64,000 nt of DNA. It comes from Methanothrix sp. (GTDB taxonomy: Archaea; Halobacteriota; Methanosarcinia; Methanotrichales; Methanotrichaceae). A program made the position numbers and the translations under genes. The stretch covers positions 1-64,000 of the forward strand of contig JAXGJB010000002.1 in the NCBI GenBank assembly GCA_040770465.1. The letters run 5' to 3'. The notes beneath the pieces were generated by a model. The model was not told the origin of the DNA and made no database searches. It saw nothing but the letters and a program-made list of their open reading frames with translations. This document shows, one piece after another, positions 1-64,000 of this stretch (position 1 is the first letter of the stretch; the number at the start of each line of letters is the position of its first letter).

Positions 1-1800
1 GTCCAGCCGGCAAGGCCAGGCTCATCGGCATCTCTGACGCCGTTGCCGTTCAGGTCGTTGAACTTGACCCCTGAGATGTTAAGGGCAAGCGGAGTGGCCT
101 CATCATCATCATCATCTTCAGGCTCGGTGATGTTCTCGGGTGGCGCTTCAGAGATCGCATTCCCGAAGCTGACATCTGCAGCGTCCGCATCGGATAGATT
201 CACTGATTGGGACCCGGTATCCGGAGCGATCGGCGTCCAGCCGGACTGGGACTCCTCGCTGATGGTGTATGATCCGGCAGCCAGACCTTCGAACATGTAC
301 GATCCGTCTTCAGCGGTCGTCGTCGAGGTCTCGGTCCCGTCAGGTGCGACGAGGTTTATCGTCCAGCCGGCCAGGCCAGGCTCATCAGCATCTCTGACGC
401 CGTTGCCGTTCAGATCGTTGAACTTGAATCCTGTGATGTTCCTTGTCGGCGCCTCAGGGGGCCTGGCCTCCTCCACGTTCCCGAAGCTGACATCGGTGGC
501 GTTCACCTCGGCGAGATCCACAGTCTGGGATCCGGTATCCGGGGCGGTCGGGGTCCAGCCGTCCTGGGAAACCTCGCTGACTGTGTATGATCCGGCAGCC
601 AGACCTTCAAACCTGTACGATCCGTCTTCTGCGGTCGTCGTCGATGTCTCGGTCCCGTCCGGAGCAACGAGGGTTATCGTCCAGCCTGGAAGGCCGGGCT
701 CATCGTCATCCCGGATGCCGTTGCCGTTCAGATCGTTGAACTTGACCCCAGAGATGTTCAGGGCAAGAACAGTGACCTCTTCTTCTTCTTCTTCTTCTTC
801 TTCTTCTTCAGGCTCGGTGATGTTCACCGGAGGCGCTTCAGAGATCGCGTTCCCGAAGCTGACATCAGAGGCGTCCGCCTCGACCAGGTCCACAGTCTGG
901 GATCCGGTATCTGGAGCGATCGGGGTCCAGCCGTCCTGGGACTCCTCGCTGATGGTGTATGATCCAGCGGCCAGACCTTCAAACCTGTACGATCCATCGT
1001 CAGCGGTCGTCGTCGATGTCTCGGTCCCGTCCGGAGCAACGAGGGTTATCGTCCAGCCTGGAAGGCCTGGCTCATCAGCATCTCTGACACCGTTGCCGTT
1101 CAGGTCGTTGAACTTGAACCCGGTGATGTTCCTTGTCGGCGCCTCAGCGGGTCCAGCCTCTGCCGCGTTCCCGAAGCTGACATCAGAGGCGTCCGCCTCG
1201 ACCAGATCCACCGTCTGGGATCCGGTATCCGGGGCGGTCGGGGTCCAGCCGTCCTGGGAAACCTCGCTGACGGTGTATGATCCGGCAGCCAGACCTTCAA
1301 ACCTGTACGATCCATCGTCAGCGGTCATCGTCGATGTCTCGGTCCTGTCCGGGGCAACGAGGGTTATCGTCCAGCCAGCCAGTCCGGGCTCATCGTCATC
1401 CCGGATGCCGTTGCCGTTCAGATCGTTGAACTTGACCCCGGAGATGTTCAGGGTAAGAACGGTGACCTCTTCGACAGGCTCGGTGATGTTCTCAGCGGGC
1501 TCGGCCTCTGCCGCGTTCCCGAAGCTGACATCTGCAACGTCCGCATCGACCAGATCCACCGTCTGGGATCCGGTATCCGGGGCGGTCGGGGTCCAGCCGG
1601 CCTGGAACTCCTCGCTGACGGTGTATGATCCCGCAGCCAGACCTTCGAACCTGTACGATCCGTCCTCTGCTGTCGTCGTCGATGTCTCAGTCCCGTCAGG
1701 TGCGACGAGGTTTATCGTCCAGCCTGGAAGGCCAGGCTCATCGGCATCTTTGACGCTGTTGCCGTTCAGATCGTTGAACTTGACCCCGGAGATGTTCAGG
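1..1800 (-). repeat. Tandem 318-372 bp SdrD-B-like domain repeats, alternating two subtypes
   Basis: GTTGCCGTTCAG(G/A)TCGTTGAACTTGA recurs near 41, 401, 718, 1090, 1408 and 1756. Confidence 0.9.
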
Positions 1801-3167
1801 GCAAGAACAGTGACCTCTTCGACAGGCTCGGTGATGTCCTCCGGAGGCGCCGTGATCGTGAAGACCGAGTCGACCGATCCGTCGTACTCGCCCTCGTGCT
1901 GCCCGTCTCTGACCTGAACTGTGACCGCATGGTCGCCGGGAGCGACTTCAGACGTATCCCACTCCCAGTACCCTTCGTTCGACCATTCCTTTGCCGTCTC
2001 CCCGTCCAGGACGAACTTGAAGTAGACAGGATCCTCGTCGTCGGCAGCCGTCGCCGTCCATCCGACTGTGACACCTGCATTCTGTGGCGACTCTGGTGCA
2101 GCCACCAGCGATGTCACCACAGGCGGGTTATTCGGCGCGTTGATCGTGAATATCGAGTCGACCGATCCGTCGTACTCGCCCTCGTGCTGACCGTCTCTGA
2201 CCTGAACTGTGACCCGATGGTCTCCTGGAGCGACTCTAGACGTATCCCACTCCCAGTAGCCTTCAGTTGACCAGTCCTTCTCCGTCGATCCGTCCAGGAC
2301 GAACTTGTAGTAGACAGGATCCTCGTCGTCGGCAGCCGTCGCCGTCCATCGAACGTTGACTCCAGCATTCTGTGGCGACTCTGGTGAAGCTGTAAGCGCC
2401 CTCACCACAGGCGGGTTGTTCGGTGCCGTGATCGTGAATATCGAGTCGACCGATCCGTCGTACTCGCCCTCGTGCTGACCGTCTCTGACCTGAACTGTGA
2501 CCCGATGGTCTCCTGGAGCGACTCTAGACGTATCCCATTCCCAGTACCCTTCAGTTGACCAGTCCTTCTCCGTCGATCCGTCCAGGACGAACTTGAAGTA
2601 GACGGCGTCCTCGTCGTCGGCAGCCGTCGCCGTCCATCTGACTGTGACACCAGCATTCTGTGGAGACTCTGGTGAAGCTGTAAGCGCCCTCACCACAGGA
2701 GGATTATTTGGTGGCGGAACGTAGATCTCGTTTATCACAAAATCTTTCGTATCTTTTACGTCGTAGACATCCACAGGCTCGTCGGAGGCTTCCCTCGCCC
2801 TGACCTCGATCTGGTTCTGTCCCACGTCAGCCTCGGACGTCCTCCAGGTCCAGGTTGAATCCCTCCGCCAGCCGGTCATATCCTCGAAGATGCCGCCAGT
2901 GGAGGGACCTTTCAGCAGGAACATGTACTCCAGAGGGTCCCCGTCAGGATCGTAAGCATCGGCCGTCCACCTGATCGACATGCCTGGATCCTGGGGGCTG
3001 AATATATCTGATATCAGGCTGTTAAGGATGGGCGGCTGGTTATCCTCCTGCCCAGAGGCTGATATCAGAAATAGCATTCCGAAGATGAAGATGACTGAGA
3101 TCACAAGAAGCTGGTCGAGGTACTTGTGCCCGACCATCTTTCCAAATCCTAACTCCAATCTGCTCAT
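1..3167 (-). CDS. Large secreted/surface protein (3'-partial): signal peptide, about 4 Ig/PKD-like repeats, then at least 6 SdrD-B/Cna-B-like repeats
   Basis: Missing from the ORF track because it runs off the window. Read manually from ATG 3167 (or 3137): MVGHKYLDQLLVISVIFIFGMLFLISASGQEDNQPP. Repeats read FNDLNGNGxRDxDEPGLxGWTIxLVAPDGTETSTTTAxDGSYxFEGLAAGSYT. The + ORF 43..1917 is its antisense shadow. Confidence 0.88.
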   Translation of the reverse strand, partial: MSRLELGFGKMVGHKYLDQLLVISVIFIFGMLFLISASGQEDNQPPILNSLISDIFSPQDPGMSIRWTADAYDPDGDPLEYMFLLKGPSTGGIFEDMTGWRRDSTWTWRTSEADVGQNQIEVRAREASDEPVDVYDVKDTKDFVINEIYVPPPNNPPVVRALTASPESPQNAGVTVRWTATAADDEDAVYFKFVLDGSTEKDWSTEGYWEWDTSRVAPGDHRVTVQVRDGQHEGEYDGSVDSIFTITAPNNPPVVRALTASPESPQNAGVNVRWTATAADDEDPVYYKFVLDGSTEKDWSTEGYWEWDTSRVAPGDHRVTVQVRDGQHEGEYDGSVDSIFTINAPNNPPVVTSLVAAPESPQNAGVTVGWTATAADDEDPVYFKFVLDGETAKEWSNEGYWEWDTSEVAPGDHAVTVQVRDGQHEGEYDGSVDSVFTITAPPEDITEPVEEVTVLALNISGVKFNDLNGNSVKDADEPGLPGWTINLVAPDGTETSTTTAEDGSYRFEGLAAGSYTVSEEFQAGWTPTAPDTGSQTVDLVDADVADVSFGNAAEAEPAENITEPVEEVTVLTLNISGVKFNDLNGNGIRDDDEPGLAGWTITLVAPDRTETSTMTADDGSYRFEGLAAGSYTVSEVSQDGWTPTAPDTGSQTVDLVEADASDVSFGNAAEAGPAEAPTRNITGFKFNDLNGNGVRDADEPGLPGWTITLVAPDGTETSTTTADDGSYRFEGLAAGSYTISEESQDGWTPIAPDTGSQTVDLVEADASDVSFGNAISEAPPVNITEPEEEEEEEEEEEVTVLALNISGVKFNDLNGNGIRDDDEPGLPGWTITLVAPDGTETSTTTAEDGSYRFEGLAAGSYTVSEVSQDGWTPTAPDTGSQTVDLAEVNATDVSFGNVEEARPPEAPTRNITGFKFNDLNGNGVRDADEPGLAGWTINLVAPDGTETSTTTAEDGSYMFEGLAAGSYTISEESQSGWTPIAPDTGSQSVNLSDADAADVSFGNAISEAPPENITEPEDDDDDEATPLALNISGVKFNDLNGNGVRDADEPGLAGW
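1850..2705 (-). repeat. Three 288-bp repeats encoding 96-aa Ig-like domains
   Basis: GAGTCGACCGATCCGTCGTACTCGCCCTCGTGCTG recurs near 1867, 2155 and 2443. Confidence 0.9.
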
Positions 3168-3454
3168 AGTTTCTCGACCCGACTCTCGACCTAACATCTC
3201 TTTGCACCCCTATGCCGGCAGTGAGCCGTTCGCGATCCGGTCTCTATCCGGCCTTTAGAGCTAGGGATGGGAGATTAAGTAATTATTTTTCACATTAGGC
3301 CACTAACCTGTTGCTATTCATGGCCAGAAAGTTCATATGAATCTCTTGTAGGTCCAGCCCGACCCTGGAACTGCAGCTTTCCGGCTGGCCCTCCCAGTCT
3401 ACAGGGAAATGAGTGGAACCTCCCATTATAGCGACCCAACAGGCGTTGAAAGCC

Positions 3455-3961
3455 TCAGGCGAAGGGATGTTTCGCCGAATCCTTCTTCGCGAGGGCCTCT
3501 TTCACCGTAGGTTCGCCCTTCATCGCCCTCTCGATGGCGAGCTTTGTTGCCCTGTAGTTGTAGTCCTGGACCTTCTTTTTGTCCTCGGCGTCCCACTCGA
3601 TGAAGACCGAGACGATGATGAGAAGGTCTTCGGCATCCGCCTCGGGGATCTTCCCATCTGCCACCGAGTCCATCACCGCCTTGGCCACCGCCGCCTGGGC
3701 AGGACCGAAGATCATGAGGGCCTGGGTGGCGTTCGTGATAGTTACCTTGTTCACCATCAGGGTGGCGGGCTTGGGGATGAGGTTCGGCTCCAGGACCGCG
3801 AGAAGCGGGGTGTGGCCCATCCTCGGCGAGGCGAGGGCCGCAACGAAGGCCTGCTCGACAAAGCTCCCCTTTCTTCCGATGACGAGGTCTATGTGGGCGA
3901 CCTCGGGCCCCTCTCCTACCAGCGCCTCGCCTATCAGGGCGTTTTCGAAGTGATGAGTCAT
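3455..3961 (-). CDS. fae: Formaldehyde-activating enzyme
   Basis: IGEALVGEGPEVAHIDL, GHTPLLAVL.PNL..KP.T, FGPAQAAVAKAV.D, C-terminal HPF. Confidence 0.95.
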   Translation of the reverse strand: MTHHFENALIGEALVGEGPEVAHIDLVIGRKGSFVEQAFVAALASPRMGHTPLLAVLEPNLIPKPATLMVNKVTITNATQALMIFGPAQAAVAKAVMDSVADGKIPEADAEDLLIIVSVFIEWDAEDKKKVQDYNYRATKLAIERAMKGEPTVKEALAKKDSAKHPFA

Positions 3962-4127
3962 GTTTCTGTCTCCCCCTGACTGACATACGGGATCAGTCTC
4001 ACCTTATACGTTTGCGATGAAGTTTTATATATTTTCGTTCGCTGTGGGGACGCCGGACCGCTGGAGTGATAAGTCGTCGGAGCCGATGACCAGTCGTCTT
4101 GGAGCGTCTTGGAGGATGAGTCGATCG

Positions 4128-4814
4128 ATGAAGAACGTCGCCTGGGCCGTAACGGGGGCGGGGCACTATCTTGCCGAGAGCTTTGCGGCGATGAGGGCGG
4201 TCTCGCGAGATAACAGGGTCTGCACCTTCGTCTCCCGGGCCGGGGAGGAGGTCGCGAGGATGTACGGCCTCTTCGACCAGCTCTCCGAGATCTCGGGGGG
4301 CGGGTACCTGGAGGAGGTATTCCTGGAGCGGGAGGAGGGTGCGAGCAGCCCAAGCACCGGCCGGTTCATGATGAACAGGTTCGACCTGTTGATCATCGCT
4401 CCCGCCACCGCCAACACCGTCGCCAAGATCGCCGTCGGCATCGCCGACAGCCTGCCGACGAACGCCGCGGCCCTCGCCAACAAGGGGGGTGTTCCCGTCT
4501 ACGTTCTCCCCACCGACGTTTTGGAGAGCACAAAGACCGAACCCCCTTATTCCATCGACAGAGATCTCTGCAGGCAATGTGAGGCGTGCGAGCCGAAAGA
4601 GGCGTGTCCAAAGGGCGCCATCGGGGAGCAGATCGACCTCTTGAAGTGCGACGGCTGCGGGATCTGCAGGGATCTCTGCCCTTACGGCGCCATCAGCAAG
4701 GCCCCGATCACCGTTGTGACCAGGCCTCTCGATAAGGCGAACATCGAGCGTCTGAGGTCGATCCCCGGATTCGTCGTCCTCGAGGGGCCTGAGGATATCG
4801 AGGGGCTGGTCTGA
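4128..4814 (+). CDS. dmrX: Dihydromethanopterin reductase (AfpA-like flavoprotein with 2x[4Fe-4S])
   Basis: AWAVTGAGHYL, APATANTVAKIA.GIADSL, two ferredoxin Cys motifs. Confidence 0.85.
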   Translation: MKNVAWAVTGAGHYLAESFAAMRAVSRDNRVCTFVSRAGEEVARMYGLFDQLSEISGGGYLEEVFLEREEGASSPSTGRFMMNRFDLLIIAPATANTVAKIAVGIADSLPTNAAALANKGGVPVYVLPTDVLESTKTEPPYSIDRDLCRQCEACEPKEACPKGAIGEQIDLLKCDGCGICRDLCPYGAISKAPITVVTRPLDKANIERLRSIPGFVVLEGPEDIEGLV

Positions 4815-4889
4815 TCCCCGAAAGCGAGATTTAAGATAGATAGATGTAAGATTTATCATCTAAGACGCGCGAGCTGGATCGAGGCGAAA

Positions 4890-5435
4890 ATGTCAGTTCT
4901 GGTAGTGAATAACTATGGTCAGTTCAACCACCTGATCCACCGGAGCATAAGAGATCTAGTTCCGGCGAAGATGATCTCGAACCAGACTCCAGCAGAGGAG
5001 ATCGAGGCCGACGGCCTGATCCTCGGCGGGGGTCCGACCCTTGAGCGAGCCGGAAACTGCCCCGAGTACCTGACGAAGCTCGACATCCCGATCCTCGGCA
5101 TCTGTCTCGGCCTCCAGGTGATGGCCGAGACCTTCGGCGGGAAGGTCGAGACGGGCACCGTCGGCGGGTACGCCGAGGTCGATGTCGAGGTGCTGGAGGA
5201 GGACGATATTCTGAAGGGCCTCTCTCCGAAGATCAGGACCTGGGCCTCTCACGCCGACCAGGTAGTCCGGCTTCCTGAGGACTTCCGGGTGCTGGCAAGG
5301 TCCGAGGTCTGCGAGATTGAGGCGATGAGGCACAAAGAGCGGCCTCTCTATGGCGTCCAGTGGCACCCCGAGGTCGTCCACACCGAGGGCGGGATCCAGC
5401 TCCTGGAAAACTTCCTTGAGGTATGTCGGAGATAG
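4890..5435 (+). CDS. guaAA: GMP synthase subunit A (glutamine amidotransferase)
   Basis: [33 protein letters not shown]. Confidence 0.95.
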
Positions 5436-6103
5436 GCGAGCCCGCCGGTCCCAGCGGCATCGAGGAGATGCTGGCGGATTTTGTGCTCCAGCTTGAGGCG
5501 GCCGAGCGCCTCTCCGCGGAGACCATCGCCCGCGAGATCGTGCGGATCGGCTTTCGGTGCGTGAGGTGCGGCGACTGCTGCCGGGGCGAGGAGAACAGCG
5601 TCGCGGTCTTCCCCTTCGAGGTCAGGGCGATCATCGCCGAGACGGGCGAGAGCTGGCTTGCGGCCGTCGAGCCCCCTCTGGAGGGGGAGTGGGACGCCGA
5701 GGGGAACTTTCACACCCTGGAGTGGCGGCTCCGAAAAGCCGGCCGGGACTGCAAGTACTATTCTGAGGAAGGCTGTCGGATCTACGGCGCAAGGCCCCTC
5801 CTCTGCCAGACCTACCCTTTTTACTTAGATGACGGTCGTCTCCGCTGGTCCGAGTGCCGGGGGCTCGGTGGAGAGATCGACGCCGGGGAGGCTCAGGTGC
5901 TCGCCGAGCTTCTGAAGATGCGGGAGATCGTCGAGATCAGGGAGGCGATCGATCTAATCCGAAAATACGAAGACTTCGAGAGGGGCGAGCCGTCGCCTCA
6001 CGGAAAATGCGTCGTCCACGACAGCGAGGGCGAGCACGAGATCGAATGGTCCAAGATTCCTGGGGCTCTCGGACGGCGGCTTCGAAAGTCGCAGAGATGG
6101 TAA
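5423..6103 (+). CDS. YkgJ family cysteine-cluster protein
   Basis: [10 protein letters not shown] ... CKYY...[16 protein letters not shown] ... CRGLG. Confidence 0.88.
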
Positions 6104-6115
6104 CGACGCCGAGGG

Positions 6116-7117
6116 CTATCGGTTTGCCGCTGGCGGGATCAATTCTTTGGCCTTCGCTTCGGCGGGATCGATAACACCTTCTTTGAGATTTGCAAGCAGC
6201 ATCTCTTGGCTGTCATAGAGATAAACAGGCAAAACCCAGGGATAGCGTTTGATGTGTTTGAATAGCTCGTATTCATAATCCGAACTTAGCATTAAAGGCT
6301 GAACAGCCACAGATGGAAGCTTCTCTACCACATGCGCCAACTCTGCAGGGACGCTTCTGGGCTCGGTGATATCAGCAATTATGAATCGGGAGAGGTGAGC
6401 TAAGGTAGAAATTGTCTCTGCTGTATCTCGGCTTGCAGGCCCATCGAAATCAAATACTATTGGCAGATAATCCTGTTTCCTCAGTTCATCCCGGATGGCG
6501 TCAAGCACCGTTTTTCGTTCGTCTGTAAACCTGCCCAGAATGAGCACTGCCTTCCTGGCGATGGTATCGATCACGTCTCGTATCTTTGGGCTGTGGAGTA
6601 GCAAGTAAATGAATTGGGCAACTTCCAGGTTGTCCACGGTGATGACTGGCTCATCATCACGAGTGATTATAAGATTGGACTGGCCTTTGGGTATACCTTC
6701 TAATCTCCAGGCAGAAATTCCGTAAACCTTACAATTTGATAGGATCACATCAACAATTTTAGTTTCAACTAACTGGGCACAACTCATGTTAGCATCAGTC
6801 AGGTCAGCCCCACTCATGTCAGCATAAATCAGGTTAGCCCAAGTCAGGTCAGCCCCAATTAGGTTAGCCCCCCTCAGCTTAGCCATAACCAGTCGAGCCC
6901 CGCTCAGGTCGGCCCATCTCAGGTCAGCATCAGTCAGGTCAATCGCGATCAGGTTAGCATCTCTCAGGTTGGCCCCAGCCAGATCAGCCCCAATCAGTTC
7001 AGCATGTAGCAGGTTCGCCCCAGTCAGATAAGGCATTATGTCTGGGTTCTCTTCCCTCCAACGATTCCAGACTTCCACACCCTGCCAGAGAATCCCAAGA
7101 TGCTCATTATCCGCCAC
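6116..7117 (-). CDS. Pentapeptide-repeat protein with C-terminal TIR-like/nucleoside-deoxyribosyltransferase-like alpha/beta domain
   Basis: Probable GTG start 7117 (MADNEHLGILWQGVEVWNRWREENP), A(D/N)Lxx repeats, then VLILGRF...FIIADITEPRSVPAEL; visibly lower GC than neighbours. Confidence 0.85.
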   Translation of the reverse strand: MADNEHLGILWQGVEVWNRWREENPDIMPYLTGANLLHAELIGADLAGANLRDANLIAIDLTDADLRWADLSGARLVMAKLRGANLIGADLTWANLIYADMSGADLTDANMSCAQLVETKIVDVILSNCKVYGISAWRLEGIPKGQSNLIITRDDEPVITVDNLEVAQFIYLLLHSPKIRDVIDTIARKAVLILGRFTDERKTVLDAIRDELRKQDYLPIVFDFDGPASRDTAETISTLAHLSRFIIADITEPRSVPAELAHVVEKLPSVAVQPLMLSSDYEYELFKHIKRYPWVLPVYLYDSQEMLLANLKEGVIDPAEAKAKELIPPAANR

Positions 7118-7166
7118 CGTGCTGACCCCCGCCAAACCTTGCCAAAAGTCTAAAAGACGGGCCCTT

Positions 7167-7418
7167 TCACCGACCCTCGTCCTGGACCTCGTACTCCAGG
7201 GTGCCGATGGCGTGCTTGAAGACGATGATCTTCTTGCCCTTCCCGACGTCCAGGAGCAGCTCGTAGTTGTTGTGCGACTCAAGCTTCGCGATCAGGGGCC
7301 TTCCGTCCATCAGCCTGATCGTCACCTTCTGGCCCACGGCCTTGGGGATGAACTGCTTGGGCTTGGTCGTCTCCTTCTTCGTCTCCTCTTCTCCCTCTCC
7401 CCTCATATCCATGAACAT
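7167..7418 (-). CDS. hfq: Hfq-like Sm-fold RNA chaperone
   Basis: VTIRLMDGRPLIAKLESHNNYELLL...IIVFKHAIGTLEY aligns with Hfq Sm1/Sm2, including the (Y/F)KHAI signature; AGGAG upstream. Confidence 0.8.
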   Translation of the reverse strand: MFMDMRGEGEEETKKETTKPKQFIPKAVGQKVTIRLMDGRPLIAKLESHNNYELLLDVGKGKKIIVFKHAIGTLEYEVQDEGR

Positions 7419-7430
7419 GATCTTCAGCTC

Positions 7431-8180
7431 CTAATGATCTCGAATCGTCCCTTCGAGAAGGCTCTTTCCCTCCTCCGATCGAAAGAGGGGCGGCTCCCAG
7501 TCCTCGACGATCCGCCACCTCTCCCTGCTTCTCTCTTTCCTCCTCGTATTTTCCTCCCCCTCTTCGCCGCCCTCGGCTTTCGCCACCTCTGCCCGGCGGA
7601 TCAGAATCCCCCGCCTCTGCCACGCCGGGCTCTTGGCGAGGTTTGTGCCCCTCGCAAAGAGCATCTCGTGGATCTCGGCCTCCTTCATCCCTCGGAGGCG
7701 GCCCATCGCCTCGTCGGGGGCGAGGCCGTCGTCGATGAGGGCGTAAAAGCCGCTGGAGAATACGTGGTTTCTCCAGGCCTCGTCCTGCCTTCCGGCGAAG
7801 TACTCGTATATCTCGCCGGGGCAGAGGGGGATCGACCTCGCGTCCATGGCGACGGCTTTTCCGAGGCCGATGGAGAGGAAGCCCGAGAGGGACCCCGCCA
7901 CCACCGAGTCGATCTTCTCCAGCCGGCCGTTGAAGGGCGCCTCGCCGAATAGGAGGTTCACCTCGTCGGAGAAGGTGAAGGCGAGGGAGGCTGCGAGCCC
8001 CGACCCCTCGACGAACGCCCTCGCCGCCGTCGCCATCGCCCTCGCGAATTCGAGGTCGTGGGGCTTATCGGCTTTGCTGAGCAGCTTTCCAAACCCCCTC
8101 CCGTCGGCCCTCACCACCAGTGGAGCCCGGACCCGGAGGTCGGAGTAGACCTCGCGGCGATCAGCCCTTCTTCTCGTCAT
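7431..8180 (-). CDS. thg1: tRNA(His) guanylyltransferase Thg1-like protein (3'-5' polymerase)
   Basis: VVRADGRGF, FSDEVNL, PFNGRLEKIDS, RQDEAWRN, PAWQRRG. Confidence 0.93.
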   Translation of the reverse strand: MTRRRADRREVYSDLRVRAPLVVRADGRGFGKLLSKADKPHDLEFARAMATAARAFVEGSGLAASLAFTFSDEVNLLFGEAPFNGRLEKIDSVVAGSLSGFLSIGLGKAVAMDARSIPLCPGEIYEYFAGRQDEAWRNHVFSSGFYALIDDGLAPDEAMGRLRGMKEAEIHEMLFARGTNLAKSPAWQRRGILIRRAEVAKAEGGEEGEENTRRKERSRERWRIVEDWEPPLFRSEEGKSLLEGTIRDH

Positions 8181-8430
8181 CGCTGTAAGGCGCGGGCACG
8201 GTGCCGAAGTGCTTTGTGATTATGATGTCCCCGACGGCGGTGACCCCCAGATAGGGTATGATGATCCCCTTCCCCTTGAGGTCGAGGAAGGACTTGTTGA
8301 CGTTCCCAAGAGCAAGGCCGCTCACCTCGCCTACATCCGGGTCGAGGACCACGTCGTCGACCCTCCCGACGAAGATCCCCTTCTGGGTGTAGACGTCCTG
8401 ATCCAAAAGTGCGGTAATTTCGATGCGCAT
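8161..8430 (-). CDS. PRC-barrel domain protein
   Basis: DVYTQKGIFVGRVDDVVLD...IPY..VTAVGDIII. Confidence 0.88.
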   Translation of the reverse strand: MRIEITALLDQDVYTQKGIFVGRVDDVVLDPDVGEVSGLALGNVNKSFLDLKGKGIIIPYLGVTAVGDIIITKHFGTVPAPYSDDEKKG

Positions 8431-8847
8431 CTCGTCCCCTCCTTACCGATTTACGCTCTCATATCTTAAATCTTCTGATCAGTTCTGCCCGGCAAAATAT
8501 GGATCTTCAAGGAATCCCTCAGAGGCTTGCGCGATGACGGATCCGGGCCGGGCTTGGCCGATCCGATGCCTCCGGTGCCGGAAAAGAGATCGATGGAGAG
8601 ATGGAGATGATCCAGAATGCGTTTGATCTGATCAAAAAGAGGCATCGCATCCTGCCAGACAGGACGGTTCACGATGAGATTGAAGCTGGAAGGGGTCGCG
8701 CCCGCGCCCCTCCCAGCACCCCCTTCATCATCCTCCCCTCCCTTTGGGGAGATCTTCATCATCTTGATGCCGGGAGGAAGAGGAGGTGAAGGATGAGACC
8801 CTCCCGGCGTCGGTCCCCCTGTGCCGACTTTCTCTTGCGGAGTTGTA

Positions 8848-9408
8848 TCATCGCCAATTTCGGAACGTCTGATGAGGATCGGAGGATTGAGCCGGGTCAG
8901 TCGCCCCGGCGGTCCAGGCCACGGATGATCCCAATAATCCCGACGATCCCGCCATCCCCGGTCCAGTCTTGTCTGGATGCAGGTCTGCCACTGCAGGACG
9001 CTGGTTGTACCAGCCCCAAATGTATCGGGGGCTGGACGGTCCCACGGGCGTCAAGAGATTGAGGTTGCTGCCCGCAGGCGTCACCTCTGGCCAGAAGTAG
9101 TGGTTCATGGTCATGTACCCGTGATGGTAATATGTCCCATCCGGCCAGGACGTCCCCATATTGTGCCCCGGTTCGTACTCCGACCACCCGAAAGATGAAA
9201 ACGACATGCTGGAGCCCGTGGTCGCAAACGTCGCCGTGCCAGCCCCCGCGGCGGTGGCGGACGAGACCGCCGTCGCCAGGATCATCGCCAACAGAGATAT
9301 AGTCCCCATTATGTAAGGAAGGTTCTCCTTTGCGAACGCCTCCTTCGCGAATCTCTTCAGGGACTCTTCGCCCAATTTAGTCGTAGCCAACCCCCCAACC
9401 ATGCTCAA
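8848..9408 (-). CDS. Hypothetical secreted/membrane protein
   Basis: 186-aa ORF with AGGTGA RBS, upstream TTTAAA box and hydrophobic segment ISLLAMILATAVSSA. Confidence 0.55.
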   Translation of the reverse strand: MSMVGGLATTKLGEESLKRFAKEAFAKENLPYIMGTISLLAMILATAVSSATAAGAGTATFATTGSSMSFSSFGWSEYEPGHNMGTSWPDGTYYHHGYMTMNHYFWPEVTPAGSNLNLLTPVGPSSPRYIWGWYNQRPAVADLHPDKTGPGMAGSSGLLGSSVAWTAGATDPAQSSDPHQTFRNWR

Positions 9409-9691
9409 ATCACCTACAAAGTCTTACTTCGTTCACAACCTACCTCTCCACCAACCATAGCCTGGCCTGGGAAATTTAAATACCTATTTTTCATATCAGG
9501 CCCCTGTTAGTCGGTTTTTGGCCGGTTCCGGTTATGTGAACCGCCTGTGACCCTCATGTAGACGACCTTAGGGGGAAATAGGGGGAAAGAAGGGGAGTGG
9601 GGGTTGGAGGGGCGGTCGGGTTGGCGGGAATGGCTACAAAAGTTTTTATCTACAGACGTCTTTTTATACTAGAGTACTCCAACTGTATTAT

Positions 9692-11134
9692 ATGAAACTT
9701 ATATCTATCTTAGGTGCAGTTTTGCTGCTCTGGTCGGCTTTAATAGTGGGTGTAGGATCAGGTCTAAAATACGATATTGGGGGCAAAGGAGAACCATTTG
9801 GTGGAGATGGTTACCACGGCACTCACTCCGTTCAATTAGATTACGACCAAAAGATACGGTATGTAAGAATAGATATCACAGATCCGATACCTTTTGATGA
9901 GTTAGATGATCTCTCTATAGCTATAAAACCACTGACTGAATGTGGATTTATATATATCGAACTCTGGTTTGACGGCGATGGTGACGGGAAGTGGAAAAGC
10001 AAAAGCGAACGAGATTTGAAGCTTTTTACCTCACGGCTCAGTATATCCGATCTTGGATTAGTGGTGAATGAATGGACAGATCTTAATGCGATGGATCTTG
10101 AATACGGCGAGAGCAGAGCTAGAGATCCAAAATTTGATCTTCAGGACTGGATGGATGATACAGAAAATTTAAATTTAATAAGATTATATGTTAGATTCGA
10201 TACTACTTCAAAAACATACCCAACAATTGGCAGCATATGGCTATTCGATTACTTCAGAATAAACGGCATGGTCGCCAGCTTTGAGCCGGACGAGGGCCCC
10301 ACCGAGAAGACAGGAAAACCGAGCAGGATTAGCGAGGGTGGCAAGATCACCTACACCATCACTTATGGGAACGATTTGATGACGAACCTCACCAACTTCG
10401 TCATCGTTGAGTATTATGACTCCAGGATGAGCCTCATCTCGGCAGACCCCCGCCCGGACCCTGGGACCAACAACGTCTGGACGATAGGAAACCTCTCTCC
10501 CGGCAGCTACGGCAAGATCGTCCTGGTGATGAAGATGTATAAGCAGAACTTCGTCGCGGACGTCGATGGGCGGGTCCTCGGGGACGGCTTCGTCTCCGTC
10601 CGGCGGAGGTTCACCACCGATAGGAGCCCCTCGATGATAGTAAACCAGGTCAGGATATCCTCCGACCAGCGGGAGTGGCAGAGGAGGGTGGTGACGCCGG
10701 TGAGGCCCATCGTGGGGACGACCCTCAGCTTCACAGAGCACGGCTCCGGGCGCTACTCATCGGAGGAGGTTTTGAGCTACAGGACCACCACCATGAAGAT
10801 GGATCGGTCCTTTGACGCCGTCCGGGCACCGACGTCCCTCTCCCTCCCCTTCGGCCGCGCCATCGGCTTTGACTCCGGCTGGGGCGCAAGCCACCTCTGC
10901 ATGGACGAGAAGAGGGGCTCGATGATATGGGATCGGTATTTATACGCCGACAGGCTCAACTGCACGGGCCGGGCCAATGTTCGGAGCACGAGGCTCATCC
11001 TCGACTCCGAGTCGAACTTCTCCGGGATGGCGATATACGAGATAAAGAGCCACACATCCGGGCGCGACGCCGATCTCGCCAGCGTCTTTGAGGGGAGCTA
11101 CTCCCTCAGAACAGGAAGCGAGGTCTATAAGTGA
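9692..11134 (+). CDS. Secreted DUF11-domain surface protein
   Basis: Signal peptide MKLISILGAVLLLWSALIVG; DUF11-like KTGKP..ISEGGKITYTITYGN...WTIGNLSPG. Confidence 0.8.
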   Translation: MKLISILGAVLLLWSALIVGVGSGLKYDIGGKGEPFGGDGYHGTHSVQLDYDQKIRYVRIDITDPIPFDELDDLSIAIKPLTECGFIYIELWFDGDGDGKWKSKSERDLKLFTSRLSISDLGLVVNEWTDLNAMDLEYGESRARDPKFDLQDWMDDTENLNLIRLYVRFDTTSKTYPTIGSIWLFDYFRINGMVASFEPDEGPTEKTGKPSRISEGGKITYTITYGNDLMTNLTNFVIVEYYDSRMSLISADPRPDPGTNNVWTIGNLSPGSYGKIVLVMKMYKQNFVADVDGRVLGDGFVSVRRRFTTDRSPSMIVNQVRISSDQREWQRRVVTPVRPIVGTTLSFTEHGSGRYSSEEVLSYRTTTMKMDRSFDAVRAPTSLSLPFGRAIGFDSGWGASHLCMDEKRGSMIWDRYLYADRLNCTGRANVRSTRLILDSESNFSGMAIYEIKSHTSGRDADLASVFEGSYSLRTGSEVYK

Positions 11135-11403
11135 TGTATTAATTTGAGTGAATGAAAACGCAGGAAGAAGACTTGGACCGCCAAATGAGCAAAAGGGATG
11201 TGGATGAGAGGGCGGAGGGAGATGCCCTCTCATCCTCATAGGAGGTCTGGCGATCTTCTGTTTCCCACTCCCCTTCCCGCTGAAATAGGCTACAACTCCC
11301 CCCTTTAAATGGCTATTTTTCACGTACGGTTCACGTTGGTTTCATCTGAAATCATCCGCCCAAACCGCAAGTCTATTATCCTCGAAACCGGCCTGTGAAC
11401 TTC

Positions 11404-12318
11404 ATGGGTCTCAACGTCCCCAAGTTCATCGATGAAGCCATAGCAGAGATTCGTCGCACGGTGGAGGGAAGAGCGGTCATCGGCCTCTCGGGGGGGGTGG
11501 ACAGCTCTGTCTGCGCCTTTCTCGCCCGGGAGGCGATCGGAGACCGGCTCCTCCCGGTCTACGTCGACAGCGGCCTCATGCGGAAGAACGAGTCCAAGAA
11601 GATAGCCGAGACCTTCTCCGACTTCAACCTCATCACCGTCCACGCTGAGGAGAGGTTTCTCGGCGCTCTTGCTGGGATCGTCGACCCCGAGGAGAAGAGG
11701 AAGGTGGTGGGAGAGACCTTCATCCGGGTCTTCGAGGACGAGGCGAGGCAGATCGGCGCCGAGTACCTGATCCAGGGGACGATCTACCCCGACCTGATCG
11801 AGTCGGAGGGGGGGATCAAGTCCCACCACAACGTCGGAGGCCTTCCCCTGAAGATGGAGTTTAAGGGTATCGTCGAGCCCCTCCGGGAGCTCTACAAGGA
11901 CGAGGTGAGGGCCGTCGCTCGGGGGCTATCCATGCCTGCGGAGATATGCGAGCGGATGCCCTACCCCGGCCCCGGCCTCTCCGTCAGGATCCTCGGAGAG
12001 GTGACCCGAGAGAAGCTCGAGGTCGTCCGGGCGGCAAACGCCATCGTCGAGGAGGAGCTGTTGGGCTTTCTCCCCTGGCAGGCCTTCGCTGCGATCCTGG
12101 GGAAGGCGACCGGGGTGAAGGGCGACATCAGGGCCTACGGCTACGTGGTGGCGGTGAGGGCGGTCTCGTCCAGGGACGCCATGACCGCCGACGTTCTGGA
12201 GCTGCCGTGGGAGGTCCTGAGGCGGATATCCACCAGGATCACAGGAGAGATCCCCGAGGTGTCGAGGGTCGTCTACGACCTGACACCAAAGCCCCCGGGG
12301 ACGATCGAGTTCGAGTGA
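11404..12318 (+). CDS. guaAB: GMP synthase subunit B (ATP pyrophosphatase)
   Basis: [37 protein letters not shown]. Confidence 0.96.
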
Positions 12319-12347
12319 CGGGATCGGATACCGCGATAAGCTGAAGT

Positions 12348-12914
12348 TCAGAGGACGCCCTTGGTGCTGAGGACGAGGTCGCCCTCGACCCTTTTCGCCT
12401 CTTTCAACGCGAGCCCCAGGGACTTGAAGATGCTCTCGGCCTTGTGGTGGTCGTTATCACCTTCGAACTTCAGGTTCAGGGTGAGCCGACCCCCATCAGT
12501 CAGGGCCGCGAGGAACGTCCTCACATCCTGAGATGCGAGGTCTCCGATCAGGTCGCTCTCAAACTCGCCGGCCATGACCAGGTACGGCCTCCCTGATATG
12601 TCCAGGGCCGCCAGGGCCAGGGCCTCGTCCATGGGGACCGCCGCCCAGCCGTACCGTTTTATACCCTTCTTATCCCCCAGGGCGGCGGCGAGGGCCGCCC
12701 CCAGGGCGAGGCCCAGGGCCCGAGCCCTCTGGGCCGCGATCCCGCCCTCGGCCTTCGCCGATATATCGATCCCGCTCATCCTCGCCAGGGCCGAGAGCAT
12801 GTGGTCGAGAAACCCCGATCCGGAATCAGGATTCGCCTCGCCCCTGCCGTCGAGGTCGAGATCGACCATCGCCCGCGCTCCGCCCACCTTTGATTCTCCC
12901 TTCCCCTTCCTCAT
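12348..12914 (-). CDS. hisB: Imidazoleglycerol-phosphate dehydratase-like protein (first HHxxE motif absent)
   Basis: FLDHML, RYG..VPMDEAL, DISGRP, NDHHKAESIFK, STKGVL; downstream of hisA. Confidence 0.85.
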   Translation of the reverse strand: MRKGKGESKVGGARAMVDLDLDGRGEANPDSGSGFLDHMLSALARMSGIDISAKAEGGIAAQRARALGLALGAALAAALGDKKGIKRYGWAAVPMDEALALAALDISGRPYLVMAGEFESDLIGDLASQDVRTFLAALTDGGRLTLNLKFEGDNDHHKAESIFKSLGLALKEAKRVEGDLVLSTKGVL

Positions 12915-13021
12915 GCCATCACCTGCTTATTCTCCTCCACAAACCCAACCTTCCACGAAATCTCCACAAACCCACTCCACCCCTATACGAAACCTCCACA
13001 AACCCTCCATGAACCTCTCGG

Positions 13022-13747
13022 TCACGATCTGAGGGCTGAAAGGGCCTCCCTGAAGTCGAGCTTTCCCGTATATATCGCCGTACCGACGACGGCCCCGGCG
13101 GCCCCCGCGTCCCTGAGGACCAGGACGTCCTCCACCGTCGAGACCCCGCCGGCCGCCACCACCGGGATATCGACCGCCTCGACGAGCTTTCGGGTCGGCT
13201 CGGGGTCGATCCCCCGGACCTGCCCCTCGACGTCGATGTTGGTGAAGAGGATCGAGCCTGCGCCCCTCTCCTGGAATAGGAGGCCAAGCTCGATCGCCCC
13301 CTTCTCCAGGTCCCTCTGCCACCCCTCGGTGGTCACCTTCCCCCTTCTCACGTCCAGGGCCACCATCACCCTCTCGGAGCCGAAGTCGGCCGCAAGCTCC
13401 GTCACCATCTCGGGTCGGGCCAGGGCGGCCGTCCCCAGGATGACCCGGTCGACGCCAAGGTCGAGGAGCGACGCTGCATCCTCCCGGGTCCTGATACCGC
13501 CGCCGACCTGGATGAAGAGGTCGAGGGTCTCCACGATCTCCTGGAGGATGGGTCCGTTGATCCGAACCCCCTGGATCGCCCCGTCCAGATCGATGATGTG
13601 AAGGACCCGCGACCCCATCTCGGCCCATCGGACCGCCTGGGCCAGGGGGTCGTCGAGGCTGACCACCTCGGAGCCCGGCACCCCCTGAACAAGCTGGACG
13701 CATTTTCCACCGCGGAGGTCAACCGCGGGGAAGAGATCAAAACTCAT
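13022..13747 (-). CDS. hisA: ProFAR isomerase HisA
   Basis: FPAVDLRGGKCVQLVQG, HIIDLDGA, QVGGGIR, AAGGVS. Confidence 0.95.
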   Translation of the reverse strand: MSFDLFPAVDLRGGKCVQLVQGVPGSEVVSLDDPLAQAVRWAEMGSRVLHIIDLDGAIQGVRINGPILQEIVETLDLFIQVGGGIRTREDAASLLDLGVDRVILGTAALARPEMVTELAADFGSERVMVALDVRRGKVTTEGWQRDLEKGAIELGLLFQERGAGSILFTNIDVEGQVRGIDPEPTRKLVEAVDIPVVAAGGVSTVEDVLVLRDAGAAGAVVGTAIYTGKLDFREALSALRS

Positions 13748-13790
13748 GAGAGGAGGCTAGATCCCCTCAGACCTTAAGTTTTTGGGGCAT

Positions 13791-16700
13791 CTAGCTCCAG
13801 AACCTCTTCGTCCTGGCGTACTCGCGCTCTGCCTTGAGGATGTCCCGGTAGAAGTCGGTCTCGTCCCGGCGGAGGTTACGCATCAACCTCGCCGCCGTCT
13901 CGGGGCCGAGGCCGCGGCTCGCGAGGGTGACGGCGGCGGCCTTGCCGTAGGTGAGGACGAGGTTTGCGTTCCGATAGACCCTTTTCGTCCTCCGCCGTTC
14001 TTCGGGGGTCTTCGCCTCCTCGGGCTTTCTTGCGATCCTGATCTCCTCTTCCTCCCAGGGTTTGAGGGCCGCCACCATCCTCGATCCGCAGATGGGGCAC
14101 TCGGGAACCGCTGGCACATTCTTGACCATCCGGAGCGACTTCCACTTTTTGCAGCTGACGCAGAAGAGGATCACCCGGTCGTTCATGATCCGATCTTTGA
14201 GAAGCTCGATTACGGCGCCGTCGGCCCGTTCCGGAGCAGTCACGTCCCTTCCGCCGCGCCTCCCCTCGGAGCCGATGGGGCTCGGCGCCGAGGTGGTGAC
14301 GGAGATCTCGCCGGACCTCACCATCTCCAAGACCTCCTTCGCCCTCTCGACGTCGAGCCGATCGAAGAATACCTCCCTCATCGCCTCCCGGCCGATGGGC
14401 CCGTCGACGAAGAGGCCGAGGACCCTCTTCAAGCTCACCGTTTCCCGGTCGACGTCCCGGCGGAGGGCCCCGAACCTCCGGGCGACGTGGACCATCCTCC
14501 AGGTGAATAGCGACGTGTTCTTGAGGGTCATCTCCAGGATCGGTCCGATGTGATCGGGGTCGGTCTCGGCGATGAGTGCTGCCACCTCTTCGGCCATGAT
14601 CGTCTTCGGGGTCTCAAGGCCGATCCGGTAGGGGTCGACGTCGAGGGCGACGCTCGTCCCGAGCCTCGCCGAGAGTAGGGCGGTCATGACCCTCCCCAGG
14701 GACTCGTTCACCTGATGGCCGAAGCAACCGTTGACGGTGAGGTAGGTTCCATCCCCCTCGACGACGATGGTCCGGTGATCGGGGACGGGCAGGTGATGAG
14801 CGAGCTGAGACTTTATCATCTTCACGAAGACCATCGCCGCCTCCGGGTCCACCGGGTATTCGCCGGTCAGAAAGCCGATGGCTGCAGCCTCGCCTCTCCC
14901 GGCCGTGCCGTTGCCTTTCCCTTCATCATTCGCAGCTCCGCCTTCACTGTCACCCTCCACCGCGCCGCCGTCACCGTCATCGTCCGCCGCTCCGCCGTCG
15001 CTGTCATCGTCCGCCGCTCCGCCGTCGCTGTCATCTCCCCCTCCGCCACCCACTTCCAGGATCCGGGCCACCCGCCCTCTGATCTCTCCAGCCTCCTGGG
15101 CCACCCCCCAGGGGACGGGGATCTCCTCCCCCGACCAGGAGGGGATCTCGCCCCCCCTCTGGATGGGGGCGACTTTGATCTCCCCCTCCTCGTCGGATAT
15201 CTCCACGATCTCCCACATCTCGCCCCGTGAGACGAAGGTGGCCCCCGGCTCGGCGAAGTTGACGACGAAGGCCTCGTCGAGGGTGCCGACGGGCTTTCTT
15301 CCCACCACGTCGAAGACCTTGTACCTCTTCTCGTCGGGGATCATCGATAGGTTCTGGTAGTAGTACTGCCAGGACTTCCTCCTCCTCCGGAGGACGCCGT
15401 CCTCGAAGGAGACGAGCCAGTGGTCTGCGATCTCGCGGGCCACCTCCTCCATCTCGGCGAAGGCGAGGTCCCGGAATGGATAAGACCTCTTCACGATCTC
15501 AAAGCACCTTTGCAGCGTGATCTCGCCGAAGTCGAGGGCGAGCCCCACCAGCTGGTTTGCCAGGACGTCCTTCGGACTCTGGTGGACCCTCGTCTCCTCA
15601 AGCTCGCGAGAGTTCGCCCGTCTCGCGATCGCCGCGGCCTCGGCGACGTCGTCGGGGCCGGTGGCGATGATCGTCCCCGCCGAGGTCATTCCCATCCGAT
15701 GGCCGGCTCTTCCAACCCTCTGGACGAGGCGGGAGACCTCCCTTGGCGAGCTGTACTGGATGACGTGGTCGACGTCTCCGATGTCGATCCCAAGCTCCAT
15801 CGAGGAGGTGCAGACGAGCCCCCGGAGGCGCCCCGCCTTGAAGGCTTCTTCCGCCTCGATCCTCGCCTCTTTTGAGAGGCTCCCGTGGTGGACCCCGATC
15901 CTCTCGCCCAAAATCCGAAAGCTCGAACCCAGCACCTCGGCGGCCTGGCGGGTGTTGACGAATACGAGGCACCTCTCTTTCTCCACCGCCTCTCTTATCG
16001 TCCGGATCTGGGCTGCGAGGACGGGGTCGCACTCCAGCTCCTTTGCGAGGGCGTAGTCGCCGCCCCTCGGCTGGGGCGAGATCACCCGGAACCTCGCCTG
16101 CCGCTCCACCTCCGCCTCGACGATCCTGCAGATCCTCTCTGGCCCCACGAGAAACTCGGCCACCGCCTCCGGCGATCCCACGGTGGCCGAGAGGCCGACC
16201 CTCTGGAACTCTCCAGCCACCTCCACCATCCTCTCCAAAACGACGGCGAGCTGGGACCCCCGCTTCGATGCCGCCAGCTCATGGACCTCGTCGATGACGA
16301 CGGTTTTGACGCCCCGAAGGTTCATTCGGAGCCGTTTTCCTGTCAGCATCACCTGGAGGGTCTCTGGAGTCGTGATGAGGAGGTCAGGAGGCCGAAGGGA
16401 CTGGGCGCGCCTCTCGGATTGGGTGGTGTCGCCGTGGCGGACGGCGACGGTGATCGAGAGCTCCTCGCCCCAGCTTTTGAGGCGGGAGAGCATGTCCCGA
16501 TTGAGGGCCCGAAGCGGCGTGACGTAGACGGCGGAGATCCTGCCGCCCGTCTCCACCTCCTCCTCCTCACCGTTTCCTCCTCGCCCACCTGTCCTCCCGT
16601 CCTCTCCGCTCTCACTTTTTCTCTCACTTTTTCTCCCGTCGCCCTCTCCTCGCCCCCCACTTCCCTCCCCCCTTCCCGCCGTCCTCCCGCGAGGCCGGGC

Positions 16701-16898
16701 TTTATCCCGGAGGATCTTGTGAAATACGGGGAGGGCTGCAGCCTCGGTCTTGCCTGTCCCGGTGGGGGCTATGAGGAGGACGTCCTCGCCTGCCAGAATA
16801 CGGGGGATGGCCTTCTCCTGGGGCGGAGTCGGCTCCGCTATCTTCTGGCGGGCGAGCATCCCCCGGATCTCGGGCCGGAGCCTGGAAAAGGCGGTCAC
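13791..16898 (-). CDS. lhr: ATP-dependent Lhr-like SF2 helicase with C-terminal Zn ribbon
   Basis: APTGTGKT, TPLRALNRD, DEVHE, LSAT, QRVGRAGH, CVSC/CPIC. Confidence 0.93.
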   Translation of the reverse strand: MTAFSRLRPEIRGMLARQKIAEPTPPQEKAIPRILAGEDVLLIAPTGTGKTEAAALPVFHKILRDKARPRGRTAGRGEGSGGRGEGDGRKSERKSESGEDGRTGGRGGNGEEEEVETGGRISAVYVTPLRALNRDMLSRLKSWGEELSITVAVRHGDTTQSERRAQSLRPPDLLITTPETLQVMLTGKRLRMNLRGVKTVVIDEVHELAASKRGSQLAVVLERMVEVAGEFQRVGLSATVGSPEAVAEFLVGPERICRIVEAEVERQARFRVISPQPRGGDYALAKELECDPVLAAQIRTIREAVEKERCLVFVNTRQAAEVLGSSFRILGERIGVHHGSLSKEARIEAEEAFKAGRLRGLVCTSSMELGIDIGDVDHVIQYSSPREVSRLVQRVGRAGHRMGMTSAGTIIATGPDDVAEAAAIARRANSRELEETRVHQSPKDVLANQLVGLALDFGEITLQRCFEIVKRSYPFRDLAFAEMEEVAREIADHWLVSFEDGVLRRRRKSWQYYYQNLSMIPDEKRYKVFDVVGRKPVGTLDEAFVVNFAEPGATFVSRGEMWEIVEISDEEGEIKVAPIQRGGEIPSWSGEEIPVPWGVAQEAGEIRGRVARILEVGGGGGDDSDGGAADDDSDGGAADDDGDGGAVEGDSEGGAANDEGKGNGTAGRGEAAAIGFLTGEYPVDPEAAMVFVKMIKSQLAHHLPVPDHRTIVVEGDGTYLTVNGCFGHQVNESLGRVMTALLSARLGTSVALDVDPYRIGLETPKTIMAEEVAALIAETDPDHIGPILEMTLKNTSLFTWRMVHVARRFGALRRDVDRETVSLKRVLGLFVDGPIGREAMREVFFDRLDVERAKEVLEMVRSGEISVTTSAPSPIGSEGRRGGRDVTAPERADGAVIELLKDRIMNDRVILFCVSCKKWKSLRMVKNVPAVPECPICGSRMVAALKPWEEEEIRIARKPEEAKTPEERRRTKRVYRNANLVLTYGKAAAVTLASRGLGPETAARLMRNLRRDETDFYRDILKAEREYARTKRFWS

Positions 16899-16955
16899 AA
16901 ATCATAAGTTCACCGAGGGATAATAATAGCCTCGCGTGGAGGAATTTTTCTGCAG

Positions 16956-17405
16956 GTGGCGGTAGTCGGAGCAGGGGATTACGAGGAGAAGAGGTGCGAA
17001 CTCGCGCGAGAGCTTGGCCGGAAGATCGCAGAGCGGGGTCACGTCCTGATCACCGGCGGCCTTGGCGGAGTGATGGAGGCCGCCTCAGAGGGGGCAAAGA
17101 AGGCGGGGGGAGTGACCGTCGGGATCCTCCCCGGGGAGAAGGAGACGGCAAACAGCTACGTCAACGTCGCCATCGGCACCGGGATGGGCCACGGGAGAAA
17201 CGCCATAATCGTCCGGAGCTCCGACGTGGTGATCGCGCTCCCGGGCCTCTACGGCACCCTCTCCGAGATCGCCCTGGCCCTGAAGATGGGAAAATTGGTG
17301 ATCGACCTCGGCGACTGGAACGTCGATGGGATGCAAAAGGCTGCAAGCCCCGAGGAGGCGATGAAGATCGCGGAGGGGAAGCGATTGGCGAAGTCTGGCG
17401 ATTGA
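16956..17405 (+). CDS. TIGR00725 family (LOG-like) protein
   Basis: TGGLGGVMEAA, GILPG, TGMGHGRN, GTLSEIALA. Confidence 0.88.
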   Translation: MAVVGAGDYEEKRCELARELGRKIAERGHVLITGGLGGVMEAASEGAKKAGGVTVGILPGEKETANSYVNVAIGTGMGHGRNAIIVRSSDVVIALPGLYGTLSEIALALKMGKLVIDLGDWNVDGMQKAASPEEAMKIAEGKRLAKSGD

Positions 17406-17589
17406 TCCGGCTTGAAAATGGGCAACGAATTTGGGATCTCTTCGGTGCTTCTCGCCGAATCCTGCCCGGGTTGAAGAGCCCAGTTCTATCTTTTTGCCCC
17501 TGACCATCCGGCGAATATCATCCGCTGTCTTCCCCAGCTGATCCATTTCTCTCGTAATCTTTTTAACATACTTCGCCCATGTCGCTCTC

Positions 17590-17889
17590 ATGTTCAAGCA
17601 CAGCTGGGTTTTGGCACTGCTTCTCGTCCTGGCCGCAGCCTTCGCCTGCGGCTGCCAGGAGAAGGCAGGAGAGGGAGAAGAGGCTGCAACAACTGGAGCC
17701 GAAGATGTTGAAGAGGCTGCAACAACTGGAGCCGAAGATGTTGAAGAGGCTGCAACAACTGGAGCCGAAGATGTTGAAGAGGCTGCAACAACTGGAGCCG
17801 AAGATGTCGAAGGGGCTGCAGCAACTGGAGCCGAAGACGTTGAAGAGGCCGCAGATGACGCAGTAGGCAAAGTCGAGGCCGAGTGCTAG
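17590..17889 (+). CDS. Acidic repeat lipoprotein
   Basis: Signal peptide with AFACGC lipobox-like Cys, then (EEAATTGAEDV) repeats. Confidence 0.75.
   Translation: MFKHSWVLALLLVLAAAFACGCQEKAGEGEEAATTGAEDVEEAATTGAEDVEEAATTGAEDVEEAATTGAEDVEGAAATGAEDVEEAADDAVGKVEAEC
17677..17852 (+). repeat. 33-bp tandem repeat, about 5 copies
   Basis: GAAGAGGCTGCAACAACTGGAGCCGAAGATGTT repeated. Confidence 0.92.
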
Positions 17890-17970
17890 CACTGAGCCGA
17901 AGCAACATCGGGCGCTTCGCTTTTTCTCCTTTTTTGCCGAGGGCGACGAGTTCATCTCGGAAATATTCTT

Positions 17971-18261
17971 TCATCTTCCATCGATCGGCTTTGCGCCTCC
18001 GGGCATCTCGTCTCGCCTCCGGGCAGCGCCTCCGGGGCTTCTGGCCATCATCTCAAGGTCCCTGATCCTCTCTTCCTGGGAGATGAACGCCTCCTCCAGA
18101 TCCAGCAGGTTCTCAACCTGGTGCTCCAGGTCTTTCAGCCTCGATTCGATGCTCACCCGGAAGGCGAGATAGCTGAAGATCAGGGTCAGAAGGGCGCTGG
18201 TCATCGCTCCCGCTGCGGCGATCAAAAGGGACCCTTCGTTGATCTCTATGGCTACCACCAA
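17971..18261 (-). CDS. Hypothetical single-TM coiled-coil protein
   Basis: Hydrophobic N-terminus, then heptad LKDLEHQVENLLDLEE; AGGTGA RBS. Confidence 0.6.
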   Translation of the reverse strand: MVVAIEINEGSLLIAAAGAMTSALLTLIFSYLAFRVSIESRLKDLEHQVENLLDLEEAFISQEERIRDLEMMARSPGGAARRRDEMPGGAKPIDGR

Positions 18262-18570
18262 TTCTCACCTATCCTGTCCTGTCCTATCCTATCCCCGACC
18301 TGGAGGATGGACCCCGCAGGCGCCACCTCCGGCGGGAAGCCGATCAGGCGCCCATAATCTCGTCATTTTATATCGCAGTTCTTCGCGCGGCGCGGAAGTA
18401 ATGCCGGGCTGGAATGGCACGACGGGATAAGCTTTGAATGACAGGCTCAAGGGTGCGCGCTGGAATTATTCACCTACGAAGAAGTTTCATCCGGCCAGGG
18501 TCCGAGATACAGAGTAGAAATCTTTTTACGCATCGGGTTCATTATTATTCCGCGTAAGAGGGAGACTTAC

Positions 18571-19431
18571 ATGAGAGGATTCAAGAATATCGGAATCGGT
18601 TTTGTCCTGCTGATCTTCATCGGCGGGACTGGACTGGGCCAGCTCGGTGATCTGGAGCTTGAACAACCCAGTGGCGATGCGTTCCCCGAAGGCGACGCGG
18701 GAATTGCGGCTTACATAAACACAGGCCAAACGATAGACATCGAGAAGGTCAAGACCATCTTCGCCTCAGTTGATCAGGTCGGAGACAACTACATCGTCGG
18801 CGTGGTCCCGATCGAGAACTGGGGCGGAAATATAGACGTCCATCTGTACGCGGATGCCGACGGCTGGGTGGTAGCTTACCTCAAAAAGAGCGAGCCCGCA
18901 TCAGAGATAATGCAGTGGAGTGGTGATGTGGATAATCCCAACATCGGTGTGATAAGTTCGACAACCCTCGAACAAGCGTTGTATAAGGCTGGAGATGCCA
19001 CAGGCGTGGGAATTGTGGCAGGAAACATAAAGTACTACGATTTTGAGTATCCCAACGCCAACCGGATGATGATCGTCGCCAAGACGCAAGCGACTGCCGG
19101 TTCTAGTATACATCAGTTGGAGATTCCAGAAAATTACATACTTTTCGAAGCGTCCTACTACCATTACATATACCATTTCGGTATCGAGAAAAATTGGAAA
19201 ACTTATTGGTGGGATTCCAATCTGAATGTAGATGGGTCTGTAATTAGTGACGCGTTGACTTCATACCCAGGAGATGAGGTTTCCCAATGGTGGCGCGATT
19301 TCGGCGATTACAAGGGAGCGATTCGTCCCGGGACGCTACAAACAATTTCGATATCGTACGATAAAAGCTCTGGATGTATAGATCGTGGTTCCGCAGGCGT
19401 CGCCACAGTTCTGATCTACAGGGCAACGTAG
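18571..19431 (+). CDS. Hypothetical secreted protein
   Basis: Signal peptide MRGFKNIGIGFVLLIFIGGTGLG; 286-aa ORF. Confidence 0.75.
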   Translation: MRGFKNIGIGFVLLIFIGGTGLGQLGDLELEQPSGDAFPEGDAGIAAYINTGQTIDIEKVKTIFASVDQVGDNYIVGVVPIENWGGNIDVHLYADADGWVVAYLKKSEPASEIMQWSGDVDNPNIGVISSTTLEQALYKAGDATGVGIVAGNIKYYDFEYPNANRMMIVAKTQATAGSSIHQLEIPENYILFEASYYHYIYHFGIEKNWKTYWWDSNLNVDGSVISDALTSYPGDEVSQWWRDFGDYKGAIRPGTLQTISISYDKSSGCIDRGSAGVATVLIYRAT

Positions 19432-20118
19432 GTGATGATGAAGATGAGAGGAGCAGTTATCGCCCTTATTTTCATCTCGATCCTGGCCCTTCAATTGACT
19501 GGAACGGCTGACGTCACCGTGACCGACGCCGACGGAATATTTGAGAGGAACCTGTCGAGGGTGGCGATCCCAACCAACGCCGAGCCTGTGACCGACGTCT
19601 TCAGCTTCAACGAGAACGCCGTCTCGGTCGAGGAGCTCGCGGCCGTCGAGATCGAGACGGAGCCTCTGCCGATCAGTGACATATTCTTCGTCAACGAGCA
19701 GGCTTCGATGGAGGAGCCCCTCATCCCCACGAAGGTGCCCACCACCACCGAGCCCCTGGAGAGCATCTTCATCCTCCACGAGGGGGCGAAGGCCTTCTCG
19801 CCCTTGACCTACCCTGTCGAGGCGGTCCGGGACTCTCGGCCTCCGGTGATATCCAACGTCACCGTGACGAACGTTACTGGGTCCTCGGCAACACTCTTTT
19901 GGGAGACAGACGAGTTCGCAGACGGGCTCGTCGAGTACGGGACTAATCCTGGAAACTACACCGATCAGAGGTCCGACGAGCTCTTCGCGTTGAACCATAC
20001 CCTCCTCCTGGACGGGCTTTCGCCGGAGACGGGGTACCGCTTCGCGGTGACGGCGACCGATCGGAGCGGAAACTCGGGCCAGAGCGCTGAGTACGACTTC
20101 GCGACGACTGGGCTCTGA
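19432..20118 (+). CDS. Secreted fibronectin type III domain protein
   Basis: PPVISNVTVTNVTGSSATLFWETDE...HTLLLDGLSPETGYRFAVTATDRSGN. Confidence 0.85.
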   Translation: MMMKMRGAVIALIFISILALQLTGTADVTVTDADGIFERNLSRVAIPTNAEPVTDVFSFNENAVSVEELAAVEIETEPLPISDIFFVNEQASMEEPLIPTKVPTTTEPLESIFILHEGAKAFSPLTYPVEAVRDSRPPVISNVTVTNVTGSSATLFWETDEFADGLVEYGTNPGNYTDQRSDELFALNHTLLLDGLSPETGYRFAVTATDRSGNSGQSAEYDFATTGL

Positions 20119-20143
20119 AAAGAGCCCAAAAACTCTTTTTTTT
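20118..20143 (+). terminator. Hairpin plus oligo-T terminator
   Basis: AAAAGAG-CCCAAAAA-CTCTTTTTTTT directly after the stop codon. Confidence 0.6.
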
Positions 20144-20442
20144 ACATCGTTGCACCTTGTCGGATTCATCGTGGACCTACTCTGGCAGGCCAAGCCGGGC
20201 CTTCCGCCCTGAGCGGATAGAAAAATTGGAGGGGGGAGAGGCGAATGAAGGGGGATTTTTAGGGGGGCCTCTCCCGGCCTCTATCATATCATGGCAATGG
20301 GAGGCCGCAACCCTGGGGTTTGCGTCCTCACAACCATACCTTCTTCTTCGCCCTACAAAAGGTCGAGGCTCGCGGGGCGAAAGTAATCGAGGGCTTCGCT
20401 TCCCAAAAGCTATAAGGGGGCCTGTTGCATGGGCGGTTTGGC

Positions 20443-21789
20443 ATGACGATCCAAAGACCGAGAGGGACACGAGACTTCCTGCCGGCTGACTCCTTCAAGA
20501 GGGGCGTCGCGAGGAAGAGGATGCAGGACCTGCTGGAACGGTGGGGCTACCAGGAGATATCAACCCCCACCTTCGAGCATCTGGAGCTCTTCACCGCCAA
20601 GTCGGGGCCGTCGATCATCGAGGAGATCTACGCCTTCAAGGACAAGGGCGGCCGGGACCTGGCGCTCCGGCCCGAGCTGACGGCCCCCGTGATGAGGATG
20701 TACGTCAACGAGCTCCAGACGGCCGCAAAGCCCCTCCGGCTCCACTACTTCGGAAACTGCTTCCGGTACGAGCGGCCCCAGCGCGGTCGGTTCCGGGAGT
20801 TCTGGCAGCTGGGGGCGGAGCTCGTAGGAAGCGACCGGCCCGACGCCGAGGCGGAGGTGATCGCCCTCGCATCAAAGCTGATCGATAGCGCCGGCGTCTC
20901 AGGAGACCTCCACATCGGCTACCTGGGCCTCATAAGGGCGATGATGGGGAAGATCCCGGCCGCCGAGAGGCCGGCGGTTATGAAGTTCATCGACAAGAAG
21001 GAGCGGTCCCTCCTCGCCGAGAAGCTCCAGGAGATCGGAAGAGACCACCTCGGCATCGTTGAGCTGATCGACCTCAAGGGGAGGAGGGCTCTCGACCGGG
21101 CGATGGAATTGGCTGAGGACCTGGCCCGCATGCCCGGCGAGACGCCATCCGAAGAGGTGGAGGCGGCTTCCTCTGAGGCACCATCCTCCCGCGGCGCAGG
21201 GGATCGGGAGGCGAGGTCGGACCGGGCGGCGTCCTCAGACCTGGACTTTGCTCAGTTCGCGGAGCTTGTGGACCTTCTGGATGTATACAGCGTGGAGGCG
21301 ACGGTGGACTTCGAGATCGTCCGGGGCCTCGAGTATTACACCGGAACCGTCTTTGAGATCTACGCCTCAGGCCTCGGCGCCCAAAACCAGATCTGCGGAG
21401 GCGGAACCTACATGCTCGCAGGCCTTCTCGGAGGCCAGGAGACGAGGTCGACGGGCTTTGGGATCGGGTTTGATAGGATCATGGAGATCGTCGCCCTCGA
21501 AGAGAGGCCGCCCGCGCCCGTCGCCGTTGTCTTCGTCCCGCAGGTCCGGGCCGAGGCGATCAGGGCTGCCGCTGCCCTTCGCGATGGCGTCGCCCGACCC
21601 GTCGTCCTGGACGTGATGGGCAGGGGGCTCGGAGCCCAGCTGAAACAGGCGAGCAGCATCGGCGCGAGCTTCGCCGTCATAATAGGCCCCAAAGAGGTCG
21701 AAGAGGGTAGGTTCACCCTGAGGAACATGGCGACTGGCTCTCAGGAGAGTCTGAGCCTGGAAGATATCGTAGAAGAGCTGGCGAGCTAG
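20443..21789 (+). CDS. hisS: Histidyl-tRNA synthetase
   Basis: PRGTRDF, LRPELTAP, FRYERPQRGRFREFWQ, RGLEYYTG, GFGIGFDR. Confidence 0.96.
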   Translation: MTIQRPRGTRDFLPADSFKRGVARKRMQDLLERWGYQEISTPTFEHLELFTAKSGPSIIEEIYAFKDKGGRDLALRPELTAPVMRMYVNELQTAAKPLRLHYFGNCFRYERPQRGRFREFWQLGAELVGSDRPDAEAEVIALASKLIDSAGVSGDLHIGYLGLIRAMMGKIPAAERPAVMKFIDKKERSLLAEKLQEIGRDHLGIVELIDLKGRRALDRAMELAEDLARMPGETPSEEVEAASSEAPSSRGAGDREARSDRAASSDLDFAQFAELVDLLDVYSVEATVDFEIVRGLEYYTGTVFEIYASGLGAQNQICGGGTYMLAGLLGGQETRSTGFGIGFDRIMEIVALEERPPAPVAVVFVPQVRAEAIRAAAALRDGVARPVVLDVMGRGLGAQLKQASSIGASFAVIIGPKEVEEGRFTLRNMATGSQESLSLEDIVEELAS

Positions 21790-21963
21790 ACCGCACAGTG
21801 ACGGTGGGGCGACCTCGCCGGATTATACCTGCGGTCTAGAGCAGTGGGGCGGTTTGGGTGGGCAAAATGGATTTGCGGCCCGGCATCAAGCCTCAGCCGC
21901 CTACGCGACCGGATCTTTGAGAGACGTATCCTCCCGATTGAAGGTCGAAGGTCGATTTGAAGA

Positions 21964-22515
21964 TCAGAGGAGCCCCAGGTTCTCCAGCTGGACCCGGACG
22001 ATCTTCACGCCCTCCTCGCACTCCTCGGGCGACTTTCCTCCTGTCACCACCAGCTTTCCGGAGCTGAATATCAGAACCACCACCTTTGGGGTCTTGATCC
22101 GATAGACGAGCCCAGGGAACTGCTCGGGCTCGTACTCGATGTTCTCAAGGCCGAGGCCGAGGGCGATGGCGTTGAGGTTGAGGTCGGTCTTGAGGTCGGC
22201 GCTGGCGACGATGTTCTGGACGTGGATCTCGGGGTTGAGGTTGACGTCCTCAAACCCGATGGACTTGAGGGTCTGAGCCATATTCGTGATCACCGTCCTC
22301 ACGTCCTCGACGTTCTTTGCGCCGGTGCATACCACCTTCCCCGAGGTGAATATCAGAAAGGCCGCCCGCGGTGCTTTGACCCTGTAGACGAGCCCCGGGA
22401 ATTTCTCTTTGTTGTATTCGGCGCCCTCCAGCTCCGACTCGATCTTGATCAGATCGAACTCCTCGGCGAGCTTCGTCGAGGCGACGACGTTCTCTATGTT
22501 GATGGTGGACTCCAT
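21964..22515 (-). CDS. tbp: TATA-box binding protein
   Basis: Two repeats: [37 protein letters not shown]. Confidence 0.97.
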
Positions 22516-22773
22516 AATCACGTCTCTCCGGAAACCCCCTTTTTAAACTGAGGGTATATAAAGTATTGCGGAGTTGACAGAACGTCGGAAGGTCTTCCGC
22601 CAATTACGATATCGCCGATGGCCTCTGAGATGAGGATATTGGCGCGATCATGGCGGATGGCGGGACGGTCGGAGCCGGGAAGAAGGTCGGATCCGGGGAG
22701 AAGGTAGGGGGCGGGAAGAAAACCGGAGCCGGGACGCCATGGGTAGAGATGAATTTTTCGGGGAAAAAAGAGA

Positions 22774-22871
22774 AGCCGCCGATGGGATTCGAACCCATGA
22801 CCTGCTGATCTATCGGGCCAGTCAATTCGGCCTTACGAATCAGCCGCTTTACCGGGCTAAGCCACGGCGGC
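22774..22871 (-). tRNA. tRNA-Thr(CGU) with 24-nt intron at 37/38 (22810..22833)
   Basis: Reverse complement GCCGCCGTGGCTTAGCCCGGTAAAGCGGCTGATTCGTA[intron]ATCAGCAGGTCATGGGTTCGAATCCCATCGGCGGCT; BHB-like junction. Confidence 0.93.
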
Positions 22872-22982
22872 ACAGGCACACCCGGCATATAGCGGCCGTT
22901 CTCAATTTAAGCGTTGCGATCCGTTTTCCGACGTCTGCGACCACCCGAGTTTTCCTCTCAGACCCTTCTCCGATCCACCCGT

Positions 22983-24206
22983 CTACGAGGACTCGGCCAT
23001 CTTCTTGACCTCTTCGGCCAGCCGCGGCAGGAATATCCCGATGTCGGTTACCAGGCCGATCGCCTGGGCCGTCCCCCGGTCCATCAGCTTAGTCACCGTG
23101 GAGGGGTTGATGTCGACGCAGATCGTCTTGACCCTCGACGGGAGGAGGTTTCCTGTGGCGATGGAGTGGAGCATCGTCGCCATCATGATCACCATGTCGA
23201 CCCCCCGGAGGGCCTCGAACATCGCCTTCTGAGCCTCGACGGTGTCGGTGATGACGTCGGGGAGGGGGCCGTCGTCGCGGATTGATCCCGCCAGGACGAA
23301 GGGGATATTTCGCCTGATGCACTGGTACATGATCCCCCCCTTCAATTTGCCGTCCTCGACAGCCTGTTTTATGGAGCCGCTGGCGATCACCTCGCTTATG
23401 GCGTAGATATGGTTTCGGTGGCCTGCCGAGGTCAGGTTGCCGTGAGGGTCCATCCCCAGGCTCGTCCCGAAGAGCTGCCGCTCGATGTCGTGGACCGCCA
23501 GGGCGTTTCCAGCCAGGAGGGCGTCGATGTAACCGTCGCGGATCAGCTCGGCCAGGGCCTCCGCGGCACCTGTGTGGATTATCCCCGGACCGCCCACCAC
23601 GGCGATCTTGCCACCGCTCCTCTTTGTTGCCAGGATCTCCTCGGCCAGCTGTTTCACGATCTCTCCCGAGGGGCGCTCCGAGGATACCTCGTTGGACATG
23701 AACTCGAAGAAGGTCTTCTCCCGGGGCCGTTCGGGGGGGACCACCCTCACCCCCGAGGTCCCGACGACGATCGCGTCGCCCTTCTCGATCTGGCCGATGG
23801 GAACGCACATCGCCCGATCGTCCTTCACTACGATGAGGCAGTCCATCTGGATGTCCTCCACCTCCAGCCAGGCGCCCCGGTGCCTGACGTGGGTGAGGTG
23901 ATTTGTGGTGGAGTAGAATCCCCGGGGCACGACCCGGTCCTTGGGCGCGATCTCGAGGTGGACGTCTTCGGCCTCGATCGCCCGGGCGCCGAGGGGGTGG
24001 AGGGCGAGGAGGATCCTGTCGAGATGATCGGAGTCGTCTCCCAAGATGGCGATCTTCACGCGGCTCGTATCGTGCTTCTTTTTGCCCACCCGGAACGTCT
24101 TGATCTCAAACTCGCCGCCCATGCTCATTATCTTGTCCAGAGCCTTGGTGAGCGTGAGCGAATCAATAAGGTGTCCTTCCATCTCTATGTCGCAGCTTTC
24201 GCTCAT
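22983..24206 (-). CDS. TIGR00300 family protein (LOR/SDH-like, archaeal ornithine cyclodeaminase)
   Basis: EGHLIDS, FYSTTNH, FEFM...VSSE, LAGNALAVHDIE, LAGSIRDDGPLP, MLHSIATGN, KLMDRG. Confidence 0.9.
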   Translation of the reverse strand: MSESCDIEMEGHLIDSLTLTKALDKIMSMGGEFEIKTFRVGKKKHDTSRVKIAILGDDSDHLDRILLALHPLGARAIEAEDVHLEIAPKDRVVPRGFYSTTNHLTHVRHRGAWLEVEDIQMDCLIVVKDDRAMCVPIGQIEKGDAIVVGTSGVRVVPPERPREKTFFEFMSNEVSSERPSGEIVKQLAEEILATKRSGGKIAVVGGPGIIHTGAAEALAELIRDGYIDALLAGNALAVHDIERQLFGTSLGMDPHGNLTSAGHRNHIYAISEVIASGSIKQAVEDGKLKGGIMYQCIRRNIPFVLAGSIRDDGPLPDVITDTVEAQKAMFEALRGVDMVIMMATMLHSIATGNLLPSRVKTICVDINPSTVTKLMDRGTAQAIGLVTDIGIFLPRLAEEVKKMAESS

Positions 24207-24355
24207 GGTGACCAACCTTTACTCTCGATCTGATACCCTAAGAACCATTCCCTAATAATCCGTCCGGTTCAACCGTCCATTCCCCGACAAACCGTCCGAT
24301 TCAAATTGTACACCTGGCGATCCATCCGATTCGAATCTTCCCTTCGTGGAAGTGT

Positions 24356-25477
24356 TCACCAGAGCTGCCCCTCGATGATCGACTCGGTCTTGTCGTTGGT
24401 GCTCAAGACGAGCCTTTTGATCCTGACCAGATGGCCTCCGGGACAGGCTCGGGGCGGATCGAAGATCGCCCGAACCCCCATCCTTCGGAAGTGCTCTTCG
24501 AAGTCCGTCGCCGTCTGGAGGTCTTTCACCATAATCTCGACCTCCTGGACGATCGCATCCCCTGATATCTTCGCCTCCACCGTCTCTCTCATGGGGCGGA
24601 GCATGCTCTTTCCCAGCCGAAGACACCTCTCCTCGAACTCGCCCTCTGGCTCCGACCACTCCGCCGCCTGGAACCCTTCGCGGACGACCCTGGAGAAGAA
24701 GAAGTCCTGGCCGTAGTCGTTGTAGTACCGGAAGGCGTACTCCAGGTCCATGCAGTTGCTCTCGGAGCTGGTGTACTTTATGGGGCTTGCGAGGTTCGCC
24801 GGGTCCTTGATGACGACCCCCTCCCTGCCCCTGGCCCCCAGGTCTCGAACGATCTCTTTAATCTTTGCCGCGGCATCCTCAAGCCCGAACTCTCCGAAGA
24901 GTCGGACGGACCGTAGATCGTACTCCTCGGCGAGGGCGTGAGTTTCAAGGGAGCCGTCCAGGTTCTTCCTACCCTTTCCCGACGAGTCGAAGAGGTAGAA
25001 GTCCATCGAATCTGCAGGGTATACCGCCTTTGGGACGTAGGGATTGTTTGGTCCCACCATCTCGCCGCAGAGGACGATATCCGGGTGGTCTTTGAAGATC
25101 TCGGGTGGTATCTGGTCGCGAGCCGCCTCTGTCGAGTAGGGGCAGATGAATCCGCCTCGTGTCAGGGCGACCGTCTCTCCCATCACCCTCGCCACCCGGA
25201 CGTTGTGGCCGTTCATCTTCTCTTCGACGAGAACTCGCTGTGAAAAATGTCGTTTGATGGCGGGCTCAAGCATCATCGCCCGCCTTATCTTGGGGTAGCC
25301 GTAGACGATCTCGTCCTCGTTGAAGACGACCGTCCCCGCCTCTATCCCGGATACTGCCTTGTCGAACCTGAGGAGACGTGGCGGCGGCCAGTCGGATGCC
25401 CGGACCATCCGGCCGAGCATCCTCTCCATCCTCTCGGCTGAGACGCCGAGCCCGTCCGCCACGGCCCGAAGGTTCAT
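24356..25477 (-). CDS. rnl: ATP-dependent RNA ligase, Rnl3 (Pab1020) family
   Basis: GYPKIRR, motif I EEKMNGHNVR, TRGGFICPYS, LCGEMVGP.NPY, REGVVIKDP; ATGA overlap with the upstream CBS gene. Confidence 0.92.
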   Translation of the reverse strand: MNLRAVADGLGVSAERMERMLGRMVRASDWPPPRLLRFDKAVSGIEAGTVVFNEDEIVYGYPKIRRAMMLEPAIKRHFSQRVLVEEKMNGHNVRVARVMGETVALTRGGFICPYSTEAARDQIPPEIFKDHPDIVLCGEMVGPNNPYVPKAVYPADSMDFYLFDSSGKGRKNLDGSLETHALAEEYDLRSVRLFGEFGLEDAAAKIKEIVRDLGARGREGVVIKDPANLASPIKYTSSESNCMDLEYAFRYYNDYGQDFFFSRVVREGFQAAEWSEPEGEFEERCLRLGKSMLRPMRETVEAKISGDAIVQEVEIMVKDLQTATDFEEHFRRMGVRAIFDPPRACPGGHLVRIKRLVLSTNDKTESIIEGQLW

Positions 25478-26250
25478 TTCGGCTTCACCAGGTAGTCGAA
25501 GAAGCACCTCCTGGTCAGCATCCCTACAAGCTCGTTGTTCTGGTTTAAGACCGGCATCCCGCCAAGGTCCAGCTCAAGCATCTTCTTTCTCGCCTCCTCG
25601 AGAGGGGTGTCGATCATTAGCGACCTGACGTCCCGGCTCATGATGTCCGAGACGAGGAGGTTTTTGATCCGCGCCTCCTGCTGGCTGCTGGGGACCAGGT
25701 CCTTGAAAGCCCGGAGGGACTTTGCCACGTCCCTCTCCGATACGATCCCGATGAGTTTGCCGTTCTCCATGACGGGAAGCCGTCCGACGTCCTGGTCGAG
25801 CATCACCCGCCGGACGTGGATCAGCCGATCGGAGGGGGTGGCGGTGAGGGGCGTCCGCATGGCGTCGGCTGCAAGCCCCGTAATCCTGAGGGCTTTCAGC
25901 ATGTCTTTTGGCCTCACCCATCCCAGGATCTTCTCCTCCTCCATCACCACCAGAACCGAGGTCTTCTGGAGGAGAGTGACGGCGTCCTCGATCTTCATAT
26001 CGGGGTGGACCTTGATCACCGAGTCGGAGGTGGCACTGGTGACGTGGAGGGACGAGGCGGGCAGCCCCAGCCTCTGCCTGGTTCCCAGAACTCTCGCGAT
26101 CTGTCTCATGGTGATGGTGCCGCCGAGCTTGCCGTCGCTGGTGACGAGAAGCCTTCGGAGATCGTGCTTCTCCATGACGTCCAGGGCGTGGCCGATCCTC
26201 TCCGATTTGTCTATGGTCATCGGTGTAGACATTATCTCCTTTACCATCAT
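25474..26250 (-). CDS. CBS domain protein (2 CBS pairs)
   Basis: VKEIMS, GRLPVMENGKLIGIVSERD, GGMPV. Confidence 0.9.
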   Translation of the reverse strand: MMVKEIMSTPMTIDKSERIGHALDVMEKHDLRRLLVTSDGKLGGTITMRQIARVLGTRQRLGLPASSLHVTSATSDSVIKVHPDMKIEDAVTLLQKTSVLVVMEEEKILGWVRPKDMLKALRITGLAADAMRTPLTATPSDRLIHVRRVMLDQDVGRLPVMENGKLIGIVSERDVAKSLRAFKDLVPSSQQEARIKNLLVSDIMSRDVRSLMIDTPLEEARKKMLELDLGGMPVLNQNNELVGMLTRRCFFDYLVKPK

Positions 26251-26252
26251 GG

Positions 26253-27110
26253 TTAAGACCACCTCGCAACTTCCATCGTTATGTCTCGGGTCGAGAAGAA
26301 CCCCACCACCTTCTCGTCGTCCACCACCGGGAGGCCGCATATCTCCTTATCCAGAAGGATCCTGGCGGCATCCACGGCTTTGACGTTGGGGTCGGTGAAG
26401 ATGATCGGGTAGGACATTACGTCCTCTGCAACCAGGGGGACGTCCTTGACGTACCTGTACTCCTTCCTCCCGGCGGTGCTCTCTTTCCTCGCCATCTTGA
26501 TGCTCTTCGTCTTCAGCTCGTCTTTGGAGTCGGAGATTCCAGATATCGCGAGGTTGGTGTGGGTTATCACTCCGACGGGGGTGGCGTTGTCCTCGCAGAC
26601 CACGACCCTGTCGACGCCGTTGTCCACCATCTCGTCCAGGACGTGGTCGATGGTGTGGTGTCGATGGACGCTGATGACCCCCTGGGCCATGATGTCGCCC
26701 ACCTTTGAGTCGGGATTCTTCTCGACGAAGTAGGAGATGAGGTCTCTAGAGGTTATGATCCCCACGATCTCCCCCTCATCCCTCTCGACGGGGAGGCCGT
26801 CTATCCCGTTCTCCCCCATGATCTCTGCGGCCTGTTCTAGGGTGGCTCCGGGATAGATGGTGATGGGCCGGTCGGTCATCACCAGCTTAACGGGAACTTT
26901 GCTGATGGGTCGCCTCCGCCATTCCGGGGCGGCCTGGCTCAGTCGATGTGATATATCGTGTTTGGTGACAATCCCCGCCAGTTTGTCTCCGTCCATGACC
27001 AGAAGCCTGCTGATGTAGTGCTTGAGCATCAGGTTTCTCGCTCTCTGGACGGGTTCCTCTTTGTCGATGACGTAGACGGGAGATTGCATGTAATCTTTTA
27101 CCTTGCTCAT
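26253..27110 (-). CDS. CBS domain protein (2 CBS pairs)
   Basis: VKDYMQSPV, GIDGLPV, GIITSRD, CGLPVVD. Confidence 0.9.
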   Translation of the reverse strand: MSKVKDYMQSPVYVIDKEEPVQRARNLMLKHYISRLLVMDGDKLAGIVTKHDISHRLSQAAPEWRRRPISKVPVKLVMTDRPITIYPGATLEQAAEIMGENGIDGLPVERDEGEIVGIITSRDLISYFVEKNPDSKVGDIMAQGVISVHRHHTIDHVLDEMVDNGVDRVVVCEDNATPVGVITHTNLAISGISDSKDELKTKSIKMARKESTAGRKEYRYVKDVPLVAEDVMSYPIIFTDPNVKAVDAARILLDKEICGLPVVDDEKVVGFFSTRDITMEVARWS

Positions 27111-28054
27111 GGTATAATCCCTCGTTTCTCCTCCGCAAATGCCCTGATGAAGTCTCTCTTGGTGATGATGCCGAGAAGCGACCCGTTCTCCATGACAGGC
27201 AGGGCGCCGACGCCCTTGTCCATCATCGTCTCTGCCGCCATGCCCAGGTCCGCATCCTTCTCCGTGGATACGATGTCCCTTCGGACCAGGGTCTTTATCG
27301 GCTGGCTCATGACTTCTCCGATGTCGCCGGTCACCACCTTCCCGAACGCCTCGCCGCTTCCCAAATACCTCATTATATCCGAGGCGGTGACCATCCCGAT
27401 CAGTATGGAGTCCTGGACGACGGGTAGCTTTCGGAAGCCGCCCTGCTGGACCATCATCTTGGTGGTCTTCTCGATGGACGTCTGACCGTTGGCGGTGATA
27501 ACTGTGGGGCTCATGAACTCCTCGACCTTGATTCCGGTGTTCACCCCGGCCACGAGCTTTGCGAAGTCGTGTTCGGTGATCAGAGCCTTTATCCTGGTCT
27601 CCTCATCCACCACGGGCAGACCGCCCACGTTCTTCTCGTACATCAACTTTAGGGCGTCTTCGACGGAGGCCTTCTCGCCGATGGATATGAGCCTTGGGCT
27701 CATGATCTCTCTGATGTCGGCGTTGATGGCTGTGAGGATCTTTCCTTCATACTTCTTCTTCAGGAGGTTGTGTCTTATGCCGCCGCCGAGGAAGTCGACG
27801 ACGTCGACGCCGGTGACGAAGCCGAGGAGCCGTCGGGTTCCCGCATCGGCGATCGGCAGCCTCCCGAAGCCATAAGAGGTCATGATCTTGACGGCGCCGA
27901 TGATGGTGGTGGTGGGAGGTGCCGTCACCACCTCAGTAGTTGCTATGGTGAGAACGTCCCCTGCGCGCTTGGCAACCCTCGAATCGAACGAGACCGGTCC
28001 CCTGTCCATAGCTCCCGGCATCCTTATCTTCCGATCCTCTGATGATCTCTTCAT
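27107..28054 (-). CDS. CBS domain protein (2 CBS pairs)
   Basis: GRLPIAD, VGGLPVVD, FRKLPVV, GALPV. Confidence 0.9.
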   Translation of the reverse strand: MKRSSEDRKIRMPGAMDRGPVSFDSRVAKRAGDVLTIATTEVVTAPPTTTIIGAVKIMTSYGFGRLPIADAGTRRLLGFVTGVDVVDFLGGGIRHNLLKKKYEGKILTAINADIREIMSPRLISIGEKASVEDALKLMYEKNVGGLPVVDEETRIKALITEHDFAKLVAGVNTGIKVEEFMSPTVITANGQTSIEKTTKMMVQQGGFRKLPVVQDSILIGMVTASDIMRYLGSGEAFGKVVTGDIGEVMSQPIKTLVRRDIVSTEKDADLGMAAETMMDKGVGALPVMENGSLLGIITKRDFIRAFAEEKRGIIP

Positions 28055-28827
28055 TGTCCCTCACCAAAGATAGCTTTGATCACGTCGTATCGATCGATTA
28101 TCCCGACGAGCCTGCCGTCGTCGACTACAGATATTCTGCCTATCTCGCGATCCAGCATCGTCTTTGCGGCGTCGCGAAGGCTTGCCTCAGAATTTATGCT
28201 GAATAGAGGCGTGCTCATCAGCTTCTCCACTTTCATTACTTCCCTGGTATCCCTGCTTATCCGGGCGCCGCCCGTCCTTATAATGTCGAACCGGGTGATC
28301 ATCCCGAGGGGTCTTCCCTTCTCGTCGACCACCGGCATCCCGGTGAAGTCGGAGTCGAGCATGGCGTCCCAGACCTTCGTCACCGAGTCCTGGGGGCCGC
28401 AGGTCTTCGTCTCGGTGTTCATCGTCTCTTTGACCTTTTTGTCGGCCAGCTTCTCGGGGTCGATCTTACTGAAGATGTCGATGGGGCTGACCACGCCCAG
28501 GAGGCGGCGGTCGTCCAAAGACGAGACCACGGGGAGTATCGCGTAATTGACCGATAAGAGGAGCTTTGCCGCCTCCTCAATGTCCGTTTCCGGGGTGACC
28601 AGGGGGGCCTCCACAGAGAAGCCGGAGACGGTGACGTTCGACCGGGTAGACGATATCTTCAGCATATCCCGGTCTGTGACGATCCCGGCCACGAGTCCCT
28701 CGCCGTCTTTTATCGGCAGGCCACGCAGCTGGTTGTCGCGTATCAGCTGCCGCGCCCGGGTGACGAAGTCGCCTTCTTCGACGCTGACCGGGTCTTTAGA
28801 CATGATCTCTCCAACAGAAATTCCCAT
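28051..28827 (-). CDS. CBS domain protein (2 CBS pairs)
   Basis: VGEIMSKDPV, RGLPI, TGMPVVD, GRISVVDDGRLVGIIDRYD. Confidence 0.9.
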   Translation of the reverse strand: MGISVGEIMSKDPVSVEEGDFVTRARQLIRDNQLRGLPIKDGEGLVAGIVTDRDMLKISSTRSNVTVSGFSVEAPLVTPETDIEEAAKLLLSVNYAILPVVSSLDDRRLLGVVSPIDIFSKIDPEKLADKKVKETMNTETKTCGPQDSVTKVWDAMLDSDFTGMPVVDEKGRPLGMITRFDIIRTGGARISRDTREVMKVEKLMSTPLFSINSEASLRDAAKTMLDREIGRISVVDDGRLVGIIDRYDVIKAIFGEGQ

Positions 28828-28865
28828 ATTATGCCCTCCTGCTCAAGTCCGGATTGTTCGAAACT

Positions 28866-29426
28866 TCATCTATTCACATCTCTGCAGCTCCAGCAGAGCA
28901 GCTCGCCGTTGACCGATTCCAGAGAGTCTGATATCTGGCCGCACCGCTCGCAGATCCCCCTGATCATCTCCCTCTGTTCCTCGAAATGGACGCTATCCCT
29001 GTGCATCTCTATGAGGTGGCTGAGGATCTCTCCCATGCCGATGGATGCCGACCCGGAGACGAGGTCGGTATCGGTGATTATGCCCATCAGCTTGCCCTCG
29101 TTCGATATCACCGGGAGCCTCTTCACCCCCGATTTGAGCATCTTTATGGCGGCCTCGCTCAGACTGACGTCTGGAAGGACAGTTATCAATGGCGAGGACA
29201 TCACGTCGCCCACCTTCATCTCTTTCGGGTCTGCGGCCTTTGCAACAATCTTTCCGACCAGATCCCGCTCGGTTATGATTCCCATCGGCTGGTCGTCGTG
29301 AATCACGATCAAGCTGCCCACGTTTGCGGAGAACATCTTGTTCGCAGCCTTCACCACATCAACCTCGGAATCGACGGTGATCACAGGCCGGGCCATTATA
29401 TCCCGCACCGGAATCTCTGTTTCCAT
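28866..29426 (-). CDS. CBS pair plus C-terminal Zn-ribbon protein
   Basis: VRDIMARPV, GIITERD, KRLPV; GICERCG...LLCWSC. Confidence 0.9.
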   Translation of the reverse strand: METEIPVRDIMARPVITVDSEVDVVKAANKMFSANVGSLIVIHDDQPMGIITERDLVGKIVAKAADPKEMKVGDVMSSPLITVLPDVSLSEAAIKMLKSGVKRLPVISNEGKLMGIITDTDLVSGSASIGMGEILSHLIEMHRDSVHFEEQREMIRGICERCGQISDSLESVNGELLCWSCRDVNR

Positions 29427-29530
29427 GCAAGTCACCTCCGCGGCAGATCGCCTTTCTTACTAGAGAGATTCCCTCTATAAAAGGATCACTGCATCCTTTT
29501 CTCTCCAATTTAAAATGTATTATAATTTTG

Positions 29531-30007
29531 TCATTCTGAAATGTGGTGGAGGATGTGATCGATCTCGGCGAGGATCAGATCGATCCCGAGCCGGGCAGCC
29601 GAGGGGGAGCCTGGAAGGCAGAAGACGGGGACGCCACCGACGATCCCCGCTGAGGCCCTGGTGAGGATCGCCCTCGTCCCCACCTCTTCGAGGCTCTTCG
29701 TTCTGAAGATCTCTCCGAAGCCCGGGATCTTCTTGTCGAATAGCGGCTCGGCCGCCTCGATGGTCAGATCCCTGGGGGCGAGGCCGGTTCCGCCGCAGAG
29801 GACGACGACATCGGCCTTCGAGGCCAGGATCGCCTCTCCCACCTCCTCCACCCCGTCGGGGATGAGGCGGTAGGCGAAGCTCCGGCCGGCGGCCACTAGC
29901 CTTTCCAGGATCGCCCGGCCGGAGAGGTCCTCGGCATCTTCGGGATCCTCCACCGCCCCAAACCTCTCAAACCGGGAGGTGCTCACGACGACGACCTCGA
30001 TCTTCAC
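29531..30007 (-). CDS. moaB: Molybdopterin adenylyltransferase MoaB/Mog family
   Basis: DLSG, GGTGLAPRDLTIEA, PGFGEIFR, TRASAG, FCLPGSP. Confidence 0.9.
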   Translation of the reverse strand: MKIEVVVVSTSRFERFGAVEDPEDAEDLSGRAILERLVAAGRSFAYRLIPDGVEEVGEAILASKADVVVLCGGTGLAPRDLTIEAAEPLFDKKIPGFGEIFRTKSLEEVGTRAILTRASAGIVGGVPVFCLPGSPSAARLGIDLILAEIDHILHHISE

Positions 30008-30088
30008 GATCAGCTATTCGCCTTGAAGGGATAAAGATCTTCTCACCGCTCCCAACGGTTTTATCCGAAAAGGTTGATCTCGACCGTC

Positions 30089-31135
30089 ATGGCGATTCTG
30101 GCGGTGGACGTGGGGGCCGGGACCCAGGATATACTCCTCTTCGAGGAGGGGGCGGCTCTGGAGAGTTCGGCCAAGATGGTGATGCCAAGCCAGACGGTGA
30201 TCGTAGGACGGCAGATCGATGGGGCGAGGCGTCGGGGAAATGACGTCTATCTCGCGGGAACGACGATGGGTGGCGGAGCCTCCGTCCGTTCCATAAAAAG
30301 GCATATCGAGGCGGGTCTTTCGGTCTTTGCATCCCCGAAGGCGGCTCTGACGATCCACGACGACCTGGAGAAGGTCAAGGGGATGGGGGTTTTGATCGTT
30401 GAGTCGGCTCCGCCGGAGGCGGAGGTGGTGGAGATGGCGGACGTCGACTTGCCGGCGTTGGAGGCGACCCTCGAGAGGTTCGGCCTCGATATGCCGAAGG
30501 ACGTGGCCGTCGCCGTCCAGGACCACGGCTTTTCGCCCGAGAGGAGCAACCGGATCGTGAGGTTTGAGGAGATGGCAAAGGTCCTCGATTCGGGAGGAGA
30601 TATCCGGTCCTTCGCCCACCTCGATCCCCCTCCCCTCTTCAGCCGGATGAGGTCCGTCAAGGATACCCTGGATCGGGCGGGGTTCCGTTCGATCGTCATG
30701 GACACGGGCCCTGCCGCGATCTTCGGCGCGATCCTAGATCCCAGGTTTGAGGAGCCCGCTCTGGTATTGAACGCCGGAAACGGCCACACCATCGGGGCGG
30801 TGGTGGCGGAGGAGAGGATCACGGCCCTTTTCGAGCACCACACATCGGCCCTGACGGCGGAGAAGCTTCTCCGGCTATCGAGGAGGCTATGCGACGGGAC
30901 CATCACGAACAGTGAGATCTTCGATGACGGGGGGCACGGAGCCGCCGTGGTGGACGCGCCAGGCGTCGGGGGGATCAGGTCTGTGGTGGTGACGGGCCCC
31001 AACCGGGAGCGATTTCTGGGATCCGGGCTTTTGGAACGGGTGGCCCCCGTCGTATCCGCGGCGCCGGGCGGCGACATGATGATGGCTGGCTGCCTCGGCC
31101 TCGTCGAGGCCGCGAAGGCTCTGAGGGAGGTGTGA
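30089..31135 (+). CDS. DUF1786 family protein (actin-like ATPase fold)
   Basis: LAVDVGAGTQD, MGGG, AVAVQDHG, SNR..RF, MDTGPAA, NAGNGHT, GGHG. Confidence 0.85.
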   Translation: MAILAVDVGAGTQDILLFEEGAALESSAKMVMPSQTVIVGRQIDGARRRGNDVYLAGTTMGGGASVRSIKRHIEAGLSVFASPKAALTIHDDLEKVKGMGVLIVESAPPEAEVVEMADVDLPALEATLERFGLDMPKDVAVAVQDHGFSPERSNRIVRFEEMAKVLDSGGDIRSFAHLDPPPLFSRMRSVKDTLDRAGFRSIVMDTGPAAIFGAILDPRFEEPALVLNAGNGHTIGAVVAEERITALFEHHTSALTAEKLLRLSRRLCDGTITNSEIFDDGGHGAAVVDAPGVGGIRSVVVTGPNRERFLGSGLLERVAPVVSAAPGGDMMMAGCLGLVEAAKALREV

Positions 31136-31139
31136 AGCG

Positions 31140-31754
31140 GTGAGTGATGCAGCGACCGAAGCGGCGACCGGATCAGAGGCAGAAGAGATCGGAAGGGGCG
31201 CAGAGGCGGTGATCACCAGGGACGGAGATCGGGTGACGAAGGTGAGGCTGCCGAAGGGGTACAGGCTCTCCGCCCTCGACGAGAGGATCAGGCGTGAGAG
31301 GACGGTGATGGAGGCCCGGATAATCTCCGAGGCCCGGAGGTGCGGGGTCCCGACGCCGATCGTTCTGGACGTCGACCGGTTCAGCCTCATCATGGAGCAC
31401 GTGGAGGGCGCGAAGCTGAAGGATGTGATCAACCCCGATCTATCCGAGAGGGTGGGGGAGCTGGTAGGAAAGCTCCACGGTTGCGGGATCATTCACGGCG
31501 ACCTCACCACCTCCAACATGATCCAGAGGGGGGAGAAGATATACTTCATCGACTTCGGCCTCGCCTTCCACGACAAGGGGATCGAGGCCCAGGGGGTGGA
31601 CGTCCATGTATTTTTTCAGACCGTCAAGAGCACCCACGACCGCGCCGATGAGCTGATCGACGCCTTCGCAAGGGGTTACGCCAGAACCTATCCCAGGGCG
31701 GGGGAGGTTCTGGCGCGGGTGGAGGAGATCGCGGGCCGGGGTAGATATCTCTGA
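31140..31754 (+). CDS. bud32: KEOPS kinase Bud32 (stand-alone)
   Basis: GRGAEA, PKGYR, HGDLTTSN, IDFGL, C-terminal RGRYL. Confidence 0.92.
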   Translation: MSDAATEAATGSEAEEIGRGAEAVITRDGDRVTKVRLPKGYRLSALDERIRRERTVMEARIISEARRCGVPTPIVLDVDRFSLIMEHVEGAKLKDVINPDLSERVGELVGKLHGCGIIHGDLTTSNMIQRGEKIYFIDFGLAFHDKGIEAQGVDVHVFFQTVKSTHDRADELIDAFARGYARTYPRAGEVLARVEEIAGRGRYL

Positions 31755-31831
31755 CCAAATCATTAACTTTATGTAGTAAACGAGCCCTACCATCAACCTC
31801 AGTGCTGATAGTTCCCAAGTGGTGATGGTAC

Positions 31832-32101
31832 ATGGCAGAAGATGATGTGGTATTCGTCGGCAATAAACCAGTGATGAACTACGTACTGGCGGTGGTCACC
31901 CAGTTCAACAGCGGCGCTGGAGAGGTGAAGATCATGGCCAGAGGACGCGCTATATCAAGAGCAGTGGACGTTGCAGAGGTCTCAAGAAGCCGCTTTTTGG
32001 GCGACGTCAAAGTCAAGGACATCCAGATCTCCACAGAGACCCTGAATACCGATCGTGGAGAGACGAACGTCTCGGCCATCGAGATCACCCTCTCGAAGTG
32101 A
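31832..32101 (+). CDS. albA: DNA/RNA-binding protein Alba
   Basis: [34 protein letters not shown]. Confidence 0.96.
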
Positions 32102-32136
32102 AGTCGAGCCTTTCGAGCCTTATTTCTGGAGCGCAT

Positions 32137-32772
32137 TTGGCATTGACCACCAGGATAGGGGTCATCTCCTCCGGTCGCGGGGAGAACGCGAGGTACATCA
32201 TCGGAGCCTCTCGATCGGGGTATCTCCCCGCCGAGGTCGCAGTCGTCCTGGCAGACCAAAAGGAAGCGGGCGCCCTGAAGATCGCCCGCGAAGCCGGGAT
32301 CGAGGCCCACTTCGTCGACCCTGCTGGTCTCAGCCGGGCTGAGCACGAAGCCCTTCTCATCGAATTTCTTGACCGGGCGGGGGTCGATCTCGTCGTCCTC
32401 ACGGGGTACATGAGGATTCTCTCTCCCGAGTTCGTCCGCCACTTCAAGAACAGGACGATCAACATCCACCCCGCCCTCCTCCCCGCCTTCCGGGGGATGG
32501 ACGCATTCCAGCAGGCCCTCGACTACGGTGTCAGGGTGACGGGGACGACGATCCATCTCGTCGACGAGGAGGTGGACCACGGCCCCATAATCCTCCAGGT
32601 CCCCGTAGAGGTGAAGGAGGGCGACACCCACGAGAGCCTCAAGGCGAGGGTCCAGGAGGCGGAGTACAGGGCCTATCCAGAGGCCCTGAAGCTCTTCATC
32701 GAAGGCAAACCGAAGGTGGCTGGAAGGAAGGTCGTCTTTGAGGTTGAGGAAAAGGAGGAGGATGGATCTTGA
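32137..32772 (+). CDS. purN: Phosphoribosylglycinamide formyltransferase
   Basis: SSGRGEN, GYMRILS, INIHPALLPAF, GTTIH.VDEEVDHGPII. Confidence 0.93.
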   Translation: MALTTRIGVISSGRGENARYIIGASRSGYLPAEVAVVLADQKEAGALKIAREAGIEAHFVDPAGLSRAEHEALLIEFLDRAGVDLVVLTGYMRILSPEFVRHFKNRTINIHPALLPAFRGMDAFQQALDYGVRVTGTTIHLVDEEVDHGPIILQVPVEVKEGDTHESLKARVQEAEYRAYPEALKLFIEGKPKVAGRKVVFEVEEKEEDGS

Positions 32773-33257
32773 GGACACTTTGGGCGCCCTGGAGGATGGA
32801 CTACATCCTCTCCGACAAGTCGGAGGCTTGCATATTCTGCGAGAAGATCGCTGAGGACCGGGACTCGGAGAACCTGATCCTTCACCGGGGCGAGCATCAC
32901 TTCATAATAATGAACGCCTACCCTTACAACAACGGCCATTTGATGGTCGTCCCCCGCCGCCACACCTCGACCCTGGCGGGCTGGAGCGCCGAGGAGAGGG
33001 CGGAGTTTCTCGAACTGGCCGACCTCGCCGTCGAGATCCTCAAGAGGACGATGAACCCCGACGGCTTCAACATCGGGATCAACATGGGCGAGTGCGCGGG
33101 GGCGGGGATCGCCGACCACATCCACCTCCACGTCGTTCCGCGGTGGTCCGGGGACTGCAACTTCATGCCGGTCTTCGCGGACACGAGGGTGATCCCCGAG
33201 CACATCCAGGCGACCCGCGAGAAGCTGCGGGCGGCGCTAAAAGAGGTCTTGAGATGA
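32769..33257 (+). CDS. HIT family hydrolase (Ap4A phosphorylase-like)
   Basis: LWAPWRMDYI, NAYPYNNGH, HIHLHVVPRW. Confidence 0.92.
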   Translation: MRTLWAPWRMDYILSDKSEACIFCEKIAEDRDSENLILHRGEHHFIIMNAYPYNNGHLMVVPRRHTSTLAGWSAEERAEFLELADLAVEILKRTMNPDGFNIGINMGECAGAGIADHIHLHVVPRWSGDCNFMPVFADTRVIPEHIQATREKLRAALKEVLR

Positions 33258-33366
33258 CGGGGTTTGGCCAGATGGAAAAGCTGGCATCTATTTATCGAAG
33301 GGCGTCCAAAATAGCGTCATCGATACGAGAAAGTATTTTCATCAACCAGGTGGAAGACAGAACCAG

Positions 33367-33651
33367 GTGATATCTATGGTCGGGATAAACGGAAGGCTCG
33401 GCAGATCTAAGGGAAGCCCCACCGGCGGAGAGAAGTTTGAGCAGGAGTTCTACATGACCCCCGGCGATGTGGCTAGCACCCTTCGGAGCCTTGCCGACGA
33501 GATCGAGGGCCGGGGAAGGGTAGAGGCCTCATCCGAGGGCTGGACCCTGGCAGTGAGCCCGGCGGAGCCGATAAAGCTTGAGGTGCAGTATAAGCACGAT
33601 CCTGCGAGAAGGGAGCTTGAGTTCCAGCTGAAGCTAAAAGAGAACCCCTGA
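33367..33651 (+). CDS. Amphi-Trp domain protein
   Basis: VASTLRSLADEIE...PAEPIKLEV...ELEFQLK. Confidence 0.7.
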   Translation: MISMVGINGRLGRSKGSPTGGEKFEQEFYMTPGDVASTLRSLADEIEGRGRVEASSEGWTLAVSPAEPIKLEVQYKHDPARRELEFQLKLKENP

Positions 33652-33706
33652 TAGTCCATCATATCTCTTTGATATCTCTTTGGTGAGGCTCATCGTGGGA
33701 CGATGG

Positions 33707-34168
33707 CTATGTCCCAGTATCTTCGTCTCTTCTTCCAGCCTCTCGGAGGCGGAAGGGGATGCCCCTCCTCTCCAGCTCTTCTGCCACGACTTCCATAAAG
33801 ACCCCCATCCCCGGAACATGGTCGTGGTCCTGGTGGCGGATCTTCCCCCCGGTGTAGCCCGACGTGGTGGAACTTATGCCGCAGCTGGGGCTTCCCTCGA
33901 CGCCGACGATCTCGATCTCGCGCCCCTTCTTCGCGAACTGCTCGATCAGGTCGGCATGATGGCCGAAGATCTCGCGGCAGTACCGTCTGTAGGATGGTAT
34001 GTCGATCTGGTTTTTGGTGACCGCCCACCGGTCGAGGCCGAGGCATCCGGCCTCGGGGCAGAGGAGCTGGATGATGGGCGGCTCGGCCGCGAACGCGACG
34101 GGTCGGAGCCCCGCGAGCCTCGTCTCGGGGTCGATGAGGCAGTGGGCGACCACCTGAATCTTCTTCAT
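33707..34168 (-). CDS. DUF523/TudS-related Cys-rich protein
   Basis: VAHCLID, IQLLCPE, GVEGSPSCG, GMGVFME. Confidence 0.8.
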   Translation of the reverse strand: MKKIQVVAHCLIDPETRLAGLRPVAFAAEPPIIQLLCPEAGCLGLDRWAVTKNQIDIPSYRRYCREIFGHHADLIEQFAKKGREIEIVGVEGSPSCGISSTTSGYTGGKIRHQDHDHVPGMGVFMEVVAEELERRGIPFRLREAGRRDEDTGT

Positions 34169-34614
34169 ACTTCCGGGCCCGTCTCTTTTGTCGCGTCCCG
34201 CTCTTCGAGGGCGGCTTTGACGTGCTGATAGAAGCTGATGCCGTCGGTCTCGTGGTAGAACCGAACGTCCTCGGCGGCACCGCCGATCCGGATCTTCAGG
34301 GTGTTGTCCTGAAACTCCTTGACGTACTCGATCCCCGTTACGCCCGAGAGGGGGAACCTGTCGATCCGATTTCGAAGAAGGCCGGAGCGGACGAAGACGA
34401 CCTCCCTCTCCGTGGCCACGATCCAGGAGGAGATCTTCGCCTCGTCGAAGGCCCCGATCCTCGCGAAGGCCTTCGCCTTCTCGTCCTGGTACCTCTGCGG
34501 GACCGCCGGGAAGACCATGAGGGGGACCTCGCCGGCCTGCTCAAGTTTCTCCAGCGCCTTTCCGATCCGCTTCGGCAGATTCTCGTGCGCGACGTCCTCG
34601 TACATTTCGGTCAT
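34165..34614 (-). CDS. Bacterial PH-like domain protein
   Basis: IVATEREVVFVRSGLL...FPLSGVTGIEY; ATGA overlap with the next gene. Confidence 0.65.
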   Translation of the reverse strand: MTEMYEDVAHENLPKRIGKALEKLEQAGEVPLMVFPAVPQRYQDEKAKAFARIGAFDEAKISSWIVATEREVVFVRSGLLRNRIDRFPLSGVTGIEYVKEFQDNTLKIRIGGAAEDVRFYHETDGISFYQHVKAALEERDATKETGPEV

Positions 34615-34671
34615 GATGGATCTGATTCTGATTGCCTTTCCGTTTCTTCTGGTCGAGCCGTGGTTTCAAAT

Positions 34672-35814
34672 TCAGGTGACGATCTTGTCCAGCTCGTCCT
34701 TCTCGAGGGCGATCTTGACCTCGCGCATCAGCCTTCTGCCGGTGCTCATGGAGGTTCTCCAGAAGGCGTTTCCGTAGGGGTGGCCGACGGCCATGTGGAC
34801 GTTCGTCCCGCCGCCGATCCGGGGGGCGACGTCGTAGATGGAGAAGTTCAGGTCTTTGTCGACGCAGGTCTGAAGACAGAACGGCCCTATGATCCCGGGG
34901 CTGTAGTGGACCTTCGTCGCCTCGACGTACTTCTCCGCCAGCTCGAAGGCCTTCTCCAGAAGGGATTCGCGGAGGGTCGCGGCGTTGTGGCCGCAGACGG
35001 TGTACTCGGGGCTGATCTGGGCCTCGTTGAGGGTGAGCTGCTGGGGGGCGGGAAGCCGGACGTGGCCGTCGAGGCTCGACTCAAACCGCCAGTCGATCCC
35101 GAGAAGCTCGATCTGGTCCAGGATCGGCGAGTAGAAGAAGTCGAGGTTGAAGACGGGCCCGATGACGTACCTCTCGATCCTCGCGAGGTCGAGGCCGTCC
35201 TGGTCGATCACCCCGTGCTTGAGAAGAAGATCCGACTTCTCGCGGTACTCGTCGTAGCTCGCGGCGGTGAAGAAACCCCGCTCCAGGGTCTTGACGGCGT
35301 GGGGCAGCTTCACCATCACCAGCTCGTCGATCTCGTCCGCCTCCACCGTCTCGGGGAAGGGGAGGCCCGCCTTCTCCAGGATCCAGTAGTAGTCCTGGTC
35401 TTCGCCCCTCTCCTCGGACCGGAGGAGGTTTCTGCTCCCCAGAAGCGGCACCTCGAACTCGTCCTCCACCGAGTCGATCCCGCAGTAGGACGTGAAGGAC
35501 CGGTTCGGTACGAAGAGGACGCTCTTCGATATCAGGGCGTCCTGCTGTTCACCCCTGATCAGGTCTGAGAACTTATTTAAGATCCTGACCTCGTCCACCA
35601 ATCCGCTTATGACCTTGCCGTTGGACCTGGTCGCCCTGAAGTACTTGGCGTAGGTCTTCTCCCTCCCCTTCTGACATATGGCGAGGGTTCGAAACCCCTC
35701 CTCGACGGCCCCGTCGCAGGTGTCCAGGGCCGAGTGGGAGGCGACGACGCCGATCATCGGGTCGTCGAGGTCGTACCCCTCCAAAACCTCAAAAATTTTG
35801 CTGCGGTCGATCAA
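34672..35814 (-). CDS. purP: Formate-AICAR ligase PurP family (ATP-grasp)
   Basis: ASHSALD, VPNRSF, ERGFF, LGIDWRFES, GPFCLQ, DVAPRIGGGTN, MSTGRR. Confidence 0.92.
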   Translation of the reverse strand: MIDRSKIFEVLEGYDLDDPMIGVVASHSALDTCDGAVEEGFRTLAICQKGREKTYAKYFRATRSNGKVISGLVDEVRILNKFSDLIRGEQQDALISKSVLFVPNRSFTSYCGIDSVEDEFEVPLLGSRNLLRSEERGEDQDYYWILEKAGLPFPETVEADEIDELVMVKLPHAVKTLERGFFTAASYDEYREKSDLLLKHGVIDQDGLDLARIERYVIGPVFNLDFFYSPILDQIELLGIDWRFESSLDGHVRLPAPQQLTLNEAQISPEYTVCGHNAATLRESLLEKAFELAEKYVEATKVHYSPGIIGPFCLQTCVDKDLNFSIYDVAPRIGGGTNVHMAVGHPYGNAFWRTSMSTGRRLMREVKIALEKDELDKIVT

Positions 35815-36179
35815 TTCGAAGCACCCCAAAATTATCCTGATCTGTGTACCGACCTAGAGAGGTACTCACTTATCAAGCTGACTGTCATGACCCGCCATCT
35901 TCTATGGATGCGGCGTCTTCCGCCGTCCACCAGATCTCCCAAAAACTTCTTGAGACGCTTCCCGCCGATCTACATCGGCGCCTGGTACTGATAATGTCTT
36001 CTCCAGGCGGCTTAGCTTCTGACCTGGGAGGATCTGCAGGTTTGAAGCCGGCCATCTTCGCGGACGAATCGGCCGGTCTCGCCCGGAAAGGGGCGTTGAA
36101 ATTTTGAGAGGCGGAACGGTCACTTTAATATACTACGTTGGCATTGCTAACTAGTCCAATTAGGCTTGGGGGATGGTTT

Positions 36180-36668
36180 TTGGCAGGCAGAGCTTGGAAG
36201 TTCAAAGATGATATCGACACCGACGCGATAATACCCGGACGCTACCTGGTGATCAACGACCCCGAGGGGCTCGCCGAACACGTTTTTGAGGGGGTGCGCC
36301 CCGAGTTCGCCGGGCAAGTCCGTGCCGGAGACTTCGTGGTGGCGGGATCGAACTTCGGCTGCGGCTCCTCGCGAGAGCACGCGCCCCTCGGCCTTAAAGG
36401 CGCGGGGGTCAAGGCCGTCGTCGCCAGCTCTTTCGCCCGGATATTCTTCCGAAACGCCATCAACATCGGCCTGCCCCTGTTCGTCTCTGCCGACGTCGAG
36501 AGGATACGCGATGGGGATTCCATCGATATCGACGCCGACGAGGGGATCATATTCAACCGGTCCCGCGGCGAGTCATATAGGACGACGCCCCTGCCGCCCT
36601 TCCTCCAGGAGATCGTGGAGGCGGGAGGGCTCGTCGAGTATACCAAGAGGAAGGTGAGGTCTCTTTGA
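36180..36668 (+). CDS. leuD: 3-isopropylmalate dehydratase small subunit
   Basis: [42 protein letters not shown]. Confidence 0.9.
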
Positions 36669-37792
36669 AGTACAAAGTTCCCGTTATTCCCGGCGATGGG
36701 ATAGGTCCCGAGATCGTGGCCGAGGGCCAGAAGGTGGCGGAGGCCGCGGCGGAAAAGCACGGTTTTGATATCGAGTGGAGAACGTTCTCCCTCGGAGCAG
36801 ACCACTACCTGGAGACGGGAGAGCTCATTGGCGAGGAGACCCTCAAAGACCTCTCCAAATACAGGGCGATCTACCTCGGCTCCATCGGCGACCCGAGGGT
36901 GAAGCCCGGTGTCCTGGAGAAGGGCGTCCTCCTCGCCATGAGGTTCTACTTCGACCAGTACGTCAACCTCAGGCCGGTCAAGCTCCTGGAGGGTGTCTGG
37001 ACCCCTCTCAAGGACAAGGGCCCTGCGGATATCGACTTCACAGTCGTCCGGGAGAACACCGAGGACTTCTACATCGGGATCGGCAGCCGGGCGAGATCGG
37101 GGAGGAGCCGCGACGAGTTCGAGGTGGCGAGGACCCTCTACAACGTCAAGTTCGGCCTGGACGTGGAGTCGGACAGCGACGAGATCGCATACCAGATCGG
37201 GATGATCTCGAAAGAGGGGACCCGGCGGGTCATCAAGTACGCCTTCGACCTCGCCATGAAACGGAATAAGCACCTCTCCAGCGTCGACAAGGCGAACGTC
37301 CTCTCCGACATATACGGTTTCTGGAGAGAGGAGTTCGAGATGATGGCGGCAGAGTACCCTGAGGTCGAGACGGACTTCAACTTCGTAGACGCCATCACCA
37401 TGTGGTTTGTCAAAAACCCGGAGTGGTTTGACGTCGTCGTCGCACCCAACATGTTCGGCGACATCATCACCGACCTCGGCGCCATGATCCAGGGGGGTCT
37501 CGGCCTTGCGCCCGGAGCCAACATCAATCCCGAAGGGACGAGCATGTTCGAGCCGATCCACGGAAGCGCCCCCAAGTACAAGGGCCAAAACAAGGTCAAC
37601 CCCATCGCAACCATCTGGGCCGGAGCTATGCTCCTGGAGCACCTGGGCGAGGCGGCGGCCGCCGAGGACGTGATCAGGGCCATAGAGACGAACATCAAGA
37701 GGGGGAAGGTCAGGACCTACGACATGGGCGGAAGCTCGACGACCTCGGAGGTCGGCGACGATATCGCAGGCCTGGTCCTCGGCGGGATCTGA
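36665..37792 (+). CDS. leuB: 3-isopropylmalate dehydrogenase
   Basis: [37 protein letters not shown]. Confidence 0.9.
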
Positions 37793-37862
37793 TCGGAAGG
37801 CGAAAAGGTTTTATGTCGGATGACCATCTCCAAGACAGTGGTATGGGCTGATCTGCTCATGG

Positions 37863-37954
37863 GGGCTCGTAGCTCAGTTAGGCAGAGCGTCTGGCTTTTA
37901 AGTTTTTTGAACGAAGATACCAGGTGGTCGAGGGTTCAAATCCCTTCGAGCCCG
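37863..37954 (+). tRNA. tRNA-Lys(UUU) with 18-nt intron at 37/38 (37901..37918)
   Basis: GGGCTCGTAGCTCAGTTAGGCAGAGCGTCTGGCTTTTA[AGTTTTTTGAACGAAGAT]ACCAGGTGGTCGAGGGTTCAAATCCCTTCGAGCCCG; BHB helix CTTT/GAAG. Confidence 0.93.
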
Positions 37955-37983
37955 CTTATCGCTCATTTCTGGGAAGTGGCTGT

Positions 37984-38220
37984 ATGAAGAAGTTTGCGTT
38001 GCAGGATCACGAGATAGTTCCGGTCCACATCCTTCTCTCGCCTGAAGAGGCGGAGGAGGTGTTCAAGGCTTACGGCGTGGATTCTGCTCAGCTCCCGAAG
38101 ATCCACGCCACCGATCCGGTGGTAAAGGAGATCGGAGGAAAGGTGGGTGACGTGGTGAGGATTATGAGGAAGAGTCCCACGTCAGGGGAATCGGTCTTTT
38201 ACAGGCTGGTAATCGACTAA
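37984..38220 (+). CDS. rpoH: RNA polymerase subunit H (Rpo5)
   Basis: HEIVPVH, QLPKI..TDP, RKSPTSG..FYRLV. Confidence 0.95.
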   Translation: MKKFALQDHEIVPVHILLSPEEAEEVFKAYGVDSAQLPKIHATDPVVKEIGGKVGDVVRIMRKSPTSGESVFYRLVID

Positions 38221-38235
38221 GGGGTGTTTTAAAGT

Positions 38236-39726
38236 TTGCTGGACAGAGACGTTCTATATAAGGCCTATTTTACAAAAGACAAGCTGGTCCACCATCACAT
38301 AAACTCTTTCAACGATTTCATAGATCGGGGCCTTCAGAAGGTGATCGACGAGGTGGGGATCATCGAGACGAACATCGAGGAGACCTACGTCAAGCTGGGG
38401 ACGATCCGGGTTGAGAACCCCACCGTCACCGAGGCGGACGGCTCGGTGGAGAGGCTCCATCCCAACGACGCGCGGCTTCGAAACCTCACCTACGCGTCGC
38501 CCCTCCGGCTGGTGATGACGATAGTTGAGGGGGAGACAGAGAAGGAACCGGTGGAGGCGATGATCGGGATGCTGCCCATCATGATAATGTCCAAGATCTG
38601 CAACCTCTCAGGCCTATCTCGGGACGAGATGATCGAGTACGGCGAGGATCCCCTCGACCCCGGCGGGTACTTCGTGGTCAACGGCTCGGAGAGGGTGATC
38701 ATGACCCTGGAGGACCTCTCCCCCAACAAGATCCTGGTGGAGTACAACCAGAGGTACGACGACTACATCGAGGTGGCGAAGGTCTTCTCCCAGAGGCAGG
38801 GTTACAGGTCACTTGTGATCGTCGAGCGGGGTAGAAGGTCGATTTTGGAGGTATCCTTCCCCTCCGTCAGCGGAAGGCTGAACTTCGTCACCCTGGCGAG
38901 AGCCCTCGGCCTTGAGACGGATATGGAGATCGTCCAGGCCGTCTCCGACAACCCCGAGATCATCAAGTTCATGCTGGAGAACCTGGAGGAGGCGGAGGTT
39001 GCGACCAAAGAGGAGGCCCTGGAGAAGATCGGGGGTCGGGTCGCCGCAGGCCAGGCGAAGGAGTACCAGAAGAAGAGGGCCGCTTACGTCCTGGATCGGT
39101 ACCTACTGCCTCACATCGGGGTCGAGGAGGGCGACCGGTACGCCAAAGGCCTCTTCCTCGCCAGGATGGCCGAGGCCTGCTTCGAGCTGGCCCTGGGGAA
39201 GAGGGGCGAGGACGACAAGGACCATTACGCCAACAAGAGGCTCAAGCTATCCGGAGACCTGATGGAAGACCTATTCCGGGTAGCCTTCAGCAGGCTGACG
39301 AGGGACATCAAGTACCAGCTGGAGCGGGCCAGCATGAGAAACCGCGAGCTGAACGTCATCACCACCGTCCGGGCCGACGTCCTCACCGAGAGGATGATCC
39401 ACCCCCTCGCCACCGGAAACTGGGTCGGGGGGAGGACGGGCGTATCCCAGCTTCTGGACCGTACCGATTACATGGCGAGCTTAAGCCACCTCCGGAGGGT
39501 CATATCCCCCCTCTCCCGGTCCCAGCCCCACTTCGAGGCGAGGGACCTTCACCCCACCCAGTGGGGGAGGATCTGTCCCAGCGAGACCCCGGAGGGCCCC
39601 AACTGCGGCCTCGTCAAGAACTTCGCCCAGGGGGTGGAGCTCTCTACAGGGGTCGAGGATTACGAGGACGTGAAGAGGATGCTTCTGGATCTGGAAGTCG
39701 CTCCTGTAGGTGGTCGCTTTGAGTAG
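38236..39726 (+). CDS. rpoB2: RNA polymerase subunit B'' (Rpo2N)
   Basis: [35 protein letters not shown]. Confidence 0.97.
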
Positions 39727-41533
39727 CGCAAGGGTATTCGTCAACGGGGAGTTTGTGGGGACCCATTCCGACCCCATAAAGCTCGCAAAAGATATGAGAC
39801 GGCTCCGGCGGGGCGGCAAGATAAGCAACCAGATCAACGTCTCATACTTCGCGAGGACGAACGAGATCCTGATCAACACCGACTCCGGCAGGGCCCGGCG
39901 CCCTCTCGTCGTGGTGGAGGATGGGGCGTCCCTCATCACTGAAGAGCACACTGAGAAGCTCCGGCAGGGCGAGATCGGCTTCAACGATCTCGTCGGCCAG
40001 GGGCTCGTCGAGTATCTCGACGCCGAGGAGGAGGAGAACGCTCTCGTGGCCATGTGGGATGGGGATATCACTCCCGAGCACACCCATCTGGAGGTGGACC
40101 CTTCCATGGTCCTGGGGATCTGCACCGGCCTCGTCCCCTACCCCGAGCACAACGCCAGCCCTCGAAATACCATGGGCGCCGGGATGATCAAGCAGTGTCT
40201 GGGGACTCCTCTGGCCAACACAAAGCTCCGGCCCGATACCCGGGGCCACTACCTCCACTACCCCCAGAGGGCTCTTTGCAGGAGCAGAACCGCCGACGCC
40301 ATCGGCTTTGACGAGAGGCCGGCGGGCCAGAACTTCGTCGTCGCGGTCCTCGTCTACGAGGGGTACAACATCGAGGACGCCCTCATCCTCAACAAGGCCT
40401 CCATCGAGCGGGGGCTGGGCCGGAGCCACTTCTTCCGGGTCTCGGAGGCTGAGGAGCGGAAGTATCCCGGAGGCCAGGAGGACAAGTTCGAGATACCGGA
40501 CATGGAGGTCCGGGGCGCTCGGGGGACTGAGGCTTACTCGCAGCTTGACGACGACGGCCTCGTCAACCCCAACGCCGTGGTGGCTCCTAACGACGTCCTG
40601 ATAGGGAAGACCTCGCCGCCACGGTTCCTTGAGGAGCCGACGGAGTTCGGGATCACGCCCCAGCAGAGGCGGGAGACCTCGGTGACCATGAGGTCCAACG
40701 AGAAGGGGGTGGTGGACACGGTGATCCTCACAGAGTCGTCCAACGGCAACCGGCTCGCCAAGGTCAAGACGAGAGACCAGCGGGTACCGGAGCTGGGGGA
40801 CAAGTTCGCGTCGCGACACGGCCAGAAAGGGGTCGTCGGCCTCATAGTCCCACCGGCGGACATGCCCTTCACCGAGTCAGGCCAGGTTCCCGACCTGATC
40901 GTCAACCCCCACGCCATCCCCTCGAGGATGACCGTCGGCCACGTCCTGGAGATGATCGGGGGCAAGATGGGATCTCTCGAAGGGAGGTTCGCCGACGCCA
41001 CCGCCTTCCTCGGCGAGGAGGAGATGGACATGAGGTCTGCCCTCACCAAGTTCGGGTTCTCCCACACCGGCCGAGAGGTGATGTACAGCGGCACCAACGG
41101 CGAACAGATCATGGCAGACATCTTCGTCGGGGTGATCCTCTACCAGAAGCTCTACCACATGGTAGCAGGCAAGATGCACGCTCGGTCGCGGGGTCCAGTC
41201 CAGGTCCTCACAAGGCAGCCGACTGAGGGTCGGGCGAGGGAGGGTGGTCTGCGGTTCGGCGAGATGGAGCGCGACGTATTGATCGCCCACGGCGCGGCTC
41301 TCGCCCTCAAGGAGCGGCTCGTCGACGAGTCTGACAAAGTGACGGAGCTCGTCTGCAGCCGCTGCGGCATGATCGCCATCCACGATAGAAGGAGGAACGT
41401 CGACTACTGCTCGGTCTGCGGCTCGGACACCGAGATATACCCCGTAGAGATGAGCTACGCCTTCAAACTCCTGCTGGACGAGATAAAATCCCTCGGCGTC
41501 GCCCCCCGGCTGGTTTTGGAGGACGCAGTTTAG
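39719..41533 (+). CDS. rpoB1: RNA polymerase subunit B' (Rpo2C)
   Basis: [38 protein letters not shown]. Confidence 0.97.
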
Positions 41534-41541
41534 GTGTGAAC

Positions 41542-45305
<3,764 letters not shown>

Positions 45306-45314
45306 GGTAAAAGG

Positions 45315-45626
45315 ATGATAAACATTGATAGAGCGCTCAGAAGTTCGATCAGAACCGGTAATGTTGTTCTTGGCTCAAATCTGGCCCTGGAGGCCGGGGT
45401 CAGCGGGAAGGCTAAGCTCGTCATCAGCGCCACCGACTGTCCCGAAGATGTGGCAGTCGAGCTGAAGAAGACCGACGTTCCCATCTACAACTATTCGGGC
45501 AGAGGAAAAGATCTGGGCTCTGCCTGCGGAAAACCTTTCTCGATAGCGGCTCTGGCGGTGATAGAGCCCGGCGAATCTGAGATAATGGCGCTCCTGAGGG
45601 AGATCAGGGGTATCGAGGATGAGTGA
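45315..45626 (+). CDS. rpl30e: 50S ribosomal protein L30e
   Basis: TGNVVLG, LGSACGKPF, AVIEPGESEI; canonical position. Confidence 0.95.
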   Translation: MINIDRALRSSIRTGNVVLGSNLALEAGVSGKAKLVISATDCPEDVAVELKKTDVPIYNYSGRGKDLGSACGKPFSIAALAVIEPGESEIMALLREIRGIEDE

Positions 45627-46050
45627 GTTCAAGCTGACCACAGAAGGGATAAGGTACATCGCCCTCTTCGAAAGCTTGACCGGCGGCGTCGCCAGAGACT
45701 GCATCATCGACGACGATAATGACCGGATAATATTCGTCATCAAGAAGGGTGACATGGGTGCTGCCATCGGGAGGAAGGGCAGCAACATCAACAGGGTTAA
45801 GAAGTCGATAGGAAAGCAGATCGAGATCGTGGAGCACAGCGACGACGTCAAGGAGTTCCTGGAGAACGTCTTCCAGCCGGCCTCGATCAAGAATGTGACG
45901 ATCGTTTCGAAAAACAATAAGCGATTGGCTTATGTAGAAGTAGCAAATAGGGACAAGGGCATCGCCATAGGACGGGATGGGCGCAACATATTAAAAGCCA
46001 AGATGCTCTCTTCGAGGCATCACGGCGTTGACGACATCATCATCCAGTAA
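45619..46050 (+). CDS. nusA: Archaeal NusA (KH domains)
   Basis: MGAAIGRKGSNI, KGIAIGRDGRNI. Confidence 0.95.
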   Translation: MSEFKLTTEGIRYIALFESLTGGVARDCIIDDDNDRIIFVIKKGDMGAAIGRKGSNINRVKKSIGKQIEIVEHSDDVKEFLENVFQPASIKNVTIVSKNNKRLAYVEVANRDKGIAIGRDGRNILKAKMLSSRHHGVDDIIIQ

Positions 46051-46137
46051 AAATTTACCAACGCCCGGGCTCCAGCTGGCTTTGAGGTCGGGGGGCCGAC
46101 CGTTGGCGATGGATATAGCATTCAACTAGGTGAAATA

Positions 46138-46566
46138 ATGGGAAAGGGAATGTACGCGGCCAGGAAACTTGAGAGCGACCGCAAGAGCTTCCGGTGGAGC
46201 GATCTGAACTACAGCCGGAGGGCACTGAAGCTGAACGTCAAGGCAGACCCCCTGGGCGGCGCGCCGAGGGCTAGAGGCATAGTCCTGGAGAAGGTCGGCG
46301 TCGAGGCGAAACAGCCGAACTCCGCCATCAGAAAGTGCGTCAGAGTACAGCTGATCAAGAACGGTAGACAGGTCACCGCCTTCTGTCCGGGGGACGGTGC
46401 CATAGGGTTCATCGACGAGCACGACGAGGTCGTTGTGGAGAAGATAGGCGGCAGGATGGGCGGAGCCAAAGGAGATATCCCCGGCGTCCGGTTCCAGGTC
46501 ATCGCCGTAAACAATGTGGCCCTGAACGAGATGGTCTCAGGACGGAAGGAGAAGCCGGTGAGGTGA
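46138..46566 (+). CDS. rps12: 30S ribosomal protein S12
   Basis: [25 protein letters not shown]. Confidence 0.98.
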
Positions 46567-46570
46567 TACG

Positions 46571-47134
46571 ATGAATGCTAAAATCTTCAACAAGTGGGAC
46601 CCTGAGGAGATCGAGGTGGACGATCTCAGCATAAAGCGCTATTTTAACCTCCGTCCCATGGTCGTGATGCATTCTGGCGGCAGGCACGCAAGACAGCAGT
46701 TCAAAAAGTCCGAGCAGCATATAGTCGAGCGGCTGATAAACAAGATGATGCAGAAAGAGACCAACACCGGCAAGAAGATGAAGACCTACAAGATCGTGGA
46801 GGAGGCCTTCGACATAATCCATCAGAGGACCAAGGAGAACCCCCTCACGGTCTTTGCGAAGGCGGTCTCCAACGCCGGTCCTCGCGAAGAGGTCGTCCGT
46901 CTCAAGTACGGCGGCATAACCGTTCCCAAGGCCGTAGACACCGCCCCTCAGAGAAGGGTTGACGTGGCCTTGATGTTCATCACCACCGGTGCCCAGAGGT
47001 CGGCCTTCAAGTCCAAGCGGTCGGCGGCCAGCTGTCTCGCGGACGAGATCATCGCCGCATCCAAGGGCGACGTCCGAAGCTTCGCCATGAACAGAAAGGA
47101 CAGCGTCGAGCGGGTCGCGAAGGCGGCACGGTAA
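46571..47134 (+). CDS. rps7: 30S ribosomal protein S7
   Basis: [31 protein letters not shown]. Confidence 0.97.
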
Positions 47135-47227
47135 AGCACGATAAAGATCGACCGGGGATGAGGCGTTTCGCCATCAGGCGCTGACGCTTTAGCCCCAAAA
47201 CCTCTATTTTATTTGGGCCCATCTATT

Positions 47228-48346
47228 TTATTTGAACCGTTTGACGAAGGACTTGTCGATCCAGCTCTTGAAGGTGTAGATGATCCTCTTGGGGATGGGG
47301 ACGCAGAGGTCGCCGTAGATCCCGACGGCGCAGCCGCATCCCGTAGTGATCAGGGCAACGGGGCTATCGGTGGACGCCCTGATCGAGTACGGTTTCAGAT
47401 CCTCCCCCTTAGCGACCCTCGCCAGGTTCCTTGCGGTGTGCTTCGCCTGGATCTCCGCCTCCATCCCGGTCTTGGTGGCGAGCTTCCCGTCGATCTCTAT
47501 CCAGGCGCAGTCTCCGATGGCGAAGACGTTCTCGCAGCCCAGAACTCTGAGGTACTGGTCGCATAAGAGCCAGCCGCTTCTCTTCGGGAGGTCCATGCTC
47601 TCGATGATGGGGGCGGGCCTGATCCCCGCCGTCCAGATCGTCATCTCGCAGTCCAGGGCGGTGCCATCGGCGAAGGTGACGCCGTCGTCTCGGATCGATT
47701 CGACCCGTCTGTTCGTCAGGACCTCGACGCCCTTTCCCTTCAGGATCTCGTCCATCAGGATCGAGGCGTTCTTTGAGAGGGTTGGGAGGAGACGGTCCAT
47801 CATCTCGACGACGTATATCGTGCAGTCCGCGTTCTCCGCCAAAAAGCAGGCAGTCTCGATGCCGGTTGGGCCCGACCCGATGATAGCGATCTTCTTCGGG
47901 CGTTTCTTCTCGACGAACCGCCTCGCTTTGACCGTATCCTCCAGGGTGTTGATGGAGAAGGCCTTCTCTGCCCCCTCGACCCCGAAGTAGTTCTGGACCG
48001 CGCCGGGGGCGAGGACGAGGATGTCGTAATCGAGATCGTTCTCTTCGCAGACAACCCTTCTGTCGGCGAAGTCGATCCTGAGGGCCCGGTCCCTGACGTG
48101 GACAGCGTTCATCTTCATGCAAAAGGGTTCCAGGGGGGCGGTCATGTCCTTAATCTCGATTTTTCCTCCGAGGTAGTCGGGGTAGAGGGCCTGACACTCG
48201 ATCCTCTCCTTCGGCTCGACGAGGACCAGGTCCGTCCCCCACTTGGTGGCGGCATTTCTCACCAGCTCTGCGCCGCCTACGCCTCCGCCGATCACCACCA
48301 CTCGCAAGAGGTCGCTCTTCCGCAAATCCATCTGCCGCATCTCCAC
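47228..48346 (-). CDS. FAD-dependent pyridine nucleotide-disulfide oxidoreductase (NDH-2/SQR-like)
   Basis: VVIGGGVGG, YDILVLAPG, IIGSGPTGIE, WTAG, VFAIGDCA. Confidence 0.88.
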   Translation of the reverse strand: MEMRQMDLRKSDLLRVVVIGGGVGGAELVRNAATKWGTDLVLVEPKERIECQALYPDYLGGKIEIKDMTAPLEPFCMKMNAVHVRDRALRIDFADRRVVCEENDLDYDILVLAPGAVQNYFGVEGAEKAFSINTLEDTVKARRFVEKKRPKKIAIIGSGPTGIETACFLAENADCTIYVVEMMDRLLPTLSKNASILMDEILKGKGVEVLTNRRVESIRDDGVTFADGTALDCEMTIWTAGIRPAPIIESMDLPKRSGWLLCDQYLRVLGCENVFAIGDCAWIEIDGKLATKTGMEAEIQAKHTARNLARVAKGEDLKPYSIRASTDSPVALITTGCGCAVGIYGDLCVPIPKRIIYTFKSWIDKSFVKRFK

Positions 48347-48599
48347 CTCAAACCCGACTTTATCCTGCAGTCATCGGTCATAAGGTCTTCGATGAGCTGG
48401 TTGCGATCAAGGGACGATCCCTTTGCCGTCACCGTATCTTGCAGGGCTGGCGGCACAGCCCGCCCGAACACGAATCTATCTACGCATATTTTTCTTTTGT
48501 CATCTTTACTCTTTGACGCAACTCATAACATTATTCGAATCTATAACAGATAACTATTTAAGATAGCACCTCCAATTGGACCAAAGGAGGTGAGATTCC

Positions 48600-48692
48600 A
48601 TGAGCCTGAGAGTCAAGATCGCCTTGCTCAATGCATTGCTATATCTTATTATGGCTTCTCCTGCCCTTGCCATCGTTGTAGTTAAGAGATGA
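48600..48692 (+). CDS. 30-aa small protein MSLRVKIALLNALLYLIMASPALAIVVVKR (signal-peptide-like)
   Basis: GGAGGTGA RBS at 48586-48593, TATTTAAG box near 48555; below the ORF-track size cutoff. Confidence 0.65.
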   Translation: MSLRVKIALLNALLYLIMASPALAIVVVKR

Positions 48693-48827
48693 GATGTACT
48701 GTGGGTTGCTCGCTAAACCACCAATTTCTCTATTTTATTCTAAAACTTTGTATCAACCACACAGACAAAAACTTGTATTTTATGGGGCAATGTCTGTTGT
48801 AAAAAAAATCCCCCCCACCCTTTCAAC

Positions 48828-49247
48828 TCATAATCTTCTGCGGATGATCGAGAAGGAAGCCGAGGTCTGAGAGAGGACCGGCCCGTCGGCCGAGTCCGCC
48901 GTCACCCTCCCTTCGGCGAAGGCGACCTGCCGTCCCACCTTTGCGACCCTCCCGCGGGCGACGACCTTTCCATCCCGGGCACCCTGGAAGAAGGTGGTGG
49001 TCTCCGATATCGTCGCGATCCTGTCCTCATCGTCGAGGGCGGTGAAGAGGGCGAGGGCCATCGCCTCGTCGGCGAGGGCGGTGTAGATCCCCCCTTGCAT
49101 CCACCCCGCGCCGTTTTGCATATCGGGCCTCACCACCATCTGAAGCTCAGCCTCTCCGTCGCCGAAACCGACGACCTCGATCTCCATCAGTTTGAAGAAG
49201 GGGTTCGCCTCCCTACCCCTCTTTCGAATCTCTCCGAGGTAGCTCAT
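48828..49247 (-). CDS. PaaI family thioesterase (hotdog fold)
   Basis: NPFFKLM, NGAGWMQGG..TALADEAM, ATIS, KVGRQVAFAEG. Confidence 0.88.
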   Translation of the reverse strand: MSYLGEIRKRGREANPFFKLMEIEVVGFGDGEAELQMVVRPDMQNGAGWMQGGIYTALADEAMALALFTALDDEDRIATISETTTFFQGARDGKVVARGRVAKVGRQVAFAEGRVTADSADGPVLSQTSASFSIIRRRL

Positions 49248-49390
49248 CTTATCGTCTCCACCATCAAGACCGGTATGTAAAAGCCTTTTGGGGGGCGTCC
49301 GTTCGAGAACGTCTCCGAGACGAAAAGGGCCCATTCGATACCGTCTTCGATACCAAAAAGTGATATCCGTTCGGGTTGAAGGATCTCGTC

Positions 49391-50482
49391 ATGGCAGGGA
49401 ACACCTTTGGCACCATCTTCAGGATCACCACCTGGGGCGAGAGCCACGGCCGGGGGGTCGGGGTCGTCGTCGACGGCTGCCCTGCGGGGCTCGCCCTCTC
49501 TGAGGAAGTCGTCCAGGGAGAGCTGGACCGGAGGAGGCCGGGGCAGAGTTCGATCTCGACCCAGCGAAAGGAGGAGGATAGAGTCGAGATCCTCAGCGGC
49601 ACCTTCGAAGGGGTGACGACGGGAACTCCGATCTCGATGCTCGTCTGGAACAGGGACGCGAGATCGAGCGCCTACGACTCCTTCCGAGACCGGCCTCGTC
49701 CTGGCCACGCCGACCTGACCTACCTCTCCCGGTACGGGGTCCGGGACCACCGGGGCGGTGGAAGGGCTTCGGCGAGGGAGACCGTCGGGCGGGTTGCCGC
49801 TGGAGCCGTCGCCAAGAAGCTTCTGGCCGAGAGCGGGATTTTGGTCGTCGGCTACGTCCTTGAGCTCGGCGGCGTCCGGGCGGATCTTCCCGAGGACCTC
49901 GATTTATCAGCCCTGAGGGAGGCGGCCGAGAAGAACCCCGTCCGCTGCCCCGACCAGTCCGCTGCAGCGAAGATGGTCAGGGCCGCCGAGGCGGCCCGTG
50001 AGGCTGGAGACAGCCTCGGCGGGGTCGCCGAGATCGTGGCCGTGGGCGTCCCCGCGGGGCTGGGGGAGCCGGTCTTCGATAAGCTCGACGCGGACCTTGC
50101 CCGCGCCCTCATGGGGATCGGGGCGGTCAAGGCCGTCGAGATCGGGGCGGGGGTCGAGGCGGCCCGGATGCGCGGAAGCGAGATGAACGACCCCATCCTC
50201 CCGGGGCCGGAGGGTCCGAGGTTTGAGACCAACAACGCCGGCGGAATTCTCGGCGGGATATCGACGGGAGCGCCGATAATCTGCAGGATCTCGGTGAAGC
50301 CCACCCCCTCCATCTCGCGCCTCCAGAGGACGGTTGAGATCTCGACGGGCGAGGCCGCCGAGATCGAGATCACGGGGAGGCACGACCCCGTGATACCCCC
50401 ACGGATCGTCCCCGTGGCGGAGGCGATGGTGGCCCTCGTCCTCGCAGACCACCTTCTGAGGCTCCGGTCCGCCAGGATCTGA
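49391..50482 (+). CDS. aroC: Chorismate synthase
   Basis: [42 protein letters not shown]. Confidence 0.97.
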
Positions 50483-50520
50483 AATCCCTGCCAAATTTTA
50501 TATCGCCCGCCCAAAGATCG

Positions 50521-52305
50521 ATGGTCATGCAGAAGGAGTTTCACACCCTCCTCCCCCTCGACGAGGCGATAGAGATCGTCCTCGCCGCCGCGCCGAAGGC
50601 GGGGGTGGAGACTGTACCCCTGGAGAGGGCAGCGGGGCGGATCCTGGCCGAGCGGGTAGTCTCCAAAATCGACGTTCCCGGCTTCGACCGGGCGGCGATG
50701 GACGGCTACGCCCTGCGGTCCGCCGAGACCCTGGACGCGAGGGAGGACCGGGCCGTCGCCTTCGTCCTCGTCGGCCGGGTGCCCATGGGGAGGAGGCCCG
50801 AGGTCGTCGTGGGCGAGGGCGAGGCGGTCGAGGTCTCCACCGGCTCGATGATGCCCGAGGGGGCGGACGCCGTCGTCATGGTCGAGCACGCCGAGGTCGC
50901 GGGCTCGACCCTCTTCATCAGGCGGGCGGTCCACGTAGGCGAGAACGCTCACCGGGCCGGGGGGGACGTCGCCTTCGGCGAGACCGTCCTTCTTCCCGGA
51001 AGAAAGCTCTCGGCCCGGGAGGTCGGCCTTCTGGCGGCGGTTGGCAGAAGGGATGTGTCGGTCCGGTCCCTCCGGGTCGCCGTCGCCTCCACCGGAAACG
51101 AGCTAATCTCTCCTGGCGAGAGTCTCGCGCCGGGGCAGATCTACGACATAAACTCTTATTCGATAGCTACGGCCGTCGAGGAGTGCGGCGGGACTCCTCA
51201 GATTCGCGGGATCCTACCCGACGACCCCGACTCCATGGCCGAGGGGCTGTTGGCGATGGCCGAAGAGTCCGATCTCGTCCTCGTCAGCGGGTCCACCTCG
51301 GCGGGGATCGGGGACATGGTCTACCGGGTCGTCGAGGATCTCGGCGAGATCGTATTTCACGGGATCAACCTCAAGCCCGGAAAGCCCACCCTCTTCGGAA
51401 CCGTCGGGAAAAAACCCTTCATCGGCCTTCCTGGATACCCGACCAGCGCCCTGACGGTCTTCGGCCTTCTGGCGGCACCATTCATCAGGAGGGCGGTGGG
51501 GACCGAGCACCTGGCGCCCCGGGCCAGGGGGCGGCTCGCAAAGCCGGTCCGGTCCGAGGGCAGAAGGCAGATGCTGACGGTTGGGGTCGTCGGGGGCTGG
51601 GTGTACCCTGTGGACAAGGGGAGCGGCTCCATCACCACCCTCGCCCTGGCCGACGGCTTCATCGACATCCCCGATCGGGTCGAGCACCTGGACCGGGGCG
51701 AGGAGGTACAGGTCCAGCTCTTCGGGAACGCTCCGGAGGCTGCCCTTCTCGTCGAGGGGGAGGACTGCCCCCGGCTCGAATCCATCGCCTCTGCCCTGTC
51801 CTTCGATATGCGGGTCGTCTCCACCGGTAGCAGGCGCGGCGCCATCTCGGCGGAGGACGGCGTCGCGGATATAGCAGTCGTCTCGCGGTCTATTGGGCAG
51901 GAGCCCGTCTGGGACGAGATGGCGCTCGAACCCGTCGGCGGCTATCGCAGGGAGCTGGTGATGATGGCAAGAGACCCGGAAATTCTCGACCTCGCTGGGG
52001 CCGAGGATCGGAAGGTAGTCGGCTGGTCGAGGGATTCGGAGATGAGCCGGATCTTGAGACGGGTCCTGGAGGAGTCGGGCTCAGAAAAGGCGAAGCTCGT
52101 CGGCGCGGCCCGGACCCACGCCGCCGTCGCGGCCGCTGTCAAGGCAGGTCGCGCAGACCTGGGCTTCGGCGTCCGGGAGGTGGCCGAGGAGGCGGGGCTG
52201 GCTCTGAGGAAGGTGGCAGAGGATGAGATACTGTTTCTCGTCCGTCCCGATAAGAGGGATCGGGGAGCGGTTCGGGCATTTCTGGAGGCTTTAAAGTGGG
52301 AGTAG
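50521..52305 (+). CDS. moeA: MoeA molybdopterin molybdenumtransferase fused to a C-terminal PBP-like domain
   Basis: PGFDRAAMDGYA, STGNEL, SGSTSAG, KPGKP, GLPGYPTSA; C-terminal THAAVAAAVKAGRADLGFG. Confidence 0.9.
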   Translation: MVMQKEFHTLLPLDEAIEIVLAAAPKAGVETVPLERAAGRILAERVVSKIDVPGFDRAAMDGYALRSAETLDAREDRAVAFVLVGRVPMGRRPEVVVGEGEAVEVSTGSMMPEGADAVVMVEHAEVAGSTLFIRRAVHVGENAHRAGGDVAFGETVLLPGRKLSAREVGLLAAVGRRDVSVRSLRVAVASTGNELISPGESLAPGQIYDINSYSIATAVEECGGTPQIRGILPDDPDSMAEGLLAMAEESDLVLVSGSTSAGIGDMVYRVVEDLGEIVFHGINLKPGKPTLFGTVGKKPFIGLPGYPTSALTVFGLLAAPFIRRAVGTEHLAPRARGRLAKPVRSEGRRQMLTVGVVGGWVYPVDKGSGSITTLALADGFIDIPDRVEHLDRGEEVQVQLFGNAPEAALLVEGEDCPRLESIASALSFDMRVVSTGSRRGAISAEDGVADIAVVSRSIGQEPVWDEMALEPVGGYRRELVMMARDPEILDLAGAEDRKVVGWSRDSEMSRILRRVLEESGSEKAKLVGAARTHAAVAAAVKAGRADLGFGVREVAEEAGLALRKVAEDEILFLVRPDKRDRGAVRAFLEALKWE

Positions 52306-52479
52306 TATCGTTTGGGGCGTATGTAGGTGGTAGAACTCTCATCTAAAAATGGGCGGAGGGGATTGATATTATCAGTTGGTTTCTCTTTCTCCCTTCTGAT
52401 ACAATCATTTTGGTTAACCGATCTTAATGGGCGCCAGCATCGAAACATTTTTCGTTTGGTTCCAACAACATCGTTTAGC

Positions 52480-54123
52480 ATGAGAGCAACTCATAAAAGA
52501 CACCTTTTGGCGCTGTTGATACTGACGATGCTGGCGATGCCCGTCTGTGGGCAGCAAACTGCAGAGGAGTGGTTAGAGAAAGGAAATGCTTACTATGAAC
52601 AGGGCAAGTACGACGAAGCCATCCAAGCTTACGACGAAGCTATTAGCATCGATCCTGAATATGCTGATGCCTGGTATAATAAAGGTCTTGCACTCTATGT
52701 CAAGGCCGAGTACAACGAAGCCGTCCAAGCTTACGACGAAGCTATCAGGCTTGATCCTGATGATGCCTATGTCTGGTATAACAAAGACGTTGCTCCGCAG
52801 CAAACTGCAGAGGAATGGTTAGAAGAAGGTAATGCTTTCTATCAACAGGGCGAGTACGACGAGGCCATCCAGGCTTACGACGAAGCTATCACGCTTGATC
52901 CTGAGGATGCCAGTGCCTGGTATAACAAAGGCGTTGCTCTCGATGACCTTGGCAGATACGACGAGGCCGTCCAAGCTTACGACGAGGCTATCAAGCTTGA
53001 TCCTGATGATGCCAGTACTTGGTATAACAAAGGCCTTGCTCTAGATGCTCAGGGCAAGTACGACGAGGCCATCCAAGCTTACGATGAAGCCATCAGGCTT
53101 GATCCTGAGGATGCAGATACATGGAATAACAAAGGCAATTCACTTTCTGATCAGGGCAAGTACGATGAAGCAATCATAGCTTACAACGAAGCCATCGGGC
53201 TTGATTCCGAGTATGCCGGTGCCTGTTATAATAAAGGTAATGCTTTCTATGCCCAGGGCAAGTACGACGAGGCGATCCAAGCTTACGACGAAGCTATCAA
53301 GCTTGATCCCGAGTTTGCCGAAGCATGGAATAACAAAGGCGTTGCTCTCGATGACCTCGGGCAGTATGGCGAAGCGATGCTGGCTTACGACGAAGCCCTC
53401 AGGCTCGATCCTGATGATGCAGATGCCTGGAATAACAAGGGCCTTGCTCTCTATAATCAGAGCAAGTACGATGAGGCAGTCCTGGCTTACGACGAAGCCC
53501 TCAGGCTCGATCCAGAAAATGCAGATTTTTGGTTGATGAAAAGTATCGTCCTCCTGCTTGCTGGCAATTACAGCGAATCTGCCGACGCCTTCAACGAAAC
53601 GATCAATCTGGGTCTGGAAGATGCCGATGTTTGGGGTCTTAAAGGTGCAGCACTCCTATTTGCGGGCAATTACAGTGCAGGTATAGAGGCTTTAGATGCT
53701 GCAATCGAGCTAGATCCAGAAGACAGCGTCCCTTGGAAAGATAAAGGTGACGCGTTCTATGCCATGGGCGATTATGATCATGCCCTTGAATCCTACAACA
53801 GATCAATCGAATTGAACCAGTCGGATGCGCAAGCGTGGCACAGTAAGTTTTTCGCTCTCCAGGCCCTTGGGCGCAATTCAGAGTCTATAGAAGCCCTCAA
53901 CAACTCCAAAGAGCTTGGATTAACAGATGCGGAAGCTTTGAATGACGAGGGGTGGGTGTTGTATTTATCAGGAAATTACAGCGAGTCTCTGGACGCTTAC
54001 GAACGGGCCCTGGAACTGGATCCAGAATTATCCGATACATGGTTCAACAAAGGAGTCACCCTAAGAGCTCTCGGGCGGGATGAAGAAGCAGATGATGCCT
54101 TCGCTATTGGTTTGAAATCTTGA
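52480..54123 (+). CDS. Secreted tetratricopeptide-repeat protein (about 14 TPRs)
   Basis: Signal peptide LLALLILTMLAMPVCG, then 34-aa AWYNKG...YDEAIQAYDEAIRLDP repeats. Confidence 0.92.
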   Translation: MRATHKRHLLALLILTMLAMPVCGQQTAEEWLEKGNAYYEQGKYDEAIQAYDEAISIDPEYADAWYNKGLALYVKAEYNEAVQAYDEAIRLDPDDAYVWYNKDVAPQQTAEEWLEEGNAFYQQGEYDEAIQAYDEAITLDPEDASAWYNKGVALDDLGRYDEAVQAYDEAIKLDPDDASTWYNKGLALDAQGKYDEAIQAYDEAIRLDPEDADTWNNKGNSLSDQGKYDEAIIAYNEAIGLDSEYAGACYNKGNAFYAQGKYDEAIQAYDEAIKLDPEFAEAWNNKGVALDDLGQYGEAMLAYDEALRLDPDDADAWNNKGLALYNQSKYDEAVLAYDEALRLDPENADFWLMKSIVLLLAGNYSESADAFNETINLGLEDADVWGLKGAALLFAGNYSAGIEALDAAIELDPEDSVPWKDKGDAFYAMGDYDHALESYNRSIELNQSDAQAWHSKFFALQALGRNSESIEALNNSKELGLTDAEALNDEGWVLYLSGNYSESLDAYERALELDPELSDTWFNKGVTLRALGRDEEADDAFAIGLKS

Positions 54124-54270
54124 GGCGCGGGGGGGGACGAGTTCCCCGCACCAACTTTCTCATTATTCCGAATCGAGGCCAACAAGAGATCTCGGAGAAG
54201 GAGAAATCCAATAAGAATAATCTTCGGCGTTAAAACCCACCATTAAAAACGCTGCAGGATGATCTCTTCT

Positions 54271-54732
54271 TCACCTAAGATCCCGTACCATCGGCACAGA
54301 CCGGATGTGATCCTCGGCCCGCTCAGCCCCAGCCTTCCGAAACCCGAGCTTCTCGTAGGTCGCGACGGCGTTCGGCGACGAGTTGACGGTGACTCGCGAG
54401 AGGTCCGGATTCCTCCTCTTAGAGATCGATAGACTCCGCCGCAACAGCTCGCTTCCTACCCCTTCGCCCTGGTGCTCGCCCTCCACGAAGAAGAGGGTGA
54501 CGTGGCCGTCCTCCCTCACTTCGATCATCCCCGCGATCTCGCCGTCGACGATGGCCAAGAGGACGAGATGGTTCCACCGCGATCGGAGCAGGAGGAGGTG
54601 GGGGTCGGCGTAGCTCTGAAACTCCCGACGCCCATCAGATGAGAACTGAGAGGCGACGAATCGGTCGAAGACCCGGAGGGCGAGGTCGCAGACCTTCGCC
54701 TCCTCGCCGACCCTCATCGGCCGAAACTCCAT
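54271..54732 (-). CDS. GNAT family acetyltransferase
   Basis: FFVEGEHQGEGVGSELL, VNSSPNAVATYEKLGF. Confidence 0.9.
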   Translation of the reverse strand: MEFRPMRVGEEAKVCDLALRVFDRFVASQFSSDGRREFQSYADPHLLLLRSRWNHLVLLAIVDGEIAGMIEVREDGHVTLFFVEGEHQGEGVGSELLRRSLSISKRRNPDLSRVTVNSSPNAVATYEKLGFRKAGAERAEDHIRSVPMVRDLR

Positions 54733-55734
54733 TCATCCGCCCCTGGACCGCTTCACCTTCCTCTCGTAGTAGCTGAGGGGATGGTTCACCCACCGGCAGA
54801 GCCGGTCCTCGCCGGGGCAGTTCCCGTAGGTGGCCATGGTGGCGCAGGATGGCGGCTTGTAGGCGGTCCCGCCCTTCCCCGCGATGTGCTCGACCTGGTA
54901 GCGGGTCTTCTCCTCGTCGAAGTCGGGGCTGGTGTTAAAGACGCCGACCACCTCGTCGACGGTCATCCCCACCGCCAGGAGGAAGGTGGTGAGGGCGAAC
55001 CGTGCGGTGTGGGCGAGGTTTCCTCCCGCCGCCACCGCGGCGAGAAAACCGCGTATGCATGGTGGGAAGGCGTCCTCGGTCACCTCGCCTAAGTCGACCT
55101 TCTCCTCCGCCCTCTTCGCCGAGAGCTCCTCCTCGATCCTATCGAGGTCTGGCCGGAGCTTCTCGCATATCGCCGGGGGGACGGGGAGGGGAAGGCCCCG
55201 CCCGACCCGATCCTTCGCCCTCTCCTCCAGAAGCCGGGCCAGCTCGTGACCGGTGAGGGCGACCCACCCCGCCTCCAGAGAGCGGTTGACCAGCTTCCAG
55301 CCGGGGCTGTGGAGCCTCGCGGCCCCTTTGAGGTAGTCGGAGAAGTAGACCCGCAGGCCGGCCTGGTCGGATTGAGGAAAAACGTCCAGGTCGCGGGCGA
55401 GCAAAATTAGATCTTGAAGGCTTTCTGTGCCCATCTTCCGGCTCGCGAGCTTCGCCTCGGCGAGGGCGTACCTCCTCGTCAACAGATCGTCGTTGAGGCA
55501 GGATACCATCACCCTCGCCAGGGGGTAGGAGAGAAGCTCTGCCAGGGGGTGGGCCCTCTCGTCGGAGATCTCCCCCCGGACGGCGCCGAGCACCCGCTCT
55601 GTGGCTCTCCTCTTCACGAGGCGGGCAAGCCTCGGCTGGGGGTTCGGCTCTTCCAGGAGCCCCTCCAGGGAGTAGCCGGTCTCCTCCACCCTGGCCGCCG
55701 CCTCGCGGGAGAAGGGGTAGTCTGAGAGGCTCAT
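54733..55734 (-). CDS. priL: DNA primase large subunit
   Basis: YPF, RYALAEAK, WKLVNR, FPPCI, HTARF, YKPPSCATM...C...C...HPL.YY. Confidence 0.93.
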   Translation of the reverse strand: MSLSDYPFSREAAARVEETGYSLEGLLEEPNPQPRLARLVKRRATERVLGAVRGEISDERAHPLAELLSYPLARVMVSCLNDDLLTRRYALAEAKLASRKMGTESLQDLILLARDLDVFPQSDQAGLRVYFSDYLKGAARLHSPGWKLVNRSLEAGWVALTGHELARLLEERAKDRVGRGLPLPVPPAICEKLRPDLDRIEEELSAKRAEEKVDLGEVTEDAFPPCIRGFLAAVAAGGNLAHTARFALTTFLLAVGMTVDEVVGVFNTSPDFDEEKTRYQVEHIAGKGGTAYKPPSCATMATYGNCPGEDRLCRWVNHPLSYYERKVKRSRGG

Positions 55735-56474
55735 TCCTGCTCGATTCTCGGAGCGAGAAGGTAGTTTATCTCGACCCCCTGGCCGAGCTTGAAGCTGATC
55801 CTCAGGGGATAGTCGACCCCCATCTCCAGCTTCACCTCCTGGGCTTTGCCGATCGCCTTGCTCATGTCGGCCAGGTAATCCAGAGAGAATAGGGATCTCG
55901 CCTTTCCGGGCTTGAGGCCCAGAAGCTCCGTTCCCGGCATCTTCAGCTTGAGGGAGTCGATGTCCCCCTTCGCCTCCATGTAGAACTGGTCCTCAGGATC
56001 GTCGGTGACGCCGAGGACGACGTGATCGGAGACCTTCTCCGCGGCCCTCACCGCCTTTCGGAGTTGTGCTCCGGGAAGGATCACGTGGGCCGGGAGGTCC
56101 AGCTCCGGCACCCGGGGCTCTTTTCTTATGGCGCTGGGGTCGATGAGGCTGAGGGTGTAGGATAGGGAGTTCACCCCTATCTTCAGCTTGTGGTTCTCCT
56201 CGTCCAGCTCGAGGGTGACGTTCTCGCCCCGGTCTGCCATGGAGAGGACGTCGGTGAGCCTCACCAGGTCGACGCCGATCTCGCCAGCGGTCGCCTTGAA
56301 GTACTCGAAGGCCTCGGCATTCAGCCGGAAGGAGACCATGGCCACGTTGGCGGGGTCCACAGCCTTCAGCTCAACGCCGTTCTCTGACAGGGTGAACTTC
56401 ACCTCGTCGACAAGAGACGATACCGCCTCCACAGCATCCCGCAGGGTTTCTGCGCTTATCACTGCCTTGAACAT
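55731..56474 (-). CDS. pcn: DNA sliding clamp PCNA
   Basis: AVDPANVAMV, LIDPSAIRKEP, SLFSLDYL, DYPL, YLLAPRIE. Confidence 0.97.
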   Translation of the reverse strand: MFKAVISAETLRDAVEAVSSLVDEVKFTLSENGVELKAVDPANVAMVSFRLNAEAFEYFKATAGEIGVDLVRLTDVLSMADRGENVTLELDEENHKLKIGVNSLSYTLSLIDPSAIRKEPRVPELDLPAHVILPGAQLRKAVRAAEKVSDHVVLGVTDDPEDQFYMEAKGDIDSLKLKMPGTELLGLKPGKARSLFSLDYLADMSKAIGKAQEVKLEMGVDYPLRISFKLGQGVEINYLLAPRIEQE

Positions 56475-56528
56475 CCTAGAGCCCCTCCATCGGAGAGATC
56501 AATTTTATCTTAAATATAGATTATCCCA

Positions 56529-56840
56529 TCAGTCGTACTCTCTCCAGGTGAAATTGCATTTCGTGCATCTGAAGAAGCGGACTTCACTCTCGTCGGCGGA
56601 TCGCAGCTGCCGCAGCCACCAGTAAGCGGTATCGTTCCCGCACTCGGGGCACTTGGACTTGGTGGTGGGAAGCCCCGCAGCCTCCGAATCCTCGATCACC
56701 GTCATGGTGCGCTCTTTCTGCTCGGTCTTGCTGACGAGGTTGTCGCTCTTCTTCATCTCAACCTTCTTGCCGCACCTTCTGCAGACCAGCACGCCCTCCG
56801 ACGGCACCATAATGCTCTTACAATCGGGACAAAACTCCAT
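56529..56840 (-). CDS. tfs: Transcription factor S
   Basis: FCPDC..CRRC; CPECG...QLRSADESEVRFFRCTKC..WREY. Confidence 0.93.
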   Translation of the reverse strand: MEFCPDCKSIMVPSEGVLVCRRCGKKVEMKKSDNLVSKTEQKERTMTVIEDSEAAGLPTTKSKCPECGNDTAYWWLRQLRSADESEVRFFRCTKCNFTWREYD

Positions 56841-56941
56841 CAGATGACGAGTACTCACTCGTCATATTAAAGTTTACCAGTTGAGTAAAGGTGTATGATG
56901 ATGAGGAGAGCCACCCGAGCGGCTCCAACTCTGAGGTGATC

Positions 56942-57598
56942 ATGAGCACTGCATTGAACGTAATCTGTGAGAACAGGCCCGGGGTGCTGCGGGACATAGC
57001 CGGGGTCGTCGCCAGCCTCGGCGGGAACATCGAGTACACCCAGCAGTTCGTCCTGGAACGGGGCGTGAACATCGGGAAGGCCACCGTCTACATGGAGATC
57101 GACCAGCTGGCCGCTGGGATGGTGGAGGACCTGGAGTCGCTCCCCTCGGTGATGGAGGTCTCCGTCCACCAGTCCTTCGAGAAGATCTACGGCTCCAGGG
57201 TGATCATCATCGGGGGCGGCGCCCAGGTCGCCCAGGCGGCCGTCGGGGCCGTCAACGAGGCCGACCGCCACAACCTCCGGGGGGAGAGGATCAGCGTCGA
57301 CACCATCCCCCTGGTGGGGGAAGACCCCATCGCCGACGCCGTCAACGCCGTGGGCCGTCTCCACCGGGCCTCGGTACTGGTCCTGGCTGGAGCCCTGATG
57401 GGCGGCAGGATCTCCGAAGAGGTCCAGAGGCTCCAGGAAGAGGGGATCCCGGTGATCGCCCTCAAGATGGCGGGATCGGTACCCAGCTACGCAGACCTGG
57501 TGGTGACCGACCCCATCCAGGCCGGGACCTTCGCGGTGATGCACGTCGCCAAGACCGCGATCTTCGACATAAAAAGGGTCCAAGGGATGGAGTTCTGA
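56942..57598 (+). CDS. ACT-domain protein (DUF5612/COG1707-like)
   Basis: ENRPGVLRDI; GGGAQVAQ, EADRHNLRGERISVDTIP, DPIQAG. Confidence 0.85.
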   Translation: MSTALNVICENRPGVLRDIAGVVASLGGNIEYTQQFVLERGVNIGKATVYMEIDQLAAGMVEDLESLPSVMEVSVHQSFEKIYGSRVIIIGGGAQVAQAAVGAVNEADRHNLRGERISVDTIPLVGEDPIADAVNAVGRLHRASVLVLAGALMGGRISEEVQRLQEEGIPVIALKMAGSVPSYADLVVTDPIQAGTFAVMHVAKTAIFDIKRVQGMEF

Positions 57599-57699
57599 GA
57601 TCGCTTGGAAAGGACGGATCGTGAGCTCGGATCGGCAGAGGCCCGGATCGGCACGAAGATGACGGTGGCGTCCGACGGCCGGATTCGGAGGCGGCGGGC

Positions 57700-57951
57700 T
57701 TATCCCCGGAGCCCCATCGCCTCAAGATCCCTGACGGCATCGCCGTCGAATAGCTCGTCCACGGTGTAAAAGTCGTCCCCGACCATCAGGACGGGGGCGC
57801 TGAGGGTGAAGACCCCGTTGACCCGAAGCTCCGTCAGGGCCTCCGCGGTGGCCATATCCACCGTCTCGAACTCGACCCCCCAGCCGTTAAGAACCCTCTT
57901 CACCTGCTCGCACCGGGGACAGTCGGATGTGGTGTAAACGACGTACTTCAA
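57700..57951 (-). CDS. Glutaredoxin/NrdH-like protein
   Basis: YTTSDCPRC, SAPVL; TTG start after GGGGTGAT. Confidence 0.85.
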   Translation of the reverse strand: MKYVVYTTSDCPRCEQVKRVLNGWGVEFETVDMATAEALTELRVNGVFTLSAPVLMVGDDFYTVDELFDGDAVRDLEAMGLRG

Positions 57952-58026
57952 AGGCAGATCACCCCTCAATATTCTTCTTATTTCCTCGCCCCATCGATTT
58001 CTCATTTCCTCGCCGAAGGGCGCGTT

Positions 58027-58362
58027 TCACCTCAGCACCATCGGATAGCCCTTCTCCGAACGGACGGCGTACCCCTCTTCGACGGCCCTGTCCGCGCAAT
58101 CCCGGCAGCATGAGAAGTTGGTGAGGTAGGTCACCCCTGCCATCTCGTGCTCGAAGATGTTGTTGCAGCTGAGCCCCATGATCCGTCGGCAGTCGAGGCC
58201 TCTGCAGAACTCGTGGTCGTCTGCCACCATCGGAAACTCGTCCTCAAACCAGATCTTCGGCAAAAGGACCGGGAGTATCGCCATGTCCATGCCGCATCCA
58301 CAGGGCCCGTAGGTGTCCTCGGGCCCGTCGTAGACGATGGCCCTCTCGATCTTATATTCCAT
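58027..58362 (-). CDS. Cys-rich hypothetical protein
   Basis: 111 aa, 8 Cys (CGC, CxxxxC, C, CCxxC); host-like codon usage. Confidence 0.7.
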   Translation of the reverse strand: MEYKIERAIVYDGPEDTYGPCGCGMDMAILPVLLPKIWFEDEFPMVADDHEFCRGLDCRRIMGLSCNNIFEHEMAGVTYLTNFSCCRDCADRAVEEGYAVRSEKGYPMVLR

Positions 58363-58765
58363 ATTCCGCCACCCCGAGCGGATCTCCCGCTCATCCGGAA
58401 AAGGGTCGCGAGACCTAAATAACCTTTCTCATCTTTAGGACGGATCGAGGATATCGTCAGCCCTAAAAAAGCCAGCCGGCACCGGAGGTCGGGCAGGACC
58501 TGACCGTCAACCCGTCAACCTACCATATCGGACGAGGTCTTCTCGCGATGAAAATAAAGTTTCATTGGTGGATTTTTGACATAAGATGCCTATATCTCCC
58601 TTTTTCTTCGATTATTCTGTATAATACTGCATTCGAGTTTACGAAAATTATATATAGTGACCTGTTGGACAACTCAGAGTCGATTAGGCTCTTTAGTCGG
58701 AGAATAAGCGGGTTAAATCCTTTTTCTGACTGTCAGAGCCGGATTTTGGGAGGAGAGGAGATCAA

Positions 58766-58999
58766 ATGGCGATACTTCCGGTGGCACCGGTCAGCAGGCT
58801 CATCCGCGAGGCGGGGGCGAAACGGGTAAGCGAGGGCGCGAGGGACGCCCTGGCAGAAATTTTGGAGAGCTACGGGATGGAGGTGGCCGAAGAGGCCGTC
58901 GAATGGGCAAACCACGCCAAGCGAAAGACGGTGAAGGCCGAGGACATCCGTGAGGCGGTCAAGAGGGTCCGGCCTCCTCGGGCGCCCGGAACCGACTGA
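58766..58999 (+). CDS. Archaeal histone (HMf-like) with short C-terminal extension
   Basis: LPVAPVSRLIREAGAKRVSEGA...AKRKTVKAEDI. Confidence 0.93.
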   Translation: MAILPVAPVSRLIREAGAKRVSEGARDALAEILESYGMEVAEEAVEWANHAKRKTVKAEDIREAVKRVRPPRAPGTD

Positions 59000-59039
59000 G
59001 GCAGATATTATTTAACCCTGGAGGTAAGGTCGTCTCTTC

Positions 59040-60932
59040 ATGCCTGAAAGCTTAGACTACGCCTCCCTGGGTCTGGTGTGCGGGATCGAGATCCATCAGC
59101 AGCTCGATACCGCAGCCAAGCTGTTTTGCGGCTGTCCTACGAGGATTAGAGACGCGGAGGAGTCGGACCATCAGTTCTTCAGGTACCTGCGACCGGCGCG
59201 AAGCGAGCTTGGCGAGATCGACAGGGCCGCCCTGGAAGAGGTTCTGGTCACCCGGAAGTTCATTTACAAATCGTATGATTCCACCTGCCTCGTTGAGGCG
59301 GACGAGGAGCCCCCTAGCGTTCTGAACCGCGAAGCTCTGGAGATCGGGCTGGTCGTCTCGCGGCTCCTCAATATGCAGATCGCAGACGAAGTTCACACCA
59401 TGAGGAAGATCGTCATCGACGGCTCCAACACCTCGGGGTTCCAGAGGACCGCCTACGTTGCCTCCCACGGCTCCATCGACACCTCCTGCGGCAAGGTGGG
59501 GATGGAGACGATCTGTCTTGAGGAGGAGGCGGCGAGGATCATCGACGACCGGGGCGATGAGGTCGTCTACTCCCTCGACCGGCTTGGGATACCCCTCGTC
59601 GAGATCTGTACGTCCCCCGACGTCGTCTCCCCCCATCACGCCCGGGAGGTGGCCCAGAGGCTCGGGATGATCCTCCGGTCCACCGGCAGGGTGAAGAGGG
59701 GCCTTGGGACGATCCGCCAGGACGTCAACGTCTCCATCAGAGACGGGGCGAGGGTCGAGATAAAGGGCGTCCAAGACCTGAACCTGATCGAGACGATCGT
59801 CGCGGTGGAGGCGAATAGGCAGCACCTCCTCCTGGAGATCAGAGATGAGCTTCTCGGTCGGAAAGCTCAGGTCTCGGACCGGGTGGCCGACGTCACCGAT
59901 ATCTTCGCTCCAACCGAGTCGAAGGTGATCAAGGCGGCTCTCAAGAGGGGTGGCGTCGTTCTGGCGGTGACCCTCGCGGGCTTTGCGGGGCTTGTGGGGA
60001 CGGAGATCCAGCCGGGACGGCGGCTCGGCTCTGAGATCTCAGACCGGGCCAAGAGGGCGGGGGTTGGCGGGATCTTCCACTCCGACGAGCTTCCCGCCTA
60101 CGGCATCACCCAGGAAGAGGTGGAGGCGGTTCGGGCCGAGCTTGGGGCCCGCGACGGTGACTGCGTGGCGATGGTGGCCGCCCCAAAGGATCGGGCCGAG
60201 GCGGCGATGAAGGCGGTCATCGATAGGGCGAAGGAGGCCCTGGTCGGGGTCCCCGAGGAGACGAGAAAGGCCCTACCCGAGGGGACGAGCGAGTACATGA
60301 GGCCCCTTCCGGGGTCCGCGCGGATGTACCCGGAGACGGACGTTCCGCCGGTGGTGGTGGCTCCAGAGTATGTTTCCTCCCTCGAACTGCCGGAGATCTT
60401 CGACGAGAGGGCGGCGCGGTTCGAGAAGGATTACGGGCTGAACCGCGAGTTTGCGGGGCTGATGGCCGCATCGCCAAACTACCAGCTCTTCGAGGATGCC
60501 GTGAGAGATCTCTCCCTTCCCCCGGCCCTGGTGGTGAGAACCATCGAGATGATACCCCGGGAGCTGGCTCGGGATGGGGTTGCGGTCTCGAACCTGACCG
60601 AAGATCGCTACCTGGGCGCCCTCTCCCTCCTCGCCGAGGAGGGTGTGGCCAAGGAGGGGATCCCTCAGCTCCTGGAGACGATGGCGATGAATCCGGGGCT
60701 CTCGGCATCGGAGGCCGCGAAGGCCGCGGGACTTTTGGGCGTCGACAAGACAGGCGTCGAAGAGGTAGTGGCCGGGATCGTCGCCGAGAAGGAGGCCTTC
60801 GTCAGAGAGAGGGGCGAGGCGGCCCTGGGACCCCTGATGGGCCTCGCCATGAAGGAGCTTCGGGGGAAGGCCGACGGAGCCCTGATCAGCGCGGTGCTGA
60901 AGCGAGAGATCGATCGGATTCTGGCGGATTAA
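59040..60932 (+). CDS. gatE: Glu-tRNA(Gln) amidotransferase subunit E
   Basis: GIEIHQQL, DEEPP, RKIVIDGSNTSGFQRT, LDRLGIPL, RPLPGSARMYPETD. Confidence 0.97.
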   Translation: MPESLDYASLGLVCGIEIHQQLDTAAKLFCGCPTRIRDAEESDHQFFRYLRPARSELGEIDRAALEEVLVTRKFIYKSYDSTCLVEADEEPPSVLNREALEIGLVVSRLLNMQIADEVHTMRKIVIDGSNTSGFQRTAYVASHGSIDTSCGKVGMETICLEEEAARIIDDRGDEVVYSLDRLGIPLVEICTSPDVVSPHHAREVAQRLGMILRSTGRVKRGLGTIRQDVNVSIRDGARVEIKGVQDLNLIETIVAVEANRQHLLLEIRDELLGRKAQVSDRVADVTDIFAPTESKVIKAALKRGGVVLAVTLAGFAGLVGTEIQPGRRLGSEISDRAKRAGVGGIFHSDELPAYGITQEEVEAVRAELGARDGDCVAMVAAPKDRAEAAMKAVIDRAKEALVGVPEETRKALPEGTSEYMRPLPGSARMYPETDVPPVVVAPEYVSSLELPEIFDERAARFEKDYGLNREFAGLMAASPNYQLFEDAVRDLSLPPALVVRTIEMIPRELARDGVAVSNLTEDRYLGALSLLAEEGVAKEGIPQLLETMAMNPGLSASEAAKAAGLLGVDKTGVEEVVAGIVAEKEAFVRERGEAALGPLMGLAMKELRGKADGALISAVLKREIDRILAD

Positions 60933-60944
60933 GTCCGCCAGAGT

Positions 60945-60970
60945 CTCCGAACTCGTCGTCGAGTTCGGGG
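60945..60970 (+). terminator. Stem-loop after gatE
   Basis: CCGAACTCG-TCGT-CGAGTTCGG, with a T-rich stretch shortly after. Confidence 0.5.
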
Positions 60971-61049
60971 CGGGGAACCTTATTTATTTCTGACCGGGCC
61001 AACTACTATTTTGTTTGAAGAGATCAGTAGGCCGTTGGAGGCTTGAGGT

Positions 61050-62177
61050 ATGAAACGGGAAATGCTTCTCTGGGACGAGACGATCTTCAAGGACCGGGAG
61101 GTCCTGGAGTTCGACCACCTGCCCGAGCACTTCTCTCACCGGGAGTCTCAGATGGAGTCCCTCAAGTTCTGCGTCCGCCCCGCCTTTGCGGGGGGCCGTC
61201 CCGTCAGCGCCCTCTGTCTCGGCCCCCCGGGGACCGGGAAGACGACGTCGATCTTCAAGCTCTTTTCCGAGATCGAGGCCCACTCCTCGAAGGTGGTCCC
61301 CGTCCACGTCAACTGCCAGATGGACCACACTCGACACGCCATATTCCTGCGGATCTACAGCAAGCTCCTCGGCCACTCGCCCCCGTCAAGCGGCGTCTCC
61401 TTCAAGAGGGTCCTGGAGAGGATCGCGAAGACCCTGGCCAAAGAGAACCGGGTCCTGGTGGTGGCCCTCGACGACGTCAACTACCTCTTCCCCGAGAAGG
61501 AGGTGGACCGGGTCCTCTACACCCTCCTCCGGGCTCACGAGACCTTCCCCGGTTTCCGGGCCGGGGTGATCGCCATCCTCAGCGAGCCGGCCTTAAACTA
61601 CGTCTTCGATCCGAGGGTGGGGTCGGTCTTCCAGGCCGAGGAGGTGAGCTTCCCCCTCTACTCGATCGGGGAGATACGAGACATCCTGAAACGACGGGCT
61701 GATCTGGGCTATTATCCCGGCGTCGTATCCGACGAGATCATCGATCTCGTCTCCGACCTCACCGAGCGGGCCGGGGACCTCCGGGTCGGGATCGACCTCT
61801 TAAAGAGGGCGGGGATGGAGGCGGAGAGGAGGGCCTCAAGGACGATATCAATAGAGGACGTCGAGAGGGCCTACGAGAGGTCGAGGCTCGTCCACCTCTC
61901 AAGCGCCCTCAAGCCCCTCCGGGATGACGAGCTTATCCTCCTCCGGCTCGCGGCGGAGATGGAGACCTCGAAGGCCGGAGATCTCTACGAGAAGTTCAAA
62001 GAAGCCACCGGCGCTGGCTACACCCGGTTTCACGAGATTCTGAACAAGCTGGACGCCGCAAGGCTCGTGGACACCGACTTCAGCGGACCGGGCCACCGGG
62101 GGAGGTCCAGGGTCGTCCGGATCAGGTACGACCCGAAAGAGGTGCTGGATAGGATAAAGCCGAAGGATAATCCATAG
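61050..62177 (+). CDS. cdc6: ORC1/Cdc6-type AAA+ protein
   Basis: Walker A GPPGTGKT, Walker B VVALDDVN, FPLYS..EI, GDLRVGI; winged-helix C-terminus. Confidence 0.9.
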   Translation: MKREMLLWDETIFKDREVLEFDHLPEHFSHRESQMESLKFCVRPAFAGGRPVSALCLGPPGTGKTTSIFKLFSEIEAHSSKVVPVHVNCQMDHTRHAIFLRIYSKLLGHSPPSSGVSFKRVLERIAKTLAKENRVLVVALDDVNYLFPEKEVDRVLYTLLRAHETFPGFRAGVIAILSEPALNYVFDPRVGSVFQAEEVSFPLYSIGEIRDILKRRADLGYYPGVVSDEIIDLVSDLTERAGDLRVGIDLLKRAGMEAERRASRTISIEDVERAYERSRLVHLSSALKPLRDDELILLRLAAEMETSKAGDLYEKFKEATGAGYTRFHEILNKLDAARLVDTDFSGPGHRGRSRVVRIRYDPKEVLDRIKPKDNP

Positions 62178-62301
62178 ACGGCGCTCCAGACCGCTGGAGT
62201 ATATAGGGTATATATTGTACGATTTGTAATTCGGAGTAATACCTTCTATTTATCCTATTGTGATTAATTTTATAATTGATACATGTAAGCAGGGGTATCT
62301 G

Positions 62302-63165
62302 ATGAATAGACAGTTACTCGCCTTTTTAGTCGCCGTTCTGGCGATAGGATCGATCCTGGTATTCTCAGGATGCGTCGACCAGAAGGAAGAGGGCGCGCCC
62401 GCTGTGGAAGCGGCTGCCGTCACCGTCGCCGGGTCCACCACGGTGATGCCCCTTGCCGAGGCCTCTGCTGAGGAGTTCAACAAAGTTCAGTCGGACGTCC
62501 GCGTCTCCGTCACCGGCGGAGGTTCCGGGGTTGGGATCAAGAACGTCGCCGAGGGGCTTGCGGATATCGCCATGGCCTCGCGGCAGGTGAAGCCCGAGGA
62601 GATCGCCGCCTACGGCGACAGGTTCGAGGAGTATCTCGTCGCCTACGACGCCATCGCCGTCGTCGTCAGCCAGCCGATCTATGAGGCAGGCGTCACCGAG
62701 CTGTCTCAGGATCAGGTGAGGGCGATCTACAGCGGCGAGGTCTCCAACTGGAAGGATCTGGGCGGCCCCGACGAGCCGATCTACGTGGCCGCTCGGGAGG
62801 TCGGCTCCGGGACGAGAGACACCTTCAACGAGATGGTTATGGGAAGCGTTGAGGCCGAGACCCTGGGGGTCACAACGTACCACGGCAGCAACGCCGAGGT
62901 GAAGACCGCCGTCACCAGCAGCGATAAGGCCATCGGTTACGTCGGGATGAACTACATCGAGGGCGGGGCCCTCCGGGCGGTGGCCTACGATGGGGTCATG
63001 CCATCAGCAGAGACGATAAAGGACGGTTCATACCCGCTATCGAGGTCTCTCAACTTCTATACCTTCGGCGATCCGGGCCCTGACGCCGAAACGTTCATCG
63101 AGTTCGTCCTGAGCGACGAAGGGCAGAAGATCGTTGAAGAATCCGGATTCGTCCCGATCTGGTGA
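62302..63165 (+). CDS. pstS: Phosphate ABC transporter binding lipoprotein
   Basis: Lipobox FSGC; AGSTTV, GGGSGVG, DIAMASR, REVGSGTR, YPLSR. Confidence 0.93.
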   Translation: MNRQLLAFLVAVLAIGSILVFSGCVDQKEEGAPAVEAAAVTVAGSTTVMPLAEASAEEFNKVQSDVRVSVTGGGSGVGIKNVAEGLADIAMASRQVKPEEIAAYGDRFEEYLVAYDAIAVVVSQPIYEAGVTELSQDQVRAIYSGEVSNWKDLGGPDEPIYVAAREVGSGTRDTFNEMVMGSVEAETLGVTTYHGSNAEVKTAVTSSDKAIGYVGMNYIEGGALRAVAYDGVMPSAETIKDGSYPLSRSLNFYTFGDPGPDAETFIEFVLSDEGQKIVEESGFVPIW

Positions 63166-63314
63166 AGCAGGAATAAGAAAGGATATCGAGTTGCTCCGGC
63201 ATTGAAGAGCCAGAGCAACTATTTTCTTCGAAATTCGGCGTGGTGGATATATAGCTGTACCTGCCCTATATAGAGAATATAGATAAGTGCTTTAAGCGAT
63301 GAAAGGACGGTCAG

Positions 63315-64000
63315 ATGAATAGCATGGCTCTTCCAGGGAAACGTGATCTTTGGCGGTCTCGGCGATACGGCGAAGGCGTTGTTGAATCCCTCCTCTTCTT
63401 CTCCGCCATCACCTCGATCTTGGCCATGGTCTTGATCTTTTACTTCCTCACCTTCGAGAGCTTCCTCGCCTTCAGGGAGGTGGGGATCTTCGATATGCTC
63501 CTGGGTCAGAAGTGGCACCCTGCTGGGGATATCTTCGGAATGGCTCCGATCATCGTCGGCTCGGTCCTCATCACCCTCGTCGCCCTCTTCATAAACATCC
63601 TGGTGGGCGTGCCCCTGGCGATCTACCTCTCGGAGCTGGCTGGTCCCTGGTCCCGGGAGCTTCTGAAGCCCTCCATCGAGCTTTTGGCCGGGGTTCCCTC
63701 CATCGTCTACGGATTTCTGGGGGTTCTGGTTCTGGTGGTCTACCTCGAGGGGAGCTTCGATATGTTGACGGGTCGGTCGATTCTGGCTGGAGCGATCCTC
63801 CTGGGGATCATGTTCATCCCGGCTCTGACGACTATATGTGAGGACGCCCTCAGGGCCGTCCCCAAGGAGTTCAAGGAGGGGTCTCTCGCCCTTGGAGCCA
63901 CCCACTGGCAGACGGTCCGGAATGTCACCCTCCCCGCCGCCTCCTCGGGGATCATCGCCGCCGTGATACTGAACGTGGGCAGGATCATCGGTGAGACGAT
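63315..64000 (+). CDS. pstC: Phosphate ABC transporter permease (3'-partial)
   Basis: Read manually: AIYLSE, LKPSIELLAGVPSIVYGF, EDALRAVP..FKEGSLALGATHWQT, GRIIGET. Confidence 0.92.
   Translation, partial: MNSMALPGKRDLWRSRRYGEGVVESLLFFSAITSILAMVLIFYFLTFESFLAFREVGIFDMLLGQKWHPAGDIFGMAPIIVGSVLITLVALFINILVGVPLAIYLSELAGPWSRELLKPSIELLAGVPSIVYGFLGVLVLVVYLEGSFDMLTGRSILAGAILLGIMFIPALTTICEDALRAVPKEFKEGSLALGATHWQTVRNVTLPAASSGIIAAVILNVGRIIGET

Follow-up and report, generated by a model that had tools for sequence, protein, structure and literature searches.

A 30-codon gene family of Methanotrichaceae with a conserved leader and exchangeable short tails

In the genome of a Methanothrix species, an open reading frame (ORF) of 30 codons lies by itself between two genes that are read from the opposite strand. 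Is so short a frame a gene at all, and if it is, does its product act as a precursor that is cut on export, as a small protein that stays in the membrane, or as a toxin? We addressed these questions in the window, that is, the whole stretch of 64,000 nt analysed here (contig JAXGJB010000002.1, positions 1 to 64,000), and by comparing the locus with other genomes. The genome that holds the window is referred to below as G000.

The locus and its expression signals

The ORF runs on the plus strand from the ATG at 48600 to the TGA at 48692, and its product is MSLRVKIALLNALLYLIMASPALAIVVVKR. It is placed inside a 481-nt spacer (48347–48827) between two minus-strand genes annotated with Pfam and NCBIfam: a Pyr_redox_2 flavoprotein oxidoreductase on the left (47228–48346) and a hotdog-fold thioesterase on the right (48828–49334). 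The GC content is 0.40 over 48500–48799, compared with about 0.6 in the flanks. Residues 1–24 form the leader (48600–48671, plus strand), featuring R4 and K6 in the n-region, a hydrophobic core at residues 7–19 and the c-region S-P-A-L-A, while the tail IVVVKR (residues 25–30) occupies 48672–48692 on the same strand together with the TGA stop.

A putative TATA-box-like promoter block is located at 48552–48568 on the plus strand; it contains TATTTAAG at 48555–48562, and its centre is approximately 42 nt before the ATG. DNA alignment of the loci of G000, G007, G005 and G018 revealed that the block is near-identical in the first three and lies at the same distance from the ATG, and that G018 has an AT-rich TATATAT at the matching distance. 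Upstream of the block, the sequence could not be aligned. The A+T content of the region from −60 to −25 was 49–86% at all 23 family loci (23/23), and from sequence we infer a promoter function for the block. The Shine–Dalgarno-type ribosome-binding site (RBS), GGAGGTGA, occupies 48586–48593 on the plus strand, 6 nt before the start. A GGAGG-type core ending 8–11 nt before the start codon was likewise present at 23 of the 23 family loci, including paralogues with other tails.

Downstream of the ORF, 33–48 nt past the stop, a T-rich tract (48725–48740, plus strand) represents a candidate archaeal terminator. It is weak in the G000 copy, with 11 T in 16 nt and without any run of five T; across the family, a run of at least five T was found within 80 nt past the stop at 14 of 23 loci, and A runs at 7 of 23. 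The gene is free-standing and probably monocistronic. An earlier note on this DNA had read a TATA-like block, an RBS, an ATG, a TGA and the encoded product from the letters, and each of them lies where that note had placed it. It had also called the ORF hidden, a description that needs one correction: the exact 30-aa sequence is already present in NCBI, JGI/IMG and ENA gene calls, on six contigs, although it carries no name there. Close relatives are on record as "hypothetical protein".

The peptide and the spacer matched no Pfam or NCBIfam family at E ≤ 1. The Rfam search identified no family on the spacer, the only match being a chance one to sR20 elsewhere (E 6.1), and no tRNA was found over the spacer. 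A scan for sigma-70 promoters and hairpin terminators returned nothing, these models being not applicable to archaea. 

A sequence-run search gave six metatranscriptomes with small shares, and contigs were obtained from four of the runs. These contigs cover 48000–48341 and 48948–49172, which corresponds to the flanking genes only, and are uninformative on the ORF. RNA contigs of two runs stop at 48337 and 48341, near the annotated oxidoreductase start at 48346. On the other side of that start, approximately 60 nt just upstream of the oxidoreductase gene (48347–48410) are 80–88% conserved in eight genomes of the same genus. This conservation exceeds the expectation for a spacer, and the stretch may be a 5′ UTR, a promoter or an N-terminal extension.

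Conservation of the frame across genomes

The G000 genome contains 68,783 candidate small ORFs (sORFs) of 18–80 aa, so a lone 30-codon ORF is not in itself evidence of a gene. What places this ORF beyond chance is its conservation, since full-length matches without an internal stop occur in other genomes. A first search of 41 relatives recovered such full-length, stop-free matches in G007, G005 and G018, the latter belonging to another genus; the G007 orthologue shares 90% identity at the protein level and 77% at the DNA level. With a profile built from G000 and these three orthologues, full-length matches at E < 1e-10 were obtained for 9 of the order's 105 genomes, which represent four genera.

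Among nine orthologues, the third codon position varies in 27 of the 30 codons and the second in 11 of 30. NG86 dN/dS values range from 0.05 to 0.37 in 30 of the 36 orthologue pairs, and the remaining six pairs are saturated at synonymous sites. Conservation of the DNA begins at the TATA-like block, spans the RBS and the ORF, and collapses past the stop codon. Judged by these comparisons, it is near certain that the ORF is a genuine gene maintained by purifying selection. The earlier note's proposal of an expressed micro-protein is thus upheld, as to a coding gene that brings its own TATA-like box and RBS, by the cross-genome conservation and the dN/dS values. The case also shows that genome data alone can suffice to validate a gene of 30 codons.

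The contrary explanation is that the ORF is not a gene, having arisen by chance in a promoter/terminator spacer or remaining as the stump of a longer secreted protein. Its location, flanked by the terminator end of one minus-strand gene and by the promoter end of the other, would agree with this, as would the lack of a Pfam or NCBIfam match and the single relative, P0003, that reaches 75 aa. Neither origin accounts for the dN/dS values and the codon-position pattern, nor for a length and a stop that stay constant across four genera despite saturated synonymous sites, and the genomic contexts of the copies differ. The oxidoreductase promoter, for its part, needs no more than about 110 nt, because the corresponding spacer in G011, which lacks the cassette described below, is that short. 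We therefore find a non-gene origin hardly credible.

P0003, an NCBI record of 75 aa, is alike over its first 30 residues and continues for 45 more, which could reflect a lost stop or a sequencing error. The earlier note had named two outcomes that would speak against its reading, a lack of conservation and homologues that continue as a long secreted protein. Neither was encountered: the family is conserved, and one of approximately 35 copies is longer than 33 aa. An all-against-all search of a library of 1.84 billion representatives returned two true relatives only; P0001, another candidate from this library, was rejected as a repeat-protein artefact.

Distribution and genomic neighbourhoods

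A broader profile identified the gene in 13 of 392 genomes of the class, which belong to four Methanotrichaceae genera and, in one case, to a second family (G000, G005, G007, G018, G051, G071, G072, G074, G090, G095, G102, G108 and G374, with G374 being the carrier from the second family). The frame, the length of about 30 codons, the GGAGG site and the stop are all kept in the 13 carriers. Twelve further copies were found on metagenome contigs, and four copies lie on GTDB contigs labelled Methanotrichaceae or Methanothrix. A profile of the leader matched 4 of the 59 species in the genus of the second family. At E ≤ 0.001, the leader profile found nothing in 333 genomes from other families of the phylum, outside the class. 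G000 itself holds no paralogue, as no second match better than E = 7 was obtained among its 68,783 sORFs, and 25 pattern matches on IMG/VR viral contigs included no relative. Across the searched genomes, the gene family is thus patchy in Methanotrichaceae and extends to a small number of genomes from a second family within the class.

The copy in G044 may be a pseudogene and was not counted, because no start codon lies directly after its in-frame stop. In G374 (contig C4), the second copy of a tandem pair (L107 1501–1593) has CTG instead of ATG or GTG and an intact RBS. This copy and the start-less one of G044 (L026) could be decaying or using non-canonical starts. As a separate observation, four sORF candidates in G000 received identical scores (contigs C27:16634–16771, C42:5062–5199, C4:11293–11430 and C8:12293–12430), which points to a repeated element with at least four copies.

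The surroundings of the gene differ from carrier to carrier. The oxidoreductase/thioesterase setting is common to G000 and G005 only. The G018 copy lies between a PcrB-family gene and a malic enzyme gene, those of G095 and G072 between an unknown ORF of 650–750 aa and a NOG1-type GTPase, that of G051 among acylphosphatase-domain genes, and those of G108 and G074 next to a methyltransferase. The seven ORFs around the G007 copy match nothing in Pfam or PHROG. The G102 copy (L049 512–4638) is near a family B DNA polymerase, a nuclease with phage-family matches and several ORFs of no family; phage-family annotation of this neighbourhood covers the polymerase, the nuclease and one unknown family, and the locus may be an integrated mobile element. 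Integrase or transposase fragments lie near the copies in G043 and G090.

No receptor, peptide transporter or protease was linked to the gene in 15 Pfam-annotated neighbourhoods, and no neighbour recurs between genera. A 74-aa TPR fragment lies near the G366 copy only, and an OPT transporter gene adjoins the G090 copy only. What the earlier note had seen at one locus, the lack of a receptor next to the gene, accordingly holds at all 15.

In G000, the gene is carried by an AT-rich cassette of about 0.4 kb (48420–48828) that is present or absent as a block between syntenic genes. G005 has the cassette; in G011, a genome of the same genus, the oxidoreductase and thioesterase genes are approximately 70–110 nt apart with no cassette between them (L008 1461–1625). 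An imperfect direct repeat on the plus strand, identical at 17 of 22 positions and exact over its first 10 nt, has its left copy at 48519–48540 and its right copy at 48824–48845, over the thioesterase stop. The two copies are 305 nt apart and bracket the promoter-to-terminator unit. This repeat is suggestive only, because the estimated chance expectation of a 10-nt exact repeat in 531 nt is about 0.1–0.2. Together, the patchy distribution, the low GC content, the cassette-free G011 and the repeat point to a small cassette that has been gained and lost, and the ~0.4-kb block has the appearance of a unit that was inserted or deleted.

Mobility of this kind would also suit a type I-like membrane toxin, an alternative raised in the earlier note, in which an antisense or overlapping small RNA would hold translation down and the cassette would be a selfish or stress-response element. 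The small, hydrophobic product ends in basic residues, and by prediction it could be a small membrane peptide of the kind that such toxins are; the family is patchy, the cassette moves between otherwise syntenic genes, some copies have integrase or transposase fragments (G043 and G090) or family-less genes (G007) as neighbours, and one tandem pair was found. Known type I toxin mRNAs are tightly folded and so hide the RBS, whereas the predicted mRNA of the G000 copy shows no more structure than its shuffles: its minimum free energy is −34.3 kcal/mol, the shuffles average −36.07 (z = +0.46), and 135 of 200 fold at least as well. Synonymous sites vary freely, G000 has a single copy, and viral contigs gave no relative. 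Strong purifying selection on a specific tail, combined with exchangeable tails on one leader, is foreign to the known toxins. With no support from the fold test and only a single copy in G000, a toxin appears very unlikely.

Leader, tail and the boundary between them

Copies of the VVVKR type keep the tail [IV]V[VI]VKR across four genera with differing codons. In these copies, 2 of the 6 tail positions vary, by I/V exchange only, while 15 of 24 positions differ in the leader, chiefly through exchanges between hydrophobic residues; some copies carry three extra residues after K-R. Within the alignment, this combination of a variable leader and a conserved tail is the pattern usual for a signal peptide and its mature part.

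Because the hexapeptide is not the variable part among orthologues, leader-only profiles (A4 and A5) were built on residues 1–24 alone. Searching with the leader recovered the orthologues and, in addition, sORFs of 29–33 aa that combine the same leader and the same GGAGG-spacer-start arrangement with unrelated tails. All matches at E ≤ 0.001 were short frames. The paralogues have leaders of 23–24 residues and tails of 5–10 residues, and leaders of the VVVKR type are on average 44% identical to those of the other copies. Copies with other tails were found once each in G043, G345, G366 and G372. G374 has five copies, four of them with other tails, and its tandem pair, with members about 90 nt apart, consists of one other-tail copy and a VVVKR-type copy. 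Two paralogue tails from different organism families share their last four residues. The ESM Atlas search returned just unnamed clusters of 30–33 aa.

The leader-only search gave a positive answer to a test set beforehand in the earlier note, which had asked for relatives with the same length and an A-x-A site but another C-terminal peptide. Its expectation of a variable C-terminal peptide was borne out for the paralogues, with their unrelated tails of 5–10 residues, but not for the VVVKR orthologues, in which the hexapeptide is the most conserved part.

The tandem pair of G374 lies in a region of approximately 2 kb on contig C4 (L068 5500–7600) that contains no ORF longer than 81 aa. Directly downstream of the pair is an 81-aa ORF with a signal-peptide-like start, and a few further small ORFs in L068 open with a hydrophobic stretch. 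Small exported peptides may be clustered here as an island.

Throughout the family, conserved sequence gives way to unrelated sequence immediately behind the A-x-A. Across 19 distinct leaders, position −1 is A in 18 and G in one, and position −3 is A in 10, G in six, and S, V and T in one each, so that both positions are small and uncharged in 19 of 19. The first seven residues contain exactly two K/R in all 19 leaders, P occupies position −4 in 12, and a helix breaker (P or G) is present within the last six leader residues in 17. The apolar core measures about 13–14 residues, and position +1 is never Pro among the translated family members. The leaders thus show the n-/h-/c-region layout of Sec-type (class I) signal peptides and keep to the −3/−1 small-residue and +1 non-Pro rules. 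Since the A-x-A ends the alignable part, the −3/−1 rule marks this boundary as a candidate signal peptidase I site. Archaeal signal peptidase I is described as cutting just after the H domain (PMC6098224).

The best candidate for this enzyme in G000 is a 258-aa protein (contig C29:4431–5207; L112 1441–2217). It reaches 40.1 bits against the archaeal model TIGR02228, where the cut-off is 51.85, and aligns with profile positions 7–61, the N-terminal third, only; it has no Pfam match, PF00717 scoring below its cut-off. The G000 genome is 94.85% complete; either this lineage has a divergent signal peptidase I, or the ~5% that the assembly lacks includes the true gene.

Two further classes of processing signal were considered and rejected. 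The class III (pilin-like) motif is [KR]-[GAS] directly before the hydrophobic stretch; here K6 is followed by I7, and only 23–24 residues would remain. PGF-CTERM-like archaeosortase signals close a large secreted protein with a signature tripeptide, a full membrane helix and a cluster of basic residues; here six residues follow P-x-L-A, and no protein lies upstream.

Export or retention in the membrane

The best reading of these features is a Sec-type pre-peptide that would release a short tail peptide, a reading we hold tentatively, at somewhat less than an even chance. Targeting, topology, cleavage, release and any role are inferred here. The finished peptide would be targeted to the membrane post-translationally by its Sec-type leader and would insert with the N-terminus inside, so bringing the short C-terminal tail to the outer face. 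Signal peptidase I would cut after A24 of the A-x-A and free the hexapeptide IVVVKR, and in the paralogues the same leader would deliver other peptides of 5–10 residues. Candidate roles for the freed peptide include those of a signal, an antagonist or an envelope-associated peptide.

Left uncut, the 30-mer might instead stay in the membrane as a single-pass micro-protein, one helix that binds or tunes a membrane complex in the manner of the M. mazei small membrane proteins and of many bacterial ones, with the variable tails as its short exposed ends. We regard this as quite possible, if doubtful, and several features speak for it. In the VVVKR type, four hydrophobic tail residues lengthen the apolar stretch to 22 residues (7–28) with R/K at both ends, and AlphaFold2 predicts an unbroken single helix over residues 3–29 (pLDDT 85.5); both would fit a retained membrane helix and count against a pre-peptide. 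An outward move of the C-terminal K-R would conflict with the positive-inside rule. K6, Y15 and M18 are conserved beyond what a signal peptide or hydrophobicity would generically require, which also counts against the pre-peptide. The nearest named ESM Atlas clusters are N-terminal membrane segments of sensor kinases, with scores of 0.82–0.87 that make them leads only. Archaeal precedents are described for the sORF_05 product (PMC11456600) and sP24 (bioRxiv 10.1101/2025.10.28.685009). The pre-peptide reading is weakened further by the lack of a linked receptor, transporter or protease and by the sub-threshold score of the signal peptidase I candidate.

What membrane retention leaves unexplained is the boundary between conserved and unrelated sequence exactly after the A-x-A, with the −3/−1 rule kept in 19 of 19 leaders. 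Moreover, paralogues with polar tails have about 13–14 apolar residues followed by a c-region such as G-S-A-x-A, which is short for a stable membrane span, and no partner gene co-occurs nearby. The architecture of the family favours the pre-peptide over the retained micro-protein.

If the pre-peptide is cut as proposed, a signalling role for the tail peptide is possible. The more specific idea, that the family represents the first ribosomally made, Sec-exported short peptide signals in Archaea, sensed via an unlinked receptor, seems to us unlikely. If true, it would mean cell–cell communication or kin discrimination in filamentous, aggregate-forming acetoclastic methanogens. By their record titles, the carriers belong to the Methanothrix-type methanogens, which in both digesters and wetlands are the dominant producers of methane from acetate. 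These organisms form filaments and granules, settings where signals between cells would matter. The family offers a concrete, testable candidate that combines clear evidence of translation from genome comparison, a textbook cleavage site and, as built-in controls, naturally occurring tail swaps. Should the peptide stay in the membrane, it would still define a conserved, mobile micro-protein family, very few of which have been characterised in archaea.

Comparison with known systems

Gram-positive bacteria and their phages characteristically make peptide pheromones from very small genes, and among these the RRNPP precursors run to about 40–48 aa. The earlier note had likened the ORF to Phr, PapR and AimP, and the comparison carries over in part. 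Phr, PapR, NprX and AimP are described as joining an N-terminal Sec-type signal peptide, which signal peptidase removes, to a C-terminal active peptide (PMC7564271), a layout that the predicted leader and the tail of the present family share; as in the Phr/PapR type, the leaders of paralogues are related and the mature peptides differ. The adjacent receptor does not carry over. RRNPP systems have a TPR receptor gene next to the precursor gene, whereas the present family has no conserved neighbour and its 15 annotated neighbourhoods are without a receptor. RRNPP precursors also contain a pro-region that needs more proteases, whereas here the tail begins directly at the A-x-A, and they are bacterial or phage-encoded, whereas the present family is archaeal. 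Searches of Pfam, NCBIfam and the 1.84 billion representatives found no sequence relationship to RRNPP precursors, and the family shows none to the SHP/PrgQ type either.

In size and build, the family is closer to SHP and PrgQ, which are described as products of free-standing genes of about 20–35 codons with a basic N-terminus and a hydrophobic body (PMC7564271). The mature hydrophobic peptide of this type corresponds to the C-terminal 7–9 residues, and wild-type SHP1358 has a precursor of 23 aa and a mature form of 9 aa (PMC7564271). Unlike the pre-peptide proposed here, SHP/PrgQ-type peptides are, in the same account, matured in the membrane by Eep and exported by PptAB, with no A-x-A cut (PMC7564271). 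They are also paired with an adjacent Rgg or PrgX regulator and confined to Bacillota.

Type I toxins such as Hok, TisB, Ibs, Ldr and AapA share with the family a length of about 20–50 aa, a single hydrophobic helix, an often basic end and a patchy distribution, as described in PMC2887945 and PMC8309996. They differ in that the mRNA is unstructured here, in that no sequence relationship exists, and in that tail swapping is foreign to them.

The literature searched yielded no archaeal peptide-pheromone precursor and nothing on Methanothrix small ORFs, although the supplementary tables of PMC11456600 could list similar sORFs. Within Archaea, the sORF_05 product and sP24 of M. mazei resemble the family in being encoded by an sORF or sRNA and in having one hydrophobic helix (PMC11456600; bioRxiv 10.1101/2025.10.28.685009). 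According to the same sources, membrane association was shown for both, sP24 has one predicted TM helix, and sP24 is specific to M. mazei strains (bioRxiv 10.1101/2025.10.28.685009). The descriptions available for these M. mazei proteins, by which alone they are compared here, report no leader combined with interchangeable tails. Set beside all these systems, the leader-plus-tail architecture of the present family is new and previously undescribed.
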